Source: Gammaproteobacteria bacterium (GTDB lineage Bacteria > Pseudomonadota > Gammaproteobacteria > Steroidobacterales > Foliamicaceae). Taken from it: a stretch of DNA of 64,000 nucleotides. Where the stretch lies: positions 1,854,553 to 1,918,552 of the forward strand of contig OY762933.1 in the NCBI GenBank assembly GCA_963666765.1. Reading direction: 5' to 3'. The position numbers and the translations under genes were made by a program. The notes below the pieces were generated by a model. The model had not been told where the DNA came from. It made no database searches and saw only the letters and a program-made list of their open reading frames with translations. This document shows, piece by piece, positions 1-64,000 of this stretch; positions within the stretch are counted from its first letter, which is position 1; each line of letters opens with the position of its first letter.

Positions 1-1
1 C

Positions 2-550
2 CACCTGGTGGTCATGCTGATGACCCTGCTGCTGACGGTGGTGGTCGATCTCGTCACGGCCGTCGCGATCGGCCTCATCGTTGCCGGCATGAATCATGCC
101 CGGCAATTGAAGGGCCTGGAACTCGACAGCGTGGTTTCGGTGCCGGTGCTGGACCGGACGTTTTTCGCCGGCGAGGAAGGCATGGAGATCAGCGACCCGC
201 TGCAGGCGCGCGTGGGGATGGTAGCCCTGCGCGGCACCCTTACGGTGGCATCTTCACGCAATCTGGTCAGCGTGATCGGCGCCGACATCAAGGACCACGA
301 AGTCGTGATATTCGACTTTTCCGAAGCCCGGTTCCTCGACGACAGCGCCGCCATGGTAATCGAGCAGTTGCTCGACGTGGCCGGCGAAGCCGACACGAGC
401 GTGATTGTGGTGGGGCCGTCGGGCGGGGTCGCGGAGATGATCGATGCGCTGGACGTACTGCGGGGCGTGCCCGGGGACCAGGTGGTGGGCAGGCTGGACC
501 AGGCGCGCGGTATCGCGCGAAAACTCCTTGAGGAACAGCCCGCCTCTTAA
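2..550 (+). CDS. SulP-family anion transporter, C-terminal fragment with STAS domain (N-terminus outside window)
   Basis: The frame is open to the window edge. A terminal TM helix (LLLTVVVDLVTAVAIGLIVAG) is followed by a STAS-like module (ALRGTLTVASSRNL...HEVVIFDFSEARFLDDSAAMVIEQL). Confidence 0.7.
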   Translation, partial: HLVVMLMTLLLTVVVDLVTAVAIGLIVAGMNHARQLKGLELDSVVSVPVLDRTFFAGEEGMEISDPLQARVGMVALRGTLTVASSRNLVSVIGADIKDHEVVIFDFSEARFLDDSAAMVIEQLLDVAGEADTSVIVVGPSGGVAEMIDALDVLRGVPGDQVVGRLDQARGIARKLLEEQPAS

Positions 551-566
551 GGCGCGGGTAGTCGCT

Positions 567-2531
567 TTACTCGGGCAGCGCGAACGCGACCAGCGCGTCG
601 GACTGTGCCGTGCCGACGCGCGCGTTACCCCCGGCGGCGATCACGACGTATTGCCGGCCGCCGGCGCGATAGGTGATCGGCACCGTCATCCCCGGAGCGG
701 GAAGCTTGCCGGTCCACAGTTCCTCGCCGGTCTCGATATCGAGGGCGCGCAGGTTGTGATCCAGCGTTGACGCCACGAACACGAGGCCGCCGGCCGTAGC
801 GATCGGACCCCCCACGCTGGGCGAACCCCAGGCGAAAGCCGCCGGCAGCGTAATGCCCATGGCCCGCAAGCGGCCGAGCGGGATCTGCCAGCGCATTTCG
901 CCGCTGTCCATGTCGATGGCGCTCAAGGTCCCCCAGGGCGGCGGCGTGCAGGGGAAGCCGGACGGCGACATCCAGACTTCGCCCTCCACCCGGTACGGAG
1001 TTCCGCGCAGGGGACGGTTCAGGTAGTCCATCGGGCCCTCGGGCCGACCCTCGCCCGAAGGCGCGAAACGGATCCAGGTGGCCAGGTTTTCCGCCTTGAT
1101 CACCAGCAGGTTGGTGGCGGGATCGTAGGCGGCGCCGCCCCAGTTGCCGCCTCCCAGCGCCGAGGGAAAGAGGATGCTGCCGCGTTGGCTGGGCGGCGTA
1201 TAGAGTCCCTCGTAGCGCGACTGGTCAAACCGCTTGCGGCACCAGTTGCGGTCCAGCGCGGTAATCCCGAAGAGGCTCTCGCGGTCCAGTTCCGTGCGGG
1301 CGAAGGTGGCGATCCCCGTGGGTATGGGTTGGGTGGGCGAGGCGTTGTCCTCCGGCAGGTCGGACGGGGGCATTTCGCGCTCCTCAATGGGAAACACCGG
1401 TTCGCCGGTGGCGCGGTCAAAGACGAACAGGTGGCCGCTCTTGGTCTGCTGAATCGCAACATCGCGCAGCTCGCCGTCCTTGCGTATGGTCACGAGCAGC
1501 GCATGGCCGGGCAGATCGTAGTCGTACAGATCATGGTGGGTGGTCTGGAACGACCAGCGCGGCCTGCCGGAAGTCCCGTCGACGGCCACTACCGCGTTGA
1601 CCAGCGGCATTTCCACGCGCCGCCCGCCACCGTAGTAGTCGGCCGAGGGGCTGGTGGTGGGCAAAAACACAAGGTTCAGGCCCGGGTCGGCGCTCATCGT
1701 CGTCCAGACGTTGGCCGCCCCCGTCAGCGCGCTCGCTTCCGGAGGAATCGGATTGAACTCCCAGGCCATGTCGCCGGAGCGCACATCGAAGGCGCGCACG
1801 ACGCCGTCGATCGCGTCGGCCACGCCATCGTCCGAGCCGCTGCCGGCAACGACCAGGTCGCCCAGAATGGCCGGTGGCGACGACATGCCGCGCACCTGGC
1901 CCTCTCCGTAGCCCTCGTAGTCCCAGTGCGACACATACCCCGGATGCGCCGTGGCGGCGCCGAAATCGAGGCAGGCTTCGCCGGTGAGCGCATCGATGGC
2001 ATGAATGGCGCCGGTGAAATCGCCCTTGAAGATGCGCCTGGCACAGGGCTCGGACGATTCTTCCGCCTGTTCCCAATAGGCGATGCCGCGGCAGGTACTG
2101 GGGCGGCGCTCGCCGGCGCGTTCGGCCTCGCCGCCCCTGAGCGCGGCGTGCGCGTCGTAGACCCACTCCTCCTGCCCGGTGGCCGCATCGATCGCGAACA
2201 CGCGGTTAAACGGCGTGCAGAAATACACAAGACCGTTGACCATCAGCGGCACCGCTTCGTGCGAAGAGCCGACGCCCTGCGGCCCTTCGGCGTAGTCGCC
2301 GCTGTGATGTATCCAGGCCTGCTCGAGACCGCGTACGTTTTCCCGGGTTATCTCATCCAGCGGGGAATACTGGCTGCCGCCGGGGTCGCGTCCGAAATTG
2401 CGCCATTCGCCCGCAGCGTCGGAACTTTCCGGCGCCGCCTGCGCGTAGGCAGCCTGAGCCGTCGCGGCCATCAGCAGGCATGCCGCGACCCGAAGGCCCC
2501 GCAAGAGGGCGGCCCCTATTGGTGCGTTCAA
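567..2531 (-). CDS. PQQ-dependent (quinoprotein) dehydrogenase, secreted
   Basis: 654-aa ORF with a signal peptide (LRVAACLLMAATAQAAYA). The motif WRNFGRDPGGSQYSPLDEI and Trp-rich propeller repeats are typical of the PQQ glucose/alcohol dehydrogenase family. The listed start is TTG and overlaps the upstream stop (TTGA), so the true start may lie a few codons downstream. Confidence 0.8.
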   Translation of the reverse strand: MNAPIGAALLRGLRVAACLLMAATAQAAYAQAAPESSDAAGEWRNFGRDPGGSQYSPLDEITRENVRGLEQAWIHHSGDYAEGPQGVGSSHEAVPLMVNGLVYFCTPFNRVFAIDAATGQEEWVYDAHAALRGGEAERAGERRPSTCRGIAYWEQAEESSEPCARRIFKGDFTGAIHAIDALTGEACLDFGAATAHPGYVSHWDYEGYGEGQVRGMSSPPAILGDLVVAGSGSDDGVADAIDGVVRAFDVRSGDMAWEFNPIPPEASALTGAANVWTTMSADPGLNLVFLPTTSPSADYYGGGRRVEMPLVNAVVAVDGTSGRPRWSFQTTHHDLYDYDLPGHALLVTIRKDGELRDVAIQQTKSGHLFVFDRATGEPVFPIEEREMPPSDLPEDNASPTQPIPTGIATFARTELDRESLFGITALDRNWCRKRFDQSRYEGLYTPPSQRGSILFPSALGGGNWGGAAYDPATNLLVIKAENLATWIRFAPSGEGRPEGPMDYLNRPLRGTPYRVEGEVWMSPSGFPCTPPPWGTLSAIDMDSGEMRWQIPLGRLRAMGITLPAAFAWGSPSVGGPIATAGGLVFVASTLDHNLRALDIETGEELWTGKLPAPGMTVPITYRAGGRQYVVIAAGGNARVGTAQSDALVAFALPE

Positions 2532-3712
2532 GCGTTGCGCGTTGCGTGAACCCGGCCGAAGAACAGCACGCCCTTCTTGGCCTCGCGCACCGTAAATCCG
2601 GCCTTCTCAATTTCGTTGGGAAAATGGATGCTCGCAAACTCGTTGCGCCACACTTCCTGGTTCCAGCGATGGTCCCACCAGCGGCGGAACTTGCGATAGC
2701 CCGTCGGTGGGTGCTCGTCGGTCGGGAAATCGAACGGCTGAAACACGCCGTTCGGACGCGTAATGCGCCGCACCTCGCTAATGATGTCCCTGGTGATACT
2801 CGCCGGGGTCTCGTGAAAGACGATGTACGAAGCGACCAGGTCGAAGAAACCGTCCGGAAAGCCCGTCTTCTCGCCCAGCGCCTGCACGAAGTGCAACTCC
2901 CGGCCGAGTTCGACCGCGCGCATGTGCGCATAACGCACCATCGGGGCGGACACGTCCAGTCCCCACACCTCGGCATCAGGAAAACGGTCCTTCAGCGCCA
3001 GTGTCAGCTGGCCGGATCCGCAGGCCAGATCGAGAATACGCTTGACTTTGCCGTCTGCCGGAGGCTCGACCGCCGCCGCCAGTTGCGCGTGCACCTCGTC
3101 CTGGTCGTTATGACCCATGTAGAAGTGGTTGGTGCCGTAGTGATAGATGTGACCGGCAAAGGGATCGCCCACGTATCCGCCGGGCTGGACGTGGATTTCG
3201 TGCGAAGCGTATTCCGGAACCTTGAGATCGGAGTCCAGCTTCACCGTACCCGGTCCGGCCTTGTCGGCGGCGTCCAGCTCGGCCAGGTAGATATCGGCCT
3301 TGCCGTGGAACTCCTCCTGCAGGATCTTCCAGCTGATCAGCTGGCCGCTGATCCAGTAGCGCATGCTGGCGCCGATCACCGGGTCGCGTTCCAGGACCTC
3401 GCGCAGCGCCTCGATCGACATGTCGCTCGTGGGATCGATGCCCTCTTCCTTGAAGATGTCCTCGGCGCGAACCTGGGCGGCACGGCCGAGAGGACCGTTC
3501 GACCAGACCCTGAAGCCGGTCAGGAAGTCCTGGCGGCTCTCCAGGTCGAGGCTGGACAGGCGCTCCAGCTTGCCGATGTTGCCGCGCGGCTCAAAGTCGT
3601 ACGGCGGTGAAGGCGGAGTAACCGTGGACGCGCGCGCCTTGCGCGTAGCCGCCGCGGCCGTAGCGGAAAAGGCCGCGGCCAGGCCGCCCAGAATCGTGCG
3701 TCGATTCATCAT
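2528..3712 (-). CDS. Class I SAM-dependent methyltransferase-fold protein with twin-arginine-like leader
   Basis: Motif I ILDLACGSGQLT and post-I WGLDVS are present. The N-terminus MMNRRTILGGLAAAFSATAAAA resembles a Tat signal. It is coupled to the upstream ORF by an ATGA overlap, and its stop overlaps the PQQ dehydrogenase start. Confidence 0.75.
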   Translation of the reverse strand: MMNRRTILGGLAAAFSATAAAATRKARASTVTPPSPPYDFEPRGNIGKLERLSSLDLESRQDFLTGFRVWSNGPLGRAAQVRAEDIFKEEGIDPTSDMSIEALREVLERDPVIGASMRYWISGQLISWKILQEEFHGKADIYLAELDAADKAGPGTVKLDSDLKVPEYASHEIHVQPGGYVGDPFAGHIYHYGTNHFYMGHNDQDEVHAQLAAAVEPPADGKVKRILDLACGSGQLTLALKDRFPDAEVWGLDVSAPMVRYAHMRAVELGRELHFVQALGEKTGFPDGFFDLVASYIVFHETPASITRDIISEVRRITRPNGVFQPFDFPTDEHPPTGYRKFRRWWDHRWNQEVWRNEFASIHFPNEIEKAGFTVREAKKGVLFFGRVHATRNA

Positions 3713-4068
3713 GACTGCCTCCTTCTCATGTCAAAAAGTTCGCGATCCAGGGGCGGCGTCTGGTTCGAACGCGAAGCGCCCACCGTGATCGAACCGAAGG
3801 TCCGCTCGATGAAGCCGTCGCGCTCGGCCCGCCAGGCGGCCTCCTCCTCGGCGCTGGGTTTATATCCCTCGATCATCTCGCGGGTCACCTTGCCGTGGTC
3901 CTCCAGCAGGCGCTCGGTGATCTTCGTGCGCCGGGCCTGTACCCAGAGCTCGGTGCTGATCGATACCAGGGCCGTCATCAGGTGATCCATCGCCGGATCC
4001 TTCATGAACGTCGCCTGGTCCGTGTCGGACTTGATGAAATCGGCCGTGTAGCCGGGATTGTCACTCAT
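3709..4068 (-). CDS. Small hypothetical protein (about 119 aa), first gene of the methyltransferase/PQQ-dehydrogenase operon
   Basis: ORF 3709..4254 trimmed to the ATG at 4068, which is preceded by GGGGGAGA. An alternative ATG lies at 4083. I see no signal peptide and recognise no family. The stop overlaps the methyltransferase ATG. Confidence 0.5.
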   Translation of the reverse strand: MSDNPGYTADFIKSDTDQATFMKDPAMDHLMTALVSISTELWVQARRTKITERLLEDHGKVTREMIEGYKPSAEEEAAWRAERDGFIERTFGSITVGASRSNQTPPLDRELFDMRRRQS

Positions 4069-4147
4069 GGTTATCTCCCCCATGCTGAACCCTTGATTAT
4101 AGGGCCTCACTTGCGCCTCGTTTATCCTACTTCCGCGCAGGATCGGA

Positions 4148-4259
4148 GGTGAGTGACGCGCCCCCTCCCTGTCGGGAGTTTGTGAGCCAGGGATGGCGGA
4201 ACAAAGCTCCATGGATGGATTCATGCGTCTCCCGACAGGGAGGGGGCGCGTCACTCACC
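4148..4259. repeat. Perfect 31-bp inverted repeat flanking a 50-nt spacer (large hairpin)
   Basis: ggtgagtgacgcgccccctccctgtcgggag (4148-4178) is the exact reverse complement of 4229-4259. The element is intergenic, between the helicase stop (4285) and the small-ORF start. Confidence 0.9.
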
Positions 4260-4284
4260 GGAAGGCTTTGCAGAAAACTACGGA

Positions 4285-5853
4285 TCAGGAGTCGGGGGTG
4301 CTGAGGGAGAGAATGCGATCTACGCGGAAGGTTCGTTCGTCCCGGCGCAGCATGCACCATGCGCGCATGCCCAGAAACTCGCGACTCGAATAGGAGCGCA
4401 TGCCCACTTCCAGCGGCCGAACGCGGCGGCGCGTACGCACGTCGTTGCGCTTGAGGTACTCGATGTCCAAAGCGCTTTCCGTGGCGATGGCCTTCTCGAT
4501 GATTTCGAGCTTGGCATCGGCAGACAGGCTGCGTTCGGCACGCTTGTACTGCTCGCCGGTCAGGAAGCGCTGCACCCGCCAGTCGCAGCGAATGGAACCC
4601 GCCGTCAGCGGGCGGGTCAGCACCAGGCCTTCAAGGGAAGTACAGCGACTCAGGGCAACGTAGGCCTGCCCGGCGGCGAACACCCGGTCGAGATCGACCA
4701 CCATCCGCTCGAAGGTCTTGCCCTGGCTCTTGTGCACGGTCACCGCCCACGCCAGCCGGAAAGGAAACTGGGTGAAGGTTCCCGCCGGGCTGCTGACGAT
4801 GGACCCCTCGCGGGCCTCGAAACGGATCAGCTCCCATTCGTGGGGCTCGACGCGAACGCGGCGACCCGAATCGGCCAGGCGCACGAGCACATAGGCCTCG
4901 CCGCCGCCGATCTCCACGCCCTCGATCACGCCGATGCTGCCGTTGACCCAGCGCTGCGCGCCGTCGTTGCTCAGCAGCATGACCTGGGCGCCCGCCTTGA
5001 AGCGAAGCTGCGCTTCCGTAGGGTAGTACTCGCGGCCGAAGGCGCCCTGGATTACGGCATCGAACTGATGCCCCGGCGCGGCGAGCCCGTCAAGCCGGGT
5101 GCGGTTGATCAGTCCGGCCTTGCGGTTGGTGCCGGTCAGCGTGATGTAGCCGCCGTCATCGGGCGCCTCGAAATGGGGATCCACCCGCTGATTGAGGTGA
5201 TCGAGATCGCTGTCTTCAAGCGATTTCTTGCGAATGCGGTTCAACAACTGCACGAACCCCCGGTCGCGCTGCCGGAATACCCGCGTGAGTTCGATGATTT
5301 CGAGCTCGACGCCCTCGAGCGCGCGGGCGCTGAAAAAATGGGGGGAATCGTAGACCTGGCCCAGCGCCTCCCGCTCCAGCCCGGTAACCACCGGCGGCAG
5401 CTGGTAAAGGTCGCCGATGAACACCATGTGTACGCCGCCGAAGCGCGCGTTCGGGCTCGGACCGTAGCGCCGCAGAAACAGGTCCACGCAGTCGAGCAGG
5501 TCGGCGCGCAGCATCGATACCTCGTCGATGATCAGCGTGCGCAGTCTCCTGTAGAGACTTGCGTTGCGCGGCTTGCCGCGGCGCGCGGCGATTGCCTGGG
5601 GCGTTACGTCGATTCCGAAGCCGAAAAAGCGATGAACGGTCTGACCGCCCACGTTCAGCGCCGCCACGCCGGTAGGCGCCAGGACCACCGGGTCCCAGTC
5701 GACGCTTTGGCAGAAGTGGCCCAGGAGGGTGGACTTTCCGGTTCCCGCGCTGCCTGTTATCAGCAGGTGCCGGCCGCCCTGCTCCATGCCGTCAAGCGCG
5801 CGGGCGAATTCTTCGGTGATCTCCAGGTCCGGGGCGAGACTGTCCACGTGCAT
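4285..5853 (-). CDS. Pif1/RecD-like SF1B DNA helicase with C-terminal WYL domain
   Basis: Helicase motifs: GSAGTGKST (Walker A), LIIDEVSM (Walker B), GDLYQLPPV, VTVHKSQGKTF and YVALSRCTS. The C-terminal RRRVRPLEVGMRSYSSREFLGMRAWCMLRRDERTFRVDRILSL fits the WYL-domain pattern. I chose the ATG at 5853; the longest ORF start at 5892 would overlap lolB. Confidence 0.8.
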   Translation of the reverse strand: MHVDSLAPDLEITEEFARALDGMEQGGRHLLITGSAGTGKSTLLGHFCQSVDWDPVVLAPTGVAALNVGGQTVHRFFGFGIDVTPQAIAARRGKPRNASLYRRLRTLIIDEVSMLRADLLDCVDLFLRRYGPSPNARFGGVHMVFIGDLYQLPPVVTGLEREALGQVYDSPHFFSARALEGVELEIIELTRVFRQRDRGFVQLLNRIRKKSLEDSDLDHLNQRVDPHFEAPDDGGYITLTGTNRKAGLINRTRLDGLAAPGHQFDAVIQGAFGREYYPTEAQLRFKAGAQVMLLSNDGAQRWVNGSIGVIEGVEIGGGEAYVLVRLADSGRRVRVEPHEWELIRFEAREGSIVSSPAGTFTQFPFRLAWAVTVHKSQGKTFERMVVDLDRVFAAGQAYVALSRCTSLEGLVLTRPLTAGSIRCDWRVQRFLTGEQYKRAERSLSADAKLEIIEKAIATESALDIEYLKRNDVRTRRRVRPLEVGMRSYSSREFLGMRAWCMLRRDERTFRVDRILSLSTPDS

Positions 5854-5867
5854 TCGCCCCGCCCGGT

Positions 5868-6467
5868 TCAGCGAACCGGCGGCAACTCCCAATTCGTGAT
5901 CGCGACCTTCATGCTGGCGCCGGGCCCGGAAATATTGAGCCTTCGGGGAACGGCAAGGTCGCCCGAGCGGGCCAGCGCATTCACCTCGATGCGCCAGCCG
6001 TCCTGCCGGAATTCACGTACCGCGCCCTGACCGGAGCTGTATTCGGTGAACGGAGATCCGGGATCCGGCAGCCCGCGCAACCAGTAGGGAAGGCTTTTCA
6101 GCGGCGCGCTTTCGCACAGCATTTCCAGTTCATCGATCTGCATGCCGGGCGCGCACATCGAAACCCAGTCGCCCTCGCTCAACAGGTTGACGTCCCCGTC
6201 CTCGATCCGCACGCGCTCGGCGCCCACTCCCCAGGGCCCGCTCAGTTCGAGCTGGGCCAATGCGCCCTGCTGGCGCCACAACACGTTGGCCTGTGCACCC
6301 CGGCCCTCCCGGTTCAGCGCCACGCGGCCGCGCAGCCCCCAGGATTCAAGCTCCGCCAGCGCGGCCGCGTCCAGGACGGCGGGAGCGCGATTGCCGGCCA
6401 CCGTGCAGCCGGTCAGCAGCAGGACGACCGCAGCAAGAAGGCCGGCAACCGCGGCTGTCCGTCTCAC
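5868..6467 (-). CDS. lolB: Outer-membrane lipoprotein insertion protein LolB
   Basis: 199 aa with lipobox LLLTGC. The size and the conserved position after a TPR lipoprotein gene fit LolB. GTGA overlap with the upstream gene. Confidence 0.7.
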   Translation of the reverse strand: MRRTAAVAGLLAAVVLLLTGCTVAGNRAPAVLDAAALAELESWGLRGRVALNREGRGAQANVLWRQQGALAQLELSGPWGVGAERVRIEDGDVNLLSEGDWVSMCAPGMQIDELEMLCESAPLKSLPYWLRGLPDPGSPFTEYSSGQGAVREFRQDGWRIEVNALARSGDLAVPRRLNISGPGASMKVAITNWELPPVR

Positions 6468-8203
6468 CGCGAATACCTTTCGCGGACGGCCTCCAGAAGA
6501 GTCGTGTCCTCATACTGCGCCAGAGATTCGCGAAGCAGTTCGTCGGCCCGTTCGACCTGTCCCAGTTCATACAGCACTTCGCACAGGTGCGCGGCAACCT
6601 CGGGATGCGGAAAGCTCTCAAGCGCCTGCTCCAGCAGCCCGACCGCCTCCTCCTTCCTGCCCAGGCGGTAAAGGACCCAGCCCATGCTGTCCACGATCGC
6701 GGGCGAGCCGGGTTCCAGTTCCAGCGCCAGGCTGATGTGCCCGTGGGCTTCGTCAAGGCGTATGCCTCGATCCGCCAGCGTATAACCCAGGGCATTGAGC
6801 ACTTCCGAGTCACGCGGGTAGTCGGCCAGCAGGCCTTCCATCGCCCGTATCGCCTTGCGGTCTTGCTTCAGGTCCAGCAGCAAGTGGGCCCGCTGCATCC
6901 TCAGCGGCCGGCTTTGCGGCCGGTAGCGAAGGGCTTCCTCATAGGCTGCCAGCGCCTCGGCATCGCGCTCCGCGGACCGCATAGCGAAGGCGAAAAGCGG
7001 GAGGCTCTCGAACGCGTGCTCGGGATAGCGCCGGACATGTTCCAGGAGGGTAGCCAGAGCTTCGTCGAATTCATCCCGCGCCACGAACGCCCTGACCAGC
7101 AGCTCCGCGACTGCCGGCGCAAGCCGGCTTGACTCTATCCCGGCGAGCCACTCGATCGATTCCAGCCACTCCTCGCGGCCGGCTGTGATCTGCGCCAAGG
7201 CCATGCGGCAGGAATCCGCCTGGTGGCCGCGAGAAAAGAGCTCAAGATATATCGCTTCGGCAAAATTGCCGGCGCCCAGCGCCTGCAGAATCCTGGCCTC
7301 CTGCATTGCCAGATCGGGAGAGTCCGGGTCCGCCGCGCGGAGATTTCGCAGACGGCTCAAGGCCTCCCTGGGCTGGCGCGCTTCCAGCAGCAGCACCACG
7401 TAGTTCTGCTCCAGCGCCAGGCTTTCGCGAATGGCCAGCTGTTCGGTCAGCCGGGCAAGCGCCGCATCCGGTTCGCCGGCGCGCAGGAGCGCGGTGGCCG
7501 CGAGCACATGCGTGTCGTCGTCCCCGGGATTGTGGCGCAACAGGGAGTCGGCCAGACGGGCCGCCTGCGCATTTTCGCCCGCGGCAAGCGCAACCCGGGC
7601 CGCAAGACTCAGAACTTCAGGCGAATCGGGATGCTCGTCGGCGAGTCGGCCGGTCAGCGGCTCCAGGGCTGCCGTGGTCAGCGCGTCGGAATTGATGCCG
7701 TTCAGCCGTTCCTCGAACAATGCGAGAAAACGGGCGTCATTCTGTCCTGCCGAAAAACCTGCCCGCGCCGTATCAAAGGCCGCCTCCATGTCCCCGGCAG
7801 CCGCCTGCAGTGCCGTCAGCAGCGCCAGGGCTTCGACATCGCCCGGCGCGCGGGCGCGCCACACAGACGCCGCTTCCAGGGCCAGCGCGTACAGATCGCG
7901 CCGGAAAGCGAACTCGGCCGCGTCCCTGGCCTTCAGCGCTCCCGCGGCGTCCTCGGTGGAGCGTTGCGCGTCAGCCAGCAGCGCCCGGGCCATCTCGCCC
8001 GGGAAGGCCGGCCAGCCGGCCTCGGCCAGCCGCATCGGCGTGCTCGCGCAGGCCGCCAGGGAGAACCCGGCGAGAACGATGGCGGCCAGCCTGATGCGGA
8101 GACGAAGATCCACACTGCGATAATAGCCCCAGTGCCGGGTCAACAGGCCCCGCGCGGACAAGACCATGAACCCCGCCCTGCTGGAAAAACTCCGCGGCCT
8201 CAA
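6464..8203 (-). CDS. Tetratricopeptide-repeat (TPR) lipoprotein
   Basis: Long Ala/Leu-rich helical-repeat protein with lipobox LAGFSLAAC near the N-terminus. The start is uncertain: a GTG at 8113 would give a normal signal peptide and avoid overlap with prfA. Confidence 0.65.
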
Positions 8204-9251
8204 GGCCCGCTTCGAACAACTTGAGGCCTCGCTGGCCGATCCTGAAGTGCTTTCGGATTCGGTGCGCCGCCGCGACGTGGGCCGCGAGCACGCCCGGCTT
8301 CAGCCTCTGGCCGGCCTGCTGGTCCGCCTGGAGAGGGCGCTGGAAACCGAGGCCGGAGCAGAGGAAATGCTCGCGGGGGACGACCAGGAATTACGCGAGC
8401 TGGCGCAGGAGGAGGCCGAAGAGGCGCGGCGCGAACTCAAGGCCCTGGAAGTCCAGCTTCGCCGCTTCCTGCTCAAGCCCGACCCGCGCGACGCGCGCGA
8501 CGTGTACCTGGAGATCCGCGCAGGCACCGGCGGCGACGAAGCGGCGATCTTCGCCGGCGACCTGTTCCGCATGTACACGCGCTATGCAGAGGCGCGCCGC
8601 TGGACGCTGGAGATCATCCAGATGAGCGAAGGCGAGCACGGAGGCTACAAGGAGATCGTCTGCCGGCTGGCCGGCAAGCGGGTCTTTTCGTACTTGCGGT
8701 TCGAGTCCGGCGCCCATCGGGTGCAGCGCGTCCCGGAGACCGAATCGCAGGGCCGCATCCATACCTCGGCCTGCACCGTGGCGGTCTTGCCGGAAGCCGA
8801 GGAGACGGGAGAAATCGAGATCGATTCCGGGGACCTGCGGGTCGATACTTATCGCGCTTCGGGCGCCGGCGGCCAGCATGTCAACAAGACCGACTCCGCG
8901 GTCCGCCTCACGCACCTGCCCACCGGAATCGTCGTGGAGTGCCAGGACGAGCGCTCGCAGCACAAGAACCGCGCCCGGGCGATGTCGCTGCTGCGCGCCC
9001 GGCTGCTGGACGCCGAGCAGAGCCGCCTTGAGCGCGAGCGCGCCGAAGAGCGCCGTTCGCAGGTAGGCAGCGGCGACCGTTCCGAGCGCATCCGCACCTA
9101 CAACTTTCCGCAGGGCCGGGTCACCGACCACCGCATCAACTTAAGCCTCTACAAGCTTCCGCAGATCATGGAAGGCGACCTTGACGGGATCATCGAGCCG
9201 CTGCGCCAGCACATGGAGGCCGAACAGCTCACCGCGCTGGACACCGCCTGA
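8166..9251 (+). CDS. prfA: Peptide chain release factor 1
   Basis: 361 aa with the GGQ motif ([23 protein letters not shown]) and [18 protein letters not shown] (PxT tripeptide). Confidence 0.95.
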
Positions 9252-9258
9252 CTGCCGG

Positions 9259-10002
9259 CTAGAACTCTTCCAGCAGCCGCCCGAATCCCATGACCTTGTC
9301 GTCGATACCATTGGCCCTGAGCGCGTGCCAATAGGTGGCCGTGTTGATGGCGATCACGGGCTTGCCGAGCCACCGTTCGGCGCCCGCCGCCAGACGGATC
9401 GTGGAAAGATTGGTGCCCACCTGCACCAGTGCGTCGACATCGTCGCCGTCAAGTTCCTGGAATTCCCGGGCGACCCGCGATTCCGGCACTTCCGCGATGG
9501 CGGTCCATGAGGGGCAGCGCAGGCAGGAGTCGCGCACGACGTTGAAACCTCGATCCGACAGGTATCGGCTGACTTCGCGGTTGGCCACCGGATAGTAGGG
9601 CGACATGAACGCCACGTTGCGCGAGCCGTATGCGTCGAGCGCGTCGGCCACCGCCTCGGAACCGACCGACAGCTTGAGTTCGGCGATTTCCTCTATCCTT
9701 CGCTTCCATTCAGTGCCGCCCTTCACGCCGCCGTAGAAGGTCACCGCCGACATGCCCATCACCAGGTAGTCGGGTTTGCAGGTCAGCACGCCCCGAACCG
9801 CGGCGGCCGTATTCTCCGAAATCTCGATGGTGCCCGCCATGAAGGTCTCGTCGGATATCGCGTTGGCGTCCTGTATGACGATGCGCGAGTAATGGTTGGT
9901 GACGCCCGGCGGGCGCAGGTCGTCGAAGTCCGGCTGCACGATGGTGTTTGTGGAGGGCCCCAGCACCCCGAATTTCTTTCGCCATGCCAATGCATCGGTC
10001 AT
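9259..10002 (-). CDS. Asp/Glu/hydantoin racemase superfamily protein (maleate isomerase / arylmalonate decarboxylase-like)
   Basis: About 247 aa. The motifs MGMSAVTFYGG and VQVGTNLST resemble this fold. The ATG at 10002 has a GGAGG eight nt upstream. The gene lies 6 nt downstream of the cyclodeaminase-like gene. Confidence 0.6.
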   Translation of the reverse strand: MTDALAWRKKFGVLGPSTNTIVQPDFDDLRPPGVTNHYSRIVIQDANAISDETFMAGTIEISENTAAAVRGVLTCKPDYLVMGMSAVTFYGGVKGGTEWKRRIEEIAELKLSVGSEAVADALDAYGSRNVAFMSPYYPVANREVSRYLSDRGFNVVRDSCLRCPSWTAIAEVPESRVAREFQELDGDDVDALVQVGTNLSTIRLAAGAERWLGKPVIAINTATYWHALRANGIDDKVMGFGRLLEEF

Positions 10003-10014
10003 CGTCAATTCCTC

Positions 10015-10983
10015 CTAGTCCCAGGTGAGGTCCACGCCGATGTTCCTGCTCTCGGCGTTGCGAAAAGCGGCAATGGCGGCGGCCAGGTCCTGGGCGGCGA
10101 CGCCCAGCGACTTGTAGACGGTGATTTCCGCTTCGTCGCGCCGCCCGGCAACCTTGCCGTCCAGCACTTCGCCGATCTCTCCGGCGATGTGCGATTCGGA
10201 CACGGCGCCTGCCCCGATTGCAGACAGCAATTCACCCGCCTGGTCCATTGCGGAGGCCCGGTAATCCACGAAGAAGCGCGAGCGGGTCACTACGTCAACA
10301 TCGGCTTCCGCCGCGCTGGCGATGGCGGCCCCGACCAGGTTCACGTGACAACCGGACGCCAGCCATTTCCCCTCAAGCACCGGGGTTGCGGCGGACGTGG
10401 TGGTGCAGACGATGTCGGCGCCCTCCACGGCCTCACGCGCGCTGCCGGCAAGGCAGGCGGAAGCGGGCAGCCCCTGCGCCATCCGCCGGGCGTGGGATTC
10501 CGTCCGTCCCCAGATCCGTATTTCGCTGATCGCCCGCACGCAGGTCAGTGCCTGAGCATGGTGCCGAGCCTGGGCGCCGGTGCCGAGTATGGCCAGCGAC
10601 GCGGCATCGGCGCGCGCCAGGACACGCGTGGCCAGCGCGCTGGCCGCGGCCGTCCTGATCGCGGTCAGTTCGCTGCCGTCCAGCAGGGCAAGCGGTATGC
10701 CTTCCTCGCTGTCGAAGATCATTACGGCGCCCACATGGGAACCGTACGGGCTGTCCGCCGAGCGCGGATACTTGGACACGATCTTGACGCCGAATGTACA
10801 CGGTTCGCCCAGGTACCCCGGCATCAGGGTGAACTTTCCGCCGTGCTCCGGGATGTCCATGTATCTGCGCAGCGGCATGATGGTGTCGCCGCGGGATACC
10901 GCGCGCATGGCGGACTCCAGCGCATCAATGCACTCGGCATGCGAGAGCGCTTCGGCGACCGCCTCCCGGTTGAGAATGCGCAT
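10015..10983 (-). CDS. Ornithine cyclodeaminase / mu-crystallin family protein
   Basis: 322 aa. LAILGTGAQARHHAQAL is a Rossmann motif. Overall similarity to the OCD family is judged by eye. Confidence 0.75.
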   Translation of the reverse strand: MRILNREAVAEALSHAECIDALESAMRAVSRGDTIMPLRRYMDIPEHGGKFTLMPGYLGEPCTFGVKIVSKYPRSADSPYGSHVGAVMIFDSEEGIPLALLDGSELTAIRTAAASALATRVLARADAASLAILGTGAQARHHAQALTCVRAISEIRIWGRTESHARRMAQGLPASACLAGSAREAVEGADIVCTTTSAATPVLEGKWLASGCHVNLVGAAIASAAEADVDVVTRSRFFVDYRASAMDQAGELLSAIGAGAVSESHIAGEIGEVLDGKVAGRRDEAEITVYKSLGVAAQDLAAAIAAFRNAESRNIGVDLTWD

Positions 10984-11004
10984 GAATGAGCGGAGAGAAG
11001 CCGC

Positions 11005-11895
11005 TCAGCCGAAGCCGCGCATCTCGATGATGCGCTCGAAGAACGACGGACCGTCATCGTGCTCGGGCGACTGCTCGAATACCGGAGAAAGGGCCCGGGC
11101 GCGCTTGAGATAGCCGGAGTCCAGGTCCTCGAAGGACCGCACCTTTACCGCGTCGAAATGCCATATCACGTGGCCGGGCAGGATGCCCATTTCGTTGTAC
11201 GGCCGGCGGGTGGCCGAAAAGATGTTCCAGCCGCCGGAAGCAGCGGTCGGCTGACGCGGCTCCTCGCCCAGGATTTCGTGCGTCGCGGCGAAAAGGGAAG
11301 CATATTCCAGCGACGGCTGCGGAAGGATGGGAGGAAAGCGCGAGCCTTCCTGCAGGCGCAGGATGCCGTTGTCGTCGGCCCAGTCCAGGTGCAGGGGTTT
11401 CTCGGCGTAGTGGTCGGGAAATACCCGCTTCATGCTGCCGAACCATACCCCCATGGGGGTGTAGTAATGCCCTTCCTTGTGGCGAATGAAACTGGCCGGC
11501 AGCGTAACGGTAGCGCCGTTGAAGGGGCTGGTGTACTGGTCGATGAACTCGCCCGTCTCAAGATCGGTGAAGAAGGAGACCGTGGAGGGATAGCGCACCC
11601 ACACATGTTCTTCCACCTGCTTCCACCACCCGGTTTCGCTGCCCAGAAAACCGTACATGGGGGTGACGGCGTCTTCCTGTACGGCGAAGACCTTGCCGCG
11701 GGTCTTCCACACGCAGGGGTCGCCGCCTTCATTCCCGTAGGCGCGGACCATCGCGCGGCACTGCGCCTGGGGATCGCTCGGCAGTGTCAGTTTCTCGTCA
11801 GCGCCGTCGGCAGTCTCTTGCGCCATCAGCATTCGCGGCACGCCGGCCCCGATTCCCATCACGGCCGCGGCCTGCAGCAAATTCCTCCGATTCAT
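11005..11895 (-). CDS. Tat-signal protein, DUF1838-like family, paralogue A
   Basis: Start is the ATG at 11895 after GGGAGAGGG. The leader is MNRRNLLQAAAVMGIGAG. It carries the family block FFTDLETGEFIDQYTSPFNGATVTLP. Confidence 0.7.
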   Translation of the reverse strand: MNRRNLLQAAAVMGIGAGVPRMLMAQETADGADEKLTLPSDPQAQCRAMVRAYGNEGGDPCVWKTRGKVFAVQEDAVTPMYGFLGSETGWWKQVEEHVWVRYPSTVSFFTDLETGEFIDQYTSPFNGATVTLPASFIRHKEGHYYTPMGVWFGSMKRVFPDHYAEKPLHLDWADDNGILRLQEGSRFPPILPQPSLEYASLFAATHEILGEEPRQPTAASGGWNIFSATRRPYNEMGILPGHVIWHFDAVKVRSFEDLDSGYLKRARALSPVFEQSPEHDDGPSFFERIIEMRGFG

Positions 11896-12062
11896 GAGCC
11901 CTCTCCCAGGAATGTTCCGACAGAAGTGCGTAACGATAACGCACCCGGGAGTATCCGTGTTTTCAAGTCGGCATGCGGGAGACGGCGGTGCATCTGTGGG
12001 AGGACGCACGGGAAGCGTATGATTCCGATTTTCGCCGCAAAGGCCGTACGGCTGAGGACCCC

Positions 12063-13454
12063 ATGAGCGTATTGCCCGCCAAAGAGGCCCGTTTCGAATG
12101 GAATGTCCCCGTGGCCGTGGTGGGCGCAGGCGGATGCGGCCTGTGCGCCGGTCTCGCCGCCCGCCAGGCTGGCGCCGAAGTGCTCATACTCGAGCGCGAC
12201 GCCGCGCCGATCGGCACCACCGGCATGTCCACCGGCCTGATCCCGGGCGCCGGAACCCGGATGCAGCGCGAGAAGGGGATCGAGGACTCGCCGGAGTTGT
12301 TCGCCGGCGACATGCTCGCCAAGGTCAGGCAGCAGACCGATGCGGACGTGGTGCTGGCGCTGGCCCGCGAGTCCGCGCGCACCGTGGAGTGGCTGGCCGA
12401 CGAATGCGGCGTGGCGCTTTCGCTGGTCGACAGCTTCCTGTACTCGGGTCACAGCGTCATGCGTTTGCATGGCAGCCCCAACCGCACCGGCTCCGAACTG
12501 ATGGGCAGCCTGCTGGACGCCTGCACCGACGCTGGCGCCGACCTGTTGACTGACGCGCGCGTCAGCCACCTCTTCGCCGATGCCGAAGGGCGCATAAGCG
12601 GTCTGCGTTGCGAGCGGCCGGACGGCAGCACCGAGGACCTCGGCTGCGGAGCGCTGATCCTGGCCTGCTGCGGTTTCGCCGGCAACCAGGAAATGGTGGC
12701 CGAATATATCCCCGAACTGCGCTACGCGGAGTTCTTCGGTCATCCGGGCAACCAGGGCGAGGCGATACAGTGGGGCCGGGAACTCGGCGCGGCGATTGCC
12801 GACATCCGCTCCTACCAGGGCCACGGCGGTCTCGCGAAGGGTTACGGCGTTCCCATCCTGTGGCCGGTCATCCTGGAAGGCGGGATCCAGGTAAACCTCG
12901 ACGGCCGGCGCTTTTCCGACGAATCGCTGGGCTATTCCGAGCAGGCGATGAATGTCCTGGCGCAGCCTGATCACGTTGCCATCACGGTCTACGACCAGCG
13001 TCTGCACGAACTGATGCATGAGTTCAACGATTACCGCGAAGCGATCACCGCAGGCGCGGTCCGAAAAGCCTCGACCCCGGGAGAACTTGCCGAAATGTTC
13101 GGACTGCCGGCCGATGTCCTCGAGGAGACCCTGGCCGAGACGGCCATCCTGACCCGGGGCGAAGCGGCTGATTCTTTCGGCCGCGATTTCACCGGCAGGC
13201 CGGAACTCGCCGCGCCCTGGTACGGCGTACGCGTCACGGGCGCCCTGTTCCACACGCAGGGAGGACTAAGGGTGGATGCGCGGGCCCGCGTGCTTCGCGA
13301 AGACGGCAGCGCCTTCCCCAACCTGTTCGCCGGCGGCGGCGCGGCGCGCGGCGTTTCGGGCCCGTCGCGCTGGGGCTACATCGCTGGCAACGGCCTGCTC
13401 ACCGCTACCACCTACGGCAGGCTGGCGGGCGAAAGCGCCGCGAACCTGGCCTGA
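12063..13454 (+). CDS. FAD-dependent oxidoreductase (fumarate reductase / 3-ketosteroid dehydrogenase-like flavoprotein)
   Basis: Dinucleotide fold VAVVGAGGCGLCAGLAARQAG, plus C-terminal HTQGGLRVD and FAGGGAARG motifs. The ATG at 12063 follows GAGGA. No signal peptide. Confidence 0.75.
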   Translation: MSVLPAKEARFEWNVPVAVVGAGGCGLCAGLAARQAGAEVLILERDAAPIGTTGMSTGLIPGAGTRMQREKGIEDSPELFAGDMLAKVRQQTDADVVLALARESARTVEWLADECGVALSLVDSFLYSGHSVMRLHGSPNRTGSELMGSLLDACTDAGADLLTDARVSHLFADAEGRISGLRCERPDGSTEDLGCGALILACCGFAGNQEMVAEYIPELRYAEFFGHPGNQGEAIQWGRELGAAIADIRSYQGHGGLAKGYGVPILWPVILEGGIQVNLDGRRFSDESLGYSEQAMNVLAQPDHVAITVYDQRLHELMHEFNDYREAITAGAVRKASTPGELAEMFGLPADVLEETLAETAILTRGEAADSFGRDFTGRPELAAPWYGVRVTGALFHTQGGLRVDARARVLREDGSAFPNLFAGGGAARGVSGPSRWGYIAGNGLLTATTYGRLAGESAANLA

Positions 13455-13505
13455 CCACCGCGCACCGGAGCCCAGGCCGGGCCGTAGCCGGCCACGCTCG
13501 CCGTT

Positions 13506-15704
13506 ATGATTCGCGCCATGAAAAAGAAACGCGCGTGGCTGACCCTGGCCCTGATCGTCCTCGTGGCGCTGCTGGGAACGCTTGGCTGGATGGCCAGCGA
13601 CTATCGCCTCTGGGTCCGGTTTGCCAACTGGCCCCAGGATGCGTCCGACCCGGCCAATGCCCGCAGCTTCTCGCCGCAGGTTCCCATCGGCTATGGCGAC
13701 AGCCCGGCCCCCGATACCGCGCAGGATCCCTTGATTCCGCAGGATGTCCTCGACGGAGCCTGGGACTATGCGCAAAGCCAGCAGTCCTACGCGCTGCTCG
13801 TTTCCGTCAACGGGGAATTGCAGTTCGAACGCTATGACCGCGGGGCGAACTCCAGGACTCCCTACAATTCCCAGTCGCTGCACAAGAGCCTGACCGCGAT
13901 CATGCTGGGCGCCGCCATCTACAACGGCGCGATCGAATCCGAGCACCAGCCGGCCTCGTTCTGGCTGGAGGAGTGGGCGGGCGATCCGCAGCGCTCGGGC
14001 ATCACCCTGGCGAACCTGGCCTACATGGAAGGGGGACTGGAGCGGGGGCGCTTCGCCGTCAGTCCGTTTGCCCCCGGCGCACGGCTGTTCCTGACCGGTC
14101 GCCTGGCCCGTGAAGCCCTGGGCACGCCGATGGCCGCCGAACCGGGAGCCGAGTACATCTGGTCCAATGCCAGCGTGCAGGCGCTTTCCATCGCGATCGA
14201 GAGGGCCGCCGGCCGGCCCTGGGCGGAACTGCTGCGGGACTGGATCTGGGAGCCGATCGGGGCGGGCGAGGCCTGGGTCCAGCTGGACCGTCCAGGCGGC
14301 AATGCGCAATCGTTCTGCTGCCTGATATCCAACGGACGCAACTGGCTGCGCATCGGCGAGTTGCTGGCCGGCGACGGCGTCTGGAAAGGCCGCCGCCTGC
14401 TTCCTGAAGGCTGGGTCGCCCGCATGACGCAAGGCGCGTCCACGAACCCCAATTTCGGCATGCAACTGTGGCGCAACGAACCGTACGCGCCGACCCAGCT
14501 GCGCATGTCAAAGCCGCGCATGGAAGTTCCGCGCGACCCGGCGCTGGGGGCGCCCGACGCCTGGTACATGGAAGGCCACTTCTCGCAGCGCGTCTACGTC
14601 GTGCCGTCGCTCGGGCTGGTGGTCGTGCGCTTCGGCGCAGACCGCCTGGACTGGGACGAAGCCCAAATGATGAACGGGCTGATCGCGGCGCTCAAGCCGG
14701 CGGCCCCCGTGTCACTGAACATTGCCAGGCCGGACCATGATTTCGGCGAACGCGCCGCGCCACGCGCGCCGGACTACACGCTACAGGACAACTGGGCCCG
14801 CTATCCGGACGAAGCGGCGCTGGCGCCCGAACACGCGGCCGGCTTTTACATTCACCCGACGACCTGGCCCGGAAGCGAATGGAACGCCACCGTGCCTGAC
14901 GCCGCGGCACGGCCAGCCGTGGATGCTGTCGTGGCTTCGCAGGCAAGCGTGCTGGATGCCTGCTGTGCGGTGTACGCGCCGCGCTACCGGCAGGCCGCTT
15001 CCGCCGCGGTATTCGACCAGAAGGGCAATCGGGACCCGGCCTACGGGCTGGCTTTCACCGATATCGTGCGGGCCTTCACGCATTTTGCAGAGCAAACCGG
15101 CGACCGCCCCATAGTGCTGCTGGGCCATAGCCAGGGCGCCTTGCACGCCGAACGCCTGCTGAGTGATGTCATCGCCCGGGACGATGCGCTATCAAGCCGC
15201 ATGGCCGTCACCTACATTGCCGGAATACCCGTGCCGCTGGGTTCCTACGGGGACCGGCTCAGGAATTTCCAACCATGCCGCGAGAGCAACGATACGGGTT
15301 GCGTGGCGTCCTGGATCACCTACGGGCCCACCGGGGATGCGCGGGCGATTCAGTTCGCCACCGCCATGCGCATGCCCCAATATCGCCGCGACGATGGCGG
15401 CCTGGACGTGCAGTGCAGCAATCCGCTGAACTGGTCGGCGCCGGGAGAATGGACACCGGCCTCGGCCAATCCCGGCGCCGTGGCGCCCGCGCTGCCGGGG
15501 CAGGGGCGCCGCGCCTCGATCCCGGGCGTCACCGGCGCCTGGTGCGACCAGGGCATATTGCGTCTGGACCGAACCCCGGCCGCGCCGTTCGATGCCTTGC
15601 TGCTGCCGGGGGCGAGCTATCACTACTACGACGTGGCGCTGTTTCACGCCGCGCTGAGTCAGAACGCAGCGCTAAGAGCACAGGCCTGGCGCCAGTCCCA
15701 GTAG
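13506..15704 (+). CDS. Membrane-anchored fusion: beta-lactamase-fold serine hydrolase (N-terminal half) plus DUF3089-like alpha/beta hydrolase (C-terminal half)
   Basis: TM anchor WLTLALIVLVALLGTLGW, and an S-L-H-K (SxxK) motif at 13875-13886. The C-terminal half carries YAPRYRQA and LLGHSQGA, which I remember as DUF3089 hallmarks. Confidence 0.7.
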   Translation: MIRAMKKKRAWLTLALIVLVALLGTLGWMASDYRLWVRFANWPQDASDPANARSFSPQVPIGYGDSPAPDTAQDPLIPQDVLDGAWDYAQSQQSYALLVSVNGELQFERYDRGANSRTPYNSQSLHKSLTAIMLGAAIYNGAIESEHQPASFWLEEWAGDPQRSGITLANLAYMEGGLERGRFAVSPFAPGARLFLTGRLAREALGTPMAAEPGAEYIWSNASVQALSIAIERAAGRPWAELLRDWIWEPIGAGEAWVQLDRPGGNAQSFCCLISNGRNWLRIGELLAGDGVWKGRRLLPEGWVARMTQGASTNPNFGMQLWRNEPYAPTQLRMSKPRMEVPRDPALGAPDAWYMEGHFSQRVYVVPSLGLVVVRFGADRLDWDEAQMMNGLIAALKPAAPVSLNIARPDHDFGERAAPRAPDYTLQDNWARYPDEAALAPEHAAGFYIHPTTWPGSEWNATVPDAAARPAVDAVVASQASVLDACCAVYAPRYRQAASAAVFDQKGNRDPAYGLAFTDIVRAFTHFAEQTGDRPIVLLGHSQGALHAERLLSDVIARDDALSSRMAVTYIAGIPVPLGSYGDRLRNFQPCRESNDTGCVASWITYGPTGDARAIQFATAMRMPQYRRDDGGLDVQCSNPLNWSAPGEWTPASANPGAVAPALPGQGRRASIPGVTGAWCDQGILRLDRTPAAPFDALLLPGASYHYYDVALFHAALSQNAALRAQAWRQSQ

Positions 15705-15705
15705 C

Positions 15706-15832
15706 GGAAATCGCCGCGAGCGCAGACTGCCCTTACCTGGAAACGCCGACAGGCACATCCCTGTGGGCTCGGTGTCGGCATCCCTGCCTCCAACGTTCCA
15801 GGGAAGGGCAGTCTGTGCTCGCGGCGATTTCC
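15706..15832. repeat. 127-bp palindromic element with 35-bp inverted termini (33/35 match)
   Basis: ggaaatcgccgcgagcgcagactgcccttacctgg (15706-15740) pairs with 15798-15832. An inner stem gccgaca/tgtcggc is also present. The element starts 2 nt after the stop of the preceding gene. Confidence 0.85.
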
Positions 15833-15865
15833 ACGGATTGCGGGTCGGCGTTTATACTCCGCTTG

Positions 15866-15890
15866 AATCCGCTTGGGGAGGCGGATTTTT
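15866..15890 (+). terminator. Possible Rho-independent terminator or attenuator upstream of the TonB-dependent receptor
   Basis: The aatccgc/gcggatt stem has an 8-nt loop and is followed by a T run (ttttt). The stem is weak. Confidence 0.35.
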
Positions 15891-15914
15891 CTTGAATTTC
15901 ATCAGGGGACAACC

Positions 15915-18350
15915 ATGACCTTATCGCGTTTCACGCGCCCGGCGATCGCGCTCGGCGCCCTTTGTCTGCTTGCCACCTCGCTGCCCGCGCAGGAAATCGA
16001 GGAGATCGTCGTCACCGCGCGGAAGCGCACCGAGTCTGTGCAGGACATCCCGCTGAGCATCTCGGTGTTTGACGAAGAAGCCATCGCCGCGGCCGGCATC
16101 AGGGACATCGACGACATCGCCCGGCTGACGCCGGGGCTGGTGTTCGACAAGGGCTGGATCCCGCAGGACACGCGACCGCACATCCGCGGATTGCCCACCG
16201 ACCGCGGCCGCGCTCCGGTCGGCATCCTCGTGGACGGCATCGACATCTCATCGGAATCGATGCTGACCTCCGGCGGCGGAATGCTGATGAACCTCAAGGT
16301 CATGGACATCGAGCGAATCGAAGTCGTCAAGGGTCCGCAAAGCGCGCTGTACGGCCGGGTGGCCTTCGGCGGCGCGGTGAATTACGTTTCCAGGGCCCCC
16401 AGCGACGAGCTCGAGGCGGATTTCTCGGCTGACGTTGGCCAATACGGGCAGATGGAAGCGCGCGTTGGGGTGTCCTTTCCCGTATCGGAGACATTCGGCC
16501 TGCGGATCAATGCGGTAACCGCGCAGCACGACGGCTACTATGAGAACGAAGTGTCGGGCGAAGGCATTGGCGGTTCGGACTCCACGGGAGTGTCCGCGTC
16601 CGCGGCATTACAACCGTCCGATACCTTCAGCCTGGATCTGCGCGTGGCGTATTCGTCGGACGAATACGAAATCCGCCCGCAGGCGCAGCAGGCCAGCAAG
16701 ACCGGCCACGCCGATCCTGTGTTGCTGCCGTCGCATGTGGTCGGACTCCTGTCTCCGGGCGCATTCGGGCCGGTTCCCTACCCTGCGAATGTCTTTGCGC
16801 CGCCGGCCGGGGCGATCACTTCGCTGGACACGATTTCCGCCAGCCTGAACCCCTACACCGGTGAGGACTACGAAGGAAGCACCTTCGATTCGCTGCTGGT
16901 GCATGCGCGCGCTGAATGGGACTTCGGCGGGGCAAAGCTGAACGCCTGGCTGGGCGGCACCTCCGCCGAAACCACCCAGAACATGGACGTGGACTACTAC
17001 GGAGAGCCATGGCAACCGGTTTTCCTGCCGTCGCCCGGCGTGAACGAACCCCTGCCCGCGCAATTCCTTTTCGACCTTGAAACGGACATCGACCAGACCA
17101 ACCTCGAACTCAGGCTCGGCGACCTTGAATCGGATGGATTCCGCTGGGCCGTAGGCGGACTGTACTGGAACGAGGAAGTGCGGCAGAAGAACGGAAACCT
17201 GATCGTGCTGATGTTCGTGCCGGTCATTTCCGCAGGCCAGAACGTGGCCGCGCAAAGCCCCATCACGAAGCGCGACGAGGGCCGCGATACCGATCACTGG
17301 TCGGCGTACGGAATCCTCGAATACGACTTCAACGACAGGCTGACCGGCTCGGTGGAAGCCCGCTACTCGGACGAATCCACGGATACCTACTGGACCGTGG
17401 GCGGAAACGGCATGATCGGCGCGGCGTTTGCGGGACCCATCCCGGTCAACATGAACCCGACCGCCCAGCGAGGCTCCGAGGACAGTTTCTTCACGCCCCG
17501 CGTTACGCTGGAATACCAGTATTCCGAGAACATACTCACCTACGCTTCAATCGCCAAGGGCGTCAAGCCCGGCGGCGTTTCCACGATAGCGAGCCCGAAC
17601 CCCGTTACCGCGCGCTTCGCGCCGGAGGAATTGTGGAACTACGAAGCCGGATTCAAGAGCACGCTGGCGGAAGGCCGCGTGACGTTCAACGCCGCGGTGT
17701 TCTTCATGGACTACGAGGGCAAACAGACGGTCAGCCTTGAGCCCAGCGCAACCGCGGCCACCGGCTTCGACCTGGTGGTCGGCAATGCGGGCGCCGCGGA
17801 AATCAGCGGCTTTGAAGTGGAAGGCGCGCTTGCAGTCACAGAAGAATTGCTGATTCGCGGCGGATACACCTGGCTGGACAGCGAGTACACCGACTTTGTG
17901 AGCCTTACCAACAGCGCGCTTACGATCGGGCTGGTAAACGATTGCACGCTGCAGCAGACACCCGCCGGGCTCTACCTCTGTTCGGTGGATCAATCGGGGC
18001 GGGAGATGGAGCGCGTGCCGCAGCATAACTTCAACGTTTCGGCCAGCTACACCCGCGCCGTCGGCAACGGCATGAATTTTCAGGTTGACCTGCTTGCGCA
18101 GTACCAAAGCGAGCGCGGCATCGCGGTCGGACGCCGCAACGTGTTCGACTCGTGGGTCAACGTCGACGCACGCATCGGCCTGCAGGCGGAACGCTGGAGC
18201 CTGTTCGCCTACGTGGACAACGTAACGGATGACGATACGGTGCGCACGGCGCAGTCCTCGGGCGACTTCTTCGCCCTGGGCAACCTTGCGACTGTGATCT
18301 TCGCGCCCGACAAGCGCCAGGCCGGACTGCGCTTCAGCTACTCGATGTAA
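15915..18350 (+). CDS. TonB-dependent outer-membrane receptor (TBDR1)
   Basis: Signal peptide followed by the plug start EIEEIVVTARKRTESVQDIPLSISVF. Also IERIEVVKGPQSALYGR and a long beta-barrel. The ATG at 15915 follows AGGGGA. Confidence 0.9.
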   Translation: MTLSRFTRPAIALGALCLLATSLPAQEIEEIVVTARKRTESVQDIPLSISVFDEEAIAAAGIRDIDDIARLTPGLVFDKGWIPQDTRPHIRGLPTDRGRAPVGILVDGIDISSESMLTSGGGMLMNLKVMDIERIEVVKGPQSALYGRVAFGGAVNYVSRAPSDELEADFSADVGQYGQMEARVGVSFPVSETFGLRINAVTAQHDGYYENEVSGEGIGGSDSTGVSASAALQPSDTFSLDLRVAYSSDEYEIRPQAQQASKTGHADPVLLPSHVVGLLSPGAFGPVPYPANVFAPPAGAITSLDTISASLNPYTGEDYEGSTFDSLLVHARAEWDFGGAKLNAWLGGTSAETTQNMDVDYYGEPWQPVFLPSPGVNEPLPAQFLFDLETDIDQTNLELRLGDLESDGFRWAVGGLYWNEEVRQKNGNLIVLMFVPVISAGQNVAAQSPITKRDEGRDTDHWSAYGILEYDFNDRLTGSVEARYSDESTDTYWTVGGNGMIGAAFAGPIPVNMNPTAQRGSEDSFFTPRVTLEYQYSENILTYASIAKGVKPGGVSTIASPNPVTARFAPEELWNYEAGFKSTLAEGRVTFNAAVFFMDYEGKQTVSLEPSATAATGFDLVVGNAGAAEISGFEVEGALAVTEELLIRGGYTWLDSEYTDFVSLTNSALTIGLVNDCTLQQTPAGLYLCSVDQSGREMERVPQHNFNVSASYTRAVGNGMNFQVDLLAQYQSERGIAVGRRNVFDSWVNVDARIGLQAERWSLFAYVDNVTDDDTVRTAQSSGDFFALGNLATVIFAPDKRQAGLRFSYSM

Positions 18351-18393
18351 TCCCGGGAAAGAGGCGCGCCGCAAACAATCGAAAGGAAGATTC

Positions 18394-19548
18394 CTAGACC
18401 TGCTCCAGCGCCTGAAGGAGGTCGGTGATCAGGTCGGCGGCGTCTTCGATGCCGCAGGAAAGCCGCACCAGGTTGCCCGTGATCCCGGCGGCCCGGCGGG
18501 CCTCGGGCGTCATCGTGGCGTGACTCATCAGCGGCGGAAAGCCTGCCAGGCTTTCGACGCCGCCGAGGCTTTCCGCGATCGTGAACAGTTCCAGGGCATT
18601 GAGCAATCTTTCCGGCGCATTCCCGTCGCCATGAAGGTGCAGCGAGACGATCGCGCCGAAGCCATCCATCTGCTTGCCGGCAAGCGCGTGTTGCGGGTGA
18701 TCCGCAAGACCGGGGTAGTGGACCTGCGCTACCTTCCCGTGCGCCTGCAACTCCTCGGCCACGCGTGAGGCATTGGAGAATTGCCGCCGCACCCGCAGTT
18801 CCATCGTCTTCAGTCCCCGTAGCGCCAGGTACGAATCCAGCGGAGCGAGCACGCCCCCGGTGCGATTGCGAACCTGCATCAGGCGGACGGCCAGATCGCT
18901 GTCGGAGACTGTCAGCGTCCCGCCCAATACATCGGAATGACCGGCAATGTACTTGGTAATCGAGTGCATGGAGATGTCCACGCCCAGGGCCAGGGGCCGG
19001 GTAACCAATGGGGTGGCCAGGGTGCTGTCCACACAGCTCAGGGCGCCGTTTGCCGCGCACAATTCGGAAAGGGCCTTAAGGTCGGTAATGTGCATCAGCG
19101 GGTTGGAAGGCGTTTCCATCCACACCAGCCGGGTGTTCTTGCGCCAGGCTGCCCGCAAGGCTGGCGGGCCCTCGTTCTGATGAACGTAGCTGACCTCGAA
19201 ACGCCCTTCGCCCGCGACCCGCAGCATATTGAAACTTCCGCCGTAGACATTGGCCGGCCCGATGATGTGGTCGCCGGGGGTCAGCAGTTCCAGAACGGCA
19301 GTGCTGGCGGCCATTCCCGATGCGAAGGCAAGCGTCCTCGAACCGCCCTCCAGTTCGGTCAGGGCCCGCTCGAAGGCGTCCCGCGTGGGGTTCGACTCGC
19401 GGGTGTAGATGTGCTCCGGCCGCTCCCGCATTGCCGGGTAGGCAAAGGTGGTGCTTTGATGGATCGCAGGCATGACCCCGCCGGTGGCGGCGTCATGGGT
19501 GTCGCCGGCGTGCACGCAGCGGGTGGAATTGCCTTGCTTTCTGGTCAT
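18394..19548 (-). CDS. PLP-dependent trans-sulfuration enzyme (cystathionine gamma-synthase/lyase family)
   Basis: STRCVHAG near the N-terminus and SITKYIAGHSDVLGG with the PLP lysine. Trimmed to the ATG at 19548. Confidence 0.85.
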   Translation of the reverse strand: MTRKQGNSTRCVHAGDTHDAATGGVMPAIHQSTTFAYPAMRERPEHIYTRESNPTRDAFERALTELEGGSRTLAFASGMAASTAVLELLTPGDHIIGPANVYGGSFNMLRVAGEGRFEVSYVHQNEGPPALRAAWRKNTRLVWMETPSNPLMHITDLKALSELCAANGALSCVDSTLATPLVTRPLALGVDISMHSITKYIAGHSDVLGGTLTVSDSDLAVRLMQVRNRTGGVLAPLDSYLALRGLKTMELRVRRQFSNASRVAEELQAHGKVAQVHYPGLADHPQHALAGKQMDGFGAIVSLHLHGDGNAPERLLNALELFTIAESLGGVESLAGFPPLMSHATMTPEARRAAGITGNLVRLSCGIEDAADLITDLLQALEQV

Positions 19549-19634
19549 GGTGCTGAATCCTGAAGGCGCATTATGGCGGGAAGCGCCGAGAACACAATAC
19601 TCGCGCCGTGGCGCGTGTCGGGGAAAATAGGGCG

Positions 19635-20480
19635 ATGGCGACCGCGCGAAGTCCGGAGTCTCTGTTGCGGGAGGGAACAAGGCGGCTTGCGCGCGTCAGT
19701 GAGACTGCGCGGCTGGATTGCGAGTTGCTGCTGGCCCTTGCGCTGGGCCTGGATCGGGCCGCGCTTTACGGGCGCACGGCGGAAGAATTGGCGTCCGGGG
19801 CGGTGGAGCGTTTCGAAACGCTGCTGGCCGAACGGATGGGCGGGAGGCCGATGGCGCAGATCATCGGGCGCAGGGAGTTCCATTCGCTGGAATTCGAGAT
19901 TACCGACGAGGTGCTCGTGCCGCGGCCGGAGACCGAATTGCTGGTGGAGATCGTTCGCGAGGACGTGCGTGCGAAGGGCGGAAATCCGCGGATACTGGAC
20001 CTGGGGACCGGTTCCGGCGCGGTGGCTGTCGCGCTGGCGCGGATCCTGCCCGAATCGCAGGTCGTGGCCTCCGACATTTCCCACGCTGCGCTCGCCGTTG
20101 CCCGGCGCAACGCCGCCGGGATGGCGCCGGGCCGGGTGCGATTCGTTCAGGGCTCCTGGTACGGTCCGCTGGACGGCCGCCGCTTCGACGCCATCGCCTG
20201 CAATCCACCGTACGTGGAGTCCGCACTCTGCGGCGAACAGCCCCTGTGCTTCGAGCCGCGCCAGGCACTGGACGGCGGCCCGGACGGCCTCCGGCAACTG
20301 CGCCTGGCGATTGCCGGGGCGCCGGCGCACCTGAACCGCGGCGGAATGCTGGCGGTGGAGCATGGCGCAGAGCAGGGCGCTCCGGTCCGCTCACTGATGC
20401 GCAGCGCCGGACTCAAGGCGGCGATTACCCACCGCGACCTGGCCGGCCATGAACGGGTAACGGCGGCCCGCATGCCGTAA
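19635..20480 (+). CDS. prmC: Release-factor glutamine N5-methyltransferase PrmC (HemK)
   Basis: ILDLGTGSGAVAV (SAM motif) and IACNPPYV (NPPY). The start could be the ATG at 19635 or the GTG at 19608. Confidence 0.85.
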   Translation: MATARSPESLLREGTRRLARVSETARLDCELLLALALGLDRAALYGRTAEELASGAVERFETLLAERMGGRPMAQIIGRREFHSLEFEITDEVLVPRPETELLVEIVREDVRAKGGNPRILDLGTGSGAVAVALARILPESQVVASDISHAALAVARRNAAGMAPGRVRFVQGSWYGPLDGRRFDAIACNPPYVESALCGEQPLCFEPRQALDGGPDGLRQLRLAIAGAPAHLNRGGMLAVEHGAEQGAPVRSLMRSAGLKAAITHRDLAGHERVTAARMP

Positions 20481-20502
20481 GGGCGGGAGGCCCGTCCCGC
20501 CC
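20481..20502. terminator. GC hairpin between convergent prmC and metH
   Basis: An 8-bp gggcggga/tcccgccc stem lies directly after the prmC TAA. It contains the recurring core cgtcccgccc. Confidence 0.45.
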
Positions 20503-20514
20503 TCGCTCCCGGAG

Positions 20515-24200
<3,686 letters not shown>

Positions 24201-24204
<4 letters not shown>

Positions 24205-25067
24205 GACTGCATCCCCGGTGCGCTCAACCCGAGCGCCTCGCAGATGGCCGCGGTCAGCGGTGCCCGGTTCATGGTGTAGATGTGAAAACGCTCCACGCCG
24301 TTCTCCGCCAGGTCTTGAACCTGGTCCAGCGTGAAACCGTCCGCGATTTCCCGTACCGCATCGGCGTCATCCGCGGCCTGTTCGAAGCGCGTGCGCAGCA
24401 CCGCCGGAACTTCAACGTGGGTCTTGCCGGCAAACGAGAACACCTGCCTGTGGTTGTGCAGGGGCATGATGCCGGGCGCCAGGAGCTTCTCCAGGCCCGC
24501 GGCGGCGAAGACATCGCGCAATCGGTAGTACCTGTCGTTATCGAGGAAGAACTGGGTGATGGCCAGGGTGGCGCCCGCGTCGAGCTTCTGCTTCACGAAC
24601 TCCAGGTGCTGACGCAAAGCAGCGCTGTCGCCGCCGCCGTGCTCCGGGTGCGCGCCCACCATGACCTCGCGTATTCCGGAGGCCCTCAGGTCGGCAATCA
24701 ATTCCACCGTCGAGGAATAGCCGCGCGAACGCACGTCCTCGGGAACGCCGTCCGCGGGGATGTCTCCGCGCAACGCAACCATTCTCCGCACGCCCTGTTC
24801 GACGTAGTCCCGCACGATCTCCCGCACCTCCTCGCGGGTGTGCGAGACATGAGTGAGATGGGGCGCGCAATCGCTGCCGTATTCGCGCCGGATCCGCCGC
24901 ACCCAGCGCGCCGTTCCGTCGCGCGTCGAGCCGCCGGCGCCATACGAGACGGTGCAGTACAGCGGGCCGTACGGCAACAGGCGCGCCAGCGTCGCCTCCA
25001 GCATCGCGGTCAGTTCTTCCGTTCGTGGCGGAAAGAACTCCAGCGAAATTTTTGCGGGTCGGTTCAT
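24201..25067 (-). CDS. metF: 5,10-methylenetetrahydrofolate reductase
   Basis: [12 protein letters not shown] near the N-terminus, and the length is typical. The ATG at 25067 is preferred over the TTG at 25088. Confidence 0.85.
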
Positions 25068-25193
25068 GGAAAACTCAAGCGTGGACAATTCACGCTGCGC
25101 GCATCATACTCATTCGCTTGCCCATTTCCCCGGCGGCTACCCATAGCGGCCTGCTTCAGGCCGCGGGTTCCGCCGGGCAATCGTTCGCCCGGC

Positions 25194-26414
25194 ATGTCCA
25201 GTTCCGCATTATCCACACCCGCCTACCGCCGCTTTCTGATCGGCAGCACCATCACTACGCACGGGCTTTGGATTCTGCGGCTGTCGCTGGGATGGCAGGC
25301 CTGGCAGCTGACCGAATCAGAGTTTTTCGTCGCGGCGGTAGCGTTTGCCGCTTATTTCCCGGTGGCCGTGCTGGGACCGGTATTCGGGGCCTACGCCGAC
25401 CGCTGGGACCGGCGCCGGGCGGCGCAGGTCTTCAACCTGCTCAACATCGGCGTCACCGCCGGCCTTTTCGGACTGGCGGCGCTCGGCCTGATGACGCCGG
25501 CCGCACTGTTTTTTCTGGCGCTGTCATTCGGCGTGTTCAGCGGCGGATATACGCCCATGCGCCTTGCCCTGATGGCCAACCTGGTGCCCTCCATGCAACT
25601 GGCCAGCGCCGTGGGACTCGGGGCGGTCAGCTTTAATATCGCGCGCGTCATCGGTCCGGTGCTCGGCGGTTACATCATCAAGTTCTTTGGCCTGGCGCCG
25701 GCGTTCGCGCTCAGCACCGCCACTTTTCTCGGCATGGCATGGGTGCTCTGGGACCTGAAGCTGCAACCCGTTACGCGTGAACTGGAGCGCCAGATCGGGC
25801 TGGCCCGCCTGCTGCGCGACGGCCTCAAGTACACGTTGAGTCATCCCGCGATCCGCTTCTACCTTGTACTGGTAATGATCGGCGCCACTTTCGGACGCGC
25901 CCTTTTCGAACTGATGGCGCCGTACGCGGACGAGGTTTTCCAGCGCGGCAGCGACGGCATGTCCCTGCTGATTTCGGCTTTCGGAGTCGGAGCAGTGCTG
26001 GGCGGCCTGTTTGTGGCCCGCAACAAGTCGCTGCAGCAACTTCGCAAGTGGACAGTCGTTTGCACGGCGCTAACCGGACTGCTCATCGTCGTATTCGGCT
26101 TTACCGGCAATTTCTGGCTCGCCATGCTGCAATTGCCGGTCTTCGGCTGCGTCCTGACCATTTGCGGAGTGGGATCGCAGACGCTTACCCAGACCGTCGT
26201 GAAAGAAAAGTACCGGGGCCGCGTGATGAGCCTGTGGAGCGTGGTGGCGTTCGGGGGCGTGGCCCTGGGCAGCGCGGCGCTTGGTGGCTGGGCCCAGTCG
26301 ATCGGCCTGACCGCGGCCACCGTGTATTGGGGCGGGGTGGCGGCTGTGTTGGGACTGTGCACCCTGCTCTGGCTGACGCGGGTTCCGCAGCCGGAGGCGG
26401 CCGGCGCCTCCTGA
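25194..26414 (+). CDS. MFS transporter
   Basis: This is the second half of track ORF 24282..26414; the first half is antisense to metF. It has about 12 hydrophobic segments and YADRWDRRR in loop 2-3. Confidence 0.75.
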   Translation: MSSSALSTPAYRRFLIGSTITTHGLWILRLSLGWQAWQLTESEFFVAAVAFAAYFPVAVLGPVFGAYADRWDRRRAAQVFNLLNIGVTAGLFGLAALGLMTPAALFFLALSFGVFSGGYTPMRLALMANLVPSMQLASAVGLGAVSFNIARVIGPVLGGYIIKFFGLAPAFALSTATFLGMAWVLWDLKLQPVTRELERQIGLARLLRDGLKYTLSHPAIRFYLVLVMIGATFGRALFELMAPYADEVFQRGSDGMSLLISAFGVGAVLGGLFVARNKSLQQLRKWTVVCTALTGLLIVVFGFTGNFWLAMLQLPVFGCVLTICGVGSQTLTQTVVKEKYRGRVMSLWSVVAFGGVALGSAALGGWAQSIGLTAATVYWGGVAAVLGLCTLLWLTRVPQPEAAGAS

Positions 26415-26428
26415 CACCGCTCCCGGGG

Positions 26429-27637
26429 CTATTCGTGGCGCAGGGCTTCGATGGGATCCAGCGTTGACGCGCGGCGGGCGGGCCACAGTCCGAAGACGAT
26501 GCCGATGAGCAGACTGCAACCCAGCCCCACCCCGATCGATTCCGCCGCCACCACGGTCTGCCAGTTGAAAAACTGAGCGAGAAGCCTCGACGCACCCCAG
26601 CCGGCGGCCACACCCAGCACGCCGCCCAGCAGGCACAGCAGCGAGGATTCGACCAGGATCTGCGACATGATGGCCGTGCGCGTAGCGCCTATCGCCCGGC
26701 GCACGCCGATCTCGCGGGTCCGCTCGGCGACAGTCACCAGCATGATGTTCATGATGCCGATTCCTCCCACCACCAGGCTGACCCCGGCGATCGCCGGAAG
26801 CAGCAGGGCGAAGATGCGGGTGGTTTCCTCGCGGACCTCCAGGAACTGCTTGCGGTCCAGGATTCCGAAATCGTTGTCCTCGCCCGGGCGGATGCGGTGC
26901 TCGCGACGCAGGATGCGTTCGACGTCCACCAGCGCCTGCTCCACCGCCGAACCGGAGCGGATCTGCACGTCCATGCTTTCCAGCCGGTCACTGCCCGTCA
27001 CCCGGTACTGCGCCGTGGACAGCGGCACCAGTACATCGTCATTTGGATTCTGCATTCCGACCGAGCCGGATTCCTCCAATACGCCGATCACGGTGAAAGG
27101 AACGCCCCCCAGCAACGCCGTTTGCCCAAGCAAGGCGGCTGCCGTGGTTTCCAGCTTTCCGGGCACTTCGCTGCCGAGCACCGCTACGCGCAGGCGCGCT
27201 TCTTCTTCCTGCGGAACGAACATCCTTCCGGCGGCTATTTCATAGCGATGCAGGAGCGGGTATTCGAAAGTGGAACCGATCAGCTCGACGCGTGTGTTGC
27301 TGTTGCCGAACTCGAATTGCAGACGCTGCGAGATCCTGGGCACCACGCTCTCAAGATGGCGCGCGTCCCGCCGAAGCGCGGCGGCGTCGTCCACGCCCAG
27401 GCTGCTGTTTTCGAGCGACACGCCCCAGAACCGGCGCTGGGAATTGGTGACCGCCAGGATGTCGGCCCCCAGCGCCTCCATCTGCTCCTCCACGGCCCGC
27501 TGCGCGCCGGTACCCAGTGAAACCATCGTCACCACCGCCGCCACGCCGATGATCATGCCCAGCATGGTCAGCAAAGCGCGAAACAGGTTGGCACCGATCG
27601 ATTCCAGCGCCTGCCTCAGAACGTCAAGGAAGTACAT
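26429..27637 (-). CDS. ABC-transporter permease of the FtsX/MacB type, no partner ATPase nearby
   Basis: N-terminal FRALLTMLGMIIGVAAVV, a large periplasmic domain, and a C-terminal FtsX-like three-TM bundle (RTREIGVRRAIGAT). Trimmed to the ATG at 27637. Confidence 0.75.
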   Translation of the reverse strand: MYFLDVLRQALESIGANLFRALLTMLGMIIGVAAVVTMVSLGTGAQRAVEEQMEALGADILAVTNSQRRFWGVSLENSSLGVDDAAALRRDARHLESVVPRISQRLQFEFGNSNTRVELIGSTFEYPLLHRYEIAAGRMFVPQEEEARLRVAVLGSEVPGKLETTAAALLGQTALLGGVPFTVIGVLEESGSVGMQNPNDDVLVPLSTAQYRVTGSDRLESMDVQIRSGSAVEQALVDVERILRREHRIRPGEDNDFGILDRKQFLEVREETTRIFALLLPAIAGVSLVVGGIGIMNIMLVTVAERTREIGVRRAIGATRTAIMSQILVESSLLCLLGGVLGVAAGWGASRLLAQFFNWQTVVAAESIGVGLGCSLLIGIVFGLWPARRASTLDPIEALRHE

Positions 27638-27743
27638 CGCGTAAAGAATAGACCATGACACCCCCGCTTGCGCCAATCGCCGTGGGTCTTGCCGGTTCAG
27701 CCCGCCGCATTCGGCTGAGTTCAGGGACGCAGTCTGGTCTCGT

Positions 27744-29384
27744 ATGATTCCCTGTGCAAAATCGTTTGCGAGGTTTCTCTCCGTCAACTCCTTCGACTAC
27801 ATCGTCGTGGGCGCCGGTTCGGCGGGCTGCGCCGTGGCCAACCGTTTGACGGAGCATCCGGACACGCGGGTATTGCTGCTGGAGGCCGGCGGCGCCGACC
27901 GCTCGCTGTATATCCGCATGCCCGCGGCGATCATCCGCGCCATCGGCAATCCGAAGATCGACTGGTGCTATCAGGCCGAACCCGATCCCAGCCGCAATAA
28001 TCGGGTCGACCTGTGGCCGGCCGGCAAGACCCTGGGCGGCAGCAGCTCGATCAACGGCATGCTTTTCGTGCGCGGCGCGGCCGATGACTTCGATCGCTGG
28101 GCCGCGGAAGGCTGCCCCGGCTGGAGCTACGCCGACGTGCTGCCGTATTTCAAGCGGATGGAATCCACGCCGCTGGGCGACGACCGTTGTCGCGGCCGCA
28201 CCGGCCCGGTACGCACCGCGGCCCTGCGCACCACGCATCCGCTGGCGCACACCTTCGTGCAGGCCGCCGTCGAGACAGGCCTGACGCTCAACCAGGACTA
28301 CAACGGCGTCTCCCAGGAGGGCGTGGCCTATACCGAAGTGAACCAGCAGCGTGGCCGCCGATTTAACGCCGCGAGGGCCTATCTGCATCCCGTGCGCCGG
28401 CGCCGCAATCTCGTGCTGCGCACCCGTAGCGCGTGCCACCGGCTGCTGTTTCGGAACGGCCGCTGCGTGGGCGTGGAATATCGGAATGGAGGCCGGCTTT
28501 ACCGCGCCGAGGCCGCACACGAGGTGATCCTGTGCGCCGGCGCCATCGCCTCCCCCAAGCTTCTCATGCTGTCGGGGATCGGGCCCGCGGAGCAGCTGCG
28601 CGAGGCCGGTATCGAAGTCGTCAGGGACCTTCCGGGCGTAGGCGCGAATCTTCAGGAACACCCCGAGGGCATGGTGGGCATCGATGTGAACGTGTCCACC
28701 TATAACACCGAGATCAACAGCTGGAAGATCGTCCTGCACGGGCTGAACTGGCTGCTGTTCGGCCGCGGGCCCGCCACCAGCCCTTACCCGCACGCGGTGG
28801 CCTTCATCCGCTCCACTCCTGATGAGCCAAGACCGGACATCCAGGTGCAACTGGGTCCCTACGCGTTCAGTTTCTCGGAAGAAGGCGTGATTCCGTATGA
28901 CCGCCCGGCCATTTCGGCCGCGATCAACGTTTCCCATCCCCGTTCGCGCGGCAGCATACGGCTGCGCAGCGCCGATCCGAATGCACCCCCGATCATTTCG
29001 CACGGGCTGCTGGCCGACGACGACGATATGGAGCGGCTGATCAAGGGTTGCCGGAAGGTCCGTGAAATACTCAACGGCGCCGCGTTCGCGCCGTACCGCA
29101 TAGGCGAGCGGCTGCCCGGCCCGGACGTGCATAGCTACGATGAATGGCGCGAATACCTGCGCCGGACCGCCTTTCTCGGCTACCACCCCGTGGGCACATG
29201 CAAAATGGGCACAGACGCGCTGGCGGTCACCCGGCCCGATTTGAGCGTGCACGGCATCGACGGGCTACGCGTTGCCGACGCTTCGGTGATGCCCAGTCTG
29301 ACCAGCGGCAATACCAACGCCACCGCGATGATGATCGGCGAGCGCGCGGCGGACCTCATCCGAAATAGCGGCGACGGCCGATGA
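27744..29384 (+). CDS. GMC-family FAD oxidoreductase (choline dehydrogenase-like)
   Basis: FDYIVVGAGSAGCAVANRL, GGSSSINGM, and the C-terminal HPVGTCKMG...NTNATAMMIGERAAD. Confidence 0.9.
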   Translation: MIPCAKSFARFLSVNSFDYIVVGAGSAGCAVANRLTEHPDTRVLLLEAGGADRSLYIRMPAAIIRAIGNPKIDWCYQAEPDPSRNNRVDLWPAGKTLGGSSSINGMLFVRGAADDFDRWAAEGCPGWSYADVLPYFKRMESTPLGDDRCRGRTGPVRTAALRTTHPLAHTFVQAAVETGLTLNQDYNGVSQEGVAYTEVNQQRGRRFNAARAYLHPVRRRRNLVLRTRSACHRLLFRNGRCVGVEYRNGGRLYRAEAAHEVILCAGAIASPKLLMLSGIGPAEQLREAGIEVVRDLPGVGANLQEHPEGMVGIDVNVSTYNTEINSWKIVLHGLNWLLFGRGPATSPYPHAVAFIRSTPDEPRPDIQVQLGPYAFSFSEEGVIPYDRPAISAAINVSHPRSRGSIRLRSADPNAPPIISHGLLADDDDMERLIKGCRKVREILNGAAFAPYRIGERLPGPDVHSYDEWREYLRRTAFLGYHPVGTCKMGTDALAVTRPDLSVHGIDGLRVADASVMPSLTSGNTNATAMMIGERAADLIRNSGDGR

Positions 29385-29451
29385 CGCCCAACGCCACAGG
29401 CCCAAGGCATTAGCCGGTCAGCCACCGAAACTTCAAGGGAGAAAACGAACC

Positions 29452-30327
29452 ATGGTCAACAGACGCACTTTCGTTACCGCCGCGGCCGGCGCGACCGGCT
29501 CATTGCTGGGGGCGCGGGCGCTTGAGGCCGCCGCACCCAAATCGGTCAGCCCGCCGGTAAGCCGGGTCGTCTCCGAGTTCCTCCATTTCGACGACCCGGT
29601 GGAGGAGTTTCGCGCGCAGATGCGCATGGAGCGCGACCTGGTCGAGGACCAGGGCACGACGCTGACCTGGTACCACTGGCTCGTATTCGTCATACCCGGG
29701 GGACGGCGCCCGGAACCCCTGATCCGCTACGAAGGAATCGAGTTCAGCTACTTCCGGCATCTCGGCGACCACAACTACCGCATCCATGCGCACAATGTTT
29801 CCTTCCCGCGCGACCTCAAGACCAACGCGTTCACGGATTCCGTGACCAATCCCATAACGGGCGAGCTTGTCGAGGTGCCCGTGACGCCGCTGCTAACCGA
29901 TCCGGGAACGATCGGGAGTCCCACCGGCTTTCGCAACCTGTCCGGCGACGGCTTTGTCCAGGCGCCCTACCGCAAGTTCCGGATCGAGAACGACCTGATC
30001 AAGATGGACCTGGTGCGCAGCGCCCCGCCCGACTGGCCTGCAACGCACATCGAGAATTCCTGCAACTGGGTGGAATTCGACCTGTTCGCGAACGAAACCA
30101 TCACTTCGTTACCCGCCCATTTCTGCGGACACTACGCATTCGAAAATCCCGCGTGGCTGAAGATGCCGGAAGGCATGGGCCACCTGGCGGGATTCTGGGA
30201 CGGCAAGAAAGTCAATTCCGCGTCCGAACTGCCGCGCGAGTTTCTCGACCGCATGGAGCGCGAATATCCGGAACTGCTCGAGCCACGCTGGGGCGAATTC
30301 GAGCGCCCGATCCCGTTTGATCTCTAG
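29452..30327 (+). CDS. Tat-signal protein, DUF1838-like family, paralogue B
   Basis: Leader MVNRRTFVTAAAGATGSLLGARA and family block FPRDLKTNAFTDSVTNPITGELVEVP. AAGGGAGAA lies upstream of the ATG. Confidence 0.7.
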   Translation: MVNRRTFVTAAAGATGSLLGARALEAAAPKSVSPPVSRVVSEFLHFDDPVEEFRAQMRMERDLVEDQGTTLTWYHWLVFVIPGGRRPEPLIRYEGIEFSYFRHLGDHNYRIHAHNVSFPRDLKTNAFTDSVTNPITGELVEVPVTPLLTDPGTIGSPTGFRNLSGDGFVQAPYRKFRIENDLIKMDLVRSAPPDWPATHIENSCNWVEFDLFANETITSLPAHFCGHYAFENPAWLKMPEGMGHLAGFWDGKKVNSASELPREFLDRMEREYPELLEPRWGEFERPIPFDL

Positions 30328-30354
30328 TTTGCGTTTCTCGCCCGTAGCCCGAGC

Positions 30355-31614
30355 TCAGGCGTCCCATAGCATGCTGACCGGCATTCCGAACAATCCGGAG
30401 CCTGCCCGCTGGACATGCTCGCCGTCGTGCAGCACGATCCCGCAGACGAATCTTTCGCCGGCAGCCTCCCTCAGCCGCTCCAGCCCCCGGAAGTCCGGAG
30501 GCCGCAGGGTCGCACCGGCTTTGACTTCAATACCAACCAAAGTCCCGGGCGAGCGTTCCAGGACAAGGTCCACTTCCACGCCATCCTTGTCTCGATAATG
30601 ACTGATCGTTGCCGTCTCTCCGGACAGTGCGACGGCCTTGGCAAGCTCCGCAAAGACAAAACACTCAAGTAACGGACCCAAGGACTGGCGATCCTGCACA
30701 ATTTCCGCTGCTCCCGTCCGCCGGAGTGCAGCCAGCAATCCGGAATCCAGAAAATGCAGCTTCGGCGCCTTTACGAGCCGCTTTAATCCGCTGCGGCGCC
30801 AGGCGCGCACGCGACGTACCACGAACATGTGCTCAAGCAAGACAAGCCAGCGGTCCACCGTCTTGCTATCGACGCCGAGCCGGGTTCCAAGTTGAGACAT
30901 GTTGAGAAGTTGGCCGCCGGAAACCGCTGCATGGTCAATCAGCCGGACCATTTCATCGAGCTTTGTGACAGCGGCGATGTCGGAAACATCGCGCTCAGCC
31001 AGCGAACGTGCATAAGCGCGAAACCAGGCCCGGCGGCGCGCAGGCACGGGGCGCGACAGCGCTTCGGGAAAACCGCCGGCGACCAGCCGCTCGATCAGGT
31101 CGTCTGTCACGCCCCTGGCCGCAAAGGCCGGAAAGTCACCGGAGAACGCACACTCGAGAAACCGGGACGGTCCGGTGGCGGCAATCTCGGCTTGCGAGAA
31201 TGGCAGCAATTCGACGGTTTCGACGCGGCCGGCCAGAGAATCGGGAGACATCGATCCCTTGAAGAGATCGACTGAACCCGTAATCAGGTAGCTTCCGGGG
31301 CGAGGATTCTCGTCAACCCGTTTCTTGAGAGCGAGAATAAGTTCCGGGGCGCGCTGCACCTCATCGAACGCGGCAAACGGCAGGCCTCGCACCAGACCCA
31401 GTGGATCGTTCCGGGCGAATTGCCTGAACTGAACATCGTCCAGGGTAATGAAAGGACGGTTCTCGTCACGGGCGATGCGCTGTGCGAGCGTCGTCTTGCC
31501 GGACTGGCGCGGTCCAACGATGGCGACGATGCGCGTGTCCGTTAGCGCCGTACGAATCGGCTCCTCGGCGTGCCGCATCACAAATGTTTCGCTTTTGGCC
31601 GGCCGGTTCGGCAT
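30355..31614 (-). CDS. AAA-type ATPase with C-terminal DUF4143-like domain
   Basis: Walker A is GPRQSGKTT and Walker B is AAFDEVQ. The C-terminal LLECFVFAELAKA...GIEVKAGATLRPPDFRGL is typical of the AAA_14/DUF4143 family. Confidence 0.75.
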   Translation of the reverse strand: MPNRPAKSETFVMRHAEEPIRTALTDTRIVAIVGPRQSGKTTLAQRIARDENRPFITLDDVQFRQFARNDPLGLVRGLPFAAFDEVQRAPELILALKKRVDENPRPGSYLITGSVDLFKGSMSPDSLAGRVETVELLPFSQAEIAATGPSRFLECAFSGDFPAFAARGVTDDLIERLVAGGFPEALSRPVPARRRAWFRAYARSLAERDVSDIAAVTKLDEMVRLIDHAAVSGGQLLNMSQLGTRLGVDSKTVDRWLVLLEHMFVVRRVRAWRRSGLKRLVKAPKLHFLDSGLLAALRRTGAAEIVQDRQSLGPLLECFVFAELAKAVALSGETATISHYRDKDGVEVDLVLERSPGTLVGIEVKAGATLRPPDFRGLERLREAAGERFVCGIVLHDGEHVQRAGSGLFGMPVSMLWDA

Positions 31615-31621
31615 GATGCGT

Positions 31622-31678
31622 CGTCCAGTTCGGATTCATTCTCCGTCTGATTCGGACTATAACACCGTCTGATTCGGA
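31622..31678. promoter_or_regulatory. Three phased direct repeats (CGTC-NNN-TTCGGA, 22-bp period) in the 74-nt gap upstream of the ATPase gene
   Basis: cgtccagttcgga at 31622, cgtctgattcgga at 31644 and cgtctgattcgga at 31666. The last two extend to an identical 14-mer, ccgtctgattcgga. Confidence 0.55.
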
Positions 31679-31688
31679 TTTCCCGTCG

Positions 31689-32627
31689 CTACTCTTCGAA
31701 TCCGCCCAGCGCGGCGTCCGGGTCCTCCAACACGTCGGGGTGCAGCCGCCGCGTGTAAGTCAGGAAGTCCTCCGGCAGGTCGTCGAGCGATCTGGCCCTG
31801 GCGCCGTGGCCGTTCGAGGACGTGTGGCCCGGAACCTCGCCCATGTGCATCCACGGCCGCCAGCTGGTCATCGCCGAGTAGTTCACCAGGGCGTCAACCC
31901 GGGTCAGGTTCGGATCCAGCACATCGTCAAGCGGCGCGGACCAGATCGTGGATTCCTTGTAGAACATGTTGGGTATGTCGCTGTCGGTGGGCCGAACCCG
32001 GCCGTGTTCCTCGTGGCGCAGAAGCAACGTGCCCTCGCGGACATATTCCCGATGTATGGACTTGGTCATACGGACTGATGCAGCCGGCGAGAAGGCCTCC
32101 TGCGTGGTGCCTTCCTGCGGCTCGAACTCGTGTCTTTCGTCGAGGCTTACGGCATACCGGGTGCGCGTGGGACCGAAGCGGAACGCAGGCACCTCCACTT
32201 CCCTGCCCGTAACCGGCATCACCAAAGTATCCAGCAGTTCCCAAGTCTCGAAATCCGTGTAATGGGTGATTTCCAGGACTACGGACTCGAACAGGTCATC
32301 GGAGACTTGCCGGAAGCGGCTGAAGGCCGCGCTGATGAGTCCGCAAAGCGGTTCGATGCGCCCCTGCGATATGGAAAATCTCTTGGCTCGCAGCCAGCCA
32401 ATCACGAGTTCGGAATCCAGGCTGCCGCGCATCTTGACCAGGGCGCGAAGGAGGTCCGGTTCCCGGTCGAGGTCGAGTTCCCCGGCCGCCGAGGCGCGCA
32501 ACGGAAGCATTCCGGGGCCGAGCATGGCGGCGCCCGCCAGCAGCGATTGGCACAGGCGTCGGCGGGTTGGCGACACGCCCGGCGCCGGTTCGGAATGAGG
32601 TTGAATCGGGAGCTGGATGTGCGACAT
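31689..32627 (-). CDS. Tat-signal protein, DUF1838-like family, paralogue C
   Basis: Leader SPTRRRLCQSLLAGAAMLG and family block HYTDFETWELLDTLVMPVTGREVEVP. GAGGAG lies upstream of the ATG. The gene is 9 nt downstream of the preceding gene. Confidence 0.7.
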   Translation of the reverse strand: MSHIQLPIQPHSEPAPGVSPTRRRLCQSLLAGAAMLGPGMLPLRASAAGELDLDREPDLLRALVKMRGSLDSELVIGWLRAKRFSISQGRIEPLCGLISAAFSRFRQVSDDLFESVVLEITHYTDFETWELLDTLVMPVTGREVEVPAFRFGPTRTRYAVSLDERHEFEPQEGTTQEAFSPAASVRMTKSIHREYVREGTLLLRHEEHGRVRPTDSDIPNMFYKESTIWSAPLDDVLDPNLTRVDALVNYSAMTSWRPWMHMGEVPGHTSSNGHGARARSLDDLPEDFLTYTRRLHPDVLEDPDAALGGFEE

Positions 32628-32636
32628 GGCGTCTCC

Positions 32637-33812
32637 TCAGTCTTCAAGACCGGCCAGGATCAGGTTGGGCAGGGTGGAAGTGAGCCAGTCGGGATGGACA
32701 TAACCCAGGCGGAGAATAACGAGCTCGTCATCCGGAATGACATACATGGTCCGGAAGCCGCCACCTTCCAGGAAGAAGACTCCGTCCGCTTTGATCGGCG
32801 GCCCGTGGGGAGCGGACTGTTCCCTGTCCTGCACGTACAGCCGGATTCCGTCCGGCGGATTGCCCGACCAGATCTGGTAGCCGTAATTCGGATAGACGGC
32901 CGACACGGTGGTCATCTCCTCCACCCAGCCGGCAGGCCAGAGGCGGCGGCCCGCGACACGGCCATCCGCCGCCAGTGCGGCGCCGTAGCGCAGCCAGTCC
33001 CTTGGGGTGGCGCGGTAGCAGCAATAGACCGCCGGCATGCCGCCCGGCCGGTCCATGTACAGCTGTGCGGGACCCGCGCCCAGCGGTGCCCAGAGCCTGC
33101 TGTTGAAGTAGTCCTCGTACGCTTCGCCGGTCGCGCTTTCCAGCACCGCGCCCACAAGCTGGGCATTGGCGTTGGAGAATGCGAAGAACTCGCCCGGCAC
33201 GTTCTCGAGATCGAAGTCCAATGCCGCCGCGCGAAAATCGGAGCCCAGCGATATCCGGGCGTTCTTGCTGTAGGGGTCCGGATCCCCGGCCAGGGGCGGG
33301 TTCTCCAGCCCGCTGAGATTCCGCAGCAACTGGCGCACGGTGATCGCGCCGCGGGCGTCATCCCGCCATTCGGGAAGATAGCGGCCGACCGGATCGTCAA
33401 GCGATTCAATCGCCCCTTCCTGCATTGCAATTGCGACCAGCGGGGGCAGCAGCGACCGGGTCATCGCGCGACCCGTGAACAGCGAGTCGGCCCCGATGTC
33501 CTGCCAGTAGCGTTCAAGCTGGATCACGCCCCGGTGCAGCACCAGCAGCGCAACGCTGTTGTGTTGTTCCGCCCAGCCCGCCGCCGCTTCCAGGGCGCCG
33601 GCATCTATCGTGAGCGCCGCCCCTTCGGCCGTAGGAAAGAACTCCCCCGGACTGCCCGGAACCTCGACCACCGGCTGGTAGTAGCTCGCCGGCCACTCTC
33701 CGGGGTCCTCCGGCAGCGTGTTCCAGCGGTACCAGAAACGCCAGTCAACAGACAGCGCCACCGCCAGCACGACGATGCCAATGGCGAAAGCGACGACGAC
33801 TGCGCGACGCAT
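32637..33812 (-). CDS. Membrane-anchored beta-lactamase-fold protein lacking the SxxK catalytic motif (paralogue of the N-terminal half of 13506..15704)
   Basis: It aligns by eye with 13506..15704 (…GAIES…, …ITxxxLLxxxSGLE). The SLHK position reads A-M-T-R (gcg atg acc cgg, 33456-33467). Confidence 0.7.
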   Translation of the reverse strand: MRRAVVVAFAIGIVVLAVALSVDWRFWYRWNTLPEDPGEWPASYYQPVVEVPGSPGEFFPTAEGAALTIDAGALEAAAGWAEQHNSVALLVLHRGVIQLERYWQDIGADSLFTGRAMTRSLLPPLVAIAMQEGAIESLDDPVGRYLPEWRDDARGAITVRQLLRNLSGLENPPLAGDPDPYSKNARISLGSDFRAAALDFDLENVPGEFFAFSNANAQLVGAVLESATGEAYEDYFNSRLWAPLGAGPAQLYMDRPGGMPAVYCCYRATPRDWLRYGAALAADGRVAGRRLWPAGWVEEMTTVSAVYPNYGYQIWSGNPPDGIRLYVQDREQSAPHGPPIKADGVFFLEGGGFRTMYVIPDDELVILRLGYVHPDWLTSTLPNLILAGLED

Positions 33813-33833
33813 GAGGTCCGGCCCCGACCGTCT

Positions 33834-36167
33834 CTACAGTCCGTATGTCAGCGTCAGGCCCAGCGTCTGCTTGTCGGCGAAAATCGGCACGTACGACGTG
33901 CCAAAACCCGTAGCTATGAAGAACGCACTGGTCGCATATTCTTCGTCCAACAGGTTTCTCGACCAAAGCGCCGCGCTCCACGATCCGTTGCTGACCTGAA
34001 ACCGTGCATGCACCACCGTGCGGTCCGGCAGCCAGGCGAGATTCATCTCATCCATGTACTGCTTGGTCTGGTGAATCACGTCGCCGCGCAGAAACCAGTC
34101 CCAGCCCGTCGGCAACGCCCCGCTGAAGGTGGCCCCAACGTTGAGCTGAAACGGCGGCTGGCGCTGGATATCGTTGCCGCCGATCGACCCGTCGCTGGGA
34201 CAGGCGACGCCATCGCAGGCGCCCAGCGAACCGATACGGCCGCTCACGGCACCGCTCTCGTATTCCGCATTGGAAAACGAGACCGCATAGTCCAGGGTGA
34301 AGTTGTCCGTCGCGGCCCAGGCGCCGTCAAGTTCGATTCCCCAGATTTTTGCGCCGCCGGTATTGCCCACGATAGCGGGCGCCAGGACGCCCTGTGGGAG
34401 ATCCGTAGGCGAGGTGTTGATCTGCAGATTGGTCCAGTCCGTGTAATAAACGGCCACGTTGGCCAGCCAGCGGCCGTCCATCAGCGTATTCTTGCTGCCG
34501 ACTTCGAAAGTCCAGTTCTCGTCCGGTTCGAAGCTGCGCTGCGCTTCATCGAAGACCGTATTGTTGAACCCGCCGGACTTGGCGCCCTTGGCGAGACTGG
34601 CATAGACCATCCGGTCCTCGCTCATGCGGTAATCCACCGTAAAACGGGGCGTGAACGGCGACCAGCTGTCCTCGAATTTGGGGCTGTCTGCGAGCCTCGT
34701 ATTGGAATCCAGGAATTTGTCCTCGTCGGTGATTCGGGCTTCCGCTCCCACGCGCCAGAGGCCGTCAGAAGACTCCCAGCCGATACGGCCGAATATCGCG
34801 TCCGTATCCACAGTGGTCCGGGCCCGGGTAAGCGCCAGCGCGGCGATGCCGCTGATGCCGTCGTTCGGATCGACGTCGAAGGGCTCGGTGCCGTTCAAGG
34901 GCGCGAACGCAAAGTCGAACAAGTCGAAGTCCTTGATTTCCGATTGGAAGGCGCCCAGCGATGCGGACCACGAGCCCTGTTCGAAATCGATCCGGATTTC
35001 GTGGGACGTGTACTCGCTCGTTCCCGCCGGCGTAACGTTCACGTAGTTCACCGGCGAGGCGGGATTGAAAAAGTTGAACGAGCCAAGCGCCGGATCGCGA
35101 TCGCCGGCGCCGGCCGCGATCACCTCCGAATCCACGCTCCCGAACTGGTAGGCGATGCGCCAGTTCTCGTTAAGGTCGACCACCACGCCGGCGTGGATGA
35201 AGTCGGACTCCACATCCAGCAGATAGCCGCGAGGATCGGAAGTCGCCTTCGTTTCCGGCGGGCTGCCGCCCGGCAATGGCGAGAACGTGGTGGGCAGTTC
35301 GCCGCAATAGAAGCGATCCGCCGCCCCACCGAAGAAGGTCCGCGAACAGTTGGTATCACCCGGCGCCTCGATGCGAACGCTCCCCTTCGTTTCCTGGAAG
35401 CGCTCCACGCTGTAGTAATCCAGATCCACCGCTACCTGCTCCGTCGGGCGGAACTCGACGTTCAGGCCCAGCGTCAGGTTGTCCCAGCCGCCCAGGTTGC
35501 CAACTGTCCCGCGATCGCTGTAGCCCGCGGAATTGGGATGCTCGTTGGCCCAGGTGCCGTCGAACTCGCTGTCGCTCACGAGCAGGCGCAGGCCGAGCAC
35601 ATCGGCGATGATGGGCCCGCCGACCTCGCCGTAAAGGTCCAGGCGTTCATCCGTGCCTGCGGTGACCTGAACCGACCCGCTCAACTCCTCGCCCGGTCCT
35701 CCACTGACGTAATTGACGGCCCCCAGGAAGGCATTGCGCCCGAACAGCGCGCTTTGGGGCCCCTTCACCACCTCGATCCGCTCGAATCCGCCGACGCCAA
35801 GGTCCACCATGTACTGGCGCGGAAGATAGATTCCGTCCAGGTAGATCGACGTGGTGTGGTCCAGGTCCTGGATGCGCATCTGGGCGCCGCCGCGAATCAC
35901 CGCGACCCCGTAACCGCCGCCAAAATCTTCATAAGCAAAACCGGACGTCGCGTGGGCGACGTCCTCCAGTTCGCGCATGCTGCGGCGGGCGATCTCTTCG
36001 GCCGAGAACGCCGTGATCGCGAGCGGCACTTCCTGCAGCCGCTCCTCCGCCTTGCGCGCGGTCACGATGATCTCCTCGAAGACCTCCGCCTCGTCGCCGG
36101 TCTGGGCCGCCAGGGTTGTTGCAAGCAGGACCAGAGCAGCCCCCGTAAGTTTTTGTGTGCAAGACAT
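33834..36167 (-). CDS. TonB-dependent outer-membrane receptor (TBDR2)
   Basis: Signal peptide followed by FEEIIVTARKAEERLQEVPLAITAF, and FERIEVVKGPQSALFGR. The ATG at 36167 follows AGAGGG. Confidence 0.9.
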   Translation of the reverse strand: MSCTQKLTGAALVLLATTLAAQTGDEAEVFEEIIVTARKAEERLQEVPLAITAFSAEEIARRSMRELEDVAHATSGFAYEDFGGGYGVAVIRGGAQMRIQDLDHTTSIYLDGIYLPRQYMVDLGVGGFERIEVVKGPQSALFGRNAFLGAVNYVSGGPGEELSGSVQVTAGTDERLDLYGEVGGPIIADVLGLRLLVSDSEFDGTWANEHPNSAGYSDRGTVGNLGGWDNLTLGLNVEFRPTEQVAVDLDYYSVERFQETKGSVRIEAPGDTNCSRTFFGGAADRFYCGELPTTFSPLPGGSPPETKATSDPRGYLLDVESDFIHAGVVVDLNENWRIAYQFGSVDSEVIAAGAGDRDPALGSFNFFNPASPVNYVNVTPAGTSEYTSHEIRIDFEQGSWSASLGAFQSEIKDFDLFDFAFAPLNGTEPFDVDPNDGISGIAALALTRARTTVDTDAIFGRIGWESSDGLWRVGAEARITDEDKFLDSNTRLADSPKFEDSWSPFTPRFTVDYRMSEDRMVYASLAKGAKSGGFNNTVFDEAQRSFEPDENWTFEVGSKNTLMDGRWLANVAVYYTDWTNLQINTSPTDLPQGVLAPAIVGNTGGAKIWGIELDGAWAATDNFTLDYAVSFSNAEYESGAVSGRIGSLGACDGVACPSDGSIGGNDIQRQPPFQLNVGATFSGALPTGWDWFLRGDVIHQTKQYMDEMNLAWLPDRTVVHARFQVSNGSWSAALWSRNLLDEEYATSAFFIATGFGTSYVPIFADKQTLGLTLTYGL

Positions 36168-36319
36168 ACAACCCTCTCTAAGAACAGCAGCCACCTGTCC
36201 GAAGCTAACGGAACCTGCACGGCGACGCAAATCCGCATACACAGCGCGCATAGCGGCATGCCTGGGCGTGATCGCGAACCGGGAGCGCCGGCACCCTTCG
36301 CTCGCTGGCAGCTGCCGGG

Positions 36320-37249
36320 CTAATGCGACTTGATTGTGAGTGTTTGCTCCGCGAAGCGCCGCAGATCGGCGTTGAAGCGTTCCGGCTGCTCGATAAACAC
36401 CGAGTGCCCGGCCCCTTCGTACACGGTAAGGCTCATGTTCTCGTGACTTGCAGCGAGTTCAGCCCCGTCGTCGAGCTGATAAGGATTGTCCTTCTCTCCC
36501 AGGCAAAACAGCACCGGCAGGGACAGTTGCCCGACCATGTCCTGGTTATCGAGCCGGCGGTGCGCCATGGCGCGCCGGACATAGGGCGGCAGCATCAGGC
36601 CGATGGCCCGAAACAACTGGAGCTCTTGTTCGGGCAGGGGTGATGCCGTAAGCAGGGGGATCACCCGCTCGCCGGCGCGAATATAGTCGATCAGGTCCGG
36701 GCTGCTCTGCAGTTCGCGGATTTTCGCAAACTCCTCGGCGTCGGGGTCGTCGTCCCCCGAGGGCATCCGGAAGGGCCTCAGGGCGCCCTGGCCGCCGGTC
36801 AGAATGATTCCCGCGATGCCGCTGTCGCCGAACTCGCGGATATAGTCCATCGCGACCATCGTGCCGTACGACCAGGCGACCACCACCGGCCGGTCCAGCC
36901 CGGTCGCCGCGATCACGGCGGCGACGTCCCGGGCCCAAACCGCGGACTCGCTGTAGGACTCCGTAGTCCACGGCTTGCCGGACGCCCCATGCCCCCTGAG
37001 GTCGAAGGACACGAGGTAATAATCATCAGCGAGATTCGAATCCATTTGCCGGACGAAACTGTAGTGGCTTTGACCGAAGCCATGGATAAGCAGGATCGCG
37101 GGCGAGGCCGGGTCCCCGGCCGTGACGACGTTAAGAGGCACGCCGTCCGCGCCTTCCACCGTTCGGTAGTCCCAGTCCGCCAGCGAGTACTGCGGCAGCA
37201 GCACCGCAAACAGCAGCGCAACAAGAGGCAAGAGCCTTCGCAAATTCAT
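36320..37249 (-). CDS. Secreted alpha/beta-hydrolase (ABH1)
   Basis: Sec signal LLPLVALLFAVLLPQYSLA, an oxyanion region LLIHGFGQS, and a nucleophile elbow VAWSYGT. Confidence 0.8.
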   Translation of the reverse strand: MNLRRLLPLVALLFAVLLPQYSLADWDYRTVEGADGVPLNVVTAGDPASPAILLIHGFGQSHYSFVRQMDSNLADDYYLVSFDLRGHGASGKPWTTESYSESAVWARDVAAVIAATGLDRPVVVAWSYGTMVAMDYIREFGDSGIAGIILTGGQGALRPFRMPSGDDDPDAEEFAKIRELQSSPDLIDYIRAGERVIPLLTASPLPEQELQLFRAIGLMLPPYVRRAMAHRRLDNQDMVGQLSLPVLFCLGEKDNPYQLDDGAELAASHENMSLTVYEGAGHSVFIEQPERFNADLRRFAEQTLTIKSH

Positions 37250-38061
37250 AGGTTGTCCTCCTCAAGGAATTCCGGATCCAGCGTTCGCAACTCGGCCTGA
37301 ATGGCCTGCGGATAATCGCCCGGACCGGCCAGCTTGGCGCCGGCCGCATGCCACCAGAGCGAACCCGGCCGCTGCATGCGCATCCACTCGCGCCAGTGCT
37401 CGACCGCGGTGAAACTCAGCCGGCACGGGACCCGGGTCGCCATGGGATCGGCCAGTTGCCCAGCATCTCCGGAAAAGATCATAAGGTCGGTATCCGGCTG
37501 CAACGCGCGCGCCACCGGGCTTGCGATGCGGTCCGTCAGGTGCACGACGTCGCCCAGCATGAACCACGGACGGATTGCGCGTGGCGGCGTGCCGGGTTCG
37601 TCTTCCACGGGCGCCATGCCATCAGTGAGCAACCGCGCGGCCGATGGTCCGTAACGCGTGACCGGCGGCTCGCAAAGCCTGTCGTTATACGGATTCAGCC
37701 AGTTCTTGAGCGGCTGTTCCGTTTCCCAATCCAGCAGGATGCCCACGTAGCGGGTTTCCAGGAGAAATTCCAGCGCGGACACCCGCGTATAGCGGCTGCG
37801 CTGCGCGCCGATCAGCTTGAACAGCGGCCGTGGCGCCTCTTCGGACACCAGCCCGTACACGTCGCCCCGGACAATGTCGTAGACCGGCCCGCCGGCCAGG
37901 TCGCCACGCAACTTGACGTAAGCCGTGAGGTTGCTCTCGGGGTCGTCGAGCCCGAGTTCGGTTTCGGGGACGCCGGAATTCTTCGCCCACGCGTGACGCT
38001 CCACGCCGATCCCCAGAGAGCCGATGCCGGCAAGCGCTGCGCGGCGTGTCATTTCTGCCAT
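37246..38061 (-). CDS. Tat-signal protein, DUF1838-like family, paralogue D
   Basis: The ATG at 38061 lies 9 nt after GGAGGA. Leader MAEMTRRAALAGIGSLGIG and family block ILLDWETEQPLKNWLNPYNDRLCEPP. ATGA overlap with ABH1. Confidence 0.65.
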   Translation of the reverse strand: MAEMTRRAALAGIGSLGIGVERHAWAKNSGVPETELGLDDPESNLTAYVKLRGDLAGGPVYDIVRGDVYGLVSEEAPRPLFKLIGAQRSRYTRVSALEFLLETRYVGILLDWETEQPLKNWLNPYNDRLCEPPVTRYGPSAARLLTDGMAPVEDEPGTPPRAIRPWFMLGDVVHLTDRIASPVARALQPDTDLMIFSGDAGQLADPMATRVPCRLSFTAVEHWREWMRMQRPGSLWWHAAGAKLAGPGDYPQAIQAELRTLDPEFLEEDNL

Positions 38062-38220
38062 TATCCGGTTTCCTCCAGCGAGGCGAGGCGCCAGTCCTGG
38101 CAATCGAGGCGCAGTGCAGCGTTCGGCCAACCGTTGATCCGGTCGATCCTGAAGTCGTCGCGGCGCGCTGAAGGTGAGTGTGAAAGAGACGTTCCCTTCC
38201 GCACCTCCATTGCTCTGATT

Positions 38221-40623
38221 CTAAAAGCTCGCGGCCAGCGTCAGGCCGTACGTGCGCGGCTCGGGCAACGTCAGCTGGTAACCCAGCGTACCGGTCAGGA
38301 AACTGCCCGTGGTGCGCTGCGATGAAAGCACGGAGTCGTCATCGGTCACGTTTTCGACCCACAAGGTAACGCTGTAGCGATCGTTGCGCCAGCCACCGCG
38401 AAGATTGTGCAGCACCGCCTCCTCTGTCTTGGCAAGGTTGATCACCCAGGTCCAGGTTGACGACTGATACCAGGCATCCCAGCGGGCGAACCACTCGCCG
38501 TCGCCAGTCCAGATGTTCTCGGCGGGCATATTGAAGTCCAGAGCAAATGTCGCGGCATGATCCGGCGAGCGGGCCACCTCCAGGCCACTTGCATCAGCGC
38601 TGCCATAGACCCGTCTGTTCTGGTTATCCTGATAAACCTTGATTTCGCTGCTGTTGTGGTTGTAGGACGCGGTGCCGCGCCAGTTCTCGCTGAACGCCCA
38701 GCTTGCCGCCAGCTCAAACCCCCAGATGTCGGTGCTGCCGTTACTGTCGTAATCGACCTGTGCGCCGAGCCGGTCCGACCCCTGAATGAAACGGCCGTCA
38801 CCGTTGCTGTCCACGTCTCTGGTGAAGCCCCTGAAGCGCTGGTTTCTCCATTGCATGACATAGACCGCCCCGTTGACGTAGCCCCTGCCGCCGGCGAGGG
38901 TGTGCTTGCCGCCGAACTCGAAGGAGTCAAGCTCGGCCTGCAGGACCTCGTAGCCGATCCCTTCCGACGCGTTGAACGCCGGGAACGCGACCGTGGGCTC
39001 CAACTGGATGACCTCGGGATTGAAGCCGCCCGGATTGTTGCCCTTCGAATAGCTTGCATAAAGCAGGGTGTTGTCAGTCAACTTGTAGTCAACGATGACC
39101 CGCGGCAGCTCCGCCTCGAAATCGGCGGCCAGGTCGACCTCGGCCCCGCCGAAGGGCTGCGCCGTACCGATGGGATCGTTCGGATCGAGCGGCATGGCCT
39201 CCTGTATCACGGAGGAGGCGTTCGCAAGCTCTTCCTCTTCATAACGGAATTCAAGGCTGACTGTCAGCTGCTCGGTAATGTCATAAGCCACGCTGGCGAA
39301 TATCGCCTGGTTTTCGACGTTCTGGGCAATGACTGGAGTAGGAGAGAAAAGGCCGCGGCCGCCTCTTCCGCTGATCGCGCCGATGGTCGGGTCGAAGCAG
39401 AAGGGTCCACCGCCAGGGCAGGGGAAGGCGGTTAATCCTTCTTTGCCGTACGTCAGGTCGAGATAGTAGGCGCCCACCATCCAGCGCAGCCTTTTGTCCT
39501 GGGGCGAGGTCAGGCGCACTTCCTGGGACCACGACTCGTCCTTCCATCCCACGTAGACCTGAAGCTCGTCCGTGAGGAGTTCGCGCAATTCCGCCGTGTC
39601 CTCGCGGTACTGACCCGTCACTGAGCTCAACGTGTAGCCGCCGATGTCCCAGTCAATATTCAGGCTGGTGAGTTCGGTTGTGCGATCAAGTCCCATGTTG
39701 TCCTTGTAGACCGTATCCTCCACAGGCGACGTGTCGATGGCGATGCCGTTGGAGATCAGGCCTCGGCTCAGCGTTCCGCAGTAGTAATTGCTGGTCCCCA
39801 TAACACCGTTGGTGGTGAACGGCCCGCAATTGTTGTTCTCGCCCTTGACCAGAAACTGAACCGCCAGCCCGTCGTCGTCCTCGGTTCGCACATGACGCAG
39901 CTTGATGGAGAGGTCTTCCGTCGGCGTGGCGTAGAGAGTCACGCTGCCGGCGTTCGTCTGCTGGGAGCCCAGATCACCGCCGGTGGGGTGCTCGTTTTTC
40001 CAGGCCCCGTCGTAAGTGTAAAACCGGCCGGACGCCCGGAAGTACAGTCGGTCTTCAACGATCGGACCCTCGGCGCTGACCCACACGTCCGCGCGGCCGC
40101 TGTCGCCCAGGATCAGGTTGATGTCGCCGTTGAAGTCATCGCCCGGCGTCCTGCTGATGAAATTGATCGCACCGCCGAAGGTGGCCCGGCCGAAAAAGGC
40201 GCTTTGCGGGCCTTTCACGACCTCCACGCGCTCGATGTCGTTCATGGAAAGCCACTGGCTGGTTCCCGGCAGATAGACGCCGTCCACGAAGGCGGATGAT
40301 GTCTGCGAGCTGCGCACGCTCGAAGGGGGGTCGATGGCGCGAAACCGGATCGCCGGATTGTTGCGGTTTCCGGTGTGGTTGCTCATGTGCACGCCCGGAA
40401 CGAACTGAAGCATGTCTTCGACATCGGTGATCTGCTGCTCCCTGAGCTGCTCGGAGCTGAAAGCCGCGACGCTCAGCGGGATGTCCTGAATCGACTCGTC
40501 GCGCTTGCGCGCTGTCACCACGATTTCTTCAAGCGCAAGATCTTGCGCCATGACTGCCATATCGGCAGCGAACAGACTCATTACGGCGGCGCCTATCAAC
40601 AGGCGATTGTGCAGACTACGCAT
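38221..40623 (-). CDS. TonB-dependent outer-membrane receptor (TBDR3)
   Basis: Signal peptide followed by LEEIVVTARKRDESIQDIPLSVAAF, and IERVEVVKGPQSAFFGR. It ends in an aromatic residue (..LAASF). The ATG at 40623 follows GGGAGGGG. Confidence 0.9.
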   Translation of the reverse strand: MRSLHNRLLIGAAVMSLFAADMAVMAQDLALEEIVVTARKRDESIQDIPLSVAAFSSEQLREQQITDVEDMLQFVPGVHMSNHTGNRNNPAIRFRAIDPPSSVRSSQTSSAFVDGVYLPGTSQWLSMNDIERVEVVKGPQSAFFGRATFGGAINFISRTPGDDFNGDINLILGDSGRADVWVSAEGPIVEDRLYFRASGRFYTYDGAWKNEHPTGGDLGSQQTNAGSVTLYATPTEDLSIKLRHVRTEDDDGLAVQFLVKGENNNCGPFTTNGVMGTSNYYCGTLSRGLISNGIAIDTSPVEDTVYKDNMGLDRTTELTSLNIDWDIGGYTLSSVTGQYREDTAELRELLTDELQVYVGWKDESWSQEVRLTSPQDKRLRWMVGAYYLDLTYGKEGLTAFPCPGGGPFCFDPTIGAISGRGGRGLFSPTPVIAQNVENQAIFASVAYDITEQLTVSLEFRYEEEELANASSVIQEAMPLDPNDPIGTAQPFGGAEVDLAADFEAELPRVIVDYKLTDNTLLYASYSKGNNPGGFNPEVIQLEPTVAFPAFNASEGIGYEVLQAELDSFEFGGKHTLAGGRGYVNGAVYVMQWRNQRFRGFTRDVDSNGDGRFIQGSDRLGAQVDYDSNGSTDIWGFELAASWAFSENWRGTASYNHNSSEIKVYQDNQNRRVYGSADASGLEVARSPDHAATFALDFNMPAENIWTGDGEWFARWDAWYQSSTWTWVINLAKTEEAVLHNLRGGWRNDRYSVTLWVENVTDDDSVLSSQRTTGSFLTGTLGYQLTLPEPRTYGLTLAASF

Positions 40624-40691
40624 GGTGTCCCCTCCCAACTAGTCTTGATGATGCTTGTTCAGCGGCCAATGCCGCGGACCAAGCCTCACTA

Positions 40692-40708
40692 TGTTAACGG
40701 CTGTTAAC
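40692..40708. promoter_or_regulatory. Direct repeat TGTTAAC x2 (10-bp offset) in an AT-richer gap upstream of TBDR3
   Basis: The sequence is atgttaacggctgttaacca. It lies 69-85 nt upstream of the TBDR3 ATG and just after the hydrolase stop. Confidence 0.25.
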
Positions 40709-40719
40709 CACAAATTTGA

Positions 40720-41889
40720 TTACCAGTTCCGGATGCTGGTGAAATGGCGCGATGCGTCCGCGGCATCCACGGGCTGATAGGACGCCTGCGAATTGGGACC
40801 GTCGCGCGGCACGTACCGCTCGTAGACCGGCCGCAGCATCTCCATCGGAACGCCGGGCGGAATGGAACGTGAGCCGCGGAATGCGGCCATCGGAATGGTT
40901 GTCCGCACGAACTCCTCGTGCACCGACCGGGCGCGCGCCGCGATCGTTCCGCGCGGATCGAAGATGGCCGTGTCGCCCGAACCCGAGAACTCCGGAAAGC
41001 CCGGTTGCTCCGGCGAGACGGACTGGTTGCAGACGACGCTCCAGAGCCGGTTGTGCCGCGCGATTGTCTGGGCCCCGGTCAGGCTGTAACCCCCCGAAGA
41101 CGAGCTCAGGCGGATTTCCAGACCCTTCATGGCGAGCGCACGTATCACGTCCGGCTGGCTGGGCGTGATCGAGCAGGAAATATTGCCGATATCGGTGCGC
41201 GCCACCTGCAACACGGCATCCTCTCCGTACATCTCGCGGTAGCGGTCGAGCACATCGTAGATCCCGGTCGTAAAGATGTCCCAGCCGGGAATGAATCCGC
41301 GAATATTGTTGGTCTTCCAGTGATTGGCGACCACATTGCCCTCGGGGCCGATCAGCACGCCGTTGAGCAGCAGATGGCCCGGCCAGTCCGGGTCTTTGGC
41401 ATAGGTGCCGAAAGTGATGTAGCAGCCGTATTCCTTCGCTTTCTTGCCCAGCGCCTCGGTTTCCGGCCCCGGTATTTCGATGGCCACGCGCAGCACTTCT
41501 TCGCGGGTCCATGGATTCCAGCCCATGATCGGCTGCTCGTGGAAGCACACGAGGTCCTGCGGGCCCCCAAAACCATTTGCCTTGTCTATCAGTTCGAGCA
41601 TGTGGTCGAGGTTCGCCTTCATCTCATGTGCGGGATTCGCCGTGTCGCGGACCGCGCGCATGATGGATTGCACGGCGGTCACCCGCAGCGTGTCCTTGCG
41701 CAGCGGCACGCGCTCGTAGTTGCCGTCCGCCGCCACGCTGACGGCTCCCCCGCCGCCCGCCGCAGCGCCTTCGGCCCTTGCAGCCCCGCTTCCCAATGCC
41801 AGGGCCACTGCGCCGGCCGAACCGGCCGCCAGTATCTCCCGGCGCCGCGGGGACCGCGGAGAATCGTTCCTGTCGAGCTTGTCACTCAT
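40720..41889 (-). CDS. Carbon-nitrogen hydrolase (nitrilase superfamily) with Tat signal
   Basis: The leader is SPRRREILAAGSAGAVALALGSGAARA. Candidate E-K-C triad contexts are VCFHEQPIMGW, ITFGTYAKD and GNISCSITP. Confidence 0.7.
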   Translation of the reverse strand: MSDKLDRNDSPRSPRRREILAAGSAGAVALALGSGAARAEGAAAGGGGAVSVAADGNYERVPLRKDTLRVTAVQSIMRAVRDTANPAHEMKANLDHMLELIDKANGFGGPQDLVCFHEQPIMGWNPWTREEVLRVAIEIPGPETEALGKKAKEYGCYITFGTYAKDPDWPGHLLLNGVLIGPEGNVVANHWKTNNIRGFIPGWDIFTTGIYDVLDRYREMYGEDAVLQVARTDIGNISCSITPSQPDVIRALAMKGLEIRLSSSSGGYSLTGAQTIARHNRLWSVVCNQSVSPEQPGFPEFSGSGDTAIFDPRGTIAARARSVHEEFVRTTIPMAAFRGSRSIPPGVPMEMLRPVYERYVPRDGPNSQASYQPVDAADASRHFTSIRNW

Positions 41890-41892
41890 GCC

Positions 41893-42903
41893 TTACCCCC
41901 TTGGTTGTAAATCAGAGACCGTCGGGCCGATCCTGCGGTCCAGAAACTCTTTCAAGGCGCGGCCGGTGGCTTCCGGCATCGAGATATGCAGAAAGTGCCC
42001 GCCGCCCTCGAAGATGATCTTTTCCGTGCTCTCGGCGTTCTTCATCGCATCGACGAAGGCCTGGGCGGTTTCCGGCGAAAGCGCCCTGCTCGCGCCGCCC
42101 CACATCACCAGCGCCGGCGCGCGTACCCGGCCGAGCACGCGCTCCGGGTTCCCACGTTCGTACATCTGCCAGGCAATAAACCCTTCACGGTCACGGCCGA
42201 TCATGTTCCAGTAGTCGGTCTTTCGCCGGATCAGTTCCTCGGTAATGTTGCCGTGGTCGTTTACCGAGAGGCGAAGGTTGGCGCCCATTTCCTCGGTCGT
42301 GAAACGTTTCGGCGCAAACACGGCCGACGTATCGCGCACGCGGTCCGTGGTGCCTCCACGGCCGCCGTACTCCACGCCCGCCGAGTTCTGCAACACCAGG
42401 GCGGTCACGCGGTCCGTGCGTGTCCCGGCATACCGGAACGCCACCAGGCCGCCGTAGGACGTTCCGGCGATTGCGAAACGGTCGATTTTCAGGTGGTCCA
42501 TCAGGCTGTCCACCAGCGTCAGGAACCGGTCGATGGAGTAGTTGCCGCTCGGCACGGGGCCCGTCAGGCCGAACGCCGGCAAATCGAAGCGCACGACTCG
42601 GTAGTCGTCGCCGAGGATCTCCACCCAGCCGTCGTAATCCTTGAGATCGCCCGTCGAACTGTGCACGAGCAGGACCGCGGGGCCCGACCCCTGGTCCTTG
42701 TAGTGGACCCGGATACCGTCGTTGCCTTCGAGCACGACGAACCTGGAATCCGGGTCCGCATACCTGGCGACGATCTCCTCGTAGGTGATCGTGCCGGCCG
42801 ACTCGGGCCCGGCAGCGGCCCGGGATAACCCGGTAAATGGCGCCAGCGCGCCAAGAGCCGCAACACAAACCAGCAGTACGGGCCAGTTGAGACGCGGCGT
42901 CAT
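41893..42903 (-). CDS. Secreted alpha/beta-hydrolase (ABH2)
   Basis: Signal peptide WPVLLVCVAALGALAP, VLLVHSSTG, and a nucleophile elbow IAGTSYGG. The gene lies 3 nt upstream of the CN-hydrolase gene. Confidence 0.8.
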   Translation of the reverse strand: MTPRLNWPVLLVCVAALGALAPFTGLSRAAAGPESAGTITYEEIVARYADPDSRFVVLEGNDGIRVHYKDQGSGPAVLLVHSSTGDLKDYDGWVEILGDDYRVVRFDLPAFGLTGPVPSGNYSIDRFLTLVDSLMDHLKIDRFAIAGTSYGGLVAFRYAGTRTDRVTALVLQNSAGVEYGGRGGTTDRVRDTSAVFAPKRFTTEEMGANLRLSVNDHGNITEELIRRKTDYWNMIGRDREGFIAWQMYERGNPERVLGRVRAPALVMWGGASRALSPETAQAFVDAMKNAESTEKIIFEGGGHFLHISMPEATGRALKEFLDRRIGPTVSDLQPRG

Positions 42904-42907
42904 GCTG

Positions 42908-43753
42908 CTAGCCTGCCAGCGCGCCCGCGGGGTCCTCGTAGATTTCCGGGTGCCGCGTCCTGATGAGTTCCTGCAGCCGGACCGGCATGGAATCGAACGA
43001 CGATACCTTGCGTCCGAAGCCGCGGGAAACGTAGTCGCCGGGCCTGTCGCCCATGCCCATCCAGGGCAGGTAGCTCAGGATATCGTTGAAGTGCCAGGTG
43101 GCGGGCGCATTCAGGACCTGGGGATTGGCCACGTCCTCAAGCGAGCCGTGATAGGTGCTCCAGTCGTTGCCGCGAAATGGCCGGCCGGCCTCAGGCGTCT
43201 CAGGTTCCATGCGGAATATGGCGTCGTCCCGGACCCAGACGTCGTCACCCTCGATGACGGCGGGGCCGAGAGGATGAATGCGAATACTCCTGAACCCTTC
43301 CCCGGCCGGCCGCTCCTCCGGAGACTCATCGATGCTGCGCACTTGCGTAGCTGGCGTCGCGGGGAAATAGCTGACTTCGACCTCCTGGCCCGTAAACGGG
43401 TTCTTGAACGTTTCCAGGAATTCGCCGGTTTCCAGATCAGTGTAATAGACCATGCTGATGGCCGTCGTTTCGTATGCTCCCTGGTCATTGAAATCCCGCG
43501 TCTTGAGAACTGCGCCCACATAAACGTTCCACAGCGGCGTGGAGATCTTGTCGACCACGGCCATCCTCAGCAGTTGCGCCCACCAGAAAACCAGACTGTC
43601 GTCCATCGTGTGCGCCAGCTTGCGGGTAATCATGAGCGTTTGGTGCGGATCGGATGGATCCAGATCCAGCAATTCCGCCCGCGCCGATGGCGCTCTCACC
43701 AGCGGCGCGGCGGCGGCAGCTCCAATAAGACCCAGTGCCGTTCTGCGTTTCAT
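42908..43753 (-). CDS. Tat-signal protein, DUF1838-like family, paralogue E
   Basis: The ATG at 43753 follows GGGAGAGAAG. Leader MKRRTALGLIGAAAAAPLVRA and family block YYTDLETGEFLETFKNPFTGQEVEVS. Confidence 0.7.
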   Translation of the reverse strand: MKRRTALGLIGAAAAAPLVRAPSARAELLDLDPSDPHQTLMITRKLAHTMDDSLVFWWAQLLRMAVVDKISTPLWNVYVGAVLKTRDFNDQGAYETTAISMVYYTDLETGEFLETFKNPFTGQEVEVSYFPATPATQVRSIDESPEERPAGEGFRSIRIHPLGPAVIEGDDVWVRDDAIFRMEPETPEAGRPFRGNDWSTYHGSLEDVANPQVLNAPATWHFNDILSYLPWMGMGDRPGDYVSRGFGRKVSSFDSMPVRLQELIRTRHPEIYEDPAGALAG

Positions 43754-43879
43754 TTCTTCTCTCCCGATTTGCCGATGGCCAGAGTCGATGAACACGTGAG
43801 CATCACACAATCACCCCCAGGCCTTCGTGCATCCTATACCGGATTATGCGTCCTGACTTCAGGAGCAAACGGCTGGAGG

Positions 43880-45358
43880 TCAAAGCCGGTCGGCCACCTC
43901 CAGCGCAACCCGCTCGGCGGACTCCATCGCCCCTTCCATGCCCCGGTTCATGGTGGCGGTGTGCTCGCCGCAGAAGTGAATTCGACCGTGAGGCCGGGCC
44001 ATGCCGGGTAGCAGTCCCTGCACCTGTCCCGGCGCGAAGATCGCCCAATCGCCCGCATTGTGAGGATCGAGCCACCAGGAGTGAAAACCGCCCGGTTCCA
44101 GTGCCCCCTTTGCCGCCGGACGCAGCCGCTCGATTTCGCGAATCACCCAGGCCTGCGCCTCGGCGGGCCCCAGGCGATCGAGCTGATCCGCCACCCAGCC
44201 GCGGGTGTTGACCACCAGTCCGGTGACTTCGGCGGGGTCCTCGCCGAAGCGTTGCGCGGCCACCACGCCCAGCCGGCCGTTGGTCCACATGGACGGCGAC
44301 AGCCCGTCGTCTTCCCAGAACGGGCGTTTGGGCACGAGAAAAACCAGGGTATTGCGCATATACGCAAGCGTGCCCACCGCCTGCCGCTGACCGCCTTCCA
44401 GCGGCGGCGAGAGCGCCATGTCCCTGACCTTCGAGAACGGCGCCGAACACACCACAAAGGGTGCGTCGAACGATTCACCGCCGCGACAGCTCACCCGAAC
44501 GCCGTCGCCACGGTCCTCGATGCTCAAGACCTCCTGTCCGAACCGGATTTCCCGCTTGAGCGCGCCCGCCATCGCCTCCGGCAGGCGCTGATTGCCGCCT
44601 TCCACGGCGTAGGCCGCAGGTCCGATTGCGGTCTGCTCGCGTATCCAGCGCTCGTTGAACAGGTACATCAGCGCCGAGACGTCCCAGGCGGATGTCCCGT
44701 AGTAGGGATTGGTATCGTACGCCGTGCGAACCTCACCGTCGCTCAAGCCCCGGTCCAGGAAGTAGTCGTGCAGAGGGACATCCAGAGAGCCGAACTCGGG
44801 GTTCACCCAGTCCGATGAAGCGGGCAGCGGATTGCCCGAGGCGGTCCGCGCAGCGATCAGCTCCCAGGGCATCCTGTCGCGGGACCCTTCGGCGAATGGA
44901 TTGCCCGGCGATTCCGCCCATTCGGCCCGGCTCAGCAATGCGCCGTCATGGACCAGTTCCGGCGGCGGTCCGCCGAACAGGCGCGCGGCGTAGTCCACCA
45001 GTCGCACATCGAGCCTGCGCGCCATGGAAATCATCCGTGCGTATCCGCTCGCAATTGTGTTGCCGCCCACCTCGGGGTGGCCGGGCAGGTCGAAAAGGGT
45101 GTGCACACGTCCACCGACCCGCGAGCGGCTCTCGATGACCTGTACCGACGCCCCCAGTTCTTCCAGCAGCAGCGCCGTGTAGAGACCGGAAAGCCCGGCG
45201 CCGACAACCAACACGTCGGTCGCCGCCGAAGCCCTGCCGGCGGTGGTTCGTTGCGGCTGCCTGGCGCCTGCCGACGGCGCCCTGGCAGCGAATGCTGCGA
45301 GACCTGCCAGCGCAAGCACAGCTGTACTGAAGGCCCGTCGGCTCAGAATGGAAGACAC
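43880..45358 (-). CDS. Flavin-containing amine oxidase with Tat-like leader
   Basis: DVLVVGAGLSGLYTALLLEELGASVQVIESRSRVGGR is the FAD fold plus the amine-oxidase signature. The leader is SRRAFSTAVLALAGLAAFAARA. The start is uncertain: GTG at 45358 is chosen, but ATG at 45442 or 45538 is possible. Confidence 0.75.
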   Translation of the reverse strand: MSSILSRRAFSTAVLALAGLAAFAARAPSAGARQPQRTTAGRASAATDVLVVGAGLSGLYTALLLEELGASVQVIESRSRVGGRVHTLFDLPGHPEVGGNTIASGYARMISMARRLDVRLVDYAARLFGGPPPELVHDGALLSRAEWAESPGNPFAEGSRDRMPWELIAARTASGNPLPASSDWVNPEFGSLDVPLHDYFLDRGLSDGEVRTAYDTNPYYGTSAWDVSALMYLFNERWIREQTAIGPAAYAVEGGNQRLPEAMAGALKREIRFGQEVLSIEDRGDGVRVSCRGGESFDAPFVVCSAPFSKVRDMALSPPLEGGQRQAVGTLAYMRNTLVFLVPKRPFWEDDGLSPSMWTNGRLGVVAAQRFGEDPAEVTGLVVNTRGWVADQLDRLGPAEAQAWVIREIERLRPAAKGALEPGGFHSWWLDPHNAGDWAIFAPGQVQGLLPGMARPHGRIHFCGEHTATMNRGMEGAMESAERVALEVADRL

Positions 45359-45459
45359 GGCACTAGCATGCCACGGAAAGGGCCTGGCCAATTGCAAACG
45401 GCCTGCGGCCTGTCTAGACTCGCAGGTTGGGAATACGCGCATCAACCGGGAGGCCCGCC

Positions 45460-46455
45460 ATGCTGCACCATTTCGACTCACCCTTAAGTCGCCGCAATGT
45501 CCTGGTCGGGGGCGCCGCCCTTGCGGCTGCTTCGGCACTGCCCGGATGCGGCGGCTCCCAGGAACAGGCGCCGGCCCAGGAGCGGATCGACTACGACTGG
45601 ATGAACCCGATGGACAACCTTGAGGCGTACTTCAAGCTGACAAGTTCGCTTAAGGACCGGGACTGGGCGCAAGGCTGGTATTCGGGCCTGGTGTTCGGCA
45701 TGTTGCCGAACAGCACGCCGGATGCGCTGTTCGGCCTGGAGGGCTTCGGGATGGGCTATACGGTGCGCCAGGAGAACGGCGCCTTCGCCAGCTTCTGGAA
45801 GGAAGTTGGCTTTTACAAGGACCTGAAGACCAACGAGGTCATCGAGACCTGGGAGAACCCGTACACCGGGGAGACCAACAAGGTCATGCACATTCACAAT
45901 CGCATGGTCAAGGGCGTATTCGGTCCCCAATTCCGCTCTCAGGCGCCGGTTGGCGGCGAAGGCCGCAGAGACTTCAAGTTCCCCAACTACCGGGCTTCCG
46001 ACGATCCGACGAATCCCTTTATCCTGAACTGGCAGACCCTCGGCGACCAGACCTCCGTGTGGCTGGACTTCCGCGGAGTGGTCCCCAACCTGCTGGACCC
46101 CGAGGTCTGGGTGCGCGAATCAACCGGCGAACGCCTGCCGGTATGCGAAATGTTCGAATACGTCTGCAACGACGATGATCTGCGCAATCCCGCGCTGGAT
46201 CGGGTAAAGCACAGCGGTTCCTGGATCCGCCTGGCCCCCTGGCTGCCCTGGCAGATGATGGGCCGGCACGAAGGCCGCCTTTTCTATCGTTGCACGACCA
46301 GGGGATTCGATAATCTGGAACAGCTTCCGCCAAATATCCTCGCGTATGCGGAGAAAAACTATCCGGAGTACCTGGTCCAGGAGATCAACGAAGACCAGCC
46401 GAGCGAGTCGTCGTTCGAGGTCTACATGGCGGAGAACGAGCCCGCCGCTCCATAG
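45460..46455 (+). CDS. Tat-signal lipoprotein, DUF1838-like family, paralogue F
   Basis: The ATG at 45460 follows GGGAGG. The leader is LSRRNVLVGGAALAAASALPGCGG (RR plus lipobox). Family block FYKDLKTNEVIETWENPYTGETNKVM. Confidence 0.7.
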   Translation: MLHHFDSPLSRRNVLVGGAALAAASALPGCGGSQEQAPAQERIDYDWMNPMDNLEAYFKLTSSLKDRDWAQGWYSGLVFGMLPNSTPDALFGLEGFGMGYTVRQENGAFASFWKEVGFYKDLKTNEVIETWENPYTGETNKVMHIHNRMVKGVFGPQFRSQAPVGGEGRRDFKFPNYRASDDPTNPFILNWQTLGDQTSVWLDFRGVVPNLLDPEVWVRESTGERLPVCEMFEYVCNDDDLRNPALDRVKHSGSWIRLAPWLPWQMMGRHEGRLFYRCTTRGFDNLEQLPPNILAYAEKNYPEYLVQEINEDQPSESSFEVYMAENEPAAP

Positions 46456-46465
46456 CACCGGGAAC

Positions 46466-46482
46466 GAGGGCGTCCCGCCCTC
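46466..46482. terminator. Short GC palindrome between convergent genes
   Basis: The sequence is gagggcgtcccgccctc (7-bp stem, 3-nt loop). It shares the core cgtcccgccc with 20481 and 51924. Confidence 0.35.
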
Positions 46483-47569
46483 ACTCGTCGCGCGCAGCCC
46501 CGTTGAAGAGTTTCCCGGCGCTGCGCCCGGCGGTTTCCCGGTCGCCCGCCTCGTCGGGGAGCAGTTCGCCCAGGCGATCCTCCAGGCTCTTGCCGCGGAG
46601 GTCGCGGGCGATGGTGGCGCCGTCGGCGCCCAGCAGAAAGCTGGCGGGAATGGCGTTGATTCGGAACAAATTCGCGACCGGGCTTTCGAAAGCCAGTCCG
46701 TCGGTGACGTTCAGCCAGGGAATATCGTAGCGATCCTCGGAGGCCTCCCTCCAGTCTTCCCGTTCGTCGTCGAGGTTGAAGGCGAGAATCTCGAAGCCCT
46801 GGTGCCTGAAGCGCTCGTAGGCGGCCTGAAGATACGGAATCTCGGCGAAACACGGCGCGCACCACGAGGCCCAGAATTCCAGCAGAGTGTATTGGTTCTC
46901 AGCGAGCACGTCGCCCAGGCGTACCTGCTCGCCGGCCAGGTTCACGGCGGTGACTCCCTTGACCGCTTCGGCCAGCGCGGCGGCGCGATGTTCGGCCAGG
47001 CCCCGGAGAAGGCCGAAGGTGCGGCTTTCGCCCAACACGGACTCAAGCTCGCCCATGATCGCCATCTGCTCTTCGTCCTCGCCATCCAGCCAGGCGGCGC
47101 GCAGGGCCATCAGCCGGGCAACGGGATCGTCAAATTCCCGGTAGATCACCTTCAGAGATTCGACCGCCGCCTCGCCCGGTTCCGCCAGCGCACTGTTTAT
47201 GAGTTCGTCATAACGCCCGCCGGCGAACGCCAGGGCGCCTCGGTCCGCATCCCAGGCCAGTTCATGGCGGGCGCCAGGCTCGACGATCCCCCGAACGCGC
47301 AGTCCATCGGCGCCGGCGGCGTGCGGCAGCCTGATTTCGACCTGCATGACCTCGAACAGAGGGGCCTTCAGGGTGGCGTTGCCGCGTTCCACAATGTCGC
47401 TCCCGAGCACCTCGAAGCCCGATTCCGTGCGCGGGTCGGAATAGCCCAGTTCCATGAGTTCGCCGTCAAACCGGTCAAGCCCCACGGCCCTGACGATGAT
47501 GCCGTCCTGCGCCGCCGCGGCGGCGGCCATTGCCCACAACGCCAACGCGGCCAGTTTCTTCACTGCCAT
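46481..47569 (-). CDS. Secreted thioredoxin-fold thiol:disulfide oxidoreductase (TlpA/ResA-like) with an extra N-terminal domain
   Basis: Signal peptide LAALALWAMAAAAAA and LLEFWASWCAPCFAEIPYL (WCxxC). Confidence 0.8.
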   Translation of the reverse strand: MAVKKLAALALWAMAAAAAAQDGIIVRAVGLDRFDGELMELGYSDPRTESGFEVLGSDIVERGNATLKAPLFEVMQVEIRLPHAAGADGLRVRGIVEPGARHELAWDADRGALAFAGGRYDELINSALAEPGEAAVESLKVIYREFDDPVARLMALRAAWLDGEDEEQMAIMGELESVLGESRTFGLLRGLAEHRAAALAEAVKGVTAVNLAGEQVRLGDVLAENQYTLLEFWASWCAPCFAEIPYLQAAYERFRHQGFEILAFNLDDEREDWREASEDRYDIPWLNVTDGLAFESPVANLFRINAIPASFLLGADGATIARDLRGKSLEDRLGELLPDEAGDRETAGRSAGKLFNGAARDE

Positions 47570-47677
47570 TCTCCCCGGGCTGATGCCGTGTCGAGGAAGC
47601 CCTCTCCGCCATGGAAGTCTTCGCCGGCAATGTTACGCCCTGTCCCCCCAGAGCATAAAATTCACCGCCGTCGCGCG

Positions 47678-49420
47678 ATGAAGAAAACGCTCAGCAAGCT
47701 CCTGGAACAGGCACTGCGCCCGGTAGCCGGCGAACACGCGGGCGGCCTTCGGCATGCAGGGCTGGAGCAGGTCCGGGATGCGCGCAACGGACATTACGCC
47801 TCCAGTGCCGCGATGCGGTTGGCGGGAAAGCTCAAGCGTCCGCCCACCGATATCGCCGAAGACATCGCGTCCGGGCTTTCGCGCCACGCGCTGATCGGAC
47901 GCGTTGAAACGGCCGGGCCCGGCTTTATCAACATCTGGCTGGACCCGGGCGCGCTGCAGAACGAACTCGCCCGAATCGTGTCGGAAGGCAACGCCTATGG
48001 CTCATCCGGCCTCGGAGAGGGGCGCAAGGTGCTGGTGGAGTTCGTGTCCGCCAATCCCACCGGCCCCCTGCATGTAGGGCACGGGCGGCTCGCGGCCATC
48101 GGCGACTGCCTGGCCCGCCTGCTGCAAGCTAGCGGGCACGAGGTCTGGCGCGAGTACTACGTCAACGATGCCGGGCGGCAATTGGCGGTGCTGGGGCTTT
48201 CCGTGTGGCTGCGGATGGTGCAGCGGGAAAACGCAGGGGCGCGGTTTCCCGAGGGCGCATACCGCGGCGATTACATTCTCGATCTGGCAAAGCGCATGTC
48301 CGAGGAACTGCCGAAGGCGGCCGAGGCGGCCCGGAAAGGAATGGCCTGGCCTGAAGCCGATCAGGACAATGGTCAGGCGATCGACCGATTCGTGGACGCA
48401 CTGATAAATACTGCGCGCAGGACGCTGGGGGACGGCCTGTTCGCAGACATCGGCCGTCTGGCGGGCGATTGGGTACTGGAGGACATTCGGAACGACCTCG
48501 AGCAGTTCGGCGTGCGTTTCGACAACTGGCAATCGGAACGCGAACTGGTCACGGAAGGAGCGATCGACGCCTGCCTCGAAAAATTGCAGGACGTCACCTA
48601 CCGGCGCGACGGCGCATTGTGGTTTCCGGCGGAGAAATACGGCGACGAGAAGGACCGCGTGGTGGTCCGGGCAGACGGCCGCAGCACCTATTTCGCATCG
48701 GACATCGCCTATCATTACGGCAAGCGCAAGCGCGGCGCGGACGTGCTGCTTGATGTGCTCGGCGCGGACCATCACGGCTATGTCGACCGGGTCCGGGCCG
48801 GCCTCGAAGCGCTGGGCGAGCCGCCTTCAAGCCTGGAGGTTCGGCTGGTGCAGTTCGTGGCCTTGTACCGCGGTGACGAACGGGTGGCCATGTCCACCCG
48901 CGGTGGCGAGTTTGAAACCCTGCGGAACTTGCGCGACGAAGTGGGCGTGGACGCGGCGCGATTCTTCTACGTATCCCGGGCGGGAGAACAGCATCTTGAT
49001 TTCGACCTCGATCTTGCCAAAAAGCAATCGAACGACAACCCGGTGTACTACGTGCAATACGCCCACGCGCGCGTTGCCAGCCTGTTCGAAAAGATGCGCG
49101 CGCGGGACATCGACTTCAGCCCGGATGAGGGCAAAGCGCACGCCGGACTGCTTGAACATCCGCGGGAGATCGACCTGATGCTGGCGCTGGCACGGCTGCC
49201 GGAGACTGTGGAGCAGGCGGCCGCGCAACGGGCCCCGCAGGTGCTGGCCCATTACCTGATCGGCCTGGCGCAGGACTTCCACGGCTGGTACAACCACTGC
49301 AAGGTGCTGGACGCCGAGTCCGGCTTGCGTTGCGCACGGCTGCTGCTCGCGCAGGCCAGCGGCCAGGTGTTGCGCAATGGGCTGGGATTGCTGGGCGTAT
49401 CGGCGCCGAGGAGCATGTAG
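47678..49420 (+). CDS. argS: Arginine--tRNA ligase
   Basis: This is the last 580 aa of track ORF 46346..49420. Motifs SANPTGPLHVGHGR (HIGH) and the C-terminal YVQYAHARVAS are present. The ATG is at 47678. Confidence 0.95.
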   Translation: MKKTLSKLLEQALRPVAGEHAGGLRHAGLEQVRDARNGHYASSAAMRLAGKLKRPPTDIAEDIASGLSRHALIGRVETAGPGFINIWLDPGALQNELARIVSEGNAYGSSGLGEGRKVLVEFVSANPTGPLHVGHGRLAAIGDCLARLLQASGHEVWREYYVNDAGRQLAVLGLSVWLRMVQRENAGARFPEGAYRGDYILDLAKRMSEELPKAAEAARKGMAWPEADQDNGQAIDRFVDALINTARRTLGDGLFADIGRLAGDWVLEDIRNDLEQFGVRFDNWQSERELVTEGAIDACLEKLQDVTYRRDGALWFPAEKYGDEKDRVVVRADGRSTYFASDIAYHYGKRKRGADVLLDVLGADHHGYVDRVRAGLEALGEPPSSLEVRLVQFVALYRGDERVAMSTRGGEFETLRNLRDEVGVDAARFFYVSRAGEQHLDFDLDLAKKQSNDNPVYYVQYAHARVASLFEKMRARDIDFSPDEGKAHAGLLEHPREIDLMLALARLPETVEQAAAQRAPQVLAHYLIGLAQDFHGWYNHCKVLDAESGLRCARLLLAQASGQVLRNGLGLLGVSAPRSM

Positions 49421-49422
49421 GC

Positions 49423-50073
49423 ATGGCAAGGCGTAAGAAATCCGGTTCCGGCGTCGGTCGCGGGGGCGCGTTCGTGGCGGGCATCGTTCTGGGGCTGTTG
49501 CTGGCCCTGTGGGTCTATCCCATGTTCACCGCATGGTTGTCTGAGCCTTCATCCGGCACGCCGGCGGAAAATCCTTCCTCGTCGCCAACCTTCGATTTCT
49601 ACGATATCCTCGAACGAGGCGAGGAGGTCGTCGAGGAGACCCTGGCATCAAGGCCGGCGGAAGCAGGCGAATCGGCCACCGCCTCACCGGCCCCCGAGCC
49701 ATCCGCTTCCGAACCTGCCGCCGAACCATCCACTTCCGAAGCGGTTCCCGAAACCGTGGCCGCCGCCGCAGATCCCGCGGACTCGCCGGTATCGGCGTCC
49801 GAGCCCGGACCCCCCGCGCCCAGCCCGGTGGATACGCCGGGGATGTACGTCCTGCAGATGGGCGCGTTTACCCGCCAGACCCAGGCGGAATCCCTGAAGG
49901 CGAGGCTGGCGCTCGTCGGCATGACCGCGCGCATTCAGCCGGTGATGGTGGACCGGCAAACCTATTACCGTGTCCGAATCGGCCCCACCGACGACCTCGC
50001 GCAACTGAATGCCGACCGCGGCCGGCTGCAGCAACATCGATTCGACTCCATCCTTCTGAAGCTGGTCCAGTAG
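49423..50073 (+). CDS. SPOR-domain membrane protein
   Basis: A TM segment (FVAGIVLGLLLALWVY), a Pro/Ser/Glu-rich linker, and a C-terminal SPOR fold (YVLQMGAFTRQTQAESLKARL...YYRVRIGP). The ATG is 2 nt after the argS stop. Confidence 0.8.
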   Translation: MARRKKSGSGVGRGGAFVAGIVLGLLLALWVYPMFTAWLSEPSSGTPAENPSSSPTFDFYDILERGEEVVEETLASRPAEAGESATASPAPEPSASEPAAEPSTSEAVPETVAAAADPADSPVSASEPGPPAPSPVDTPGMYVLQMGAFTRQTQAESLKARLALVGMTARIQPVMVDRQTYYRVRIGPTDDLAQLNADRGRLQQHRFDSILLKLVQ

Positions 50074-50075
50074 CG

Positions 50076-51140
50076 TTGATTTCCAAATCACGGGCCCGCG
50101 CCTACCGCGAGGCTATTCGACAAGGCTTCCCCTGGCGCGCCATTGCCGAGACGCCCACGCCGGTGGACCGGCACGCTTCCCTGGCCGAAGAACTTGGCGC
50201 CCGCTCGGCGTGGATCAAGCGCGACGACATAAGCGGCGCAAAACACGGCGGCAACAAGCTGAGAAAGCTCGAGTTCCTGCTGGCGGACGCGCTGGCGGGC
50301 GATTACCGTGGCGTGCTCACCTATGGCGCCGTAGGCTCCAATCACATTCTCTCCACCTCGCACTCCGCGCGCAGCGTCGGCCTGGAATGCTGCGGAATTG
50401 TCCGCCCTCAGGCACCCACCCCCTATGTCGAGGAAACGCTTCGCTATCACCTCCTCCTGGGGACCCGCCTGGTTCCGGCGGCCGACCACGAGGCAACCGC
50501 GCGGGAGCGCGAGCGGATGCTTGCCGAAGAGGGCGCCTGGTACGAGATACCGCTTGGCGGTTCTTCGGTGCTGGGTTGTCTGGGTTACGTTTGCGGCGCC
50601 CTGGAGCTGGCCGAGCAGGTCAAGTCCGGTGAATGTCCCGCCCCGGACCTGATCTACCTGCCGTGCGGGTCCTCCGGCAGCACGCTGGGACTCGACCTCG
50701 GCCTTTCGCTGTGCGGGCTTCCCACGCGCATAGTGGCCGCGCGCGTCGTGTCCGACGACATGACCTCGATGAGCAGAATCCGTTCGCTGGCCGGGCAACT
50801 CAGGCAGCTCCTTGATGGCGTCTGCCCTCTGCCCGCAGGACAGCCCTTGCAACGCGTGGAGTTCCGCACGGAGTTTCTGGGCACCGGCTACGCGCTGCCC
50901 ACCGACGAGGCGCTGGCCGCCATCGAACTCATGAAAAACATGACGAATACGCGACTGGAGTACACCTACTCGGGGAAGGGCGCGGCGGCCATGCTGAGCG
51001 ACGGGCGCGAGGGACGGCACAAGAACCTCAATGTGCTGTTCTGGAATACTTACAATTCGCGCCCGGCGCCTGCTGCCCTGCCGCCCCTGAGACGTGATGA
51101 ACTGCCCGATGTGATGCGGGCGAGTCTGCCGGCGGCCTAG
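50076..51140 (+). CDS. PLP-dependent ACC deaminase / D-cysteine desulfhydrase family protein
   Basis: GGNKLRKLEFLLADA contains the PLP lysine context, and GAVGSNHI is present. TTG start as listed; the start is uncertain. Confidence 0.7.
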   Translation: MISKSRARAYREAIRQGFPWRAIAETPTPVDRHASLAEELGARSAWIKRDDISGAKHGGNKLRKLEFLLADALAGDYRGVLTYGAVGSNHILSTSHSARSVGLECCGIVRPQAPTPYVEETLRYHLLLGTRLVPAADHEATARERERMLAEEGAWYEIPLGGSSVLGCLGYVCGALELAEQVKSGECPAPDLIYLPCGSSGSTLGLDLGLSLCGLPTRIVAARVVSDDMTSMSRIRSLAGQLRQLLDGVCPLPAGQPLQRVEFRTEFLGTGYALPTDEALAAIELMKNMTNTRLEYTYSGKGAAAMLSDGREGRHKNLNVLFWNTYNSRPAPAALPPLRRDELPDVMRASLPAA

Positions 51141-51160
51141 GCCTGGCACCAGTCCGCGCC

Positions 51161-51916
51161 GTGAGCGACTCGCTGCCGCTGGAATTCCTGCCGCTGCTGG
51201 CGCTGGCGGGCTGTGCGGCAGGCTTCCTGAACGTCATGGCGGGCGGTGGCTCGCTGCTGACGCTGCCGTTGATGCTGCTGGCCGGCATTCCCGCGCCGAT
51301 CGCCAACGGAACCCTGCGCGTGTCGATCGTCGCCCAGAACCTGGTTGCGTTGAGCACCTTCCGGCGACACGGGTTCACCGAGCTGAAGGAAGCCATGTTC
51401 CTTTCGCTTTTCGCCTGCGCCGGCGCGGTGGGCGGCGCCTCGCTGGGGGTGCGGGTGGAAGGCCCGTGGTTTGACCGCATCGTGGCGCTGACCATGGTGG
51501 TCTGCACGCTGCTGATCCTTCGTCGTGGAAAGGCCAGGTCCGCGCCTGCGCCGGGCAGGGGACGCCGCTGGCTGGGCTATGCGGCATTGGTCTTTGCCGG
51601 CGCCTGGGGCGGCTTCATTCAGGTCGGCGTGGGGTTTCTGCTGATGCCGGCGCTTAACCGCATCCTCGGCATGGACCTCGTGCGCGTGAACATGTACAAG
51701 GTCGTAATCATCGTGCCGTATACGGTACTGGCTCTGGCGGTTTTTGCCTGGCAATCGGAAATCCTGTGGCTGGTCGGCCTTGCGCTGGCGATCGGCAATT
51801 CCATCGGGGGCTGGCTGGGCGCCCGCCTTACGGTATCCAGGGGGGAGCCCCTCATTCGCGCCGTGTTCCTGATCGCCGTCGCGGCCATGGCGGCAAGCCT
51901 GCTGCTGCGAGGCTGA
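51161..51916 (+). CDS. TauE/SafE (TSUP) family anion exporter
   Basis: 251 aa, polytopic, with FLNVMAGGGSLLTLPLMLL at the N-terminus and a repeated half-structure. Confidence 0.7.
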   Translation: MSDSLPLEFLPLLALAGCAAGFLNVMAGGGSLLTLPLMLLAGIPAPIANGTLRVSIVAQNLVALSTFRRHGFTELKEAMFLSLFACAGAVGGASLGVRVEGPWFDRIVALTMVVCTLLILRRGKARSAPAPGRGRRWLGYAALVFAGAWGGFIQVGVGFLLMPALNRILGMDLVRVNMYKVVIIVPYTVLALAVFAWQSEILWLVGLALAIGNSIGGWLGARLTVSRGEPLIRAVFLIAVAAMAASLLLRG

Positions 51917-51923
51917 GGTCCCC

Positions 51924-51938
51924 AGGGCGTCCCGCCCT
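51924..51938. terminator. Short GC palindrome between convergent genes
   Basis: The sequence is agggcgtcccgccct (6-bp stem, 3-nt loop). It overlaps the stop of the downstream minus-strand gene. Confidence 0.3.
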
Positions 51939-52575
51939 ACGGCGTCACCGACCAGGTATACGTTTCGCTGCGCAGAACCAGGCCGAATCCCAGCCGCCCG
52001 GTAACGTTGCGCCGCCACCAGTCCGACTCGTCGGGAAACAGCCGTGCCTGCACGGAGAAAACGTGCGGTTGCCCCCGCGGCAGTTCATTCTCGCCAACCA
52101 GGGGCTGATCCGCCACATAACCGATCTTGCGCAAGGCGGAGAACATCGTCGCGAATTCCGCCCGGGCGTCCGCCGACGGGGAACTGACGACAAAGCGGTC
52201 GGCCTCGCGGTCGAATTCCAGATAAAGGGTGCGCATCACACTCGTAAGCTGACGGTCGGGAATCAGCGCCCGTGGTTGCGCCACAGCGAATTCAACCTCT
52301 ACTCTCAGCCTCAGGCCCTCACGCACAAGCCGCTCGGCTTCCGCATCCAGCTCGATGTCGACCCGCGTGGTCACCAGCCAGCTTCCCCCATCGGCCCGCG
52401 CGTAGGCCAGGCGTACGTCGATCTCCGAGGCCGGCGCCGCCAGCGGCAGGCATAGCAGGCACAGCAGCGCCAGCAGCCCGTGGCCGACAACGCGCCACCG
52501 GCGCGTTGTCGCCGCGCCGCGCCGGGCCCGGGCAGGCGAATCAATCAATCTGAAGCGGCTTTTCGAGCAGCGCAT
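51937..52575 (-). CDS. Secreted protein, DUF4390-like (conserved neighbour of rsmB)
   Basis: Signal-like LLALLCLLCLPLAAPASE. The position directly after rsmB matches what I recall for DUF4390. The start is uncertain because the listed start overlaps rsmB by 35 nt. Confidence 0.5.
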   Translation of the reverse strand: MRCSKSRFRLIDSPARARRGAATTRRWRVVGHGLLALLCLLCLPLAAPASEIDVRLAYARADGGSWLVTTRVDIELDAEAERLVREGLRLRVEVEFAVAQPRALIPDRQLTSVMRTLYLEFDREADRFVVSSPSADARAEFATMFSALRKIGYVADQPLVGENELPRGQPHVFSVQARLFPDESDWWRRNVTGRLGFGLVLRSETYTWSVTP

Positions 52576-53875
52576 TGAAATGTCCGTCGGCGCAGCGCCT
52601 CCCCGGCAACAACTGATAGCCGTGTCGCGCCAAAGGCAACGCCCACCCGCCGGACACGCCGCCGCCCCTCACTTCACGGACCAAGCCCCTATTTTCGCCC
52701 AGAAAGCGCCGGATTACATCATCGGTTTCTTCCGGCAACACCGAGCAAACGCTGTACAGCAGCCGACCGCCGGGTTTAAGCAGCGGCCAGAGGCTGTCGA
52801 GCAGCCTCCCTTGCAGACTCGCGAAGGGAGCAATGTCCTGATCACGGCGCAGATGCTTGATGTCGGGATGGCGCCGAATGACGCCGGTGGCCGAACAGGG
52901 CGCATCGAGCAGAATGCGGTCGAACGCCACCCCCTCGAACCACTGGGCGGGCCGCAAGGCATCGCCGCGGCGAACGCTGGCGCTCAGGCCGAGCCGCGCA
53001 AGATTCGCCTCAAGCCGCGCAAGCCGATCGCCATCCTTGTCCAGCGCCACCAACTCGCCAAGCTGCGGGCACAGCTCCAGCAATTGCGCGGTCTTGCCGC
53101 CGGGCGCCGCACAGGCATCCAGGACACGCATTCCGGGGCGAACGCCGAGCAGCGGCGCGGCCAACTGCGCCCCGGCGTCCTGAATCGAGACCAGACCCTC
53201 GCCAAAACCGGGCAATTGGCCGGCAGCCGCCGGCGGGTCGATACGCAGGGCGCCCGAAAGATAATCAGGCAGGCTGCAACGCCATAGTCCGGTGGCGGTT
53301 GCCTGTGCCCGATACGATTCGCGACTGGACCTTGCCGGATTGACCCGCAGCCACATCGGAGGCTTGCGGTTGCCGGCCCGCAGAATCGACCGCCAGTGAC
53401 CCGGCCAAGCGGCCTGCAAGCGGCGGATCAGCCACTCAGGATGCGAGTAGCGGCCCTCAAGGCTTTGGTCGGCCGCGTCCTCCAATCGAGGACTTTCCCG
53501 CAGATAGCGGCGCAGGACCGCGTTGACCGCGCCGACCTGGGCCGGCCGGAGCAGCGCCTTGGCCGCAGATACGCAGGAATTCACGGCGGCATGGTCCGGT
53601 ATCCGCGTGCGGGCAAGCTGGAACAGCCCTACGGACAATAGCGCGGCGAGCCTGGCGGGCGGACGCGGCCGATCCATCATTTGTTCCAGCAACTTGATGT
53701 GCCGCTGGTGCCAGCGCAACGCCCCCAGCGCCAGTTCCGAAGCCAGTGCCTGCCGTCCGGGCGCCAACGCCGGATATCCGGCTTCTTCCAGCGCCGGCCG
53801 GTAACTCCGTCCCCGGAGCACGCCGTACACCGTCAGCGCGCTTACCCGCCGCGTCCCGGCGCCGGACTCGCTCAT
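52541..53875 (-). CDS. rsmB: 16S rRNA (cytosine967-C5)-methyltransferase
   Basis: A NusB-like N-terminal domain is followed by a methyltransferase domain ([37 protein letters not shown]). The ATG at 53875 overlaps the fmt stop (ATGA). Confidence 0.9.
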
Positions 53876-54807
53876 GTCAGTATCGCTTCCGCCAGGGACG
53901 CGCCGCGCGCTGCGTCGCTTGCGGGCATTCGGCGGCGGCCCGGCAATTGCACCTCCAGCACACGCAACGCGCCGGAGACGGTCGCCACGTCCATACCGTC
54001 CCGGGAAACACTGAGAACGCGGCCGGGCCTGCCCGAGCCGGACCCGAGCGCCTGTGCCCGCCAAAGCCGCAGCGGCCTGTCGCCCCACATTGCATGCGCG
54101 ACCGGCCAGGGATCGAAAGCGCGCACGTGGCGGGCAAGCGCCTCGGCGGGCTTCGACCAGTCCAGGCGGCCCTGCCGCTTGCTGATCATCGGCGCGTAAC
54201 TGGACAGGGCCGTGTCCTGGGGAACGGCTTCAAGCTCCCCGGCGAGGACGGCCGGAAGCTGCTGAAGCAGAAGATCGGCGCCGAGCCCGGCCAACCGCAT
54301 CTCCAACGCTCCCGCCGTCTCATGCGGCTCCATGCGGGTGCGCCGGGCCGCCAGCAGCGGGCCCGTGTCCAGGCCGGCATCCATTTGCATCAGGGTGACC
54401 CCGGTATGGCTGTCGCCGGCCAGAATCGCCGCCGCTACCGGCGACGCGCCGCGCCAACGGGGCAGAAGCGACGCGTGTATGTTGACCGCTCCCCGGCGGC
54501 AGGCCTCAAGCGCGGCAGCCGGCAGAATCGAGCCATAGGCCGCCACAACCAGCAGATCGGCGCCGAAGTCCTCAAGTTGCCTTGCCAGCGAGGCGTCGCT
54601 CCAGTTTGCGGGCTGCAGCAGCTTGAGCCCAACCTCCTGCGCCCATTGCTTGACCGGGGAGGAAGTCAGCCTGCGGCCGCGGCCGGCGGCGCGATCGGGT
54701 CGGGTGATCACGGCCGGGATGCGGTAATCCGCGCCATGCAGGGCGCGCAGCGCCGTCAGCGCAAACCCGGGCGTGCCTGCAAACAGAATCCTCGCAGGCG
54801 CAGTCAT
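53872..54807 (-). CDS. fmt: Methionyl-tRNA formyltransferase
   Basis: [26 protein letters not shown], and a typical length of 311 aa. Confidence 0.95.
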
Positions 54808-54831
54808 CGGGAATTGAAAGCGATGGCCGCG

Positions 54832-54997
54832 CTAGCAGCCCGTGGCAGAACCCCGCGTCGCATCGAGAACGGCGAGACGCCCGCCTGGCAAGGCGCGAGG
54901 AGCGCGCATATCGGGAATATGCAAGCGACGAGCAACGCAGTCCAGGCGGGATGGATCGCCGGTCGAATGCAGCGGGGCTTCTGCCACGGGCTGCTAG
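54832..54997. repeat. 166-bp palindromic element with perfect 19-bp CTAG-terminated inverted repeats, inserted between def and fmt
   Basis: ctagcagcccgtggcagaa (54832-54850) is the exact reverse complement of 54979-54997. Imperfect pairing continues inward (ccccgc/gcgggg, cccgcctgg/ccaggcggg). The def TAG stop lies inside the right arm. Confidence 0.9.
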
Positions 54998-55515
54998 AAC
55001 TCCAGGGCCGCGGGCCTGCCGGTCCGCTCGGCCTTCTCCATGCGTTTGCGCAACATGCGGCGCTTGAGCGGGGACAGGTAGTCGATGAACAACTTGCCGT
55101 CCAGGTGATCGATCTCATGCTGAATGCAGATCGACGCAAGTCCCTCCAGTTCCTCCTCCAGCGGCTCCATCTCCGCCGTATAGGCCCGGACCCGGACCCG
55201 CTCGGCGCGCGGCACTTCGGCGGTGAACTCGGGCACCGACAGGCAGCCCTCCTCGCTGACCACCTCGCCCTCGGAGGAAACGATTTCCGGGTTGACGTAG
55301 CAGCGGGGCGTATCGCGTTCCTCGGAAACGTCCATCACCAGCACGCGCTCGGCGACATTCACCTGGATTGCCGCGAGACCGACGCCCTTGCGCGCGTACA
55401 TGGTCTCGAGCATGTCGTCGGCGAGCTGCCGCAATCGTTCGCCGGCCACCGCTACCGGCCTGGCCTTGCGGCGCAGCCGCCGGTCGGGAAACGTCAGTAC
55501 TCTCAGTTCCGCCAT
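54994..55515 (-). CDS. def: Peptide deformylase
   Basis: GVGLAAIQV, EGCLSVPE and HEIDHLDG motifs. Confidence 0.95.
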   Translation of the reverse strand: MAELRVLTFPDRRLRRKARPVAVAGERLRQLADDMLETMYARKGVGLAAIQVNVAERVLVMDVSEERDTPRCYVNPEIVSSEGEVVSEEGCLSVPEFTAEVPRAERVRVRAYTAEMEPLEEELEGLASICIQHEIDHLDGKLFIDYLSPLKRRMLRKRMEKAERTGRPAALEF

Positions 55516-55555
55516 GGGTGTGGTATTTTCCCACAGTCACCAAAGGAATTCCCGC

Positions 55556-56641
55556 ATGGATGCAGAACCTTGGATTACCCTGCAATTGTGTCCCGCGCTG
55601 TCGCCATTGCTGCGGCTCAGGCTGCTCAGGCGATACGGCGAGGCACATGCCATCATTGCCGCGCCGGGCAACGAACTGCTGCAAGCCGGCCTGAAACCAT
55701 CCGGCCTGAAATGGCTGCGGCAGCCGGACCCCGCCGTAATCGCACCCTGTCTGGACTGGCTTGCCAGGGACGGCGCTCACCTCGTCCCGTTTTCCGACAC
55801 GCGCTTTCCGTCGCTGTTGCGTGAAATCGACGACCCGCCCGCGGCGTTGTTCGTCCTGGGAGAGGTTGACGTGCTGGCCGAGCCGCAAATCGCAATCGTG
55901 GGCAGCCGCGCGGCAACGCCCCTGGGCCGGTCGACCGCGGCGGACTTTTCCCGCGCGCTCTGCCGCCGCGGCCTCTCCATCGCCAGCGGACTCGCCGAAG
56001 GCATTGATGCGGCGGCGCACGAAGCGGCCGTGGACTGCGGCGGCGCCACCGTCGGGGTAAGCGCGACCGGACTGGACCGGGTCTATCCGCGGCGCAACAG
56101 CGAACTTGCCCGCCGCATCGCGACCGTCGGCGCGCTTGTCTCGGAAAACCCGCCCGGCATCGAATTGCAGCAATGGATGTTTCCCCGCCGCAACCGGATC
56201 ATCAGCGGCATGTCGGTGGGCGTGCTGGTCGTTGAGGCAGCCGCCCGCTCCGGGGCGCGCATCACGGCTCGAACAGCGGCCGAGCAGGGCCGCGAAGTGT
56301 TTGCCGTACCTGGATCGATATACAGCCCGCAGTCTCGCGGCTGCCACGCGCTGATCCGCAACGGCGCCAAGCTCGTCGAGCGGCCGGAAGACGTGCTGGA
56401 GGAGCTGCCGGCGCTGCTGCAGGCCTGCTCCGCCGAACCCGCGGCGCCGGATGCTCTCGAACACGTGCCCGGAGAGCTGCCGCTGCTGGACGAGCTCATG
56501 CGGCATGGCCCCGTCGGCATGGATGAACTGGTAAGCCAGACCGGGCGTGACGCAGCCGAGCTTTCCGCTGAACTCGCGCGCCTTGAACTTGACGGCCGCG
56601 TACATTCGCTGCCGGGCGGGCGGTTTCAGTACGGTCGCTAA
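55556..56641 (+). CDS. dprA: DNA-processing protein DprA (Smf)
   Basis: IAIVGSRAATPLG, GLAEGIDAAAH and AVPGSIYSPQSRGCHALIRNGAKL. Trimmed to the ATG at 55556. Confidence 0.9.
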   Translation: MDAEPWITLQLCPALSPLLRLRLLRRYGEAHAIIAAPGNELLQAGLKPSGLKWLRQPDPAVIAPCLDWLARDGAHLVPFSDTRFPSLLREIDDPPAALFVLGEVDVLAEPQIAIVGSRAATPLGRSTAADFSRALCRRGLSIASGLAEGIDAAAHEAAVDCGGATVGVSATGLDRVYPRRNSELARRIATVGALVSENPPGIELQQWMFPRRNRIISGMSVGVLVVEAAARSGARITARTAAEQGREVFAVPGSIYSPQSRGCHALIRNGAKLVERPEDVLEELPALLQACSAEPAAPDALEHVPGELPLLDELMRHGPVGMDELVSQTGRDAAELSAELARLELDGRVHSLPGGRFQYGR

Positions 56642-56748
56642 AGTAGTGCTAGGATGCGCGGTCGATTTCTATGGAGTTAGGGTAGTAAAAGGCGCAGCAG
56701 CCAAATGAATTCTTCCACGACATACCGACCCATGCAGGTCATCACCCC

Positions 56749-59502
56749 ATGACGCGAAACGCCGGCGATAGGGCCGCGGGGGGCCTGATCGTGGTCGAAT
56801 CTCCCGCCAAGGCGCGAACCCTGCAGCGCTATCTGGGCAAGGACTACCGGGTTCTGGCGTGCAACGGACATGTACGGGATCTGAAGAGCGGCGGCCTGGC
56901 AATCGACACGAAGAAGGGATTCGAAATGGAGTTTGAGCCGGTGGAAAGCTCGAAGGCCGCGGTGGCGCGGATACGCCGCGCGCTGGCCGGGATGCCGGCC
57001 CTGTATCTCGCAACCGACCCCGACCGCGAGGGCGAGGCCATCGCCTGGCACCTCCTGGAACTGTTGTCGGATGAGGGGGCGCTTGAAGAAAAGCAGGTTC
57101 ACCGGGTGGCCTTCAACCAGATCACGCGCAGTGCGGTCAACAAGGCAGTCGACGATCCTCGCGACGTTTCCATGCCGCTGGTGGACGCACAGAAGGCCCG
57201 GCGTTGCATGGACCGGCTGCTCGGATTCACCCTTTCGCCACTGCTGTCGCGGATACTCACCCGCGGCCTTTCGGCGGGCCGGGTGCAGAGTCCGGCCCTG
57301 CGGCTGATCGTGGAACGGGAAAAGGAAATCGAGGCGTTCAGGCCGCGCGAGTACTGGACCATTGCCGCACACCTCGGCAAGGACGGCCAGGACTTCGAGG
57401 CGGCCCTCGTGGAGCTGAACGGCGAGAAGCTGAAGAAGTTCTCGCTGGGAGATGCCGCAGCAACCGAACAGGCCCGCGAAGCGCTCCTGGCGGCAATGCG
57501 GGACGGCGCATCAGGCGACGGCCCGGGAGTCTTGAGCGTAGCCAACGTCACGCCCACCCGCGCAAAGCGCTCTCCGCCCCCGCCGTTCACGACCTCGACC
57601 ATGCAGCAGGCCGCCTCACGCCAGATCGGCATGCAGGCGCAACGGACCATGCGGGTGGCGCAGTCTCTGTACGAGGGGGTCGATACCGGCAGCGGGGCGG
57701 TTGGACTGATCACGTACATGCGGACCGATTCCGTGCAGATGGCGCGCGAAGCGGTACAGGAGATCCGGGAATACGTCGGCAAGGAACTGGGCGCCGATTA
57801 CCTTCCCGCGTCGCCGCGCCGGTACCGCACCAAGACCCGCAACGCGCAGGAAGCGCATGAAGCGATACGGCCGACAAGCATCGCCAACACTCCGGAATCG
57901 CTCAGGAGCCGGCTGGATTCCGACCAGTACCGCCTGTACGGCATCATCTGGCGGCGCGCCGTCGCCAGCCAGATGAGCGACGCCCTGTACGACCGTGTGA
58001 GCGCCGAGTTCACGCCTGGCAAGGCATCTGCCCAAAGTCCGGATGGCGACCCGGCGGGACGCTTCCGGGCCACCGGGAACACGCTTGCGCATCCGGGCTT
58101 TCTCAAGGTCCTGGCACGCTCCGCGGACAGCAGGGACAAGGCGCTGCCAGCGCTGAAGAAGGGCGACATACTGGACGTGCGCGACCTCGCCAGCGAACAG
58201 CATTTCACCGAACCTCCGCCGCGCTACAGCGAGGCGAGTCTGGTCAAGGCGCTTGAAGACCATGGAATCGGGCGGCCTTCCACCTACGCCGAGACCCTGC
58301 GCAAGATCCGCGACCGCGAGTACGCGGTCATGGAAAAACGCAACTTCATGCCCACTCAGAAAGGCAGGCTGGTGGCTGATTTCCTTACCCGCCATTTCAA
58401 CAATTACGTCGATTACGACTTCACCGCGGGCATGGAGGAATCGCTGGACGCGGTGGCCAACGGGGAAAAACACTGGGTCCCGGTGATGGATGAGTTCTGG
58501 GGCCATTACTCGGAGCAACTCGCGGAGAAGAAGCGCACGCTCAAGGGCGTCGAGGAACGCCCGAGGCGGCTGCTGGGCGAGCATCCGGAATCCGGGGAAC
58601 CGGTCTATGCCCGGCTGGGGCCCTACGGCTACTTCGTACAGCTCGGCGAGCGCACCGAGACCCATCGCCCGCCGGTGGCCACTATGCGCGAAGGCCTCAA
58701 TTACGAGGATGTCACGCTCGAACAGGCGCTGGAATTGCTGCGTGGTCCGCGTCCGCTGGGACAGGATCCTGCCACCGGCCAGCCGGTCTATGCGGGGAGC
58801 GGCCGCAACGGTCCGTACGTGCAACTGGGGGAGAAGGGCGGCGAGGAGAAACCGAAATACGCCTCGCTGACGGACGGCCTGAGCGAAGAGTCGGTGACGC
58901 TGGAGGAAGCCCTGAAGCTGCTTTCCCTGCCGCGGGACCTGGGGCCGCATCCGGAAATCGGCGCCATGGTCTATGCGGGGCGGGGACGCTTCGGACCGTA
59001 CGTTCAACTCGGCGAGCGCGGCAAGGAAAAACCGAAATACGCTTCCCTGCCCCCCGACATCTCTCCGTACACGGTCACGCTGGACGAGGCGGTGGCCCTG
59101 CTCCGTCTGCCGCGCAAGCTCGGAGAGCATCCGGAAAACGGCCGGCCCGTTTTTGTCGGCTGCGGTGTCAAGGGGCCGTACGTGCAGATCGGGGAACGGG
59201 GCGGCAAGACCCGGCCCAGATATATCCGCCTGCCGAAGCCGCTCTCGGTGTTCACCCTGACGCTGGAGGAAGCGCTCAAGGTCCAGCCGGCGCGGCGCGC
59301 AAGCCAGCGGGCAATCAAGGAATTCGAGGACGGCGCAATCAGGATACTGGACGGCCGATACGGCCCGTACGTCACCGACGGATCACGCAACGCCTCGGTG
59401 CCGCGTCAACAGGATCCCTCCGCCCTGTCGCTGGAGGAATGTCGCGAACTTCTCAAGAATGCGCGGAAGAAAGGAACACGGAGAAGATCAGCCCGGCGCT
59501 GA
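56749..59502 (+). CDS. topA: DNA topoisomerase I (type IA) with five cysteine-free C-terminal repeats
   Basis: Toprim LIVVESPAKARTLQ, active-site region YMRTDS, and C-terminal repeats G(P/R)YG(Y/P)(F/Y)VQLGE...KPKYASL. Confidence 0.95.
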   Translation: MTRNAGDRAAGGLIVVESPAKARTLQRYLGKDYRVLACNGHVRDLKSGGLAIDTKKGFEMEFEPVESSKAAVARIRRALAGMPALYLATDPDREGEAIAWHLLELLSDEGALEEKQVHRVAFNQITRSAVNKAVDDPRDVSMPLVDAQKARRCMDRLLGFTLSPLLSRILTRGLSAGRVQSPALRLIVEREKEIEAFRPREYWTIAAHLGKDGQDFEAALVELNGEKLKKFSLGDAAATEQAREALLAAMRDGASGDGPGVLSVANVTPTRAKRSPPPPFTTSTMQQAASRQIGMQAQRTMRVAQSLYEGVDTGSGAVGLITYMRTDSVQMAREAVQEIREYVGKELGADYLPASPRRYRTKTRNAQEAHEAIRPTSIANTPESLRSRLDSDQYRLYGIIWRRAVASQMSDALYDRVSAEFTPGKASAQSPDGDPAGRFRATGNTLAHPGFLKVLARSADSRDKALPALKKGDILDVRDLASEQHFTEPPPRYSEASLVKALEDHGIGRPSTYAETLRKIRDREYAVMEKRNFMPTQKGRLVADFLTRHFNNYVDYDFTAGMEESLDAVANGEKHWVPVMDEFWGHYSEQLAEKKRTLKGVEERPRRLLGEHPESGEPVYARLGPYGYFVQLGERTETHRPPVATMREGLNYEDVTLEQALELLRGPRPLGQDPATGQPVYAGSGRNGPYVQLGEKGGEEKPKYASLTDGLSEESVTLEEALKLLSLPRDLGPHPEIGAMVYAGRGRFGPYVQLGERGKEKPKYASLPPDISPYTVTLDEAVALLRLPRKLGEHPENGRPVFVGCGVKGPYVQIGERGGKTRPRYIRLPKPLSVFTLTLEEALKVQPARRASQRAIKEFEDGAIRILDGRYGPYVTDGSRNASVPRQQDPSALSLEECRELLKNARKKGTRRRSARR

Positions 59503-60049
59503 CGCGGCCATCCGCAAGGGCGTCCACGTCCTTCGCGGCGGCGGCGTGATCGCCTACCCCAACGAGTCGGTCTACGGGCTCGGTTGCCTGCCCCGGGACG
59601 AGAAGGCTGTCGAGCGCTTGCTCAGACTCAAGGGCCGCGACCGGTCACTGGGCCTGATCCTTGTTGCCGGCGAATGGGAGCAGTTCGAAAGCTGGGTGGC
59701 GGACCTCTCCACTGCGGCGGATTCGGCGGGGCTGCGCGAAAGCGAGGGCATTACCTGGGTGATGCCCGCTTCCCCGAACACGCCGGCGTGGATCACGGGC
59801 GGGCGCGATACCGTAGCCGTGCGCGTGAGCCTGCACCCCCTGGCCGCCGTATTGAGCCGGGCGCTGGATAGTCCCGTGGTGTCCACCAGTTGCAATCCGC
59901 ACGGCATGCCGCCCGCCCGCACCGAGCGGGAGGCCCGGCATTATTTCGCGGGCGAGGTCGACTGGATCATGCCCGGCGAGTGCGGCCCGCTTGAAGGACC
60001 GACCGAAATCCGCGACGCGGCCACCGGAGCGGTGTTGCGCCCGGCATAA
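59459..60049 (+). CDS. tsaC: L-threonylcarbamoyladenylate synthase TsaC (YrdC family)
   Basis: GGVIAYPNESVYGLGC, LKGRDRSLGLILV and VVSTSCN. The listed start overlaps the end of topA, so the start is uncertain. Confidence 0.8.
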   Translation: MRGRKEHGEDQPGADAAIRKGVHVLRGGGVIAYPNESVYGLGCLPRDEKAVERLLRLKGRDRSLGLILVAGEWEQFESWVADLSTAADSAGLRESEGITWVMPASPNTPAWITGGRDTVAVRVSLHPLAAVLSRALDSPVVSTSCNPHGMPPARTEREARHYFAGEVDWIMPGECGPLEGPTEIRDAATGAVLRPA

Positions 60050-60082
60050 TGGCCGGATTGCAGCGTGACACGGCCTGGATTA

Positions 60083-60727
60083 ATGATTACATTCGCCGAA
60101 GAGACTCTGACGCTTCTTCTCGACGACAAGACCGGCGCCTTCCTGCCGATCGGCAAGTACGCGCTGGAGCACGCCCTGGTGGGAGGCATCCTGATGGACC
60201 TGGCCTTCGCCAATCGCATCGACACCGATCCGGAGCAAATGATCGTCATCAATGCGACCCCCACGGAGAACCCCATGCTGGACCAGGTGCTCAAACGCAT
60301 CAGCGGCAGCGATCAAACCAGGGACACCGCGGCCTGGCTGGAGATCATTTCCGAGGAGCAGGGAGAGTCCATTCAGGAACAGGCCATCGAAAGCCTGATC
60401 GCGCGGGGCGTGCTGGAGCGCAAGGAGGAGAAGTTCCTCTGGGTGTTCCGTTCCCGGCGCTATCCGATGATGGACGGCGAGTTGCAGCGGGAGGCCCGGC
60501 AGCGGGTGGTAGGGGTGCTTTTCTCGGGCGACATTCCCGATCCCCGCGACATCGCCCTGATCTGCATAGCCGACGCCTGCGGCCTGCTCAAGACCGTCTT
60601 CGGCGAGAAGGAACTCGACGAGGTCTCTCCGCGCCTCGATCAACTGCGCAAGATGGACCTGATCGGCCGGGAACTGATCACCCAGTTGTCCGTCTGGCGC
60701 TGGTCCGGCACCATCACCCGCATCTAG
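60083..60727 (+). CDS. GPP34 (GOLPH3/Vps74-like) family protein
   Basis: The N-terminus MITFAEETLTLLLDDKTGAF and the helical pattern resemble bacterial GPP34 proteins, from memory. The start is the ATG at 60083 or the GTG at 60065. The TAG stop lies inside the neighbouring repeat terminus. Confidence 0.55.
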   Translation: MITFAEETLTLLLDDKTGAFLPIGKYALEHALVGGILMDLAFANRIDTDPEQMIVINATPTENPMLDQVLKRISGSDQTRDTAAWLEIISEEQGESIQEQAIESLIARGVLERKEEKFLWVFRSRRYPMMDGELQREARQRVVGVLFSGDIPDPRDIALICIADACGLLKTVFGEKELDEVSPRLDQLRKMDLIGRELITQLSVWRWSGTITRI

Positions 60728-60993
60728 TGTGCTGTCCCATAAGTTCGTTGCCTTTCAGAGCGGGCCTGAAGCGTCAATGCAAGGCGCCGTCCGCAGGGAA
60801 TACTGCACGTATTGCCCAGGGCGGCAACGCCGCAGTGGCGCTTCAGGCCCGCTCCCGAAGGGCGCGGCCCCTGTGGCCCGTGGCCGCGTTGCGCTCCTGG
60901 GCAATGGGAACCACCATTCCCGGCGGAACGCGCCTTGCCACACGCCGCAGGGGACGCGCTGAAAGGCAACGAACTTATGGGACAGCACACTAG
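60724..60993. repeat. 270-bp MITE-like element with perfect 35-bp CTAG-terminated inverted repeats and nested internal hairpins
   Basis: ctagtgtgctgtcccataagttcgttgcctttcag (60724-60758) is the exact reverse complement of 60959-60993. The internal stem agcgggcctgaagcg (60759-60773) pairs with cgcttcaggcccgct (60839-60853), and there are several longer-range pairings. The termini are less GC-rich than the surrounding sequence. Confidence 0.9.
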
Positions 60994-61000
60994 CTCGCGA

Positions 61001-61594
61001 TCAGTTCCAGGGAAGCCCGGCAAAAGCTTCCCGGCACTCCCGGTAGCGGAAGCAGCGCACCAGGTGATCGTTGATCAGGCCGCAGGCCTGCAGGTGGGAA
61101 TACACGATGGTAGAGCCCACGAACTTGAATCCCCGGGCCTTGAGATCGGCTGAAAGTCGGTCGGAAAGCTCCGAAGTGGCCGGCAGTTCATTCTGGCTGC
61201 GCCATCGGTTGACGACCGGCCTACCGTCCACAAATCCCCAGATATAGCGCGCGAAGGAGCCGAATTCCTCGCGGACCTCCAGGAAGCGGGAGGCGTTATT
61301 GACGGCGGCCGTGATCTTCTGCCGGTTACGGATGATGCCGGCGTCCGCGACCAGGGCCTCGATTTCCGCTTCGCCGAACCGCGCGACGCGAACCGGATCA
61401 AAGCCGGCGAAAGCCCGCCGATAGCCTTCCCGCTTGTGCAGCACGGTCCTCCACGACAGACCCGCCTGCGCGGATTCAAGGATCAGAAATTCGAAATGGA
61501 CGGCGTCATCGAGAACGGGCAGTCCCCATTCTTCATCGTGATAGGCCTGGTATTCGTCGCTCACGCCGAGCGACCACGGACACCGTTGGCGCAT
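61001..61594 (-). CDS. tag: DNA-3-methyladenine glycosylase I
   Basis: CPW...YHDEEWGLPVLDD, and the C-terminal zinc-ligand context HLVRCF. Confidence 0.9.
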   Translation of the reverse strand: MRQRCPWSLGVSDEYQAYHDEEWGLPVLDDAVHFEFLILESAQAGLSWRTVLHKREGYRRAFAGFDPVRVARFGEAEIEALVADAGIIRNRQKITAAVNNASRFLEVREEFGSFARYIWGFVDGRPVVNRWRSQNELPATSELSDRLSADLKARGFKFVGSTIVYSHLQACGLINDHLVRCFRYRECREAFAGLPWN

Positions 61595-61645
61595 TCAGAC
61601 GCTACGCCCCCGCCTGGCTGCCGGCGCATTCATGCCGGCCGTCCT

Positions 61646-61689
61646 GGACGATGCAGCCGGCGAGCCCGCGAGCCCGCCGGCTGTCGTCC
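61646..61689 (-). terminator. GC-rich hairpin downstream of the small peptide gene
   Basis: ggacga(tg)cagccggc pairs with gccggctgtcgtcc: a 14-bp stem with a 2-nt bulge and a 14-nt loop. There is no clear U-tract. Confidence 0.35.
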
Positions 61690-61716
61690 TGAATCAGCTA
61701 CCGAAGTAGCGGCAAT

Positions 61717-61953
61717 TTATTCTTCTTCGCCGTCTTCGTCGCCGCAGCTGCCTTCGCCGCAGCTACCGTCTTCGTCGCCGTCTTCGTCGCCGCAGCTGCC
61801 TTCGTCGTCGCCATCATCACCATGGCCGTCCATCAGTGACGGAAGCTCGGGTGCATGGGAGCCGTCAACGGCTGCAGCAGCCGGGCCGGCAACGCCGGCG
61901 GCGAGAGCTGCGCTAAGGGCAAGGGCGAGTAGTTTGCGTTCAGGACTGGTCAT
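61717..61953 (-). CDS. Small secreted acidic peptide with three (E/D)GSCG repeats
   Basis: The ATG at 61953 lies 7 nt after GGAGG. The signal peptide is MTSPERKLLALALSAALAAGVAGPAAAA. The mature part is VDGSHAPELPSLMDGHGDDGDDEGSCGDEDGDEDGSCGEGSCGDEDGEEE. The DNA shows the corresponding tandem repeats. Confidence 0.65.
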   Translation of the reverse strand: MTSPERKLLALALSAALAAGVAGPAAAAVDGSHAPELPSLMDGHGDDGDDEGSCGDEDGDEDGSCGEGSCGDEDGEEE

Positions 61954-62154
61954 AAAAATGCCTCCAGTTTGTAGCTTTGTTCCCCTGTTCAGGGACACTT
62001 AAGGCCGCATGCCCGTAAACGAACACCCGGCCGATGCGGGAATGATTCCTCCCGCTACGGAAGTCTAGCACACAGTTACTAAGCTACCGGCAACCAGACT
62101 TCTGCGGTACGCTTCGTCCGGAATGGCGCTCCGGATTCAGATGGGCTCAGGGAA

Positions 62155-62958
62155 ATGTCAGAAAAATACGCCGTAATGGGATACCCGATCGAACACAGCC
62201 GTTCGCCGGAAATACATGCCCACTTCGCCTCGCAACTGGGTTTGCAATTGGAGTACCGGCGCATTGAGGTGCGCCCGGGTTCCCTGTTGTCGGCGGTCGA
62301 AAGCTTCAGGACGGACGGCGGTCTGGGCTGCAACATCACCGTGCCGCTGAAGGAGGAGGCCGCGGAGTTGAGCGACGAGCTCGGTCCCGAAGCCAGGCAG
62401 GCCGGGGCGGTGAATACGCTGACCGCAAGGCCGGGTGGCCGATTAAGGGGGGACAACACCGACGGGCTCGGCCTGGTCCGCCAGTTGCGCACTAACCTGA
62501 GCGTAGACCTCGAAGACTACAGGGTGCTGATGATCGGCGCCGGCGGCGCCGTTCGTGGCGTGCTGCCGGCACTGCTGGCCGCGGGCGTCGGAGAGATCGT
62601 CATTGCCAACCGCACCCGGAGTCGTGCACTGGACCTGGCCCGGCGCTTTGCTTCTTTCGGAGAAATCCACGTAGTCGATCCCGGCAACAGGGAACTGCCG
62701 GGGGCGGAACTTGTAATCAATGCAAGTTCAGCGGGATTGGCCGGTCTGCCGCCCGCGCTGTCCCCGGCCGCCGCGGAGGGTGCATTGTGCCTGGACCTGG
62801 CTTACGGCCGCGCGGCCGAGCCGTTTCTGGCCTGGGCGCAAGAGGGCGCCGCCCGCGCTGCCCACGATGGTTGGGGCATGCTGGTCGAACAGGCGGCCGA
62901 GAGCTTTTCCATCTGGCACGGCAGGCGTCCGGACACAAGAGATCTGCTCGGCATGTGA
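62155..62958 (+). CDS. aroE: Shikimate dehydrogenase
   Basis: YAVMGYPIEHSRSPEIH, NITVPLKE, NTDG and MIGAGGAVRGV. Confidence 0.9.
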   Translation: MSEKYAVMGYPIEHSRSPEIHAHFASQLGLQLEYRRIEVRPGSLLSAVESFRTDGGLGCNITVPLKEEAAELSDELGPEARQAGAVNTLTARPGGRLRGDNTDGLGLVRQLRTNLSVDLEDYRVLMIGAGGAVRGVLPALLAAGVGEIVIANRTRSRALDLARRFASFGEIHVVDPGNRELPGAELVINASSAGLAGLPPALSPAAAEGALCLDLAYGRAAEPFLAWAQEGAARAAHDGWGMLVEQAAESFSIWHGRRPDTRDLLGM

Positions 62959-62990
62959 TCGCCGGCGGCCGTATTCGGCGCGCCTGCGAA

Positions 62991-64000
62991 TCAGCGCATG
63001 GTCACGAGTTCTTCGGCCGCCGTGGGATGGATGGCCACGGTGTCATCCAGGTCCGACTTACAAGCGCCCATTCGTATCGCCACTGCGAAACCCTGCAGCA
63101 TCTCGTCGGCGCCGGGGCCGGCCAGGTGGCAGCCCACCACTCTTTCCTCGGAGCCCACCGTGACGAGTTTCATGCGCGCCTTGGGCTTGTTCTCCGAGAT
63201 GCCGTAAAACAGCGGAACGAAATCGGCCCGGTAACAGCGCACTGCATCTCCGTAAGTCTCGCGTGCCTCCCGCTCGGTCAGGCCGACGGCTCCCAGCGGC
63301 GGGTGGGTAAACACCACGGTGGGGATGTTGCTGTAATCCATGCGCCGGCCAGCCATTCCGCCAAATTGGCGGTCCGCCCAGCGGCGGCCGGCGGCAATCG
63401 CCACCGGCGTGAGTTCGTGGTGCCCTGTGACGTCGCCCAGGGCAAACACGCCCTCAGCCGTGGTCTCCTGCCATTCGTCCACTTCGATGGCGCCGCGTGC
63501 GTCGCATTGCACTCCGGCAACGTCGAGGTTCAGATCCGCGCTGCGCGGACGCCTTCCCACGGCCCACACAAGGACATCGAAGGGGCCGCTGCTTTCTCCC
63601 GAAGCCGCCTTTAGACGAAGACCCTGGGAATCGCTGGAGACCGCGCCGGGGACGAACCCCTTTGCAACGCGCACGCCCGATGCGGCAAGGCCCTCCATGC
63701 AGGCCTGCTGCAGGATATCGTCGAAGCGGCGCAGCACCGAATCGCGCCTGAGGTGCAGGGTTACGGCCGTACCAAGGCCTTGCAGGATCCCGGCCAGCTC
63801 CACGGCGATATAGCCGGCGCCGACGACCGCCGCGCTTGCCGGCCGCCGCTCGAGCTCGAAGAATCCGTCGGAAGTGATTCCGAGTTCGGCCCCCGGAATC
63901 CCGGGCACGACCGGGGCGCCGCCGGTGGCGATGAGAATCCGCTCGGCGGAGTACTCCTCGCCTGCGACGCTCAGCACGTGTGGCGCCGAAAAGGCAGCAT
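62991..64000 (-). CDS. gor: Glutathione-disulfide reductase (C-terminal about 336 aa; N-terminus outside window)
   Basis: AVVGAGYIAVELAG is the second dinucleotide fold, and the C-terminus reads AIHPTAAEELVTMR. The frame is open to the window edge. Confidence 0.8.
   Translation of the reverse strand, partial: AAFSAPHVLSVAGEEYSAERILIATGGAPVVPGIPGAELGITSDGFFELERRPASAAVVGAGYIAVELAGILQGLGTAVTLHLRRDSVLRRFDDILQQACMEGLAASGVRVAKGFVPGAVSSDSQGLRLKAASGESSGPFDVLVWAVGRRPRSADLNLDVAGVQCDARGAIEVDEWQETTAEGVFALGDVTGHHELTPVAIAAGRRWADRQFGGMAGRRMDYSNIPTVVFTHPPLGAVGLTEREARETYGDAVRCYRADFVPLFYGISENKPKARMKLVTVGSEERVVGCHLAGPGADEMLQGFAVAIRMGACKSDLDDTVAIHPTAAEELVTMR

What the first reader, a model, noticed from the sequence alone, without database searches (positions are those of the whole stretch)
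61717..61953. Orphan small secreted peptide with three (E/D)GSCG repeats in a His/Asp/Glu-rich tail
This is a 78-aa ORF with a strong RBS (GGAGG, 7 nt before the ATG) and a Sec-type leader (…ALAAGVAGPAAAA). The roughly 50-aa mature part is VDGSHAPELPSLMDGHGDDGDDEGSCGDEDGDEDGSCGEGSCGDEDGEEE. It has three Cys, each within GSCG, plus two His and more than 20 acidic residues. The DNA shows matching tandem repeats (gtcgccgcagctgccttcg…).

The design recalls signal-peptide-bearing, Cys-repeat precursors of MNIO/DUF692-modified metal-binding RiPPs (bufferin or HvfA-type 'EGKCG' repeats, from memory). However, there is no DUF692, DUF2063 or other maturase gene in the window; the flanking genes are tag and aroE. 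It could be an unmodified periplasmic metal buffer, a precursor modified in trans, or a new class.
Basis: partly seen in the sequence, partly recalled or inferred. Interest (0 to 1): 0.6.

Follow-up and report, generated by a model that had tools for sequence, protein, structure and literature searches.

The report
Orphan HvfA-type metal-binding peptide gene
A small, real and conserved gene encodes a secreted, very acidic ~50-residue peptide; its cysteine motif makes it a stripped-down relative of known copper-binding peptides (HvfA/fontiphorin/gonophorin family), but it sits alone, away from the enzymes that normally modify such peptides.

Summary
Window 61953..61717 (minus strand) holds a 78-aa ORF with GGAGG 7 nt upstream, a Sec-type leader and three (E/D)GSCG motifs.

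It is a real gene. Homologues occur in at least 23 protein clusters and 8 species-level genomes, always beside aroE. The EGSCGEGSCG core is invariant and changes are mostly synonymous.

NCBIfam's HvfA-family model hits just under its cutoff (18.2 vs 19.5 bits). In 23 other species, acidic EGSCG-repeat peptides of the same build lie 3-33 bp upstream of an MNIO (DUF692) and, in 22 of them, its PME1 (DUF2063) partner. In gonophorin (NgoA), all seven Cys, three of them in (Q/E)GSCG motifs, are converted to 5-thiooxazoles.

This copy is minimal, hyper-acidic and stand-alone. It has its own promoter-like box and flanking hairpins. The 64-kb window and ±10 kb in relatives contain no MNIO or PME1.

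Whether a maturase elsewhere in the genome modifies it could not be tested. I put trans modification at ~0.5 and an unmodified metal buffer at ~0.33. It is a new variant of a known kind, not a new class.

The parts
61717..61953 (-). Coding sequence of the 78-aa precursor peptide, including the stop codon at 61717-61719.
   Evidence: Searches give the ORF. It is conserved in 23 protein clusters. The same gene was called on ERZ25084381:contig_3. In the first 45 codons, the closer relatives L034, L035, L017, L037 and L043 (about 82-87% nt identity over the aligned flanks) show 5-9 synonymous against 0-1 nonsynonymous codon differences.
61870..61953 (-). Sec-type signal peptide, residues 1-28. It has an n-region MTSPERK, an uncharged h-region L8-A28 and an A-A-A|V cleavage motif.
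   Evidence: Read directly from the sequence. AlphaFold2 models only residues 3-20 as a helix. Residues 1-14 are invariant in all 24 aligned homologues. SignalP was not available.
61819..61869 (-). N-terminal part of the mature peptide, VDGSHAPELPSLMDGHG (residues 29-45; two His, one Met). It occupies the position of the leader motif in MNIO-linked relatives.
   Evidence: It is nearly invariant within the close clade. It scores like shuffled sequence against an HMM of the 'F.A.(D/E)L..GY' leader of MNIO-linked precursors: 0.1 bits, against 29-53 bits for 23 of the 25 training (type A) sequences (FonA 17.1, L033 11.8) and 3.5-15 for six of the seven ECF-linked ones.
61720..61818 (-). Hyper-acidic Asp/Glu/Gly core region, residues 46-78, carrying the three Cys motifs.
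   Evidence: Composition. The spacer length varies by whole codons among relatives. The region is modelled as coil with pLDDT 56-63.
61741..61770 (-). Tandem double motif DGSCG-EGSCG (residues 62-71; Cys65, Cys70). This is the family-defining core.
   Evidence: In the 24-sequence alignment, G63, C65 and G66-G71 are invariant and D59 and S64 nearly so; the first residue of the motif is E or D. The double motif is unchanged in L029 and L013, whose flanks are only 73-76% identical at nt level, with 2-3 synonymous codon changes. The NCBIfam NF050137 match covers residues 51-72. FonBC needs two repeats to act, according to the fontiphorin preprint, bioRxiv 10.1101/2025.11.18.689057.
61789..61803 (-). 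Extra single EGSCG motif (residues 51-55; Cys54). It is a recent gain.
   Evidence: It is present only in the window, L010 (OX639965.1) and the identical L047 contig. All other relatives have two Cys. It lies within the 48-nt tandem duplication.
61727..61830 (.). Tandem DNA repeat underlying the duplicated motif and acidic spacer.
   Evidence: Tandem Repeats Finder reports period 48, 2.2 copies, 82% matches and score 138.
61961..61965 (-). Shine-Dalgarno sequence GGAGG, 7 nt before the ATG.
   Evidence: The core GGAG is invariant across the eleven aligned sequences (window plus 10 clade loci); the full CTGGAGG is kept in nine of them.
62060..62073 (-). Invariant box GTGTGCTAGACTTC, about 120 nt upstream of the ATG. 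I read it as an extended -10 promoter (TGn-TAGACT). That reading is an inference.
   Evidence: It is identical in all clade loci, including those at 73% nt identity. It is absent from loci of the other two architectures. The strict two-hexamer scan found no -35/-10 pair.
61954..62059 (-). Putative 5' untranslated leader of about 105 nt with three conserved hairpins.
   Evidence: Alignment and RNAalifold give 34 pairs, 2 with compensatory changes, at -23.7 kcal/mol. No Rfam family matches.
61646..61710 (-). Two conserved hairpins directly after the stop codon: GCUAC-UUCG-GUAGC and a long G+C-rich stem. They probably act as a terminator or mRNA-stabilising 3' end separating the gene from tag.
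   Evidence: The fold has MFE -68 kcal/mol and z -2.9. Both stems are kept with compensatory changes in L029, L046 and L013. There is no U-tract in the window, so the terminator scan found none.
61001..61594 (-). tag (DNA-3-methyladenine glycosylase I), the downstream neighbour. It is context only and not part of the system.
   Evidence: Pfam Adenine_glyco is marked on the identical gene. tag is missing in L046 and L037 while the peptide gene is kept.
62155..62958 (+). aroE (shikimate dehydrogenase), the divergent upstream neighbour. It is a conserved synteny anchor and context only.

Best explanation
The gene encodes a minimal, hyper-acidic precursor of the HvfA/FonA/NgoA family. This family is called captophorins or Buf_EGKCG/oxazolins, and its members are Sec-exported peptides with E-G-x-C-G repeats. 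Here Ser replaces the usual Lys before Cys.

Shown:
- It is a real, conserved gene under purifying selection.
- It has its own promoter-like box and flanking RNA hairpins.
- It is related to peptides that in other species lie directly upstream of the modifying enzyme pair.
- No such enzymes are encoded within 64 kb.

Inferred mechanism:
1. The peptide is made from a constitutive sigma-70 extended -10 promoter.
2. Before export, an MNIO-PME1 pair encoded elsewhere in the chromosome converts the Cys of the EGSCGEGSCG double motif, and possibly the third Cys, into 5-thiooxazoles.
3. Sec exports the peptide and signal peptidase I removes the leader.
4. The disordered ~50-residue polyanion then binds Cu(I) in the periplasm as a copper buffer.

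Family assignment by homology: about 0.9. Modification in trans: about 0.5. The second figure is what the confidence value refers to.
For: Family and homology:
- NF050137 (HvfA family) is the only relevant model hit, at 18.2 bits. It matches 24 of 25 aligned relatives and reference precursors.
- A clade profile searched against 1.84e9 representatives gives 14 hits. Two are the clade itself and 12 are Fon-like EG[KS]CG precursors.
- 23 GTDB species have an acidic EGSCG-repeat peptide 3-33 bp upstream of an MNIO that is 53-66% identical to FonB. PME1 follows in 22 of them.

Chemistry, from the literature:
- All 7 Cys of NgoA are modified, including three in (Q/E)GSCG (PMC13097082 supplement, Fig. 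S18 and Table S6).
- FonBC tolerates Ala, Arg or Thr at motif position 3, needs Gly or Ala at position 5, and needs two repeats. The invariant core here is exactly one double repeat with Gly at position 5.
- Precursor genes not linked to MNIO genes are reported as a sizeable fraction for Buf1 and Buf2 bufferins, and stand-alone precursor genes appear among the major organisations charted for all three precursor families, Buf_EGKCG/oxazolins included (PMC12452194).

Selection and expression:
- The core stays (nearly) invariant, with 2-3 synonymous codon changes, while the neighbouring leader accumulates about 20 nonsynonymous changes in 45 codons.
- L013, a deep clade member, has expanded to 2 x EGSCGEGSCGEGSCG. 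That pattern fits a substrate still under the family's constraints.
- The ribosome-binding site (GGAG core) and promoter box are invariant and the hairpins are conserved.
Against: - No MNIO or PME1 occurs in the 64-kb window, nor within ±10 kb in 15 loci of the clade.
- None of the 120 MNIOs closest to the most similar cis-linked system lies on a contig with the length of any known clade chromosome. That test is weak, because only the best 120 of 8000 hits were listed.
- The genome scan found only one EGSCGEGSC locus in each of the four complete clade chromosomes.
- The region that carries the conserved 'F.A.(D/E)L..GY' leader in cis-linked precursors is unrecognisable here. It scores 0.1 bits, the same as shuffles.
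- The HvfA model score is below its curated cutoff.
- No modification, expression or metal binding was or could be measured.
Confidence: 0.5

Rival explanations
1. The peptide is a maturase-less relic that has been put to a new use. In this reading the lineage has no MNIO-PME1. The peptide is exported unmodified and acts as a periplasmic polyanionic metal buffer, using Cys thiolates (or a Cys65-Cys70 disulfide switch), two His, one Met and 21 carboxylates to bind Cu, Zn, Cd or Ca.
For: - No maturase is present in the window or in the flanks of any clade locus.
- None was seen among the nearest 120 MNIO homologues.
- The leader motif of the cis-linked relatives is lost.
- The repeat number is reduced to the minimum, and the Asp/Gly spacer expands and contracts freely.
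- The stand-alone position next to aroE/tag is old, because it is shared with Woeseiaceae-type loci.
- A private, invariant promoter box has replaced the ECF sigma/anti-sigma pair seen in those loci.
- Ca-binding EF-hand fusions to EGKCG domains exist in the family (PMC12452194).
Against: - The whole EGSCGEGSCG decapeptide, including Gly, Ser and Glu, is (nearly) invariant across genus/family-level divergence, not just the Cys. That looks more like an enzyme recognition site than a loose thiolate site.
- L013 has re-expanded the canonical triple repeats.
- Absence of a maturase from the genome was not shown.
Confidence: 0.33
2. The peptide is the substrate of a different, still unknown modifying enzyme, or the founder of a new peptide class unrelated in function to captophorins.
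For: The leader region DGSHAPELPSLMDGHG is clade-specific and nearly invariant. It does not match the known leader motif. The peptide falls below the curated family cutoff.
Against: - No conserved candidate enzyme gene accompanies the peptide. The neighbours are housekeeping genes, and tag and GPP34 can be lost without losing the peptide.
- The core motif is identical to that of cis-linked MNIO substrates.
Confidence: 0.07
3. This is not a functional gene. It would be a chance ORF in G+C-rich repetitive DNA, a decaying pseudogene, or the real gene would be the 188-aa ORF on the opposite strand (61436..62002, plus).
For: The opposite-strand frame is open in the window and in most relatives. The region is low-complexity and tandemly repeated.
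Against: - The sense frame has an invariant ATG and GGAG ribosome-binding core, a canonical signal peptide and homology to characterised precursors.
- All indels are whole codons.
- The antisense frame is interrupted in L046, and in L013 all three antisense frames are open, which marks this as a composition effect.
- The antisense ORF would have to start inside tag and run through the conserved hairpins.
Confidence: 0.03

Closest known systems
FonA / fontiphorin (Fontimonas thermophila), with FonB (MNIO) and FonC (PME1); ACS Chem Biol 2026, PMC13097082
   Same: Both have an N-terminal Sec signal peptide followed by E-G-x-C-G pentamers in tandem doubles. The MNIOs next to the acidic EGSCG relatives are 53-66% identical to FonB. 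The invariant core here equals FonBC's minimal two-repeat substrate, with substitutions of a tolerated kind: position 3 accepts Ala, Arg or Thr, and position 5 is Gly.
   Different: Here Ser replaces Lys before Cys. The peptide is strongly acidic rather than basic, has 3 rather than 7 Cys, and is 78 rather than 108 aa long. The 'F.A.DL..GYMV' leader is not recognisable. No fonB/fonC-like genes lie nearby.
NgoA / gonophorin (Neisseria gonorrhoeae)
   Same: NgoA contains three (Q/E)GSCG motifs besides EGKCG, and all 7 Cys were found modified to 5-thiooxazole. The Ser-Cys-Gly context is therefore an experimentally proven MNIO target.
   Different: NgoA is basic and 112 aa long. It is encoded in a doxX-ngoA-ngoB-ngoC cluster.
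HvfA / oxazolin (Haemophilus influenzae); NCBIfam NF050137 and NF050188; the 'Buf_EGKCG/oxazolin' signature of PMC12452194
   Same: It has the same overall build and a best-model hit. It is a Cu(I)-binding periplasmic peptide, and stand-alone precursor genes are charted as one of this family's genetic organisations.
   Different: The window peptide scores 18.2 bits against a 19.5-bit cutoff. HvfA has six EGKCG motifs in three doubles and lies in the hvf operon.
Acidic EGSCG-repeat precursors next to MNIO-PME1 in Wenzhouxiangella, Lysobacterales, Methylonatrum and uncultured sponge-type Gammaproteobacteria (loci L007-L045, found here)
   Same: They share the EGSCGEGSCG core, Asp/Glu-rich spacers and a Sec leader. 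They are the nearest relatives outside the clade in the exhaustive profile search.
   Different: They are 84-144 aa long with 4-14 Cys, keep the leader motif, and are followed within 3-33 bp by MNIO and PME1.
Stand-alone EGSCG precursors behind an ECF sigma factor and a DUF3379 anti-sigma factor in Woeseiaceae-type MAGs (L023, L025, L027, L032, L038, L039, L041)
   Same: The chromosomal position is the same (gor-like, aroE ... peptide, tag). No MNIO lies within reach.
   Different: Those loci carry hemB, an ECF sigma factor (PRK12517 type) and a DUF3379 anti-sigma factor directly upstream. They partly keep the leader motif. They are longer and less acidic.
Bufferins Buf1 (DUF2282) and Buf2, and methanobactins
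   Same: All are MNIO-modified, Cys-derived heterocycle copper binders. The bufferins also use Sec signal peptides.
   Different: There is no DUF2282 or other Pfam hit. Methanobactin precursors have leader peptides rather than Sec signals, and a different MNIO subgroup.

Membership tests
HvfA/FonA/NgoA family (captophorins; Buf_EGKCG/oxazolin) | N-terminal Sec signal peptide instead of a classical RiPP leader | tested here: met
   The n-region, h-region and AxA cleavage motif can be read from the sequence. AF2 models a helix at residues 3-20 only. Residues 1-14 are invariant. SignalP was not run.
HvfA/FonA/NgoA family (captophorins; Buf_EGKCG/oxazolin) | Repeated E-G-x-C-G pentamers with at least one tandem double | tested here: met
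   The motifs are EGSCG (51-55) and DGSCG-EGSCG (62-71). x is Ser rather than Lys, as in three motifs of NgoA and in the 23 cis-linked loci.
HvfA/FonA/NgoA family (captophorins; Buf_EGKCG/oxazolin) | Score at or above the curated cutoff of NCBIfam NF050137 (KCGExKCG_twice) | tested here: not met
   The score is 18.2 bits against a 19.5-bit cutoff, E 0.0015. The model expects two double repeats and the peptide has one and a half. Of 25 aligned relatives and reference precursors, 24 match at E <= 1.
HvfA/FonA/NgoA family (captophorins; Buf_EGKCG/oxazolin) | Sequence relatedness to precursors encoded beside MNIO-PME1 | tested here: met
   A clade profile retrieves only Fon-like precursors. tblastn-confirmed relatives in 23 species lie 3-33 bp upstream of MNIO, with PME1 following in 22. 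Caveat: the similarity rests mainly on the signal peptide and the low-complexity core.
HvfA/FonA/NgoA family (captophorins; Buf_EGKCG/oxazolin) | Gene cluster with MNIO (PF05114) and PME1 (PF09836/DUF2063), often with DoxX | tested here: not met
   There are no tblastn hits in the 64-kb window, nor within ±10 kb in 15 clade loci. No such domain appears in the precomputed Pfam marks of neighbours. The literature accepts unlinked precursors.
HvfA/FonA/NgoA family (captophorins; Buf_EGKCG/oxazolin) | An MNIO-PME1 pair somewhere in the same genome | not testable with these tools
An indirect test matched contig lengths among the best 120 of 8000 MNIO homologues. It was negative but has low power.
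HvfA/FonA/NgoA family (captophorins; Buf_EGKCG/oxazolin) | Conserved leader motif between signal peptide and core (F.A.(D/E)L..GY in Fon-like members) | tested here: not met
   An HMM of 25 cis-linked leaders gives the window 0.1 bits and other clade members -8.4 to 0.6. Shuffles range from -13.5 to 7.3, and six of the seven ECF-linked stand-alone peptides score 3.5-15.2 (the seventh, L038, -1.2). Single Ala changes in FonA's leader were all tolerated, so the motif may not be essential.
HvfA/FonA/NgoA family (captophorins; Buf_EGKCG/oxazolin) | Cys converted to 5-thiooxazole (-4 Da per Cys, absorbance at about 305 nm) and Cu(I) binding | not testable with these tools
   This needs mass spectrometry and spectroscopy of the peptide.
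Bufferin Buf1 (DUF2282) | Pfam PF10048 domain with four conserved Cys | tested here: not met
   There is no Pfam hit at E <= 10, and the peptide has only three Cys.
Known structured RNA upstream (riboswitch or leader) | Match to an Rfam family in the conserved 5' untranslated region | tested here: not met
   The 5' region (61954-62073) gives no match at all. The few weak matches over 61500-62250 (12-17 bits, far below gathering scores) lie on the 3' hairpins and the coding repeats.

The most novel reading that the evidence does not exclude
A whole lineage of uncultured, ~3-Mb, 65-68% G+C Gammaproteobacteria has lost the MNIO-PME1 maturase. The MAG names suggest sponge or other host association, which I did not verify. 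The lineage has nonetheless kept, under purifying selection and behind a private invariant promoter, a minimal captophorin core fused to a new His/Met-containing N-terminus and a poly-Asp tract. If so, this is a RiPP precursor that has become a functional unmodified periplasmic metal-binding peptide, or the substrate of an unknown enzyme.
Probability: 0.3. Interest if true: 0.6.

Novelty: new variant of a known kind. Interest (0 to 1): 0.38.

Why it matters
Captophorins (bufferins, oxazolin, fontiphorin, gonophorin) are a recently recognised and very widespread class of copper-handling peptides. Unlinked precursor genes have been counted in surveys, but I found no study of them in the papers I read.

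This case provides a clean, evolutionarily tractable example. The same chromosomal slot (aroE ... tag) holds an ECF-sigma-controlled precursor in Woeseiaceae-type genomes. In another lineage it holds a stripped-down, hyper-acidic, promoter-autonomous version.

It also shows that an acidic Ser-Cys subfamily exists alongside the basic Lys-Cys type. In 23 species that subfamily carries the maturase in cis.

If the clade has a maturase elsewhere, the peptide is a natural minimal substrate with one double repeat, useful for enzymology. If it has none, it shows how a RiPP precursor can survive the loss of its enzyme.

Either way, the finding does not open a new category.

Tried and rejected
1. Finding a trans-encoded MNIO.
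- I took the MNIO of the most similar cis-linked system (L009) and searched 5.8e9 proteins. I then looked for hits on contigs with the exact lengths of known clade chromosomes (3114442, 2756080, 2949337, 3055817, 2831561, 1175134, 1000361, 673544, 648295). None appeared among the 120 hits listed of 8000.
- Three hits lie on contigs of deceptively similar size (P0051 3141529, P0044 2831195, P0042 2967632), so I followed them up. All have the L009-type synteny (AAA, VWA_CoxE ... precursor, MNIO, PME1).
- Two of them have 60-61.5% G+C against 65-68% for the clade, so they belong to other organisms. Tetranucleotide correlation did not separate lineages well enough to be used further.

2. A STAS-domain ORF at the window start (8-550) resembled the STAS gene downstream of an MNIO cluster in L048, which raised the possibility that a cluster lies just outside the window. 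It is instead the C-terminal domain of a SulP transporter cut by the window edge, and is unrelated (blastp E 0.003 over 49 aa). Its exact product is not on record.

3. By eye, APELPSLMDGHG looked homologous to the 'L.SGYMVADSHG' leader. An HMM test did not support this, so I do not claim it.

4. Rfam and the consensus promoter and terminator scans found nothing. The promoter and terminator readings therefore rest on conservation only.

5. The ratio of synonymous to nonsynonymous changes cannot by itself choose between the two strands, because the wobble positions of the sense and antisense frames coincide.

6. P0160, a hyper-acidic DGSCGEDGSCG variant, might have shown such a peptide next to an MNIO. 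Its contig ends 50 bp after the gene.

7. A full-text search for 'EGSCG' returned only unrelated human growth-hormone papers.
Full report
**What is there**

On the minus strand, ATG 61953 to TAA 61717 encodes 78 aa, with GGAGG 7 nt upstream. The product has three parts:
- a textbook Sec leader: MTSPERK, a 21-residue uncharged stretch, then AAA|V;
- a His/Met-containing stretch, VDGSHAPELPSLMDGHG;
- a 33-residue Asp/Glu/Gly tract carrying EGSCG (51-55) and DGSCG-EGSCG (62-71).

The predicted 50-residue mature peptide has 21 acidic residues, no basic ones, 12 Gly, 3 Cys, 2 His and 1 Met. The DNA is tandemly repeated, with period 48, 2.2 copies and 82% matches. AlphaFold2 with 24 homologues models only the signal-peptide helix; the rest is coil at pLDDT 51-63. 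Nothing else in the window carries such a motif in a small secreted ORF.

**It is a real gene**

A search of 5.8e9 proteins gave 23 clusters (E down to 3e-31), all 68-86 aa and all from uncultured Gammaproteobacteria. In the alignment, the first 14 residues, H44-G45 and most of the (E/D)GSCGEGSCG core (G63, C65-G71) are invariant. The acidic spacer varies in length by whole codons.

The window is 93-97% identical at nt level over the aligned flanks to OX639965.1, a 3.11-Mb MAG chromosome. Relatives extend down to about 73% identity.

Across the first 45 codons, the relatives L034, L035, L017, L037 and L043 (about 82-87% identity) differ by 5-9 synonymous against 0-1 nonsynonymous codons. In the most distant relatives the leader has about 20 nonsynonymous changes, while the ten core codons show 2-3 synonymous changes and at most the E/D exchange.

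The opposite-strand ORF is open in most relatives only because its wobble positions coincide with those of the sense frame. It is broken in L046.

**Its own expression signals**

An invariant GTGTGCTAGACTTC box sits about 120 nt upstream of the ATG in every clade member and nowhere else in the loci fetched. I read it as an extended -10 element, TGn-TAGACT. It is followed by a leader of about 105 nt with three conserved hairpins and a ribosome-binding site whose GGAG core is invariant (CTGGAGG in nine of the eleven sequences).

Two hairpins follow the stop codon and are kept with compensatory changes. No Rfam family, consensus promoter or canonical terminator was found, so these readings are inferences from conservation. 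tag is absent in L046 and L037 while the peptide gene stays. The peptide is therefore not functionally tied to tag.

**What family it belongs to**

NCBIfam's 'HvfA family oxazolone/thioamide-modified RiPP metallophore' domain model, NF050137, is the only meaningful hit. It scores 18.2 bits against a 19.5-bit cutoff. Pfam finds nothing.

Scanning one genome per GTDB species with the peptide's two most conserved stretches gave 39 loci. tblastn with FonB, HvfB and NgoB (MNIO) and FonC, HvfC and NgoC (PME1), whose sequences I took from the supplement of PMC13097082, sorts 38 of them into three architectures. The 39th, L044 from a Myxococcota MAG, is basic and has no MNIO within reach, so I left it unclassified.
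- **Type A, 23 species.** These include Wenzhouxiangella, Lysobacterales, Methylonatrum kenyense and several uncultured Gammaproteobacteria. An acidic EGSCG-repeat peptide is followed within 3-33 bp by an MNIO 53-66% identical to FonB, and then by PME1 in 22 of them.
- **Type B, 7 species.** These are Woeseiaceae-type MAGs with the order gor-like, aroE, hemB, ECF sigma factor (PRK12517 type), DUF3379 anti-sigma factor, EGSCG peptide, tag. No MNIO lies within reach.
- **Type C, 8 species plus the ENA and JGI contigs, including this window.** The order is gor-like, aroE, peptide, tag, with no MNIO or PME1 in 64 kb or within ±10 kb.

Types B and C occupy the same chromosomal slot, so the unlinked position is old.

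An exhaustive profile search of 1.84e9 representatives found only 14 hits. Two are the clade itself and 12 are Fon-like EG[KS]CG precursors. NF050137 matches 24 of the 25 aligned peptides.

**What is known about the family**

These points come from the papers read:
- EGKCG-repeat peptides with Sec signals (HvfA/oxazolin, FonA/fontiphorin, NgoA/gonophorin) are modified in the cytoplasm by an MNIO-PME1 heterodimer, and they bind copper.
- The modification is now assigned as Cys to 5-thiooxazole.
- NgoA contains three (Q/E)GSCG motifs, and all seven of its Cys were found modified. The Ser-Cys-Gly context is therefore a proven target.
- FonBC needs two repeats, tolerates Ala, Arg or Thr at position 3, and requires Gly or Ala at position 5.
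- Precursor genes not associated with MNIO genes are reported as a sizeable fraction for the Buf1 and Buf2 bufferins, and stand-alone precursor genes are charted among the major organisations of all three precursor families. Some are genuine single-gene units.

**Mechanism and its uncertainty**

The best-supported reading is a minimal captophorin-type precursor that is modified in trans, exported by Sec, cleaved after Ala28, and then acts as a periplasmic Cu(I) buffer. Three observations favour continued enzyme recognition:
- the whole decapeptide is (nearly) invariant, not only the Cys;
- the core is exactly the minimal two-repeat substrate;
- L013 has re-expanded canonical triple repeats.

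Against it stand these points:
- no maturase was seen anywhere I could look;
- the leader motif conserved in type A (F.A.(D/E)L..GY) is statistically undetectable here, at 0.1 bits like shuffles, while type B partly retains it;
- the repeat number is at the minimum;
- the ECF regulator pair has been replaced by a private promoter.

My attempt to find a trans MNIO was negative but weak, since it matched contig lengths among only the best 120 of 8000 homologues. The three look-alike hits belong to other organisms. I therefore put trans modification at about 0.5, an unmodified metal buffer at about 0.33, another enzyme at about 0.07 and a non-gene at about 0.03.

**Novelty**

This is not a new class. 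It is a divergent, sub-threshold, hyper-acidic Ser-Cys variant of a known family, in an unlinked but anciently conserved position. The third EGSCG is a very recent 48-nt duplication found only in the window, in OX639965.1 and in an identical ENA contig.

Noticed in passing
window 61927-62073 (minus strand): The first 9 codons (ATG ACC AGT CCT GAA CGC AAA CTA CTC) are almost invariant at nucleotide level even in relatives with 73% overall identity. They use codons that are rare for a 65% G+C genome. Together with the conserved 105-nt leader and its three hairpins, this suggests RNA-level control of translation. No Rfam family matches.
   Followed up: partly
L023, L025, L027, L032, L038, L039, L041 (about 8.5-10 kb in each locus): In Woeseiaceae-type MAGs the EGSCG peptide lies 40-100 bp downstream of an ECF sigma factor (NCBIfam PRK12517 type, 200 bits) and a DUF3379 anti-sigma factor, in the same aroE...tag slot. 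A conserved GTAATAAA-N-GGGTCATCTCGTAT element precedes the sigma gene. DUF3379 is not mentioned in the MNIO landscape paper I read (PMC12452194).
   Followed up: partly
L013 8345-9661 (OZ220471.1): A DDE transposase (PF01609) is inserted between aroE and the peptide gene. The promoter box and the peptide, which here has six EGSCG motifs, are intact.
   Followed up: partly
L048, L049, L051 (genes upstream of the precursor); L009, L011, L019: The cis-linked clusters of the L009 group share a conserved upstream block: AAA ATPase, VWA_CoxE, RimB-like peptidase, 7TM transglutaminase and ATP-grasp. This block lies directly before the precursor-MNIO-PME1 genes. In L052 and L050 the last three genes are missing. 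Whether the ATP-grasp/transglutaminase set acts on the precursor is unknown.
   Followed up: no
P0160 / L050 1057-1416: A 119-aa relative has (DG)n and (GDD)n tracts and a single DGSCGEDGSCG double motif. It is an independent case of extreme acidification with only two Cys. Its contig is too short to show whether an MNIO follows.
   Followed up: partly
window 60065-60727 (+): A GPP34 (Golgi phosphoprotein 3 family, PF05719) homologue lies between tag and the Sua5/YciO/YrdC-family gene (PF01300). It is conserved across the clade at 77-97% identity. This is an unusual family for a gammaproteobacterium.
   Followed up: no
window 29452-30327 (+) and 42908-43810 (-): The window contains two DUF1838 paralogues. 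The second lies in a run of minus-strand genes that includes two 805-aa ORFs (33834-36251 and 38221-40638). I did not annotate them further.
   Followed up: no
window 8-550 (+): The ORF at the left edge is the C-terminal STAS domain of a SulP-type transporter, truncated by the window start. The ORF list makes it look like a complete 180-aa gene, which it is not.
   Followed up: yes
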